Positions 1-21,942 of a stretch of 21,942 nucleotides of DNA are shown here, one piece after another. This DNA is from Candidatus Odinarchaeia archaeon. GTDB lineage: Archaea > Asgardarchaeota > Odinarchaeia > Odinarchaeales > Odinarchaeaceae. The position numbers and the translations under genes were made by a program. Under the pieces are notes generated by a model that saw only the letters and a program-made list of their open reading frames with translations, made no database searches and was not told the DNA's origin. The stretch spans positions 1-21,942 of the forward strand of contig JAHQXC010000014.1 in assembly GCA_029856525.1 (NCBI GenBank), read 5' to 3'. Within the stretch, counting starts at the first letter, position 1; each line of letters opens with the position of its first letter.

Positions 1-1
1 C

Positions 2-268
2 GTGGTAAAAATAATCAAATTCTTCAATATTCCAACAGGCGCTGTAATAAATAAAGCCGACATCCATAAATCCACATATAATCGAATAAGAAAATATCTA
101 CAGGAAAATAACATAACTTTACACGCGGAAATACCGTATAATAAAATTATTCCGAAAGCGATAGCTGAGGGAAAACCCTTCAACTATTTTAGTCTAAACC
201 CGCAGTTAAACATTCAAATACAAAAAATAATTAATGAAGTAACACTATTAGGAGGTGATAATAAATGA
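2..268 (+). CDS. C-terminal part (5'-truncated by window) of MinD-superfamily P-loop ATPase, COG1149-type
   Basis: GAVINKAD...AEIPYNKIIPKAIAEGKP is typical of the COG1149 C-terminus. It overlaps the NifB/NifX gene by 4 bp (ATAAATGA junction), the usual neighbourhood. Confidence 0.7.
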   Translation: MVKIIKFFNIPTGAVINKADIHKSTYNRIRKYLQENNITLHAEIPYNKIIPKAIAEGKPFNYFSLNPQLNIQIQKIINEVTLLGGDNK

Positions 269-633
269 TCATAATAGTACCTGTTGAAGAAAATAAAGGA
301 GTAAACTCCCGTTTAAGCGAACACTTTGGAAGAGCACCTTACCTTGCAATCGTAAACATTAAAGAAGACAACCAGTATACGGTTGAAATTAAACCTAATA
401 CCAGTCAACACTTCGGCGGCATCGGCCTCCCATCAGAGAATATTCTCCAATATAAACCGGATGCTGTGATCACGTATGGCATGGGTCCTCGTGCGATTCA
501 AATACTCTCCGCAAACAATGTCAAAGTTTTCTCAGCTACAAGCCCGCTGCTGAAAGAAAACATAGAAAACTATTTGAAAGGCTTAGTGAAAACCACGGTT
601 GAACCCTGCGATCACCCCCGTCACAAACACTGA
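265..633 (+). CDS. NifB/NifX-family (COG1433) Fe-Mo cofactor-binding-like protein
   Basis: SEHFGRAPY motif, DAVITYGMGPRA, C-terminal CDHPRH; 122 aa; RBS GGAGGTGA upstream. Confidence 0.85.
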   Translation: MIIIVPVEENKGVNSRLSEHFGRAPYLAIVNIKEDNQYTVEIKPNTSQHFGGIGLPSENILQYKPDAVITYGMGPRAIQILSANNVKVFSATSPLLKENIENYLKGLVKTTVEPCDHPRHKH

Positions 634-681
634 ATACAATCAAAACCAGTAATAATTAATATCCACTCATTAACTTTTTAA

Positions 682-885
682 CTTCATTAAGGGGAGTCCC
701 CTTCAGATATGGAGGAGATGAGAGCTGATAATCTTATAAAAGATATTGTTGCATTATAATCATAATAAAGATGTGGGGCTGGGACGCCCTGAGAAGCCTG
801 CTGAGACGGGGCCTGTACTGGTCGAAACACCGGCAAGCTCCATCATTGAAGCGGGAGGCCCCTTACGAAAGCAAGAGTAATTCAC
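682..885 (+). mobile_element. Non-autonomous IS200/IS605-family mini-element, copy E1 (no TnpA/TnpB)
   Basis: Preceded by TTTAA (677-681). Left-end hairpin AAGGGG-AGT-CCCCTT (689-703). 3' part resembles tnpB 3' ends (GCCTGCTGAG...GGCAAGCTCC...TTGAAGCGGGAGGCCCC, reading LKREAP) and ends GTAATTCAC. Aligns with E2 at both ends. Confidence 0.75.
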
Positions 886-905
886 ATAAACATATTTAGA
901 GGTTT
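771..905 (+). ncRNA. Putative TnpB omega-RNA (reRNA)-like scaffold plus flank-derived guide (about 886-905)
   Basis: TATA-like TTATAAAA at 734-741, then a GC-rich structured block in an AT-rich context with GAAA-loop hairpins, ending at the TTCAC right end. Boundaries are approximate and expression is inferred. Confidence 0.5.
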
Positions 906-911
906 AAAAAC

Positions 912-1229
912 ATGTGCTATCGTTGGAGAGGACCCAGATGCCGCGGCAGACCCCGCAAACACCGCTGCATAGACGCGGAGCATAAACCTAAACAATTCAT
1001 ATGCACCACCTCCCCGCCAAACACTCCTGAAATCGAACTATACTATGATGAACTAGAAGCTTTAAGACTAGTAGACTACGAGGGTTTATCTCAGGAGGAA
1101 GCAGGCCAGAAAATGAACATAAGCCGCGGAACAATCTGGAGGCTTCTAGAGCAAGCTCGTAGAAAAATAACAGAAGCCTTGATAGCGGGGAAAACAATAA
1201 CGATAAAGCCGAGAGAGGATCAAGTTTGA
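912..1229 (+). CDS. DUF134 (UPF0251) predicted DNA-binding HTH protein
   Basis: GRPRKHRCI...DELEALRLVDYEGLSQEEAGQKMNISRGTIWRLL signature; usual neighbour of NifB/NifX and COG1149 genes. Confidence 0.9.
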   Translation: MCYRWRGPRCRGRPRKHRCIDAEHKPKQFICTTSPPNTPEIELYYDELEALRLVDYEGLSQEEAGQKMNISRGTIWRLLEQARRKITEALIAGKTITIKPREDQV

Positions 1230-1513
1230 TTTTTAAGTATCCGATGTGAAACTCATATACTTTAAGCGTTGAATAAGATCCTCGGTTAAGTTAATTATGT
1301 GGGTTTTGAAGTAGGATTCCTCAAAGTTTTTGACTGGAGAATTTATAAGTAGAGTAGAGTTTAACAGGCTATAAGATACTCAAGGTTTTAATTATATCGT
1401 TTATGCGGAGGTTGCTTTAACACGACTCTCAACTATTTATGTTGAGCTCGTAAAAAATTGGAGGCTTACTCCTCTGTTACTTTGCATTTATATGGTTTAG
1501 ACTTCTTTTATTT

Positions 1514-2080
1514 TCAACTCTGCGATGTTTCTTCCTCTAATTTTTTGATTTCCTTTTCTAGTGTTTCTGCTATTGTTTGTATTATTCCGCTTATTTTCTC
1601 TATTTTTTCTTCTGTTGTTTTCTGTGTTAAGTGTTTTCTGAGTGTGAACATGCCGTGGAATATTCTTCTCATGTTTTCTTTTATTTTAATGACTTGCTGG
1701 TTTTCTATTTGAGGGCAGATATGGTTGAATAGGAATGGTGTGAATAATCCTATGCTTGTTTTATTGTATTCTTCTCGTTGTTTCTCCTGTTCTTGTAGAA
1801 ATTTCCGCCCCTCCTCGGTGATCTGGTAGGGTTTTCTCCCTGTTTCATCTTTCGGTAGCTGTTGAATATACCCGTAGTCTTCTAGTAATGCTAGTAGAGG
1901 GTATATTGACCCCGGGCTTGGCGTCCACTGTCCTTCGGTTTGCTCTTGGATTTTATCCATTATTTCTTTTCCTGAAAGCGGTTTTTCAGCTAACATTTTT
2001 AAAACCTGGTATCTTAGGAAGCCTTTAGGCACGGTTGCCGTATGCTTGCTCCAGTGTATGAAAGGTTTTGGACCGCACAT
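1514..2080 (-). CDS. PadR-family transcriptional regulator
   Basis: LRYQVLKMLAEKPLSGKEIM...WTPSPGSIYPLLALLEDYGYI...YQITEEG winged-helix signature; RBS GGTGA upstream. Confidence 0.9.
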   Translation of the reverse strand: MCGPKPFIHWSKHTATVPKGFLRYQVLKMLAEKPLSGKEIMDKIQEQTEGQWTPSPGSIYPLLALLEDYGYIQQLPKDETGRKPYQITEEGRKFLQEQEKQREEYNKTSIGLFTPFLFNHICPQIENQQVIKIKENMRRIFHGMFTLRKHLTQKTTEEKIEKISGIIQTIAETLEKEIKKLEEETSQS

Positions 2081-2097
2081 TTAAATCACCTTAATTA

Positions 2098-2119
2098 TCA
2101 TATTTGATATTGAATATGA
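2098..2119. promoter_or_regulatory. Inverted repeat TCATATT-N8-AATATGA, candidate PadR autoregulatory operator
   Basis: Lies between the minus-strand TATA-like TTTAAA (about 2129-2134) and the PadR start codon at 2080. Confidence 0.35.
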
Positions 2120-2338
2120 CATCCACTATTTAAACATATGCTAAAAAGTTAACTGATTTAACTTAATTTTAACTGAAAGGTAACAAAAATTTTATGGATG
2201 TCTATAACTTATTAATTATAAAAGAAAATATTCTCGCATGGTGAAGTGAAGAAAAAACTTGTTAAATTCACCAGGAATATTAGATTGGTCGACCTTGTAA
2301 TTTCTAATAATAATTTAAGTAGTGTATAGGTGGTTTAC

Positions 2339-2629
2339 ATGTTTGAGGTTATAGTTGAACAGGTTAAAGGACGCTGCCCTGTTTATAAAATAGGCGACCG
2401 TATTACAATTCAGCCTCCTAGAATTCTATTAGATAAAACAGACGGCTTATGTATTCACGCTCTACCTATTATATTACACTACGCGATCGCTGTTAACGAG
2501 GGAGTTGACCCTGTTAAACTAGGTTTAACAACAAGTAATAATCCTGGCGTATATTATTTTCAATGCTTAGACCCGGGTCCGCCTTACACTGAAGGGGGGA
2601 CAGTTCTTTTCAAATGTAGGAGAGTATAG
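2339..2629 (+). CDS. TIGR04076-family small Cys protein
   Basis: VKGRCPVYKIGD...LCIHAL...FQCLDPGPPYTEGGTVLF. ATG 2339 preferred over GTG 2330 because AGGTGG (2328-2333) is an RBS for it. Confidence 0.8.
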   Translation: MFEVIVEQVKGRCPVYKIGDRITIQPPRILLDKTDGLCIHALPIILHYAIAVNEGVDPVKLGLTTSNNPGVYYFQCLDPGPPYTEGGTVLFKCRRV

Positions 2630-2639
2630 GTGGCGTATT

Positions 2640-3758
2640 TTGAAGTGTAATATCTGCGGCTCAGATAGACTTCCTGTAAGCCGGGTTATAGGAGTGTGCC
2701 GTAATTGTATACTGGATAACCCGGTTAGCTCTTTAAAAAGTATCTTCGAAAAAGTAAACTTTATTCGCTTAGATATGGGTGAAAGCATACTCGACAGGGA
2801 GACTGGTTTAACCTGTTTCGGATGTGGTAATAATTGTAAGATTGGAGAGGGAGAGAAGGGTATCTGCGGGTTGTTTGAAAACCGTGGGGGGATGCTGGTT
2901 AGATTAGCAGGTACGCCTGATAAAGGTTTACTGAACTTCTATTATGACGCGCTGCCGACTAACTGTGTAGCGGATTTTGTATGCCCGGCTGGTACAGGTT
3001 GCGGCTACCCTAAGTACGCGTATAAAAACGGACCGGAGACCGGTTACTATAATCTAGCTGTATTCTACCGGGGCTGTAACTTTAATTGCTTATTCTGTCA
3101 GAACTGGCATCATCGACCGGCTAGAGGTGGCTGGGAACGCTTATCCGCGGAGCGGTTAGCCGGACAGGTGAATGAAAAAACCGCTTGTATCTGTTATTTC
3201 GGCGGAGACCCATCCCCTCAGCTGCCTCATAGTATAGCAGTCAGCCGTATAGCTTTAGAGAAAGCTGAAGAAGAGAAGCGTATTCTAAGACTCTGCTGGG
3301 AGACTAACGGTGGAATGAACAGAGCTCAACTTAAAGTTATTCTATCTTTAGCTTTAAAATCAGGTGGCATCGTGAAATTCGATTTAAAATTTTACAGTGA
3401 ACCGCTTAACCTAGCCTTATGCGGTGTCTCAAATAAAACCTCGATTAGTAATTTTCTCTATGCAGCTGAATTTTTTAAGGAGAGATTAAACCCTCCTTTA
3501 ATCGTGGTAAGTACGCCTTTAATCCCAGGTTATACTTCTATTGAAGAAGTTGAGAAGATAGCTGGTTTAATCGCTGAAGTGAACCCGAATATACCTTACA
3601 GGTTGCTAGGCTTCACCCCTCATTTTCAGATGAGTGAGTTACCTTCAACCAGTAAAAAACACGCTTTAAAATGTTTAGAAGCAGCCCGCCGAGCTGGTTG
3701 TAACCTCGTAGAGATCGGAAACTATCCTCATCTATCTAATGTAAACTATAATCTTTAA
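2640..3758 (+). CDS. Radical SAM protein, PflA/COG1180-like, with Cys-rich N-terminus
   Basis: CNFNCLFC (CX3CX2C), FGGDP, WETNG; extra CxxC clusters (CNIC, CRNC, CFGCGNNC); TTG start with RBS AGGTGG. Confidence 0.85.
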   Translation: MKCNICGSDRLPVSRVIGVCRNCILDNPVSSLKSIFEKVNFIRLDMGESILDRETGLTCFGCGNNCKIGEGEKGICGLFENRGGMLVRLAGTPDKGLLNFYYDALPTNCVADFVCPAGTGCGYPKYAYKNGPETGYYNLAVFYRGCNFNCLFCQNWHHRPARGGWERLSAERLAGQVNEKTACICYFGGDPSPQLPHSIAVSRIALEKAEEEKRILRLCWETNGGMNRAQLKVILSLALKSGGIVKFDLKFYSEPLNLALCGVSNKTSISNFLYAAEFFKERLNPPLIVVSTPLIPGYTSIEEVEKIAGLIAEVNPNIPYRLLGFTPHFQMSELPSTSKKHALKCLEAARRAGCNLVEIGNYPHLSNVNYNL

Positions 3759-3790
3759 CGTGTTGACGGTTTTCGGAATCTTTAAATATT

Positions 3791-3810
3791 AAATATCGAT
3801 ATCGATATTT
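3791..3810. promoter_or_regulatory. Perfect 20-bp palindrome AAATATCGATATCGATATTT, likely operator of the ABC exporter operon
   Basis: Exact self-complementary 20-mer between TATA-like TTTAAATA (3781-3788) and ATG 3814. Confidence 0.55.
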
Positions 3811-3813
3811 GCT

Positions 3814-4734
3814 ATGAGAAACGCTATAGAAGTTGTAAATGTAAGTAAATTCTTCGGTAAAATTAAAGCAGTGGATAATATATCATTCACTGTTCAAGAA
3901 GGTGAAATCTTCGGTTTTCTAGGACCGAACGGTGCTGGTAAGACGACGACTATGCGTATGTTAACCGGTTTAATTAAACCCGATACCGGTCAGATTCGCA
4001 TATTCGGGTTGGATATTATTCGAAGCCCTCTTAAAGCTAAGCAGTTGATGGGTATACTCCCTGAAATGTCTAACGCGTATATTGATTTATCCGCTTGGGA
4101 TAATCTTATGCTTGTAGGCGGCTTATACGGTGTGCCTAGGCGAGTGCGAGAGGAGAGGGGTGAACGTCTTTTAAAACAGTTTAAGCTTTTTGATAGACGA
4201 AACCAGCTTGTTAAAGGATTCTCTAAGGGTATGAAGCAGAGGCTGCTAGTGTGTATGGCGTTAATCCATGATCCTATTCTGCTTTTATTAGATGAACCAA
4301 CCTCCGGGCTAGACGTGGAGAGCACGATTTTAATCCGGAATATTCTGAGAGAGTTGAATGAAAAAGGTGTGACTGTTTTTATTACAACACATAACATGGA
4401 GGAGGCTGGTAAGCTTTGCGGGAGGGTGGCGATTGTGAATCATGGTAGAATCCTCGTCACTGATACAGTGGAGAATGTTAAGAATAAAACCGAGCGTTTT
4501 AAAATATTAGAGGTGGTTTTCGACAGGGTGGCCGACTTCACGGAACTGGCTTCACTGGCAGTTAACGGCGAGTTTAACGTCTTCGATGAACGTGTGAGAC
4601 TGGTGGTTGAAGATGTAGATGCTGCGTTGAACAGGGTGGTGGATTATGCTAGAAATAATTCTATTAGAATAATTTCATTGAATACTTTAACTCCTTCTCT
4701 CGAAGACGCGTTTATAAAATTAACTGGGAGCTGA
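3814..4734 (+). CDS. ABC-2/multidrug-type exporter ATP-binding subunit (COG1131)
   Basis: Walker A GPNGAGKT, signature FSKGMKQR, Walker B LLLLDEP, H-loop TTH. Confidence 0.95.
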   Translation: MRNAIEVVNVSKFFGKIKAVDNISFTVQEGEIFGFLGPNGAGKTTTMRMLTGLIKPDTGQIRIFGLDIIRSPLKAKQLMGILPEMSNAYIDLSAWDNLMLVGGLYGVPRRVREERGERLLKQFKLFDRRNQLVKGFSKGMKQRLLVCMALIHDPILLLLDEPTSGLDVESTILIRNILRELNEKGVTVFITTHNMEEAGKLCGRVAIVNHGRILVTDTVENVKNKTERFKILEVVFDRVADFTELASLAVNGEFNVFDERVRLVVEDVDAALNRVVDYARNNSIRIISLNTLTPSLEDAFIKLTGS

Positions 4735-4739
4735 AAAAC

Positions 4740-5504
4740 ATGAACTCTTCTTCAAACTATTATTTAGAGCAGTTTAAACGTTCACTGCTAATTATGAAGA
4801 AAAATGTTAAAATATATTATAGTAAGGGGCCTGTGATAGTATTCGGCGTGCTTTTACCGATGTTTCTTTTCTTAGCATATTTTATCGGTAGAAATATTTC
4901 GCTTCATGAAGCTTTCCCTGGTTTGCTGGGTATGACTGTCTTCTTCTCCGCGACATCTGTTGGCCCTACGATAATTCCATGGGAGAGCCGTCTTAAAACT
5001 CTGGAACGATTGATCAGTACTCCTATTAGCTTATGGAGTATGTTTTTAGGAGATGTTTTATCATCGTTTATGTTCGGTGTTCTAATATCTCTGATACCTT
5101 TAATTTTAGGATTTATTTTAGGAGTCGAATTTATTAACTGTTTTCTCCTGTTTGGTGGTGTAATACTTGGTGTTCTATGCTTCTCCGCTTTCAGTATTCT
5201 ACTCTCAGCTTATCCTCCTACAGATACGCCTTCAACTATTATGATGCTTACTTCGCTTGTCAGATTTCCGTTAATATTCATCAGCGGGGTTTTCACACCT
5301 TTATCAGCGCTGCCGGGCTGGGGGGTTATATTATCTTCCATATCCCCGCTAACATATTTCGTTGATTTAACACGGGCTTCACTAACCGGTGTTAGCTACT
5401 ACCCTTTATATATAGATTTACCAGTTTTAGTGTTTATAGCAGCTTTATTCTTTATTATAGCGGTGTCTATTCACAAGCGAAGTATTCTTAAAAGACTTTC
5501 ATAA
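4740..5504 (+). CDS. ABC-2-type exporter permease (COG0842)
   Basis: About 6 hydrophobic helices, WESRLKTLERLISTP, FISGVFTPL, SPLTYFVD; 5 bp downstream of the ATPase gene. Confidence 0.9.
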   Translation: MNSSSNYYLEQFKRSLLIMKKNVKIYYSKGPVIVFGVLLPMFLFLAYFIGRNISLHEAFPGLLGMTVFFSATSVGPTIIPWESRLKTLERLISTPISLWSMFLGDVLSSFMFGVLISLIPLILGFILGVEFINCFLLFGGVILGVLCFSAFSILLSAYPPTDTPSTIMMLTSLVRFPLIFISGVFTPLSALPGWGVILSSISPLTYFVDLTRASLTGVSYYPLYIDLPVLVFIAALFFIIAVSIHKRSILKRLS

Positions 5505-5627
5505 AATATTAACTATTTATTTTATTTTCTAAAATTTCGCTTATAAAAGTATTTAATAGTTTATGTTACATTTTATAATATAGCAGTGTTTCCTCTCGTT
5601 CTTTTAAAAATTCAGGCGGTGGACTGT

Positions 5628-7445
5628 TTGAGCGAGGGTGAAAAGAAAAGTGTGCTTTTCATAAGTACATTCAATTCAATTCGCTCTCAGATCGCTGAAG
5701 CGTTATTAAATCATTTATACGGGGATTACTATGAAGCTTACAGCGCGGGTTTAAAGCCGACTGAAATCCACCCTTTAGCTGTTAAAGTTATGCAGGAGAT
5801 TGGCATCGATATATCCGGGCAGAAGCCTAAAAGTATTGATGAGATTGTCGGTTCGAGAATCTTCGACTACGTAGTTACTTTATGCGATGAAGCCTTTGAG
5901 AGTTGCCCGTATTTTCCAGGCGGTAAAAAATATATTCATAAAAGTATTGACGCCAGTTTTCAGGTTAAAGGCGAGCGGGAATTATATATAGAGAGTTTCC
6001 GACGGATTAGAGATGAGATTAAAACATTTATTATTAACACTTTTAAACCCGAGTCTTTAAAGAAGCCGTCTATAAAAAAGATTTTAGAGCTTCGCAAGAA
6101 ACCTAGCATGTTACTTAAATTTTTTAAGAAGCCTGAACCAGTTGAACGGCTTACCGCCCCTTTCCGCAGGTTTATAGAATTAGAAAGCTCTAGCGGCATA
6201 TTACTGCTCTTATGTCTTTCAACCGCTTTACTATTATCTAATATTTTAGGATCCATGTACTTGGATTTATGGGAGACAGAGGTTACTATAGGTATAGCAT
6301 CTTTTACAATAACTAAACCTCTAAGATTATGGATTAATGAAGGGCTTATGGCTGTATTCTTCCTGCTGGTTGGATTAGAGCTTAAACGTGAGTTTCTAGT
6401 AGGGGAGCTTACAACTTTTAAAAAACTCGCTTTACCTTTATTCGCAGCTTTAGGGGGCATGATATTTCCTATAGTGATCTACTCTATTTTAAACATGGGC
6501 GGTGTTGGTGTCGCAGGTTGGGGTGTTCCAATGGCAACAGATATAGCTATCGTTTTAGGTGTATTAACATTACTCGGTAGACGTATCCCTAACGGTTTAA
6601 AGGTTTTTCTCGCATCATTAGCTATAATAGATGATATTGGAGCTGTTGTCGCTATCGCTTTATTCTATCCGTCTGAAATTTATCCACCAGCCTTCATAGT
6701 AATAGCTGCTTTCACAGTAAGCCTGATCGCTATGAATTACCTCGGCGTTAGAAACATGATATTATACGGTGTGTTAGGCGTAGGCTTATGGTTCGGCTTC
6801 TTAGAATCCGGGGTTGAACCGGCTTTAGCAGGTTTAATTTTAGCTTTAATAATACCTTCTGGAAGAGCTTTAGAGCCGGAGGAGTTTTTAGATGTATGTT
6901 ACGCGTCGCTAGAGCAATTGGAGAAGACCGTTCCGCTTAAAAAAGGTGAAATAAGCATTGAAAGAGCTATGACAGTTAACGTGCTTGATAAAGCCTGCGA
7001 TATGACTGTTCCACCTCTGATTAGGCTTCAAGAGCACATTCACCCTTGGGTTGCGTTTCTTATAATCCCATTATTCGCTTTAGCTAACACTGGAATCAAT
7101 CTTATAGGTTTAGATATCGGATTCATTTTAACTCAACCGGTAACAGTCGGTATCATCGCAGGCTTATTTATCGGCAAGCAAGCAGGGATAACACTCTTCT
7201 CCTATATCTCAGTTAAATTAGGGTTGGCAAGCCTCCCCTCAGAAGTTAACTGGAAGCATATATACGGTGCAGCTCTACTAGGCGGGATCGGCTTCACAAT
7301 GTCGCTTTTCATAAGTAATCTAGCCTTTACTTCACTGATTCTTTTAGGTATGGCTAAAATAGGAATTCTACTCGGCTCTCTAACATCCGGTTTAACAGGG
7401 GTATTCTATTTGAAGACTGTTATAAAAGTGGAGAAGACGGTTTAA
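5628..7445 (+). CDS. nhaA: Fusion of an ArsC/LMW-PTP-like domain (catalytic Cys replaced by Ser) and a NhaA Na+/H+ antiporter
   Basis: N-terminal FISTFNSIRSQIAE...EIGIDISGQ...VTLCDEAFESCPYFPG...FRRIRDEI. C-terminal NhaA motifs WINEGLMAVFFLLVGLELKRE, PMATDIA, LAIIDD, GKQAG, GIGFTMSLFI. TTG 5628 (RBS GGCGGTGG) preferred over GTG 5586. Confidence 0.9.
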   Translation: MSEGEKKSVLFISTFNSIRSQIAEALLNHLYGDYYEAYSAGLKPTEIHPLAVKVMQEIGIDISGQKPKSIDEIVGSRIFDYVVTLCDEAFESCPYFPGGKKYIHKSIDASFQVKGERELYIESFRRIRDEIKTFIINTFKPESLKKPSIKKILELRKKPSMLLKFFKKPEPVERLTAPFRRFIELESSSGILLLLCLSTALLLSNILGSMYLDLWETEVTIGIASFTITKPLRLWINEGLMAVFFLLVGLELKREFLVGELTTFKKLALPLFAALGGMIFPIVIYSILNMGGVGVAGWGVPMATDIAIVLGVLTLLGRRIPNGLKVFLASLAIIDDIGAVVAIALFYPSEIYPPAFIVIAAFTVSLIAMNYLGVRNMILYGVLGVGLWFGFLESGVEPALAGLILALIIPSGRALEPEEFLDVCYASLEQLEKTVPLKKGEISIERAMTVNVLDKACDMTVPPLIRLQEHIHPWVAFLIIPLFALANTGINLIGLDIGFILTQPVTVGIIAGLFIGKQAGITLFSYISVKLGLASLPSEVNWKHIYGAALLGGIGFTMSLFISNLAFTSLILLGMAKIGILLGSLTSGLTGVFYLKTVIKVEKTV

Positions 7446-7524
7446 ACATGATAGCTTATTAAAATTCTCTATATTAGAATGTTCAGTCAAATACCCTTCT
7501 TTCAATTAACTTTTAACTCATATA

Positions 7525-7544
7525 TTTTATTTTTTTTAAAAAAA
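7525..7544. terminator. Possible bidirectional T-tract/A-tract terminator between convergent genes
   Basis: TTTTA, T8 then A7 between the nhaA stop (7445) and the microprotein stop (7562). Confidence 0.4.
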
Positions 7545-7561
7545 TTGGGGACGTTGAGAAA

Positions 7562-7666
7562 TTAGGCTTTTCTAGAGATTTGTGTTGAACCGCAGTTTTC
7601 ACATTTCTTCGGTTTGCAGCGCGCTTCGAAAAGCGCACCGCATTTATCACAGACGAAAACAGCCAT
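7562..7666 (-). CDS. 34-aa RCKP-type rubredoxin-like/zinc-ribbon microprotein (not in ORF track)
   Basis: MAVFVCDKCGALFEARCKPKKCENCGSTQISRKA*: two CxxCG knuckles and an RCKP motif. GAGG RBS 7 nt upstream and TATATAAA about 29 nt upstream. Confidence 0.85.
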   Translation of the reverse strand: MAVFVCDKCGALFEARCKPKKCENCGSTQISRKA

Positions 7667-7711
7667 ATTACAACCTCAACTCAATTTTAACGATTTTATA
7701 TATATTCTGAG

Positions 7712-7836
7712 AGTAGGCTAATCTCGCTTTCGTGAACTACCGCTCCCTATCGGAGGGGGCTTCCTGATCCAACGGGGGAGTTTACTGGTATTCTCTACAA
7801 TCAGCACGCGCATAGGACTGTTCAAGCTCTACACTT
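7712..7836 (-). ncRNA. Putative omega-RNA-like scaffold of E2 plus flank-derived guide (about 7731-7712)
   Basis: TATA-like TTTATAAT (7866-7859) about 25 nt before the block homologous to the E1 scaffold. Boundaries are approximate. Confidence 0.5.
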
Positions 7837-7917
7837 GTATCCTTTTTGAAGATTAGAAATTATAAATATCTTCCGGCTTCCACTTCCCGCTTTCGCAGGG
7901 GCTTTCCGCTGATAAAG
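7732..7917 (-). mobile_element. Non-autonomous IS200/IS605-family mini-element, copy E2
   Basis: Minus strand: TTTAA (7922-7918), then CTTTATCAGCGGAAAGCCCCTGCGAAAGCGGG left end. Right end CAGGAAGCCCCCTCCGATAGGGAGCGGTAGTTCAC (reads DQEAP) is a classic IS200/IS605 right end. Confidence 0.8.
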
Positions 7918-8127
7918 TTAAAGAGCTTCCGGTTTCAGCGATTAAACTTGCGGATGCGAGTAAAGTTTTTAGTTTTACCGGCGTGTATTCGACTTGTCTT
8001 ATGCCTACTCAAAAATATTATAGGAGAAAGGCATTATATAATTTTATCGTCTCTTATCCTCTTCCTGTGAAAGGAGAGTTGTTGAGATGAGTTTAGGTAT
8101 TTAACTTTACCGTCAGGAGGAGTTGCA

Positions 8128-9057
8128 TTGGATATTCTAGTAACAGGGGGTTGTGGATTCATAGGATCAAACTTAGCTTGCGCTCTTGTAGAAAAAGGCT
8201 ATAATGTGCACGTGTTAGATAATCTTTCAAACGGTAAACTTGAGAATATTAAAGAATATCTTGGTAATATAATATTTTGGAGAGGGGATGTGACTGATAA
8301 AAATTATGTTGATAATATTATATCTCGGGTTGACGCTGTTTATCATCTAGCAGCTCAGGTAAGTGTTGCAGCTTCTATTAAAGAGCCTGTAAAAGATGCA
8401 GCGGTGAATATCGGAGGGACCTTGAATATTTTACAAGCGGCTTCAACCTACCGGATTAAGAAAATAATTTATTATTCATCTGCAGCCGTCTACGGGGAGC
8501 CTGTTTATCTTCCAATCGATGAAAAACATCCTAAAAACCCTTTAAGCCCTTATGGTTTAAGCAAGCTTACAGGTGAGAAATATGCTGAATTCTACAGTAA
8601 ATTCTACGGGTTGAATATAGTTATCATACGCCCCTTCAATGTTTACGGTCCTAAACAGGATCCGCGCAACCCTTACACAGGAGTTATATCCACGTTTCTA
8701 GATAAAGCTTTACGCGGGGAGAGTATCCCCATCTACGGGGATGGGAGTCAATCCAGGGATTTCATCTACGTTGACGATCTAGTGGATTTATCTATTAAAA
8801 TACTTTCGAAGAATACTCCTCAATTCATCGCGTTAAACGGTGCATGCGGTGAGAGAACCACGATAAAAAGTTTAGCTGAGAGAATAAAAGAGTTAACAGG
8901 CTCTAATTCAAAAATAATATTTCTACCTAGAAGGGAAGGAGAAATCTATGAGAGCTACGCGGATATATCTGTTGCAAAACAGCTTTTAGATTTCAAACCC
9001 GTTTATAAAATAGACGATGGCTTAAAAAAACTTATAGAGTATTTTAAACGCGGATAA
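8128..9057 (+). CDS. Extended SDR NAD-dependent 4-epimerase, probably accepting UDP-GlcNAc/GalNAc (PelX/WbpP-like)
   Basis: TGGCGFIGS, SSAAVYG, YGLSK, FNVYGP. RREGEIYESYAD has Ser at the gatekeeper position. TTG start with RBS AGGAGGAG. Confidence 0.85.
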   Translation: MDILVTGGCGFIGSNLACALVEKGYNVHVLDNLSNGKLENIKEYLGNIIFWRGDVTDKNYVDNIISRVDAVYHLAAQVSVAASIKEPVKDAAVNIGGTLNILQAASTYRIKKIIYYSSAAVYGEPVYLPIDEKHPKNPLSPYGLSKLTGEKYAEFYSKFYGLNIVIIRPFNVYGPKQDPRNPYTGVISTFLDKALRGESIPIYGDGSQSRDFIYVDDLVDLSIKILSKNTPQFIALNGACGERTTIKSLAERIKELTGSNSKIIFLPRREGEIYESYADISVAKQLLDFKPVYKIDDGLKKLIEYFKRG

Positions 9058-9102
9058 CTTTTATTAACTAATAAATCGATTTTATATTAAGAGGGGGAGG
9101 AT

Positions 9103-10185
9103 GTGTCAAGCTCTGAAAACCTGCATTCAGATGAAAGCTTAGAATTAGAGAATATTCTAAACACCAGCTTCGACATAAAAATATACGATTACATGGTTAT
9201 ACACCGCCACGGCTATTCTATAATAAACGAGAAGCTTACATCAACGAAAATAGATTTAGATCTCACATCCGGATTGATTTCAGCGATAGTCTTAGCTTCA
9301 AAAGAACTTTTCAATACAGGTAAAGGGTTAAAAATACTAGACTTCGGTAATAATAGCATTGTATTAAGCTCCGGAGAGTATCTTATCATAGGTGTGATTA
9401 CAGAGTTTATAACAAGCGATCTTAAAAAATATTTAAAAGATTTACTAGAATATGTTGAACGGAAATACGCTCTTCTACTATCCGCGTGGACTGGTAACCT
9501 GGATGAAATCAAAACTGTGACAGAGATTATTTCAAAGGCGTTAACACCTTACATAATCCGGGAATTCAAATTTAATAAAGAGCTTAAATCGAAGGAAATA
9601 AACGAGAGCATGCTATTCAACATACGTGAACTTGATAAGATCACTATTAAAAATATTATCGACTTAGCCGGCGGCTTATCCTGTAAAATAGACGAGGGTA
9701 AAATTCTCTCGCTCTGCCGGCTTCTATGCAGTGATGCTTTAAGCTTCACAGAGCTGGAAAGCCTTCTCAACGTTGACAGAGATGTTTTAAAAGAGCTTCT
9801 ATCACGAATATCTAGTTTAGGAGTTCTACGAGTCTATAAGAAAACTAGTTTAAGAAAACTGTTAACACCTAAAACTAATATTAAAATAGCTTCACCTTCA
9901 GACTACGCTTTAAATATTTCTAAAATAGAGAGTAGTGATAGAGGTGCAGAGGTTGATTTCAAACTTGTGTTAGCTGATGATATTAAACCCGGAGGCGCGG
10001 TGATAGTCCCGGTTGTATTAGCGATGGTTAAAAGCGGGGAGATCATCATCCCTTATTTCATGAAGAATATTGAGAAATTGAGAGAGATAATCGGAAAAGA
10101 TGTTTTAAAAGAGGCGTTAAACGTTCAAGATAACCGTGATATAACGCTTCTGAAAACAATAAAGAAAATTGATTCACTATGGTGA
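9103..10185 (+). CDS. Longin/roadblock-like N-terminal domain plus winged-helix-like domain protein
   Basis: YMVIHRHGYSII...DLDLTSGLISAIVLASKELF...LKILDFGNNSIVL resembles Asgard longin/roadblock domains. LLCSDALSFTELESLLNVDRDVLKELLSRISSLGVLRV resembles a wHTH. RBS GAGGGGGAGG. Confidence 0.6.
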   Translation: MSSSENLHSDESLELENILNTSFDIKIYDYMVIHRHGYSIINEKLTSTKIDLDLTSGLISAIVLASKELFNTGKGLKILDFGNNSIVLSSGEYLIIGVITEFITSDLKKYLKDLLEYVERKYALLLSAWTGNLDEIKTVTEIISKALTPYIIREFKFNKELKSKEINESMLFNIRELDKITIKNIIDLAGGLSCKIDEGKILSLCRLLCSDALSFTELESLLNVDRDVLKELLSRISSLGVLRVYKKTSLRKLLTPKTNIKIASPSDYALNISKIESSDRGAEVDFKLVLADDIKPGGAVIVPVVLAMVKSGEIIIPYFMKNIEKLREIIGKDVLKEALNVQDNRDITLLKTIKKIDSLW

Positions 10186-10197
10186 ACGGTGCGGTAA

Positions 10198-10596
10198 ATG
10201 CCACAAGGAGTCCTCTTAATAGGCTGGAGTCTAGAGGAGGGGCCTGTTATAGAAGCTAAGTATCCTGACTGGCTTCCAGATTTCAGTAAAGAGGCTATAG
10301 CGATATTTAACGCGCATAGTGCAGGCTGCAGAAAATCAGGTGCAATGTTTCTGAGCATGCCGAGTGTTAAAGTAGTCAGCTACTATACAGGATTACAGAT
10401 AAATAAAGTTGTTTCAGTGATACTAGATAGAGCTGAGCATCCAGCGCCGTTTATGGAGGCTCTCGAAGGCTTAATAAACGAGTGTTTAAAAAACGGAGTA
10501 GATTTTAAATATGAAATACTTCCTAAAATATATAAAAGACTCGAGAAAATCGGGAGAGCTCAAACCGCGGTTGATAAAATTATTAGATTATTCTAA
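10198..10596 (+). CDS. Stand-alone longin (uDENN/NPRL2-type) domain protein
   Basis: GVLLIGWSLEEGPVIEAKYP matches the beta1-GP-beta2-P pattern of uDENN/NPR2-type longins; 132 aa with a beta-rich core and C-terminal helices. Confidence 0.55.
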   Translation: MPQGVLLIGWSLEEGPVIEAKYPDWLPDFSKEAIAIFNAHSAGCRKSGAMFLSMPSVKVVSYYTGLQINKVVSVILDRAEHPAPFMEALEGLINECLKNGVDFKYEILPKIYKRLEKIGRAQTAVDKIIRLF

Positions 10597-10607
10597 GAGG
10601 TTTTCAT

Positions 10608-11336
10608 ATGAGTTTAACACCCGATAATTGCCGTGTGAAAACGGGGATAAAAGGCTTCGATGAACTTATCAAAGGCGGCTTCCCTACTGTGGGAACCTAC
10701 CTTGTGACAGGGACATCTGGAACAGGGAAAACCCTTTTCGGAATAGAGTTTATTTATAAAGGTATAACGTTATTCGATGAACCGGGGATTTTCATCACAA
10801 TGGATGAGCCGCCTGACAAGCTTCGAGCTCACGTTAAAATGTCATTCGGCTGGGATCTTGAACAGCTTGAAAATGAAGGTAAACTAGCGATTGTTGACGC
10901 GATAAGCTCAAGGGTTTCAGCTCCTTCAAACGAGAAATATATTCTGAGAAGAGGGGAAATAGACAGTCTATTATATAAAACAGCGAATATTATAGGAGAG
11001 CTTGGGGCTAAAAGAGTTGTGTTAGATTCAATAGTATCCTTAGCCTACCAGTATGATAGTATATTCGATTTAAGAAGAGATATTCAAAGGTTATGTTATG
11101 GTATAAGCCAGCTTAACTGTACATTTCTAATAACCACAGAGGTTCCCAGCGGCTCAGATCGTTTAAGCAGATTTGATATAGAAGAATTCGTGGTGGACGG
11201 TATCATCTTGTTAAAACTTGATAAAGTAAACGATATGAACGTTAGAAGATTGATGATAGTAAAGATGAGGGGAACAGAGCATGATATGAAAGAGCATGTA
11301 TTCAATATAACTAGGGATGGGATCATAGTAGAGTAA
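10608..11336 (+). CDS. Single-domain KaiC-like (COG0467) ATPase
   Basis: TGIKGFDELIKGG, Walker A GTSGTGKT, Walker B VVLDS, IEEFVVDGII, RRLMIVKMRGT. Confidence 0.9.
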   Translation: MSLTPDNCRVKTGIKGFDELIKGGFPTVGTYLVTGTSGTGKTLFGIEFIYKGITLFDEPGIFITMDEPPDKLRAHVKMSFGWDLEQLENEGKLAIVDAISSRVSAPSNEKYILRRGEIDSLLYKTANIIGELGAKRVVLDSIVSLAYQYDSIFDLRRDIQRLCYGISQLNCTFLITTEVPSGSDRLSRFDIEEFVVDGIILLKLDKVNDMNVRRLMIVKMRGTEHDMKEHVFNITRDGIIVE

Positions 11337-11359
11337 TATATTTTTACACGGGGATATTA

Positions 11360-14300
11360 TTGACTAAAATACGTCGGCTAACTATTCTACTGCTTTTATT
11401 TTTAATAATACCGTTTATATTTCAACCTGTTAAGATTACAGGGCAACCTGTTAGCGGCGTCCCCTTCGAGGTTAAACCGGTTGGAATAGTTTTCAGTAAT
11501 TTAAGTTTAAGCTGGAAGCAGGTAGGTTATGATAATTCTAATATCTCCGCTCCCGTTATACTGCCTTTCTACGTGGTTGAAAGCCATATTTACATGGCTG
11601 GTTTAAGATTCGAAGTCCTCCCCGAGGAGAATATAACTAGCAGCGGGGTCTTAGAGAGATATTCGTGTATAATACTACCCGAGAACACTTATATCTCTAA
11701 TAGCAGCCGGCTTACATTATTAAATTATTATAGAGAATACTTAGAGAACGGTGGAAGCATAATAGGATTCGGTTATATAGGTGTGAAAGATGAAAACAAC
11801 ACTTTCTATGCGAATAGAGATTTATTTTGGAGGGAGCTTTTCAACGTTAAAGATAACGGCTTCCTGAACTTAAGTTATTCGATTAAAACGCTCAGCCATC
11901 CTATAACAGCCGACTATTCATTAAATACGACTATTCACAGCGGAGGCTTCGGCTTAGATAATATTACTGTTAATTCAACTTTGATAAATACGCAGCCTTT
12001 TCTTAAAGCTGTAGCTAATGAGACAGGTGTCTTTCTAACATATTGCGGTTTCGCTTCACAGATAGGTGCCGGTAGAAGCGTGTTCATAAACGTTTACGAT
12101 CTCGGATTGAACCCGTGGTTTGACCGGTCGACTCTTCTATTAAAAGCCTTGCAATGGTGTATATTCAGAGATTATCCTGCTATAGCTTTACAGCCGACTT
12201 CCGGCCGTTTAACATGGATTTTCACCGTAGACCAGGACTGGTGTTTCGCTACAGTGAACACAACTAACGCTTTAAGAAGACTGTTAACTTTAGCTGATAC
12301 ATATTATTTCACATTCGGCTGGGCGATTATAAGCGAGGGGCCTGTTAAACAATCAGGTGAATTTTACGGCTTCATAAATTGGAGTGCATGTAAACCTTTA
12401 TTTTTAGAAGCATATCGTAAAGGAAATGATTTAGCATCCCACTCCGTTACTCATGTTTACTGGGATTTAACACCTGTAACCGACCTGAGAGTTTTAAACG
12501 AGCTTAATTTAAGCAAGCATCAGATTGAAGGGAATCTTAGTATACCGGTAACCGGGTTACAGGTCTGGGGGCCCGGGATCTGGTTCAGCCGTTATAATGC
12601 ATCAGTTTATCTTCCACAGGTAGGCTACCAGTATGTAACAGAGTTAAGCGTGGAAGACTTCCCGTATTTAATGGGATGGGAGTTTTACTATTCAGGTGGC
12701 GGGAACATAGACTTTAATAAAACTGTTTTCGTTTTATTCAGGCAATCCTACTCAGATCATAATTATTTCAGTCCAACTCAGATGAATCTTAACTGGAGTC
12801 GGGCTTGGGAGATTGAGAGGAGGAATTTCGATGACGCGTATCGAATCGGTAACGGTATGCCTTACACGCTTCTCTGGCATGACTATTCTATAGATAATTC
12901 AAGCCGTCTACCTTTATTATATAATATATTAGACTATGAGCTCTGGCAGAGACGGGATGTCTACACTTGTACACCCTACGAGTATTATCATAGGATTCAA
13001 GCGCATGATATGATGAAATATAATGTAACATATTACTCGAATAACACTATCCGGATTAATCTAGACACGCGTAGCGTTAGCGATGAATACTTAGATTATA
13101 TAGCAGGTCAGATGATAAGATTTGATAATCTCAGCTTATACGTTAAAACTGTGAGAATAGACTCGCAGGAATACCTCGCTTACTCTAATAACACGGTTAT
13201 ATTGCCGAAGCTTACTAGAGGCGTTCACACGATAACTGTGACCTTGGACAGTCAGCCGTCGAATCAACCGCATATCATCGGCTGCACAGCCGGGGGCCCG
13301 GTAGTCGCCTCTTCTACAAGCGAGTTTTTCGCGTTCAACTTTACAAGTCCGAAGCAGAGAATTGGACGAGTACTCGTAGAGTTGAATAATACGCCGGTGA
13401 CCATATTCGTGAATAGAACACTGACAGATAAATGGTTTTATGACGGTAAGACTCTTATTTTAGCTTTAAACATTTCAGGTGACACGCTTATAGAGGTTTA
13501 TTATTCACGCCGTTTCACTGCGAGTATATTAAACGTGGATAAGAGAATATATTTTCCAAGTGATCCTGTGATTGTAAACTATACTTTAACTAACAGTTAT
13601 CCCTTCCCGTTGAATCTTAAAATTAAAGCGGTTATCTCAGCTTCGAATATAAGTCTAGGTGAAAGTGAGACTGTTTTAACTATAGGCGCTGGGCGTGAAT
13701 ATAACGGGTTGATAACTGTTCAACCTCAATCCGGGTGGCCTTCAACTAATTTAAACGTTGAAATAAAAGTGATATCAGGTTACGCGGTGTTATACTCTAC
13801 TTCTTCAGTCGGCGGCGTATACGTTTACTGGTTTAACGGTGAGCTTTTAATCGCGTCACTGAGTTTTATAGCTGTTTTCACAGTGATAATCGCTTTCACT
13901 AATAGGTTTATCGGATCTGAGAAAATTAAGAAAATCGGCGGATTCTTCATCAACGGTTTATTCGCTGCAACCCCTCTAGTATTCAATTTAGGATTAGTAT
14001 TATTATTAGGATACCATTACAGTCAAATATTAAACCCTGTTGAAACAAATATTTTAGCTTTAATCTACAGTATTATAATCCCGGTTGCTTTCACATTCTA
14101 CGGTTTAGATTATTTAACAAGAAAATACACTTTAGAAGCAGCGTTGTCTGAGGATTCAGCTCTTACAAAGAAATATGTTAAGCAAAGTCTTTTAACAAGC
14201 TTTTATATTTCGATCACAGTTACAATTGTTCTCTTATTATTCTCCATATTCACCGGGTTAATCTCTTTAGAAACGGTTTTACCGGCTTTAATCTGTATTA

Positions 14301-15253
14301 TACCGAATATATTCCTTTTATGTTTTATAGGAGCGTATAAGGCTTTAAACAAGCTGCATATAGTCGCCGCTGTCTATCTTACCGCTATAGCTTCGATGAT
14401 AGTGGTTTCCTTATATACGTCTTACTACACAGGTTTACTCGGTGTCATATCCTCTTATAGTATAAGTCTTATTTTAGCATGTGTTTTCCTAGCAGTCTAC
14501 CTTTTTAACCGTGTTCTTAAACCTGGTGGGCTGCCGTTAATTGAACCCGTCTTCTATACTAAACTGTTTAAAGAATCTGGTTTCAATTTGAAAGCTATTA
14601 TTTTAGGCGGTTTAATAATCAACCTGTTCATGTTAACAAGCTACCTGGTTTGGTTCATTTACGGCTGGAGTGTGACCGGTTATAGTGTGCTCTTGAACTC
14701 TCAGCTTCAAACACCGATAGTTATCTTCCAGTTAACTGTTTTCCCTGTGATAGGTGTAGCCGGGCTTTTAATTCGAAGGGTTGAAGAATACCTTAACGAG
14801 TTTAGTCGTCAGAAACTGTCTAAGAGGAAGGAGGCTGTGAACGCTTATAAAGATGTTTTAAAAGCTTATAGAAGACTGATTATAGGCGTCTCCGCCACCG
14901 CGATTATAACAGTCACACCTATCTCATATTTTTTGAAGGAGATTCTCTCATTCTTCAACCTTACTTTAAATATCACTTTGATAGATGTTGCCGCGCTTGC
15001 AGTGGGCTGGGTGTTATTCTCAATTCTTTTAGCTCAAATATTGTTTACAGCGATGATCAGTCTTAAATCAGGTTGTCTCAGCTTAATTATAGCTGTAGCT
15101 TTAACTCTTATCATATCTTTCACTCTACTTTTAACAGGTTTCTTAACCGCGTATACGAGTATTTTAACAGGGTTCGCAGCCGGTTTAACAGCGGCTTTAT
15201 TCTACTCGACGTTAATTGTTTTAAGAAGATTAAAACAGGTTTCACGGTTTTAG
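11360..15253 (+). CDS. Membrane-anchored polysaccharide deacetylase (PelA-DA-like) fused to a PelG-like multi-TM exporter
   Basis: Signal peptide and GATase-like/ThuA-like segment (YLENGGSIIG). CE4-like motifs TVDQD (about 12224), HSVTH (12440-12454) and LLWHD (about 12878). Ig-like segment and about 28 N-x-S/T sequons by hand count. The last ~440 aa are highly hydrophobic and start with a PelG-like pattern (GLFAATPLVFNL...YGLDYLTRKY). Confidence 0.65.
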   Translation: MTKIRRLTILLLLFLIIPFIFQPVKITGQPVSGVPFEVKPVGIVFSNLSLSWKQVGYDNSNISAPVILPFYVVESHIYMAGLRFEVLPEENITSSGVLERYSCIILPENTYISNSSRLTLLNYYREYLENGGSIIGFGYIGVKDENNTFYANRDLFWRELFNVKDNGFLNLSYSIKTLSHPITADYSLNTTIHSGGFGLDNITVNSTLINTQPFLKAVANETGVFLTYCGFASQIGAGRSVFINVYDLGLNPWFDRSTLLLKALQWCIFRDYPAIALQPTSGRLTWIFTVDQDWCFATVNTTNALRRLLTLADTYYFTFGWAIISEGPVKQSGEFYGFINWSACKPLFLEAYRKGNDLASHSVTHVYWDLTPVTDLRVLNELNLSKHQIEGNLSIPVTGLQVWGPGIWFSRYNASVYLPQVGYQYVTELSVEDFPYLMGWEFYYSGGGNIDFNKTVFVLFRQSYSDHNYFSPTQMNLNWSRAWEIERRNFDDAYRIGNGMPYTLLWHDYSIDNSSRLPLLYNILDYELWQRRDVYTCTPYEYYHRIQAHDMMKYNVTYYSNNTIRINLDTRSVSDEYLDYIAGQMIRFDNLSLYVKTVRIDSQEYLAYSNNTVILPKLTRGVHTITVTLDSQPSNQPHIIGCTAGGPVVASSTSEFFAFNFTSPKQRIGRVLVELNNTPVTIFVNRTLTDKWFYDGKTLILALNISGDTLIEVYYSRRFTASILNVDKRIYFPSDPVIVNYTLTNSYPFPLNLKIKAVISASNISLGESETVLTIGAGREYNGLITVQPQSGWPSTNLNVEIKVISGYAVLYSTSSVGGVYVYWFNGELLIASLSFIAVFTVIIAFTNRFIGSEKIKKIGGFFINGLFAATPLVFNLGLVLLLGYHYSQILNPVETNILALIYSIIIPVAFTFYGLDYLTRKYTLEAALSEDSALTKKYVKQSLLTSFYISITVTIVLLLFSIFTGLISLETVLPALICIIPNIFLLCFIGAYKALNKLHIVAAVYLTAIASMIVVSLYTSYYTGLLGVISSYSISLILACVFLAVYLFNRVLKPGGLPLIEPVFYTKLFKESGFNLKAIILGGLIINLFMLTSYLVWFIYGWSVTGYSVLLNSQLQTPIVIFQLTVFPVIGVAGLLIRRVEEYLNEFSRQKLSKRKEAVNAYKDVLKAYRRLIIGVSATAIITVTPISYFLKEILSFFNLTLNITLIDVAALAVGWVLFSILLAQILFTAMISLKSGCLSLIIAVALTLIISFTLLLTGFLTAYTSILTGFAAGLTAALFYSTLIVLRRLKQVSRF

Positions 15254-16255
15254 AGGGTAACCGCAGTAAGGGCAGAATTTGAAGTCGCGTTTTACAAGTC
15301 TTTTACATTTAACGCATAAAAGGTTGGGTAGATCTGTAAAACAGTAGGGGCAGATCTTCATATGAGGCTGGATCGTCGACTTACATTTATAGCATTCGAC
15401 GAGCATGCTAGTTTTTAAGCCGTCTGATTCTTTAACCTGTGATTTAATTTTTTTAATAGTGTCAGATTTCTTTAAACCTAATTGTTTACGTATAAGCTCG
15501 ACGGGCACTCCTCTAATCAACTGCAAGTATATAAAAGTGTTTCTAAGGGTTTGCGGGGTAATCTTATAGGGTATACTGCAGGTTTTAGAAAGCTTCTCCG
15601 TGATATTCTTGAATATAAAGTTTAGGGTTGCGTAGCTTAACTTATCATGGGCTTTATTAACGCCGGTTGAGAAGATTAGGTCATCTTCTTTTAAATAGCT
15701 TTTAGAATTGATGTAATCTGTAAGATAGGTTTGAACTATATCTGGAAGGTTTAAAACTCTATAAGGTGGGAGAGGGGACATTATAATCGACTGTTCGAAA
15801 ATATTCTTTTTACGTAGATTAATAAGCTCAGATGTTCTAATACCTGTCTCCGTGAATAATGCGATGATAACTCTGTCACGCGGGTTATCTGTGCATTCGT
15901 ATAATGCTTTAAGCTGTTCTACGCTGAGGAAGCAGGGTTCTCTTATAGGATAAGATTTAGGATAGGTTACTTTCACGTTCAAGCCGAGCTCTCTTAGAAA
16001 ACGTTGAATAACGCGACTGTAGCGTGTAACGGTGGATGGTTTTTTACCCTGGTTTAAAAGGTTTATCTGCCAGTCTTGTATGTCGACGTCTTCTACTTGT
16101 TTAAGATCTTTACCGTTAATTTTTTTTAAAAAAAGTTTTAGAATTTTAACCTCGCCTTCAATCGTTGACTCTGATTTACCCTGCTCGCCTAGTGTTTTAA
16201 TGTATTTTTCAACGTAAACGTTTTCTTTAAAAGACATGTTATTAAAATTAACCAT
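15242..16255 (-). CDS. Xer-like tyrosine recombinase fold with degenerate active site and C-terminal double zinc ribbon
   Basis: ETGIRTSELINL and ITPQTLRNTF, LGL in place of LGH, and no catalytic Tyr. C-terminus CYKC..CPYC..CVKC..CPYCG. Overlaps the convergent gene by 12 bp. Confidence 0.85.
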   Translation of the reverse strand: MVNFNNMSFKENVYVEKYIKTLGEQGKSESTIEGEVKILKLFLKKINGKDLKQVEDVDIQDWQINLLNQGKKPSTVTRYSRVIQRFLRELGLNVKVTYPKSYPIREPCFLSVEQLKALYECTDNPRDRVIIALFTETGIRTSELINLRKKNIFEQSIIMSPLPPYRVLNLPDIVQTYLTDYINSKSYLKEDDLIFSTGVNKAHDKLSYATLNFIFKNITEKLSKTCSIPYKITPQTLRNTFIYLQLIRGVPVELIRKQLGLKKSDTIKKIKSQVKESDGLKTSMLVECYKCKSTIQPHMKICPYCFTDLPNLLCVKCKRLVKRDFKFCPYCGYPLKP

Positions 16256-16261
16256 AAAACT

Positions 16262-17572
16262 TTAATAAATTTTAGGTTTCCCTGAGAGATTGAAGTAAAC
16301 TTTACGATAAGCGTTTATAAACAGGCTCTCTGAGAAACGGTTAACTATTCTCTCTCTAGCTTTTAAACCGGCTTCACGTTTATACTCAGGGTTTCGTAGA
16401 TAGAATAATATGGATTTAGCCATCAACTTATATTCACCAGGGTTTACAAGTAATCCGCATTCGTCTACAGGTTCTGGGACCCCTCCCACTCTTGTAGCTA
16501 CTACAGGTATGCCGGCGCTCATCGCTTCAAGTAAAGCTAGAGGCTGAGCTTCAGATATGCTTGAAAGAGCGAAGACATGGAATCTAGAATATAATTTCTC
16601 GGGCGTGTATGTTTCAGGTAGGATGTGAAAGTGGTCTTCTAATCCGAGTTCTTCTATTAAAGCTACGGTTTCGTTATAGTAGTCTAAGTCTTCTTTCGGA
16701 CCGATGAACTCGAATCGAACATTAGGCTGCTTATCCACTACAAGGCGGGCTGCTTTAATCAGTGTTTTAACATCTTTTATAGGGTTTAATCTAGCTACGG
16801 TTCCAACTGTTAACTCTTCACTCTGCTCGCCGTCCTTGTTTCCGGTGAAAAGATTATAATCGACGCCGTTAGGTATAGGCTTAATCTTCTTATAATCTGC
16901 TCCAAGCTTCAATTCAATTGGGATGTGAGCTCCGGTAACCGGGGCTATTATATCAGCTGATTTAAAAGAGAATTCTACGAGTTTACCTATGAATTTAAGC
17001 AGTCTAATCTGAGTGTGGTCTTCTGGTTTTAATATTTTAGGGTGGCGTAGTTCATCGGGGAAATCTACTCTGCTAAGTCTTAGAACCCATTCTTTATAAT
17101 ATGATCCGTGCTCGGTGACTATTACAGGTTTATTATATATTCGCTTAGCTAGACCTGCGATTAAACCAGCGTAACCCGCGTTTAAAGCATGGTAGACGTC
17201 TGCTTCAGGGATCGGTACGTTGAAAACTCTCTCTAAGGGTTTTATGAATCCTTCATTCAAATATGTGTTTGTTTGAAAACGTGAGGCTTCAGCTTGAAAA
17301 AACTGTTTAATTTTTCTAGCTGAATCATTCTCGCATGGTTGAATGCCTTGCTCGCTAGACTCAGAGTTGAAGTCCTCCCATATAGGATGTAAGTATACTT
17401 CTTTAACGTTTTTAGGAGGCTTATAATTAAATTTTATTCTTCTATCAGGGGTTAGGGAGATTATCTCGAACTCTACATCCGGCATCTTAGATATTAAGGT
17501 ATGTGTCCATTTGCTGACTCCGCCTATTGAAAGCGGATAGGTGCCTTCTGTGATCAAGCAGACCTTAGTCAT
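16262..17572 (-). CDS. pelF: GT4-family glycosyltransferase PelF (DUF3492 + GT-B)
   Basis: VCLITEGTYPLSIGGVSKWTHTLI, YHALNAGYAG, VTEHGSYYKE and SSISEAQPLALLEA closely follow PelF signature motifs. Confidence 0.8.
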   Translation of the reverse strand: MTKVCLITEGTYPLSIGGVSKWTHTLISKMPDVEFEIISLTPDRRIKFNYKPPKNVKEVYLHPIWEDFNSESSEQGIQPCENDSARKIKQFFQAEASRFQTNTYLNEGFIKPLERVFNVPIPEADVYHALNAGYAGLIAGLAKRIYNKPVIVTEHGSYYKEWVLRLSRVDFPDELRHPKILKPEDHTQIRLLKFIGKLVEFSFKSADIIAPVTGAHIPIELKLGADYKKIKPIPNGVDYNLFTGNKDGEQSEELTVGTVARLNPIKDVKTLIKAARLVVDKQPNVRFEFIGPKEDLDYYNETVALIEELGLEDHFHILPETYTPEKLYSRFHVFALSSISEAQPLALLEAMSAGIPVVATRVGGVPEPVDECGLLVNPGEYKLMAKSILFYLRNPEYKREAGLKARERIVNRFSESLFINAYRKVYFNLSGKPKIY

Positions 17573-17582
17573 ACGGCCACCA

Positions 17583-17603
17583 TTATGTAGTTATACTACA
17601 TAA
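17583..17603. promoter_or_regulatory. Inverted repeat TTATGTAGT-TAT-ACTACATAA over the predicted pelF transcription start
   Basis: Perfect 9-bp arms centred about 25 nt downstream of the minus-strand TATA-like TTTTTAAA (about 17626-17619) and 10 nt upstream of the pelF ATG. Confidence 0.55.
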
Positions 17604-17646
17604 CAATAGTCAAACACGTTTAAAAACCTTACGTAAAGTAGCGAAA

Positions 17647-17877
17647 CTAAGAAGCGCAGCCTATAAAATCACATGGTTTATACATGTCATTAAAATAAAG
17701 AGCATCAATTATATTATCTTCTACGCCTTCTGAGTCATCAGAATCCACTGAAACACTTATAGACGGGAGATAGCTGGACATGAAACCTCTTAAAATTAGA
17801 CTCCGCTGTAATGTTAGACATCGCCTGATTTTTTCGAATAAAGATTCGATTTCGTATTCTAGCGACATAATGCTCAC
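17647..17877 (-). CDS. Hypothetical small acidic protein (76 aa, or 73 aa from ATG 17868)
   Basis: Fills an otherwise empty gap, is co-oriented with its neighbours and has TTTATATA 23 nt upstream. No family recognised. Confidence 0.45.
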   Translation of the reverse strand: MSIMSLEYEIESLFEKIRRCLTLQRSLILRGFMSSYLPSISVSVDSDDSEGVEDNIIDALYFNDMYKPCDFIGCAS

Positions 17878-17950
17878 TTATAAAATTAGCAATATGTTAT
17901 ATATAAATTTTTCTAAAATCTCAAAATAGGAAATAAAAAATTGCGAAAAA

Positions 17951-18439
17951 CTATATTATACCTGAATCCCTTATCATCTTTAAATGATCGAAAGCCAGCT
18001 GCAGGCTAGAAACCTCTTCAACACTGAAAACGCGTATGTCAGCAGCGTCACTGCTAGCCTTTAAGACACCGTTTAAAAACTCGCATAGAAAACAAATAGA
18101 GATAACATGGCCGCGCGGATCCCTGTTTGGATTAGAGTAAACACCTACAAGCCTGTTAATTTTAACAGTTAAACCTGTCTCCTCGGCGACCTCTCTAAGC
18201 AAAGCATCTTCCACAGTCTCCCCGTATTTCACTATACCACCGGGAAGCGCCCAGAATTCTTTAAAAGGTGGGAAACGTCTTTTAATAAGTACGATTCTAC
18301 CAGGCTCAAATAATATTATGCCGTCGACGGCCACAGTCGGCTGCGCTGGAAAATTAGACTCATCCCAGCTTCCAATATTAGTTTTCGATTTAGCTAGAAG
18401 CTCAGTTAATTTATCAGCGATACTCTCTCTATCCGCCAA
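17951..18439 (-). CDS. Nudix hydrolase (ADP-ribose pyrophosphatase-like)
   Basis: Nudix box GGIVKYGETVEDALLREVAEETG, plus WALPGG and RDPRGH. Confidence 0.92.
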   Translation of the reverse strand: MADRESIADKLTELLAKSKTNIGSWDESNFPAQPTVAVDGIILFEPGRIVLIKRRFPPFKEFWALPGGIVKYGETVEDALLREVAEETGLTVKINRLVGVYSNPNRDPRGHVISICFLCEFLNGVLKASSDAADIRVFSVEEVSSLQLAFDHLKMIRDSGII

Positions 18440-18468
18440 AAGTAAACCCCTCTTATAGTAGGAGAGTG

Positions 18469-20106
18469 TTAAGTTAACCCGTAAAACTTTTTATAAATCT
18501 CTGAAGAAGTCAGCGCTTTAATATCCCTTTTATAATAGCCGTCTCTTAGCTTACGCCCGGTTTTAGCCTCCCACTCTTCTATACTTAAACCATACTTAGG
18601 TTGAATCACATCCCTGTACAACATTGAAAGTGTGTTAAAAGCGCAGAATGGAATTAAACGGTCGTCAGGGGACAGATAAATAATATTACACCTCTTCACC
18701 CTGTTTACATCATAATTATATAAGTCCATGAAATGCATCATGCCCAGAAATAGAGTCTTCATGTGAAAGTCGCCTAGAGCAGAGTAATCATGCTGCATGA
18801 TAATTTTTAAAAGCATTCTAGTAATCTTCAAATCTTTAGGTTTCCTCTCATTATCAATGAACTTTCTTAAATTATATAAAAGTTTTAAACCAACCCAGTA
18901 CTTGCTCTTCCCTTTCTCTAGTTCATCAGCTTTCTCCGCGAGGTACTCGAAGAACCCGTCTATGTCGATAAACTGGGGTATAGGAACATACTTCCCGTCA
19001 TCTAGGAAAACATATGTGCCTAGACCGCATGCGAAATGGTTTGTAAAGTTTAGCTGCTGCCGTTTAGTTATCGCTGAAACGATTCGGCTAATCGCGCCTA
19101 CACACGGCACAGTATACCAGTCATCTTTAGTTATCTGCCCGTTCGTCTGCTCTTCGATTCTTTGAATAACATCTGTTGAAGTGATTCTAAGTTTATCCTT
19201 TTCAGCTCTAGTTATCCTGCCGGTTAAAGAGACGGGTTGAAAGTTAACCCCGCGAACCACATCCAGGTTTCTGAAAGCTACATCTATAATATTACCTAGG
19301 TCATGGTCGTTAACAGAGTTGATAACAGTAGGCACGAACACAATCCCCATGCGGCCGGCTTCCCTGCAGTTTTGAACTACGAAGGGCACCTCCCAGTGGT
19401 TCTTAGGATTAGTTTCAGGCGATACACCGTCGAAGCTTAAATAGACAGTGTTAACTCCAGCGGCTCTAATCTGCTTCGCGAACTCTTTATCCATTGCTAG
19501 CCTTAAACCATCCGTGTTAAATTGAATATGGCGGACACCCTCTTCTCGAATAGCTTTAATAACTTCTATAATATCTTCGCGTATAGAGGGCTCTCCTCCT
19601 GTGATTTGAACCGCTAACCCTGGGACCGGTGTTACGCTACGGAAATTTCTAACCATACGCCTAATCTCATCGATGCTAGGCTCGAAAACATAACCAGCTT
19701 TCTCAGCGAAGAAGAAGCAATACCAGCAGTTTAGATCACACCTGTTGGTGACGACTAGATTCGCTAAAGCTGGCCCGCTTAAATGAATCTTGCAGAAACC
19801 GCAGCTTAAAGGACAGACAGGGTTCTCGGATCGATTATAAGGGTTGCCTATACCGTAGCCGTCTTGAGCGTATTTACGGCTCTTCAAATATAATTCAACT
19901 GAACTCCAGTAAATCTCCTCGATATCCCCGTGCACATCACATCTTCTAGTAATATATACTTTTCCATCTCTTGAAATAATTTTAGCCGGGAGAATCTTAT
20001 AAACACCGTTAATCCAACACTCAGGGCAAATCGACTCAGTTAAATCTAGAATATTCTCCTCTCTACCTGTAGTAGGCGTCGTGGTTGAAATTCTTTTAGC
20101 GGTCAT
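18469..20106 (-). CDS. tes: Tetraether lipid synthase Tes / GDGT-MAS (MJ0619-family radical SAM)
   Basis: TESICPEC...RCDVHG, CPLSCGFCKIH, TNRCDLNCWYC, QITGGEP, HFACG and RCNIIY..DRLIPFC give the multi-Fe-site architecture of Tes. Confidence 0.85.
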   Translation of the reverse strand: MTAKRISTTTPTTGREENILDLTESICPECWINGVYKILPAKIISRDGKVYITRRCDVHGDIEEIYWSSVELYLKSRKYAQDGYGIGNPYNRSENPVCPLSCGFCKIHLSGPALANLVVTNRCDLNCWYCFFFAEKAGYVFEPSIDEIRRMVRNFRSVTPVPGLAVQITGGEPSIREDIIEVIKAIREEGVRHIQFNTDGLRLAMDKEFAKQIRAAGVNTVYLSFDGVSPETNPKNHWEVPFVVQNCREAGRMGIVFVPTVINSVNDHDLGNIIDVAFRNLDVVRGVNFQPVSLTGRITRAEKDKLRITSTDVIQRIEEQTNGQITKDDWYTVPCVGAISRIVSAITKRQQLNFTNHFACGLGTYVFLDDGKYVPIPQFIDIDGFFEYLAEKADELEKGKSKYWVGLKLLYNLRKFIDNERKPKDLKITRMLLKIIMQHDYSALGDFHMKTLFLGMMHFMDLYNYDVNRVKRCNIIYLSPDDRLIPFCAFNTLSMLYRDVIQPKYGLSIEEWEAKTGRKLRDGYYKRDIKALTSSEIYKKFYGLT

Positions 20107-20189
20107 AAAGCTATCACTTCAAAACTATAAGAAGTTATATAAATATTATAAATATTTTCCTACATTTCAGCATATAAATAGTATAATAC

Positions 20190-20804
20190 TTAGAAGCCAC
20201 CGTGTTTTTTACGATATCTGAAAAATCTCTTAATAACCGCATACTGCTCGTAGTGGGTGATAGCTGCATGATGATATTTAGTTTCAACTTCTTTAACAGC
20301 ATCATCCGGGTAGTAGCCTATATCAATAAGGTAAATAGCTAGCATTGTACCAGTCCTGCCTAAACCATTCCTACAATGAACTAAAACAGATTTCCCTTGG
20401 GCTATCATTAATCTCACAAACTGGAGGAAAAGTTTAATCTGGCTTAGAGAAGGAACCCTTACAATCGGTAGGAAAAGATAGTCGAATCCCAGGGTTTCAA
20501 TGAAATTCTTGTTAAGAGGCTCTAACCTTAACGTGACAATGCTCTTCACATTCTCATATTTCAACCAAGCTAGCTCGGCTAGAGAATTTAGCTGAGCTGA
20601 CCCGGCGATAATATCTTTAATCAGCCATTTGAATAGAGGCGGAGGCCGTAGATCACCTTCAACCTTCTTAATAAGATCGTTGAAATCCACTTTCTCATAA
20701 CGGGAATAAACAGTTTCGAAAGGAACGATACCAGTATCCTTACGATCCTCGTCTCCACTATCCTTACCAGCGTCGCTTCTCCAAGGTTTGAACACTACAA
20801 CCAC
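20190..20804 (-). CDS. Dual-specificity protein phosphatase (DUSP23/Tk-PTP-like)
   Basis: VLVHCRNGLGRTG (HCX5R), PSLSQI and ITHYEQ; about 60-aa N-terminal extension. Confidence 0.85.
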   Translation of the reverse strand: MVVVFKPWRSDAGKDSGDEDRKDTGIVPFETVYSRYEKVDFNDLIKKVEGDLRPPPLFKWLIKDIIAGSAQLNSLAELAWLKYENVKSIVTLRLEPLNKNFIETLGFDYLFLPIVRVPSLSQIKLFLQFVRLMIAQGKSVLVHCRNGLGRTGTMLAIYLIDIGYYPDDAVKEVETKYHHAAITHYEQYAVIKRFFRYRKKHGGF

Positions 20805-20917
20805 TAATTAATAAATAGAATCTGAAAAATATAAAAATACTATTAAAAATGAAATGGAGAATTAACGCTAAAAATAACCGAGCTAATATATTAAACTTGA
20901 ACATGGACTCGAAGAAT

Positions 20918-21942
20918 ATGAAACTCAGCCTAGTATATATTCCCCCTGAAGAAGAGAGATATAATAGATGCTACCCTTCTTTTCCACCTCTTGGCATAGG
21001 ATATATAGCAGCATATTTGAGAAAGAAAAAACATGATATAAACGTGTACGATGTCACTTCTGAAACAGACAGCTGGCTTATAGATAGAATACTAGAAGAA
21101 AACACTGATATAGTAGGTTTCTCAGTGTATCCTTGGAATGCGGAAACAGTGCTTAAAATAGCTGAGAAAATAAAAAGAGAGGATCCGGCTGTGAAAATAA
21201 TTTTAGGCGGGCCTGAACCGTCTTATAACCCGGAGAAATATATAAAGCAGAGTGTCGTAGATGGAGTGTGTCGGGGTGAAGGAGAGTATGTATTCTTAAA
21301 TATAGCTGATAATAAACCGGTAAACCTTTACACTTCGCGAACTAAAACCCCTATTCAAATAATCGAAAACCTTAAAGAAATCCCTTCCCCTTATCTTGAA
21401 CAAGTATTTAAACTTGAAAAATATCATGTTTTCCCGTTTCAAACTCATAGGGGATGCGCTTATAAGTGCAAGTTCTGTAGATGGCAGTATCCTGGGCCGG
21501 TAAGATATTATTCTATAGAGCAAGCCGCCAGGGAACTAGAATATTTAAGCCGGATAAGGAACCTATATGTTTTACAATGTATAGACGCAGACTTCTTATA
21601 TGATCGAAATTACGCTAATCAATTACTGAAAAATCTCGTCGAGAATCATGTGAAATTCCCGCAGGTAAATTTCGAAGTCTACTATGAGAATTTCAATGTG
21701 GAAGCCGGTTTACTTATGAGTAAAATAGCTGAAAGCGTTATAATCGCATATGGTTTAGAAACCGCTTCTCAAAAAGTTTTAGAAGCTTCAAATAAGAGAA
21801 TAGATTTAAAAATTTTTAAGAGAAAAGTTAAGGAGGCAAAAAACATCGGTTTAAAAGTTCAAGTTAATCTCCTAGTAGGTCTACCTGGCCAAAACTGGGA
21901 GAGCATCGAGGAAACCCTTGAATATACTAGGGAACTTGACCC
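20918..21942 (+). CDS. B12-binding radical SAM protein, 3'-truncated by window, with apparent 1-nt frameshift near 20966-20968 (main frame from ATG 20968)
   Basis: Main frame is open from 20968 to the window end: FPPLGIGYIAAYL, DIVGFSVY, ILGGPEPS, GEGE, RGCAYKCKFC (CX3CX2C, 21455-21478), YGLETAS, LLVGLPG. The expected N-terminus MKLSLVYIPP is in another frame from 20918. Confidence 0.85.
   Translation, partial: MKLSLVYIPPEEERYNRCYPSFPPLGIGYIAAYLRKKKHDINVYDVTSETDSWLIDRILEENTDIVGFSVYPWNAETVLKIAEKIKREDPAVKIILGGPEPSYNPEKYIKQSVVDGVCRGEGEYVFLNIADNKPVNLYTSRTKTPIQIIENLKEIPSPYLEQVFKLEKYHVFPFQTHRGCAYKCKFCRWQYPGPVRYYSIEQAARELEYLSRIRNLYVLQCIDADFLYDRNYANQLLKNLVENHVKFPQVNFEVYYENFNVEAGLLMSKIAESVIIAYGLETASQKVLEASNKRIDLKIFKRKVKEAKNIGLKVQVNLLVGLPGQNWESIEETLEYTRELD

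Follow-up and report, generated by a model that had tools for sequence, protein, structure and literature searches.

Palindrome-associated transposable elements (PATEs) were described in Haloquadratum walsbyi as elements that lack terminal inverted repeats and a transposase, carry near-terminal hairpins and do not duplicate their target (PMC3119063). They share their ends with IS605-type transposons, the copies are heterogeneous, and one type retains tnpB C-terminal sequence; six insertions of one PATE into another were counted, and terminal-only forms of about 50 bp were found (PMC3119063). The PATE-like elements of Geobacillus stearothermophilus are IS605 elements without genes, which frequently code for omega-RNAs and would depend on a supply of TnpA and TnpB in trans (PMC10055086). 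IS608 inserts 3′ of its target without duplication (PMC3201880), and the IS605 elements of Sulfolobus islandicus (SisTnpB1/TnpB7) have TTTAA as insertion site and transposon-adjacent motif (TAM), and TTCAC as ending motif (PMC10640517, PMC11043419). These S. islandicus elements encode tnpA and tnpB and have been shown to cut, and the likeness discussed here concerns only their TTTAA and TTCAC motifs. ISC1733 is an IS200/IS605-related element. It mobilises SMN1 of S. islandicus, a non-autonomous element of 320 bp, in trans (PMC3718332). SMN1, whose mobility with a resident transposase has been demonstrated, is longer than E2, the element reported here, to which it is likened by description.

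E2 lies in a stretch of 21,942 nucleotides, hereafter the window, which is contig C119 of an Odinarchaeum assembly (1.32 Mb, 93% complete, 127 contigs). The host is assigned to this Asgard genus because G002, a congeneric genome, encodes proteins recorded for Candidatus Odinarchaeum yellowstonii LCB_4. We consider it very probable that E2 is a non-autonomous IS605-family relic, a PATE, which was mobilised in trans, whose cognate genes have been lost or are unassembled, and whose copies are drifting. Every PATE trait that could be tested was found in the E2 family, and nesting and terminal-only forms were seen as well; the family differs from the H. walsbyi PATEs in its Odinarchaeum host, its TTTAA/TTCAC ends and a TATA box before the scaffold in most copies. 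In G. stearothermophilus the cognate TnpA and TnpB are present and omega-RNAs are expressed, whereas the E2 family has no cognate protein in the assembly and its omega-RNAs are putative.

Results

E2 belongs to a multi-copy, gene-less family

The features of E2 and its surroundings are listed in Table 1. Hairpins lie near both ends of E2, and the terminal CTT and TTCAC are not complementary, i.e., there are no terminal inverted repeats; as there is no target duplication either, classification as a MITE was ruled out. No ORF of at least 80 aa overlaps the 186 bp, and an Rfam search of the window gave no match at E values up to 1. The BRE/TATA-like box is a putative promoter inherited from the left end of the parent. 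By the IS608 rule, AAGT fits TTAA, and GAAG fits TCAC, in base pairing. The covariance model score of E2 given in Table 1 was obtained with E2 itself in the training set.

Table 1. Positions of E2, E3, E1 and neighbouring features in the window.
Feature	Position	Strand	Remarks
E2	7732-7917	(-)	186-bp gene-less IS605 deletion derivative (PATE); profile search, covariance model 64.9 bits
TTTAA target / transposon-adjacent motif of E2	7918-7922	(-)	outside E2, within E3 right-end hairpin
E2 left end	7886-7917	(-)	conserved first bases; layout as in IS608 (PMC3201880)
Tetranucleotide at foot of E2 left hairpin	7901-7904	(-)	AAGC; AAGT in tnpB-bearing relatives
GAAA-capped left hairpin of E2	7886-7900	(-)	
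BRE/TATA-like box of E2	7861-7873	(-)	motif present in 18/22 copies; same box precedes tnpA start in locus L054
E2 scaffold remnant (tnpB 3′ end / omega-RNA)	7732-7829	(-)	aligns to end of tnpB pseudogene L090
E2 right end	7732-7771	(-)	
Pseudoknot 5′ strand TGGAT in E2 right end	7767-7771	(-)	
GAAG at foot of E2 right hairpin	7760-7763	(-)	
Right hairpin of E2	7740-7758	(-)	
Terminal TTCAC of E2	7732-7736	(-)	last base at 7732; TTCAC also ends Sulfolobus IS605 (PMC11043419)
E3	7713-8091	(-)	older, more decayed copy hosting E2; 193 bp with E2 removed
E3 left 174 bp	7918-8091	(-)	blastn matches to copies C13, C111, C14 and C31 (E 2e-14 to 5e-4)
E3 left hairpin	8058-8078	(-)	
E3 TATA-like box	8034-8048	(-)	
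E3 scaffold remnant	7926-7952	(-)	
E3 cut-off right end = predicted guide of E2	7713-7731	(-)	13/19 in register with last 19 bases of E1
CTAAA	8092-8096	(-)	ATAAA in G001, ATTAA in G003 at empty site
E1	682-885	(+)	another subfamily of the E2 family; TTTAA at 677-681
34-aa CxxC/CxxC zinc-ribbon gene	7562-7666	(-)	downstream of E2/E3, conserved in sister species; weak Zn_ribbon_8, below cut-off
NAD-dependent epimerase gene	8128-9057	(+)	divergent from zinc-ribbon gene

A preliminary description of this DNA had assigned E1 and E2 to one family, with left ends that align gap-free (19/27 identical), pre-right-end blocks identical at 24/34 positions and TTCAC at both right ends. Ungapped alignment and recounting reproduced these figures, and the assignment was borne out genome-wide. 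Over the whole alignment E1 and E2 are 58% identical; the nearest copies of E2 are 77-79% identical to it, and blastn matches of E2 on other contigs reach E 1.6e-37, far beyond chance. An iterated DNA profile yielded 35 hits in the host genome, 18 of them full length by a strict cut-off; the number of full-length copies of this IS200/IS605-derived family is about 20. A set of 22 copies of 159-235 bp was curated. TTTAA precedes 19 of these copies and TTCAC ends 15, the end being altered in the other seven (CTCAC in two). The copies share their ends while their flanks are unrelated, the sequences diverging directly outside the end motifs, and at least three subfamilies (E2-like, E1-like and E3-like) are set apart by the promoter region. 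Finding two copies on one contig of 22 kb is no surprise at this density (P about 0.05 for each contig of that length), and contigs C29, C51, C93 and C11 also carry at least two copies each.

Some atypical arrangements were seen. Terminal-only forms of about 46-50 bp, in which TTTAA and a TCAC-like end enclose a single hairpin, occur at G000:C84:614-659 and L058:5106-5155. A pair of left ends on opposite strands, facing each other at a distance of about 200 bp, lies at G000:C3:4618-4823 (L118). The genome has a single tnpA-tnpB element (L006:1251-3127; G000:C44, about 8002-9880), which is immediately preceded by the left three quarters of a mini-element of the E1 type; the right part of this mini-element was not seen beyond the right end of the tnpA-tnpB element.

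Insertion occurs 3′ of TTTAA without target duplication

At each of the five sites examined, the sister species (genomes G001-G003) are without the element. They are only about 80% identical to the host, and boundaries could be resolved to 1-3 bases at some sites. At site C29a, G002 and G003 retain TTTAA, where it forms the very end of a conserved gene. G001 and G002 do not carry E1 at the corresponding locus, and the boundaries of E1 and C29b agree with the empty sites to 1-3 bases; at C93a, divergence from the sister species prevented alignment of the junction. The proposed shared target motif TTTAA thus stood up to the empty-site comparison: it is kept once in empty sites, best at C29a, and the element begins at the next base. 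Insertion is therefore 3′ of a fixed target without duplication, and E3 likewise rejoins in register when E2 is removed (see below). The insertions presumably spread after the host lineage split from the sister species. Four left-end-like matches with one mismatch were inspected in G001-G003, and none was an element. A left-end-like string at 8101-8121 (+) of the window was rejected as host sequence, being present in the sister species too.

The family shares its ends and scaffold with tnpB-bearing elements of other Asgard archaea

The ends of the family were found around tnpA plus tnpB at locus L054, where tnpA is broken, and around tnpB alone at L016, L021 and L093. The L016 product carries PF01385, PF07282 and PF12323 and matches the TnpB structure 8bf8 at E 6e-48. 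The 3′ half of E2 aligns to the end of the tnpB pseudogene L090, save for a 14-nt deletion, and scaffold model R1, trained on local copies, finds the 3′ ends of tnpB genes in other Asgard genomes; both results uphold the suggested identity of the 3′ block as the omega-RNA scaffold of a TnpB. The scaffold covariance model has matches in 33 of 120 other Asgard genomes and in none of the three sister-species genomes, and the loci inspected were mostly 3′ ends of tnpB or tnpB remnants. The left end of the family was also found in Methanomethylicota genomes. A direct parent of the main subfamily was not found in metagenome contigs, nor were the family ends found in viral contigs.

An orthologous site in two Asgard genomes of the same genus holds a full tnpB in one (L088) and an internally deleted mini-element of about 250 bp in the other (L089), with alike flanks; judging from the two sequences, this pair appears to be a PATE arising in place. 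Further families of mini-elements, which end in TTCAC and have an additional hairpin upstream, occur at L013, L022, L027 and L107, in G004 and G005 (same order) and in G014, the last with several close copies of such a family.

The copies appear old and decaying

The pairwise identity of the copies is 90% at best, with a median of 75%. Among 20 aligned copies, the 5′ scaffold hairpin is missing in 12, the left hairpin in 5, and the linker/pseudoknot segment before the right hairpin in 3. The 14-nt deletion in E2, at about 7800, removes the 5′ strand of helix P1 and is common to copy C78; as E2 and C78 sit at different sites, spread needed no intact scaffold. The rate of substitution in the scaffold did not differ from that in the promoter/spacer or the ends (p 0.08-1.0), in a test of low power with 10-19 private changes in each class. 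A trend to fewer such changes in the scaffold was non-significant, and the raw count pointing the same way was rejected as a signal of selection, since it was not significant once gap-adjacent columns had been removed.

RNAalifold on a plain MAFFT alignment gave just one 5-pair helix, and the structure was then set by hand. In 14 ends from other genomes the named helices were 92% paired, with a covariation score of 0.48 and 43 doubly changed cells; in the 20 local copies they were 82% paired, with a score of 0.17 and 11 doubly changed cells, and 19 of 500 shuffles scored as high. Both alignments were fitted to the model, so that these pair counts lean towards it. Covariation, which the preliminary description had named as a test among copies, is thus strong in the ends from other genomes and weak among the local ones, supporting the scaffold structure as an ancestral feature and, weakly, among local copies. 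Of its alternatives of an old or a maintained family, the first stands; the second is not supported, given the decay of copies and the deletions that copies share in the scaffold and the left-end hairpin. All in all, the family gives the impression of age and decay rather than of maintenance.

It is accordingly improbable that the family is still live, i.e., that cognate TnpA and TnpB are just unassembled, that omega-RNAs are made from the copies' own promoters, and that TnpB protects the copies in trans by cutting empty sites, a role proposed for PATEs (PMC10055086). Such activity would fit the joint retention of promoter, scaffold and both ends in most copies (promoter boxes in 18/22), the slight trend to fewer private scaffold changes and the weak covariation above shuffles. 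Several family fragments also lie at contig ends (C85, C17, C31), and with an assembly that is 93% complete in 127 contigs, an intact parent may therefore be unassembled. However, no pair of copies exceeds 90% identity, tblastn of the assembly found no trace of a cognate TnpB, the helix-strand deletion of E2 and C78 recurs at different sites, and the predicted RNA of E2 folds no better than shuffles (z -0.75).

Resident TnpA and TnpB proteins are probably not the cognate partners

Besides the tnpA-tnpB element on C44, the genome has one solo tnpB, on C93. These resident elements carry other left ends, and that on C44 also another right end. Their TnpBs are about 23-25% identical to the TnpBs that share the family's ends, and tblastn of the 93%-complete assembly found only these 23-25% hits and no closer remnant of a cognate TnpB. 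The only TnpA in the assembly, that of the C44 element with its other ends, is 27-40% identical to TnpAs at scaffold-carrying loci. The earlier proposal of a host TnpB as partner of E1 and E2 was therefore not borne out. The solo tnpB (L001:497-1834, at the end of C93) is intact and encodes 426 aa; the contig stops exactly at its right end CTCAC, its target is likely TTAT, and it may be multi-copy or polymorphic. A short tnpB C-terminal remnant lies at L003:1360-1680 (C121), between two genes resembling hisF and hisI by sequence.

The absence of a TAM-plus-guide match for E1 or E2 from the window was confirmed and extends to the whole assembly. No guide of any copy has a perfect 12-nt seed match behind TTTAA in the genome, nor a 16-nt match with two or fewer mismatches behind TTAA; a single near match, preceded by TGAC, could have arisen by chance. 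Exact-match scans of viral and metagenome contigs, made for E2 only, found no target of its guide.

E3, the copy hosting E2, is inserted about 45 bp upstream of the zinc-ribbon gene, splitting the divergent promoter region of about 75 bp that this gene shares with the epimerase gene. The position of E2 and E3 between two divergent genes, with both TATA-like boxes pointing at the zinc-ribbon gene (7562-7666), and the intact TnpBs in the genome could suggest domestication, the RNAs of the copies serving as trans guides for the resident TnpBs (C44, C93) or host factors, or their promoters driving neighbours. We think this very unlikely, as the resident elements have different ends, no convincing guide target was found in the genome and none for E2 in the viral and metagenome contigs, and the insertion sites are not conserved in the sister species. 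Elsewhere in the window, a tyrosine-recombinase-like protein with a double zinc ribbon is encoded at 15242-16255 (-), adjoining a GT4/DUF3492 gene, and an LMW phosphatase/ArsC-like domain is fused to an NhaA antiporter at 5586-7445 (+).

E2 is nested in the right end of an older copy

At the site of E2, the stretch missing from the sister species measures about 380 bp and not the 186 bp of E2: host sequence resumes at 7712 and joins in register on both sides of 7713-8091 in G001 and G003. The insertion point of E2 is a TTTAA in the right-end hairpin of E3, an older family copy. In the alignment, this TTTAA is in register with the right-end hairpin of E1, and the last 45 bases of E3 match those of E1 at 30 positions, gap-free across the junction. 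The match of the cut-off right end of E3 to the end of E1 (Table 1) was reached by 30 of 200,000 random 19-mers. The CTAAA adjoining E3 is its probable decayed target. We give hardly any credence to the reading that E3 is no element and that the 20 bases after E2 (7712-7731) are ordinary host flank: the 19-mer is weak in a gapped local search (57 of 2,000 random 19-mers score as well) and the target and end of E3 are degenerate (CTAAA, CCTAC), but all of 7713-8091 is missing from the sister species, E3 without E2 has the size of the family, the 45-base match spans the E2 junction, and the left part of E3 has its own relatives on four contigs.

The bases after E2, taken at first for a host-derived guide, are thus 19 nt of the right end of E3 plus one host base, and the only possible target of this guide is the empty site of E2 itself. 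As bases after a right end may belong to the end of another element, predicted guides need an empty-site check.

Discussion

In our preferred reading of E2 as a trans-mobilised relic, a tnpA-tnpB transposon of the TTTAA/TTCAC type would have suffered an internal deletion, so that its left end and promoter came to lie next to the final ~100 nt of tnpB (the omega-RNA scaffold), followed by the right end. Spread after the split from the sister species would then have relied on a cognate Y1 TnpA acting in trans, by peel-and-paste insertion 3′ of TTTAA, and E2 would later have struck a TTTAA within the right-end hairpin of the older E3. The cognate tnpA and tnpB would since have been lost, or are unassembled, and the copies would now be drifting. 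E2 is presumably inactive at present; any RNA made from it would combine a damaged scaffold with a guide matching just its own empty site (E3 rejoined).

A more speculative idea is that PATEs with promoters serve as a reservoir of independent omega-RNA genes, whose products arise without tnpB mRNA processing and are read in trans by an unassembled TnpB, with nested guides aimed at the right ends of the family. We regard this as a long shot; if it were true, copies could act against each other.

PATEs with omega-RNAs, the nesting of one PATE in another and the TTTAA/TTCAC pair have all been published already, and E2 is a real but ordinary example. What is documented here is a burst of TTTAA/TTCAC PATEs confined to one Odinarchaeum lineage. 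Its significance is modest and would be greater only if copies were expressed and used in trans. The family also leads to intact TnpBs in Asgard archaea (L016, L093, L094), whose TAM can be predicted to be TTTAA and whose scaffold is supported by covariation.

Follow-up and report, generated by a model that had tools for sequence, protein, structure and literature searches.

Longin domains are normally tied to small GTPases and, to our knowledge, all solved longin dimers act on GTPases of the Ras superfamily. Among the longin proteins, NPRL2 has a catalytic arginine. The circadian KaiC is built of tandem CI and CII domains with Ser/Thr phosphosites and has KaiB and KaiA as its partners; as archaeal single-domain KaiC-like proteins we take PH0186, ArlH, CirA and GvpD. 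In the bacterial Pel polysaccharide system, the c-di-GMP receptor is PelD. Asgard genomes encode many longin and roadblock proteins, the genes for which, according to one study, are generally not in operons with small GTPase genes, and as a result the partners of the Asgard longins are mostly unknown (PMC10933270). NPRL2-like longins that occur alone or fused to prokaryotic signalling domains were described in these archaea by Liu et al. (bioRxiv 10.1101/2020.10.19.343400). A role as signalling hubs has been proposed for the KaiC-like ATPases of archaea (Makarova et al. 2017, as cited in PMC5847659). One P-loop NTPase, GvpD, binds the regulator GvpE, which is encoded next to it, and lowers the levels of GvpE in a P-loop-dependent manner (PMC4390858). 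We found no description of a pairing between a longin and a KaiC in the literature covered, which does not include the partner list of Makarova et al. 2017.

Here we describe a locus with such an arrangement in a 21,942-nucleotide stretch of DNA from a Candidatus Odinarchaeia archaeon (hereinafter the window). It comprises three forward-strand genes (the trio): P0001 (9103..10185, 360 aa, with a GTG start), P0002 (10198..10596, 132 aa), which codes for a stand-alone longin protein of the NPRL2/FLCN type, and P0003 (10608..11336, 242 aa), which codes for a single-domain KaiC-like ATPase of the RecA superfamily. Going by the open reading frames listed for the window, the first two genes are separated by 12 nt and the last two by 11 nt, with Shine–Dalgarno-like motifs (GGTG and GAGGT) inside these two gaps. 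Judged by sequence conservation, all three are real genes retained as proteins in relatives. The identity between orthologs ranges over 27–79% for P0001, 34–77% for P0002 and 60–90% for the KaiC, which is thus conserved far above the other two, a pattern that fits a core enzyme with adapting partners. The initial annotation had described two longin-type ORFs directly upstream of a single-domain KaiC and no small GTPase in the window. The fold and family assignments presented below agree with the former; as for the latter, no small GTPase gene was found in the window and all 13 Arf-family matches in the genome lie on other contigs.

The ATPase is the most readily classified member of the trio. 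P0003 is recovered by the Pfam model PF06745 with an E-value of 1.5e-72 (244.2 bits, cut-off 26.6), and its best PDB matches are the CI domains of KaiC (166 bits vs 57 bits for CII) and PH0186. Its Walker A motif, GTSGTGKT (aa 35–42; 10710..10733, forward strand), aligns with the KaiC P-loop, while D66–E67, D140 and R221 align with KaiC CI, placing the Walker B motif, the catalytic glutamate and the arginine finger. Across 10 sequences, D66 is conserved and G38, T39, G40, K41, E67, D140 and R221 are invariant, and the catalytic motifs are intact. P0003 is one of two KaiC-like proteins in the genome, the other of which matches the GvpD P-loop domain (Pfam PF07088, E 4.6e-07). Its NCBIfam scores lie below the cut-off of every archaeal KaiC subfamily, and against circ_KaiC it reaches 172 bits where the cut-off is 546. 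The two glutamates E192–E193 (11181..11186, forward strand) align with the CI ‘VEEF’ and, in CII, with the region around S431; the EE noted earlier at the phosphosite-equivalent position is real. Its reading as a locus-specific phosphomimic was, however, rejected, as the EE is the ordinary CI-domain motif that is shared with the other KaiC paralog of the genome and, with E192 invariant and E193 replaced by Q, reads EQ in one of the deep lineages of the Odinarchaeia (hereinafter f2).

P0002 gave no meaningful family match in Pfam or NCBIfam and is not recognized as a longin by family models, neither in Pfam at E <=10 nor in NCBIfam at E <=1. Its AlphaFold2 model (pLDDT 93.4, from a 39-sequence alignment) has strands at residues 2–11, 15–22, 48–53, 58–63 and 71–76 and helices at 30–42, 82–98 and 107–131, an order (β-β-α-β-β-β-α-α) which is that of the longin domain. 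The structural neighbours of this model are all longin or roadblock proteins with Z of 9–11.3, namely NPRL2 (VIA Z 11.3), the Lokiarchaeal longin 8yqg (11.0), FLCN (10.9), C9orf72 (10.0) and DENND1B (9.4), together with VAMP7, Sec22b and Ykt6. Fold matches in the Atlas include eukaryotic Npr2 (TM 0.70–0.72) and Asgard longin–Arf fusions (TM 0.77). On these structural grounds P0002 is predicted with high confidence to adopt the longin fold, and while its earlier label, ‘uDENN-type’, is acceptable, ‘NPRL2/FLCN-type’ is more precise. The family to which it belongs comprises 34 representative clusters, many of them made up of ~360-aa proteins combining a longin with a winged helix-turn-helix (wHTH). 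None of its arginines is invariant among 9 orthologs, a statement that concerns ortholog invariance only.

P0001 is the most divergent of the three, and direct Pfam and NCBIfam scans with it returned nothing meaningful. Its full-length model is poor (pLDDT 44.5, from an alignment of 6 sequences), and the N-terminal domain (aa ~19–157; 9157..9573, forward strand) falls in a low-confidence part of it (pLDDT 25–45), in which the element order, β-β-α-β-β-β-α-α, fits a longin and residues 21–104 give only weak structural matches of low Z. A profile of this domain (A5) retrieves paralogs from the same genome with E-values of 4.5e-28 to 8.8e-08. These include a longin–Arf GTPase fusion (C85:5662-6573, E 2.2e-11), which matches the Pfam model Fuz_longin_1 with 27.7 bits (cut-off 26.1), and a second protein (C11:12949-13428, E 8.8e-08), which scores 23.9 bits against the same cut-off. 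As the order of elements in the model, the profile matches to the paralogs and the matches of the paralogs to Fuz_longin_1 all point the same way, we consider the N-terminal domain a probable longin by transitive homology. A feature search placed it with Roadblock/Fuz_longin clusters at 0.87, which we treat as a lead only, and profile–profile comparison revealed no relation between P0001 and the P0002 family (probability <1%). As in P0002, there is no arginine in this longin domain that is invariant among the orthologs.

The winged-helix region that follows (aa ~158–255; 9574..9867, forward strand) is modelled with a pLDDT of 70–88. Compared with 48,161 representative chains, it was closest to those of NPRL-type proteins, namely 8adl_S from the SEA complex (Z 8.3) and 8fw5_C from GATOR1 (Z 7.9), the N-terminal parts of which are also matched by the longin model of P0002. 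The best DNA-binding winged helix reached Z 6.4, a margin of 1.5–1.9 at Z-scores near the noise level stated for the tool. The C-terminal domain (aa ~256–360; 9868..10185, forward strand) is present in all orthologs, in which P303, A307, P317, R327 and W360 are invariant, and is missing from the ~230-aa longin–winged-helix paralogs; its fold is unplaced, with no family, structural or usable feature-search match. The longin–wHTH architecture originally proposed for P0001 is thus borne out by a winged helix in the confident part of the model and by a longin domain recognized through its paralogs. The P0001-type longin domain is found in 327 of the 400 Asgard genomes, and longin–wHTH architectures of ~230 and ~360 aa are common across them, whereas full-length orthologs of P0001 are limited to the Odinarchaeia (7 of the 400 genomes, plus metagenomic loci).

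The conservation of the gene neighbourhood, a check that the initial annotation had called for, shows the trio to be invariant and tightly coupled in every Odinarchaeia genome examined. Each of the seven species genomes of Odinarchaeia that were searched has it in the same order, with the three genes on one strand, these being the genomes of the lineage g1 (G000 and G301–G303, with L001 being the G303 locus) and those of f2 (G298–G300, which are 78%, 91% and 82% complete, respectively), as well as in six further metagenomic populations (loci L002/3, L004, L005, L006/7 and L008-10). This order is kept even where identity drops to 27% for P0001 and 34% for P0002. The gaps within the trio measure 2–50 nt across these loci, and those of the window hold ribosome-binding motifs. 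Outside the Odinarchaeia, the trio was not found among the 400 Asgard genomes, and word-indexed homolog searches recovered only Odinarchaeial relatives and a few weak Thorarchaeota matches. The nearest non-Odinarchaeial relatives of the KaiC had a longin of the A3 or A5 type within 1.5 kb in 0 of 25 loci, and those of P0002 had a KaiC within that distance in 0 of 25. Likewise, neither three more distant genes of the P0002 family nor any of the four P0002 paralogs in the same genome adjoin a KaiC gene. The longin–KaiC pairing is confined to one small class with support from three deep lineages and, given that the relatives in other Asgard archaea are not encoded side by side, this is support from few independent lineages. 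One f2 genome codes for a second P0002–KaiC pair beside a rhodanese gene, free of both P0001 and pel-like genes, which suggests that P0002 and the KaiC form the tightest functional unit within the trio.

Given the invariance and tight coupling of the trio, a longin pair working with a KaiC-like ATPase is the most economical reading, and we give somewhat less than an even chance to the proposal that the trio acts as a single, self-contained regulatory module that is specific to the Odinarchaeia. We infer the heterodimer, its contact with the KaiC, the target and the direction in which control runs as follows. P0001 and P0002 would pair through their longin domains in the manner of NPRL2–NPRL3 and other longin dimers, and the pair would associate with P0003 as a hexameric KaiC-like ATPase, the ATP-bound or hydrolysing state of which the longin platform might read or set. 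From there, the signal would exit through the winged helix and C-terminal domain of P0001. In most Odinarchaeia, its main target is probably the adjoining surface-polysaccharide machinery, i.e., the membrane protein, epimerase and PelF-like transferase described below, and the module would also work where such polysaccharide genes are absent. Prediction of the three-chain complex, with the KaiC scored and alignments of 9–10 rows, gave an ipSAE of 0.00 in both runs, which amounts to no verdict either way. Several points weigh against the module: the KaiC, a RecA-type ATPase, differs in fold from the GTPases on which solved longin dimers act, so that the known docking geometry of longins cannot simply be transferred to it; the two longin families show no relation by profile–profile comparison; and the pairing is supported by few independent lineages. 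A stronger version of the proposal, namely that an NPRL2/NPRL3-like longin pair directly reads or sets the nucleotide state of a RecA-type KaiC, appears unlikely to us. If this version were true, the longin platform that serves Rag, Arf and Rab GTPases in eukaryotes would partner NTPases more generally in the Asgard archaea, and the restriction of longins to small GTPases would be a later specialisation.

The genes flanking the trio raise an alternative, in which it is dedicated to the post-translational control of a Pel-like polysaccharide synthase and replaces PelD and PelE. On the 5′ side, 45 nt upstream of P0001, lies an NAD-dependent sugar epimerase/dehydratase (8128..9057, forward strand; Pfam Epimerase, E 2.3e-65), which adjoins the trio in g1, L002, L004 and L006 and is missing beside the f2 trio (the contig of L005 starts too near P0001 to show it). 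On the 3′ side, after a 23-nt gap, lies a 1297-aa membrane protein (P0004; 11360..15253, forward strand). Wherever this protein is present it directly follows the KaiC, at 19–100 nt in L001, L002, L004 and L005 and with an 11-nt overlap in L006, and this constancy favours the alternative. Its C-terminal part weakly resembles the PelG of the same genome through two collinear BLASTP matches (E 1e-4 and 4e-4); it also has a weak match to CE4 deacetylases (E 0.05), and the Pfam PelG model did not match it at E <=1. Beyond it is a PelF-like GT4 glycosyltransferase (16262..17572, reverse strand) with the Pfam domains DUF3492 and Glycos_transf_1 and an NCBIfam PelF score of 194.7 bits (cut-off 100). 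In two deep lineages the trio sits just 5′ of the membrane protein, with the epimerase and PelF-like transferase in the same block. The genome yielded no GGDEF domain, and the c-di-GMP machinery appears to be absent, which would be in keeping with a substitute for PelD. However, the PelF-like gene of the window is convergent with the membrane protein and separated from it by an integrase-like zinc-ribbon gene (15242-16255), and the clear PelF–PelG pair of the genome lies on another contig, C14, and is not accompanied by such a trio. The three f2 genomes keep the trio although nothing in them matches the membrane protein or DUF3492, the f2 trio standing by itself after an upstream region of its own (326 nt), and the duplicated P0002–KaiC pair beside the rhodanese gene has no such company either. 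Sugar-polymer genes thus often accompany the trio but are not obligatory. The placement of the cassette in a polysaccharide operon, as first annotated, is compatible with two deep lineages and fails for f2, where membrane protein, epimerase and PelF are lacking; its functional replacement of PelD/PelE is contradicted by this independence from pel-like genes in relatives, which the initial annotation had itself named as grounds for refutation. We accordingly regard the Pel-specific alternative as improbable, and the f2 trio speaks for a self-contained KaiC–longin module instead.

About equally improbable, in our estimate, is a switch resembling GvpD–GvpE, wherein P0001 would bind DNA as a transcription factor, its longin domain serving for sensing or dimerisation, and the KaiC together with P0002 as its adaptor would control the activity or stability of P0001 and thereby the transcription of neighbouring genes. 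The GvpD–GvpE precedent itself (PMC4390858) and the abundance of the longin–wHTH architectures in Asgard genomes lend it plausibility. Moreover, 8 of 9 orthologs have a basic segment (net +3 to +7) at the putative recognition helix and wing, orthologs searched against PDB profiles return weak matches of aa 158–255 to the MarR family (E 0.046–0.55) and to HlyU regulators, and structural matches to ArsR, MarR and TFE winged helices reach Z 5–6.4. Yet the putative recognition helix is poorly conserved, with L229 and L233 alone being invariant among orthologs, and the winged helices of NPRL2 and NPRL3, which do not bind DNA, match better than any of these.

Least probable is a conventional GAP/GEF platform for a GTPase encoded elsewhere, with the KaiC as a co-regulated neighbour or upstream input. 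In its favour, the solved proteins that P0002 resembles in structure all work on Rag, Arf or Rab GTPases, the same genome has 13 Arf-family matches and fuses a P0001-type longin to an Arf-like GTPase (C85:5662-6573), and an Arf-like GTPase lies ~5 kb downstream of the f2 trio. Against it, in the related loci read, no small GTPase turned up within ~5 kb of the trio, the conserved block holds none, P0002 was duplicated with a KaiC rather than a GTPase, and the want of an invariant arginine in the orthologs of P0002 or in the P0001 longin domain makes a conserved arginine-finger GAP mechanism unlikely.

Returning to the longin pair and KaiC as one module, its value lies in offering a testable partner, a KaiC-type ATPase, for orphan longins of the Odinarchaeia. 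The operon presents a concrete, invariant and thermostable set of three proteins that links two longins with an ATPase from another superfamily. Should these longins bind the KaiC, Asgard longins would not be GTPase regulators only, the proposed archaeal KaiC signalling hubs would gain a new class of partner, and a simple in vitro system would be at hand for the pre-eukaryotic role of an NPRL-like longin pair. Should they not, the module would still mark the lineage and would probably regulate an archaeal surface polysaccharide.

Set against the described systems, the trio resembles PelD and PelE in its genomic place, clustered as it is with a PelF-like transferase and with a weakly PelG-like membrane protein; unlike them in sequence and fold, it persists in genomes that lack pel-like genes. 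With the cyanobacterial circadian KaiC, P0003 shares a strong match to the CI domain, including the ‘EEF’ motif. In contrast to that protein, it has a single domain with no Ser/Thr phosphosites at the CII-equivalent position, and no KaiB scores above the cut-off in the genome; P0003 is not a clock protein. The P0002 family and the P0001-type longin domain fit the Asgard NPRL2-like longins of Liu et al. (bioRxiv 10.1101/2020.10.19.343400), a paper in which the term KaiC is absent and no link to such an ATPase is made; the trio operon further differs from these longins in being restricted to the Odinarchaeia.

The likeness to the NPRL2–NPRL3 (Npr2–Npr3) pair of GATOR1/SEACIT is that P0002 best matches the longin domain of NPRL2, P0001 has a probable longin followed by a winged helix that best matches the post-longin regions of NPRL2 and NPRL3, and two different longin proteins are encoded together. 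On the other hand, neither of them matches the Pfam models NPR2 and NPR3, P0002 lacks any C-terminal domain as well as an invariant arginine to serve as the catalytic one of NPRL2, and the trio block has neither a DEPDC5 partner nor a Rag-type GTPase. Where GATOR1 has an established longin heterodimer, ours is a putative one, and its conserved partner is a RecA-type KaiC-like ATPase. With the archaeal KaiC-like hubs, finally, P0003 shares a single RecA-type domain in which the Walker A and B motifs, the catalytic glutamate and the arginine finger are all intact, and it is encoded with small partners and a winged-helix protein, as in the general pattern proposed for such hubs; GvpD, in turn, is an example of such a P-loop NTPase controlling the regulator encoded next to it (PMC4390858). 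What sets the Odinarchaeial locus apart from these hubs is that the partners of its KaiC are longin-fold proteins.

Three ORFs on the forward strand at 9103–11336, namely P0001 (360 aa, with a GTG start), P0002 (132 aa) and the KaiC-like ATPase P0003 (242 aa), form a tight cassette, whose two intergenic gaps of 12 nt (P0001–P0002) and 11 nt (P0002–P0003) contain the ribosome-binding motifs GGTG and GAGGT. The assembly holding them spans 1.32 Mb and is 93% complete, and their products have their closest relatives in the annotated Candidatus Odinarchaeum yellowstonii LCB_4 and other Odinarchaeia. The gene for an NAD-dependent sugar epimerase lies 45 nt upstream of P0001, and that for a giant membrane protein of 1297 aa (11360–15253) begins 23 nt downstream of KaiC. 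Directly after the KaiC stop, the intervening spacer (11337–11359) displays a T5 tract (11343–11347) that could, judging from its sequence, act as a partial archaeal terminator, rendering the co-transcription of KaiC with the membrane protein uncertain. Between the latter gene and that for a PelF-like GT4 glycosyltransferase, which is on the opposite strand to the trio, lies a reverse-strand gene for an integrase-like protein with a double zinc ribbon (15242–16255); it is kept in the same position in LCB_4 and the metagenomic population L002/3, and is absent from the arrangement of another such population, L006. As the initial annotation had stated, there is no small GTPase among the window ORFs, all 13 Arf-family matches in the genome being on other contigs.

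Full-length P0001 is present in seven of the 400 Asgard genomes searched, four from the genus of the window and three from a second family of the same order, to which metagenomic contigs add the populations L002/3, L004, L005, L006/7 and L008–10. In every case found, the order P0001–P0002–KaiC is preserved on one strand. Rooted on the paralog, a KaiC tree recovers three deep lineages, with the branching order among them not settled; the support for the trio is drawn from these three lineages, all within one small class. Among the loci examined, the longin–KaiC link is confined to Odinarchaeia: a longin of either family was found within 1.5 kb at none of the 25 loci of the nearest non-Odinarchaeial KaiC relatives, and a KaiC within 1.5 kb at none of the 25 loci of the nearest non-Odinarchaeial P0002 relatives. 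Likewise, neither three more distant P0002-family genes nor four own-genome paralogs have a KaiC neighbor. One genome of the second family (G299, contig C64) codes for a further P0002–KaiC pair, followed on the same strand by a rhodanese-domain gene (L124:3430–5694), with neither P0001 nor polysaccharide genes nearby.

P0002 matches no curated family in Pfam or NCBIfam, and an exhaustive HMMER search recovered 34 representative clusters of relatives at E-values up to 0.001, many of which correspond to the N-terminal domain of ~360-aa winged-helix proteins. An AlphaFold2 model built from a 39-row alignment of the HMMER clusters (pLDDT 93.4) displays the longin element order b-b-a-b-b-b-a-a, and the best 50 Foldseek matches are all longin or roadblock proteins. 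VIA-align comparisons place it closest to NPRL2 (Z 11.3), followed by a Lokiarchaeal longin (8yqg; Z 11.0), FLCN (Z 10.9), C9orf72 (Z 10.0) and DENND1B (Z 9.4), while an Atlas fold search retrieved eukaryotic Npr2 (TM 0.70–0.72) and Asgard longin-Arf fusions (TM 0.77). The nine orthologs compared share no invariant arginine in P0002. Another possible small pair lies elsewhere in the window's genome (contig C14, L019:6063–6847), where a PAC2-family gene is followed by two neighboring ORFs (120 and 121 aa): the first is without a Pfam hit, the second a member of the P0002 longin family.

The longin family at the N-terminus of P0001 has no detectable relation to that of P0002 in profile comparison. 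A word-indexed search with P0001 returned just six relatives, Odinarchaeial where named, and its full-length fold model is poor overall. However, a profile of residues 18–157 detects five own-genome paralogs (E-values 4.5e-28 to 8.8e-08), one of which is a longin-Arf GTPase fusion of 303 aa on contig C85 (L031:5662–6573; Fuz_longin_1 at 27.7 bits against a cut-off of 26.1, Arf-like GTPase at E 6.4e-24). Thus, one genome uses the same longin subtype both in a GTPase fusion and in the KaiC cassette. Another paralog hits Fuz_longin_1 (23.9 bits) as well as Sybindin and Intu_longin_1. The low-confidence model of the N-terminal domain shows the longin element order, and a feature search, taken as a lead only, points to Roadblock/Fuz_longin clusters. 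This longin domain on its own occurs in 327 of the 400 Asgard genomes, often within proteins of 700–1900 aa, where it is sometimes seen in several copies (e.g., L050, L053 and L054). A 229-aa paralog on contig C118 (L029:5148–5837), with relatives in L042–L045, is limited to the longin domain and winged helix of P0001, and proteins of 230–260 aa with this architecture are found in several other Asgard families.

The region of P0001 at residues ~158–255 is confidently modeled (pLDDT 70–88), and an unbiased comparison against 48,161 representative chains gave as the best two matches a yeast SEA-complex chain (Z 8.3) and a GATOR1 chain (Z 7.9). The alignment covers the winged helix situated after the longin domain of these chains, whose N-terminal part is matched by the P0002 longin model. 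The resemblance to an NPRL-type winged helix is only suggestive, given a modest margin and a Z near 8, which is close to the tool's 'common' level. The best DNA-binding winged helices reach Z 6.4. The helix-plus-wing segment is basic in eight of nine orthologs and P0001 gives weak MarR-type profile hits, so this winged helix might still bind DNA. Residues 256–360 are conserved among orthologs and returned no match, including in the feature search.

Two of the three deep lineages have the gene for the giant membrane protein immediately after KaiC and, in the same block, the epimerase and the PelF-like gene; in L006 the KaiC and membrane-protein genes overlap by 11 nt. In the second family, the trio stands by itself, with an RtcB gene on the other strand to one side, a small ORF to the other and 326 nt of intergenic sequence before it, and neither the membrane protein nor a PelF-type DUF3492 has a match in any of the three species genomes (78%, 91% and 82% complete). 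The NUDIX, radical-SAM and ribonucleotide-reductase genes flanking it are common to the other loci, indicating that this is the same ancestral locus. Occurrence of the trio away from pel-like genes had been set beforehand as one observation that would tell against its proposed role as a replacement for PelD/PelE, and that proposal is weakened accordingly. The search of the window's genome for GGDEF domains came back empty. Contig C14 of this genome (L092; C14:464–3604) codes for a 532-aa Pfam PelG, divergently oriented from a 475-aa PelF (DUF3492, E 8.5e-62), and the same pair recurs at L093:2851–6017. This pair has a clear PelG and a better PelF than the window. The genus thus has two PelF-type loci, with the longin–KaiC trio only at the window's. 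The 1297-aa protein shows two weak collinear BLASTP matches to this PelG and no more. Its N-terminus resembles a signal anchor, N-x-S/T sequons are numerous, and the C-terminal part, which is multi-pass, bears a weak resemblance to the own-genome PelG; the protein also contains the motif 'HSVTH', together with a hit to CE4 deacetylases that is marginal (E 0.05). The syntenic block in L006 (3026–3757) and L008 (9743–10477) also holds a metallo-beta-lactamase-fold gene with an Anti-Pycsar Apyc1 Pfam hit, which is missing from the window.

P0003 matches Pfam KaiC (PF06745) with an E-value of 1.5e-72; among solved structures it scores 166 bits against the CI domain of cyanobacterial KaiC and only 57 bits against CII, and it also matches PH0186, an archaeal protein with a single domain. 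A clock KaiC is ruled out, as P0003 has one domain and scores far below the NCBIfam cut-offs, and no KaiB lies above cut-off in the window's genome. Its orthologs are 60–90% identical, those of P0001 and P0002 falling to 27% and 34%, respectively. All KaiC orthologs keep the Walker A motif (GTSGTGKT, aa 35–42), D66-E67, D140 and R221, from which an active ATPase is expected. The 'EE' noted at positions matching the KaiC phosphosites (E192-E193) does align with the S431 region of CII, and with 'VEEF' of CI; however, since genuine KaiC CI and the only other KaiC-like gene of the genome (C4:670–1410) also have EE, and the second-family orthologs have EQ, it is a family trait rather than an adaptation of this locus.

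Folds, families and tight gene layout together bear out the observation of a cassette combining a longin-type protein, a longin and a KaiC ATPase. The invariant order, tight coupling, retention after loss of all pel-like genes and joint duplication of P0002 and KaiC point the same way, to a self-contained unit with P0002–KaiC at its core. The best explanation, held tentatively and at a little short of even confidence, is that the longins work with the KaiC ATPase, with which they may be in contact. By analogy with NPRL2–NPRL3 and other longin pairs, the most economical mechanism would have the longin domains of P0001 and P0002 form a heterodimer coupled to the nucleotide state of a KaiC-like hexamer, with output through the winged helix and C-terminal domain of P0001. 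The target in most Odinarchaeia would likely be the neighboring surface-polysaccharide machinery.

Our literature searches found no paper on a link between KaiC and longin domains. One study notes that genes for longins, roadblock proteins and GTPases in Asgard archaea are generally not organized in common operons, their partners therefore being unknown (PMC10933270). NPRL2-like longins of Asgard archaea fused to prokaryotic signaling domains have been published, with KaiC not mentioned (bioRxiv 10.1101/2020.10.19.343400). The trio is a variant of kinds already known, namely archaeal KaiC-like signaling modules and Asgard NPRL2-like longins. The haloarchaeal GvpD–GvpE system offers a precedent for a P-loop NTPase of this type controlling an adjoining regulator (PMC4390858).

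Follow-up and report, generated by a model that had tools for sequence, protein, structure and literature searches.

A selectively maintained Xer-like recombinase derivative without its catalytic residues, carrying a C-terminal double zinc ribbon, in Odinarchaeia

The window analyzed here, a stretch of 21,942 nt from a Candidatus Odinarchaeia archaeon, encodes a non-catalytic Xer-like recombinase derivative that is maintained by selection, a status originally predicted from the sequence and supported by catalytic losses shared among orthologues, a dN/dS of ~0.125 and conserved synteny. By analogy to known systems, the dead Xer-like protein is probably a non-catalytic DNA-binding protein, mechanistically akin to the repressors MrpR and SroF or to the target selector TnsF.

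The dead Xer-like ORF is on the minus strand at 15242-16255 (337 aa counted from the first ATG). The open frame runs up to an unconserved ATG at 16255 that is replaced by CTG in Ca. O. yellowstonii. By comparison of orthologues, which are 331-335 aa in length and start with MSFKEN or a similar sequence at the equivalent of M7, the conserved start was assigned to M7 (ATG at 16237). Thus, the gene starts 24 nt after the stop codon of the upstream glycosyltransferase gene (16262), a gap also found in O. yellowstonii, and not 6 bp after it as first supposed. The frame was found to be open in six lineages, in agreement with the prediction of an intact ORF. The gene and the domains of its product are as follows.

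15242..16237, minus strand: dead Xer-like coding sequence, counted from the conserved start M7 (331 aa and stop)
15986..16210, minus strand: N-terminal core-binding (SAM-like) domain, residues ~16-90 (weak Pfam PF13495 and PF02899 matches)
15455..15931, minus strand: catalytic-type domain (residues 109-267) devoid of catalytic residues (Pfam PF00589)
15260..15394, minus strand: C-terminal double zinc ribbon, residues 288-332 (Pfam PF12773, DZR; 41.5 bits, cut-off 27.3)

Residues 109-267 matched the Pfam Phage_integrase profile (PF00589) of the superfamily at 45.2 bits (cut-off 27.1), and the NCBIfam XerA_Arch profile (NF040815) scored 113.7 bits (114.1 in the genome search) against a cut-off of 220. 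The core-binding domain is modeled as four helices and holds an invariant WQI.L.N...K.ST..RY block. The protein is basic, with a pI of 9.5.

Catalytic positions were checked letter by letter, also against the XerA structures 5HXY and 4A8E. By this approach, the predicted loss was confirmed: R140 (TGIRTSE) and R238 are the sole remnants of the R-K-H-R-H/W-Y set with its Tyr nucleophile. The Lys loop is gone, with P164 (PLPPYR) in place of the β-hairpin Lys; the HxxR motif reads QTLR, with Q235 in place of His; LGH reads LGL (L261); and ungapped spacing puts I270 where the nucleophile should be (K269 or K271 in gapped alignments), no Tyr being present between residues 244 and 288 of the window's protein. 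Throughout the family, Pro, Gln/Arg, Leu and Ile/Lys stand at four of the six canonical positions. Charge is kept at the other two positions: R238 is invariant in the six orthologues, and position 140 is Arg in the window's genome and Lys in the five others. The persistence of these two positions, together with a Tyr at the D265 position (five residues before the canonical nucleophile site) in three of the six orthologues, would suit a recombinase that is still active through an unconventional active site or nucleophile. We regard such activity as very improbable, as the four replacements extend to every member, three members, the window's among them, have Asp or Asn at position 265, the most distant member has Ile in place of Y165, and the entire protein contains only two His residues. 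Residual activity in the three Tyr-265 lineages is unlikely because of the other catalytic losses.

The six known orthologues, including that of the window, are all from Odinarchaeia and share 43-77% identity, and the catalytic losses were common to all. Of the 331 columns of their alignment, 94 were invariant, and conservation was highest in the catalytic-type domain and zinc ribbon, with a mean pairwise identity of 62%. Compared to Ca. O. yellowstonii, the dN/dS was ~0.12 (0.125; dS 1.2), a value inside the range of 0.04-0.20 determined for nine neighboring genes. Loss of catalytic residues conserved to 43% identity under purifying selection is the outcome that the original prediction anticipated, and recent decay, the alternative raised with it, did not fit losses common to six orthologues at this dN/dS. 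The gene is chromosomal, and its order is syntenic in the closed genome and two metagenomic lineages. As had been noted at the outset, no tRNA was detected in the window, no att-like repeats were detected in 13000-19000 (the stretch searched around the gene), and no element genes were seen. Were the gene a pseudogene in decay or left over from an integrated element, the catalytic-residue loss would be explained and nothing beyond; this reading is refuted by the purifying selection and synteny, is further opposed by the frame intact in six lineages, the invariant columns and the absence of tRNA, att site and element genes, and is given an extremely low probability. Thus, the dead Xer gene is neither a decaying nor a mobile-element gene. 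No further members came to light in JGI metagenome contigs or in the viral contigs of IMG/VR.

The AF2 model of the protein (pLDDT 92.5, pTM 0.87) revealed, by comparison to PDB structures, the two-domain fold (core-binding and catalytic) of the tyrosine recombinase superfamily in a DNA-clamp conformation. Residues 1-275 superposed on DNA-bound tyrosine recombinases, including XerH-difH (5JK0), Cre-loxP and Tn1549 Int, with Z of 17-19 and an rmsd of 2.8-3.8 Å over ~260 residues. Recombinase-fold repressors were also matched, with Z of 14.2 for SroF-DNA (9RD5) and 13 for YopR/MrpR (8BPZ/8A0A). The last helix of the model (259-267 in 331-aa numbering) is followed by the zinc ribbon, whose four CxxC pairs make up the sequence beyond residue 280, with no counterpart of the XerA αN helix. 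Prediction of a homodimer from two copies gave no verdict in either direction (score 0.04).

We propose that the family is a vertically inherited, Odinarchaeia-restricted pseudo-recombinase with a two-domain C-clamp of the XerA type, in which both positively charged phosphate-binding positions (R/K140 and R238) are kept, the general acid/base residues and Tyr nucleophile are lost, and the double zinc ribbon occupies the place of the trans-acting αN helix of XerA. Since the acid/base residues and nucleophile are lost, the protein would be unable to cut or rejoin DNA, and its probable role would be sequence-specific DNA binding, as a transcriptional regulator or an architectural factor.

Precedents for the reuse of dead tyrosine recombinases in DNA binding exist among phages (MrpR/SroF), transposons (TnsF) and animals (Crypton-derived genes), and no archaeal or cellular prokaryotic chromosomal example was found in the searchable literature. 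[quoted passage not shown] Similarly to MrpR/YopR of phage SPβ and SroF of φ3T, the Odinarchaeum protein has a tyrosine-recombinase fold with most catalytic residues replaced. MrpR and SroF are kept as DNA-binding repressors; for the Odinarchaeum protein, which matches them over residues 1-273 (Z 13-14), this function is a prediction. By contrast to these phage-encoded bacterial proteins without a zinc ribbon, the Odinarchaeum protein is chromosomal and not viral, and no sequence kinship beyond the fold was detectable. Crypton-derived animal genes are of tyrosine-recombinase origin, are under host selection and have a proposed DNA-binding role (PMC3212892). The Odinarchaeum gene is likewise recombinase-derived and kept under host selection, although the Crypton-derived genes are eukaryotic, transposon-derived and unrelated to it in sequence.

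The double zinc ribbon was identified by both its profile and eight Cys residues in four CxxC pairs (288/291, 302/305, 314/317 and 328/331), all invariant in the six orthologues. These Cys had been described as gained in domestication of the recombinase; their presence stands, and a gain tied to catalytic loss does not, since catalytically intact Xer fusions to zinc ribbons exist elsewhere. P0081 has the complete R-K-H-R-H-Y set and four CxxC pairs, P0021 and P0087 retain the R, HxxR, H and Tyr with Glu or Arg in the hairpin-Lys column, and L021 is an Asgard example of an intact Xer-like protein with C-terminal zinc ribbon(s). Four zinc-ribbon-only matches (P0079, P0082, P0095 and P0121) were generic multi-ribbon proteins and uninformative. 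A comparable combination is found in TnsF, in which zinc fingers and an inactivated tyrosine-recombinase domain select the DNA target (PMC10293859). TnsF of Tn6022-like Tn7 elements and the Odinarchaeum protein both join zinc-binding modules to a dead tyrosine-recombinase domain, and both have active relatives of the same architecture (Tsy for TnsF, the active Xer and zinc-ribbon proteins for the Odinarchaeum family). By contrast, the zinc fingers of TnsF are N-terminal and transposon-borne, and the Odinarchaeum ribbon is C-terminal with no transposon genes nearby.

Archaeal XerA was the best match overall (T. acidophilum 5HXY and P. abyssi 4A8E; phmmer E of 8e-13 and 3e-10, Z of 19.6 and 16.9, respectively). 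The two proteins share the two-domain layout, an equal length up to the Tyr helix and Arg II. Unlike XerA, the dead protein is without the hairpin Lys, His II, His III and Tyr nucleophile, falls short of the profile (113.7 versus 220 bits) and has a double zinc ribbon in place of the αN helix, the trans-acting control element of XerA (PMC3646895); in addition, the dif pattern searched was not enriched. Canonical XerA (>220 bits) was absent from the four Odinarchaeum genomes searched, one of them closed, and was present in 7 of 27 Asgard genomes searched outside the genus. In every Odinarchaeum genome the best XerA_Arch match was the dead Xer-like protein (95-114 bits), which was the sole PF00589 match in two of the four, and Smc and ScpA were present. 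These findings are consistent with descent from a chromosomal XerA that lost recombination and now binds a dif-like site for chromosome organization or segregation. One way would be to stall or unload Smc-ScpAB, an activity reported for bacterial XerD at XDS sites (work cited in PMC11840125). We consider this descent and role unlikely. A Thermococcales-type dif pattern, GATATAAT-N6-TTATATC with up to 2 mismatches, was not enriched versus control in the four Odinarchaeum genomes, dif differing between lineages, and the only match that recurred proved to be a divergent promoter carrying a pair of TATA boxes. Within the same order, the sister family has neither canonical XerA nor the dead protein in the genomes searched, and the dif-adjacent domain boundary of T. 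kodakarensis is independent of XerA, according to PMC11840125. In a quick IQ-TREE phylogeny of 88 rows, prone to long-branch attraction, the family was monophyletic (99) and did not group with XerA, being placed on a long stem without a reliable sister group; owing to this unreliable placement, descent from XerA and from a zinc-ribbon Xer paralogue are not separated. Two sequences considered as possible relatives, G005:C43 and G011:C2, proved to be active integrases of the ordinary kind. A related and bolder proposal, that Odinarchaeum gave up Xer/dif recombination and retained the scaffold of XerA for a site-specific task on the chromosome that involves no enzymatic activity, as master regulator of TGTAGT-N3-ACTACA sites or as an organizer linked to Smc-ScpAB, is rather doubtful and only slightly more probable.

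The protein could instead be the non-catalytic partner of an active tyrosine recombinase, serving in DNA recognition or synapsis with another protein cutting. A catalytic-domain-only recombinase of 181-194 aa, without a core-binding domain and with R, K, HxxR and Tyr kept, is encoded in the window's genome and in closed O. yellowstonii, and the review PMC8371274 describes TKV4 excision obtained with an inactive pTN3 integrase (Y428A) in trans, which the authors explained by the inactive protein complementing an integrase fragment of the element itself. The short recombinase was, however, not found in G001 (97% complete) or G003, and a 371-aa integrase on contig C8 is confined to the window's genome; thus, a partner conserved across the family is absent, and this arrangement is quite improbable.

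The gene neighborhood contains the following features.

16262..17572, minus strand: upstream PelF-like GT4 glycosyltransferase (DUF3492 and Glycos_transf_1), 436 aa (Pfam PF11997, PF00534)
11360..15253, plus strand: convergent gene, 1297 aa, overlapping the dead Xer gene tail to tail by 12 nt (context only)
16256..16280, minus strand: conserved 25-nt element GAAACCTAAAATTTATTAAAGTTT(T/C) spanning the glycosyltransferase stop (orthologue alignment)

The glycosyltransferase matched NCBIfam NF038011 at 194.7 bits (cut-off 100), and Pfam revealed no other Pel family within the window; a Pel polysaccharide system combines PelF with PelA-E and PelG, and of the 'pel-like locus' first envisaged, profiles identified just the PelF-like GT4. 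The 1297-aa protein had no Pfam match, and a lead from language-model features alone is that its C-terminal 458 aa resemble MOP-type flippases. Zinc ribbons frequently mediate protein contacts, and the glycosyltransferase adjoins the dead Xer gene in six of six lineages, to 43% identity and including a contig with a differing nearby order, as would suit a scaffold or adaptor that binds protein or RNA rather than DNA, possibly the glycosyltransferase or glycan machinery. We judge this function to be about as unlikely as the dif-like-site role above. The adjacency weighs little because the entire region is collinear among close relatives, G028 and G009, the two further Asgard genomes that carry a PelF-like GT4, had no Xer-like match on the same contig, and the protein is basic, with its phosphate-binding R/K and R kept in a modeled DNA clamp.

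Co-transcription of the dead Xer gene with the glycosyltransferase is plausible from the gene arrangement. The 25-nt element is conserved even where wholly non-coding (L008 and L027), and its AT-rich center ~28 nt upstream of the M7 ATG makes it a possible promoter (TATA box) of the gene's own; this conserved TATA-like element could equally provide a separate leaderless transcript. Genome-wide, it occurred at 1.3 to 4 times control counts in four genomes, with no convincing second copy.

A candidate target of the dead Xer-like protein lies ahead of the gene pair.

17583..17603, no strand assigned: perfect palindrome TTATGTAGT-ATA-ACTACATAA, between TATA-like TTTTTAAA on its upstream side and the glycosyltransferase ATG 10 nt downstream

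The palindrome is operator-like in position. Its arms were invariant across four aligned lineages with diverging flanks, and it was also found at the orthologous place in two further genomes of the genus. The core TGTAGT-N3-ACTACA was invariant in six lineages, and its recurrence at conserved promoters was limited to this genus, with 3-4 exact palindrome copies per Odinarchaeum genome compared to none for the control pattern; the palindrome originally singled out is real. Were the dead Xer-like protein a sequence-specific binder, this putative operator would be its best candidate target. The promoter of a second PelF paralogue was not counted as a site, since it has just one good half-site. 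In the master-regulator version, one regulon would unite a longin-like gene and the PelF-like glycosyltransferase. A second motif copy is directly followed by a gene for a 209-aa protein that has a zinc ribbon at its C-terminus, an alternative candidate regulator of the motif. C-clamp recombinase monomers occupy 11-13-bp arms separated by 6-8 bp on dif/lox sites; the palindrome half-sites are ~9 bp apart, center to center, a distance that suits a helix-turn-helix dimer better than two such monomers. That motif and dead Xer protein occur together in one genus counts as one evolutionary event and not as a statistical association.

The dead form is the sole conserved recombinase-fold protein of Odinarchaeum, a hot-spring Asgard genus apparently without canonical XerA. 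This finding raises the questions of how chromosome dimers are resolved in these archaea and what is recognized by a recombinase clamp joined to a double zinc ribbon, for which the genus-specific operator-like motif provides a concrete first substrate in binding assays. If the XerA scaffold was indeed reused, the chromosome-dimer resolvase would have undergone a cellular exaptation passed on by vertical inheritance, a kind of event for which we found no archaeal report, in a lineage near the eukaryotic stem.

Dead Xer, the catalytically dead Xer-like recombinase, was found to combine a tyrosine-recombinase architecture with a C-terminal double zinc ribbon as follows.

15242-16255, minus strand: dead Xer ORF, translated to 337 aa
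Residues 109-267 of dead Xer: Phage_integrase catalytic-type domain (Pfam, 45.2 bits)
Residues 288-332 of dead Xer: double zinc ribbon (Pfam, 41.5 bits)
N-terminal part of dead Xer: SAM-like core-binding domain (weak Pfam match)

Archaeal XerA was the top NCBIfam model (113.7 bits vs. a cut-off of 220), and the only solved relatives detected by sequence were XerA of T. acidophilum (5HXY) and P. abyssi (4A8E). Dead Xer falls within the tyrosine-recombinase fold family with a DZR domain present, and tests for XerA membership and enzyme function were negative. A literature search found no published description of this family.

Catalytic positions were read by pairwise alignment to the XerA structures, by MAFFT alignment with about 150 homologues and by direct letter check, and all three agreed with the residue losses described in the original prediction. 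Arg I is kept as R140 (within TGIRTSE), another residue has taken the place of the hairpin Lys (PLPPYR), QTLR stands at HxxR, and LGL is found where LGH is expected. The nucleophile position is occupied by I270 (by spacing) or K269/K271 (in gapped alignments); this column is Tyr in 137 of the approximately 150 homologues, and neither the alignments nor the letter check detected a Tyr at residues 244-288 of dead Xer. Losing part of the catalytic set is not unusual, since several other partly degenerate Xer-like proteins are known (P0128, P0145, P0078 and P0073 of the representative library). The Q-x-x-R-N and G-L-K-K substitutions seen in the Odinarchaeum family recur in P0058, a short Xer-like library protein (180 aa) from elsewhere, which still has the Tyr.

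A search of 5.8 billion proteins found just five close relatives (100, 77, 75, 71 and 54% identity), and exhaustive HMMER searching added one further orthologue, P0008 (43% identity). Below the orthologues, scores fall from E 7e-85 to E 8e-20 (ordinary Xer proteins), the lone exception being a repetitive 3722-aa protein that matches just the Lys-rich linker. The proposal that catalytic loss be conserved under purifying selection was borne out: P/T164, Q/R235, R238 and L261 are common to all six orthologues, Tyr is missing from the nucleophile position in every one, and dN/dS was 0.125 against Ca. O. yellowstonii (at a dS of 1.2, near saturation), compared to 0.04-0.20 for nine genes nearby. 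R140 is Lys in five of the six, and all eight zinc-ribbon Cys residues are invariant. The best-conserved parts are the catalytic-type domain and zinc ribbon (62% mean pairwise identity). As a caveat to catalytic loss, the three most divergent orthologues have Tyr at the D265 position, five residues before the canonical site, where the other three, including that of the window, have Asp or Asn. By these sequence comparisons, dead Xer is a maintained gene with no recent decay.

Gain of the zinc ribbon had been viewed as part of domestication, a view that was not upheld. One or two C-terminal zinc ribbons also occur on several library Xer-like proteins, and one Asgard genome encodes such a protein (L021). 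P0081 has a complete R-K-H-R-H-Y set together with four CxxC pairs; P0021 and P0087 retain R, HxxR, H and Tyr with Glu or Arg in the hairpin-Lys column; and Tyr is also retained in P0013 and the P0112/P0143/P0157 group. Since such proteins retain catalytic residues, the fusion is independent of inactivation.

An AF2 model built from an 85-row alignment was confident (pLDDT 92.5, pTM 0.87). Modeled residues 1-275 superpose on DNA-bound tyrosine recombinases, such as XerH-difH, Cre-loxP and Tn1549 Int (Z 17-19; rmsd 2.8 Å over 254 residues for XerH-difH), and also on recombinase-fold repressors (SroF-DNA, Z 14.2; YopR/MrpR, Z about 13). The zinc ribbon is modeled directly after the helix that usually bears Tyr. 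By contrast to XerA, which donates an alpha-N helix in trans, the dead Xer model has no such helix.

The window's genome was assigned to Odinarchaeum (Asgard) from a gene neighborhood that includes the tetraether lipid synthase Tes and a KaiC-type ATPase, and from the Odinarchaeia origin of the named orthologues. Among 201 Asgard genomes, strong matches were confined to the window's genus, in all four Odinarchaeum genomes (the window's assembly, G000, has 127 contigs and is 93% complete). The following features are relevant to the neighborhood and to other recombinases of the genus (C, contig; L, locus; G002, the closed Ca. O. yellowstonii chromosome).

Window 11360-15253, plus strand: 1297-aa protein without a Pfam match
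Window 16262-17572, minus strand: PelF-like GT4 glycosyltransferase
Window 17647-17868, minus strand: small conserved ORF (73 aa) without a Pfam match, flanked by the NUDIX gene and the glycosyltransferase promoter
L047:1027-2454 (G000:C14): second PelF-like GT4 paralogue, 475 aa, equivalents in G001-G003
L002:1160-1705 (G000:C25) and G002:C1:1289357-1289863: catalytic-domain-only tyrosine recombinase, 181-194 aa
L001:1102-2217 (G000:C8): 371-aa integrase, this genome only

Synteny is complete in O. yellowstonii and the 54% lineage: phosphatase, Tes (tetraether lipid synthase), NUDIX, small ORF, PelF-like GT4 and dead Xer, followed by the convergent 1297-aa gene, a KaiC-type ATPase and others; the glycosyltransferase-dead Xer pairing is also kept in the 43% lineage. 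Gene calls for the small ORF also exist in O. yellowstonii (73 aa) and, at 72-107 aa, in the two lineages further away. As a lead only, language-model features (score 0.93-0.94) liken the membrane portion at the C-terminus of the 1297-aa protein (residues 840-1297) to MOP-superfamily polysaccharide flippases. As originally reported, the window contains no tRNAs and no att-like repeats surround the gene; no viral relatives were found.

Canonical XerA (NF040815, cut-off 220 bits) was detected in none of the four Odinarchaeum genomes (one closed), the top XerA match of each being dead Xer. Searches of 27 Asgard genomes beyond the genus detected it in 7. Dead Xer is the sole Phage_integrase (PF00589) match in G001 (97% complete) and G003. 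Beyond it, the closed genome encodes only the 181-194-aa recombinase, which occurs in two of the four genomes and is without a core-binding domain; R, K, HxxR and Tyr are retained in this recombinase, and Asp replaces His III. The 371-aa integrase (box I SGLGVNEL, Arg I apparently Gly; HxxR, His and Tyr kept) probably belongs to a mobile element.

The distance from the glycosyltransferase stop to dead Xer, predicted at 6 bp, is 24 nt when counted from M7, the start equivalent in all orthologues; O. yellowstonii has CTG where the window has ATG upstream of M7. O. yellowstonii has the same 24 nt, and the two lineages further away have 40 and 59 nt. Conservation also extends to a 25-nt element across the stop codon, including where the element is wholly non-coding. 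In three of four lineages, 27-28 nt separate its AT-rich center from the start codon, which by established promoter geometry matches the spacing of an archaeal TATA box from a leaderless start. The element may thus serve as a TATA box for a leaderless dead Xer transcript, so co-transcription with the glycosyltransferase is possible but is only one reading.

The palindrome predicted at 17583-17603 is real: its arms are invariant in four aligned lineages and also lie at the orthologous place in two further genus genomes, and the flanks diverge. Each Odinarchaeum genome has three to four exact copies of the TGTAGT-N3-ACTACA core and none of the control pattern, compared to 0-1 copies, equal to control, in 27 other, larger Asgard genomes. 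The copies in G000 are as follows.

Window 17583-17603
C113:15725-15739
C118:9960-9974
C33:22860-22874

Two more sites, orthologous across three or four genomes and just downstream of TATA-like boxes, precede genes for a longin-like 150-aa protein and a 209-aa zinc-ribbon protein. The second GT4 paralogue, present once per genome (35-38% identity to the window's GT4), has a single good half-site in its promoter region. As read from the genomes, the motif is genus-specific and operator-like, of a putative small regulon. Dead Xer is encoded behind the best site and matches the motif in taxonomic range, which makes it a candidate regulator, but at least one other candidate exists, and the closely spaced half-sites would better suit a helix-turn-helix dimer than two recombinase clamps.

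Dead Xer seems reasonably likely to act as a non-catalytic DNA-binding protein, as the clamp fold and phosphate-binding charges are kept, the pI is basic and the gene is under purifying selection. MrpR (PMC10516654) and TnsF (PMC10293859) provide experimentally characterized precedents, and a DNA-binding role has been proposed for Crypton-derived host genes (PMC3212892).
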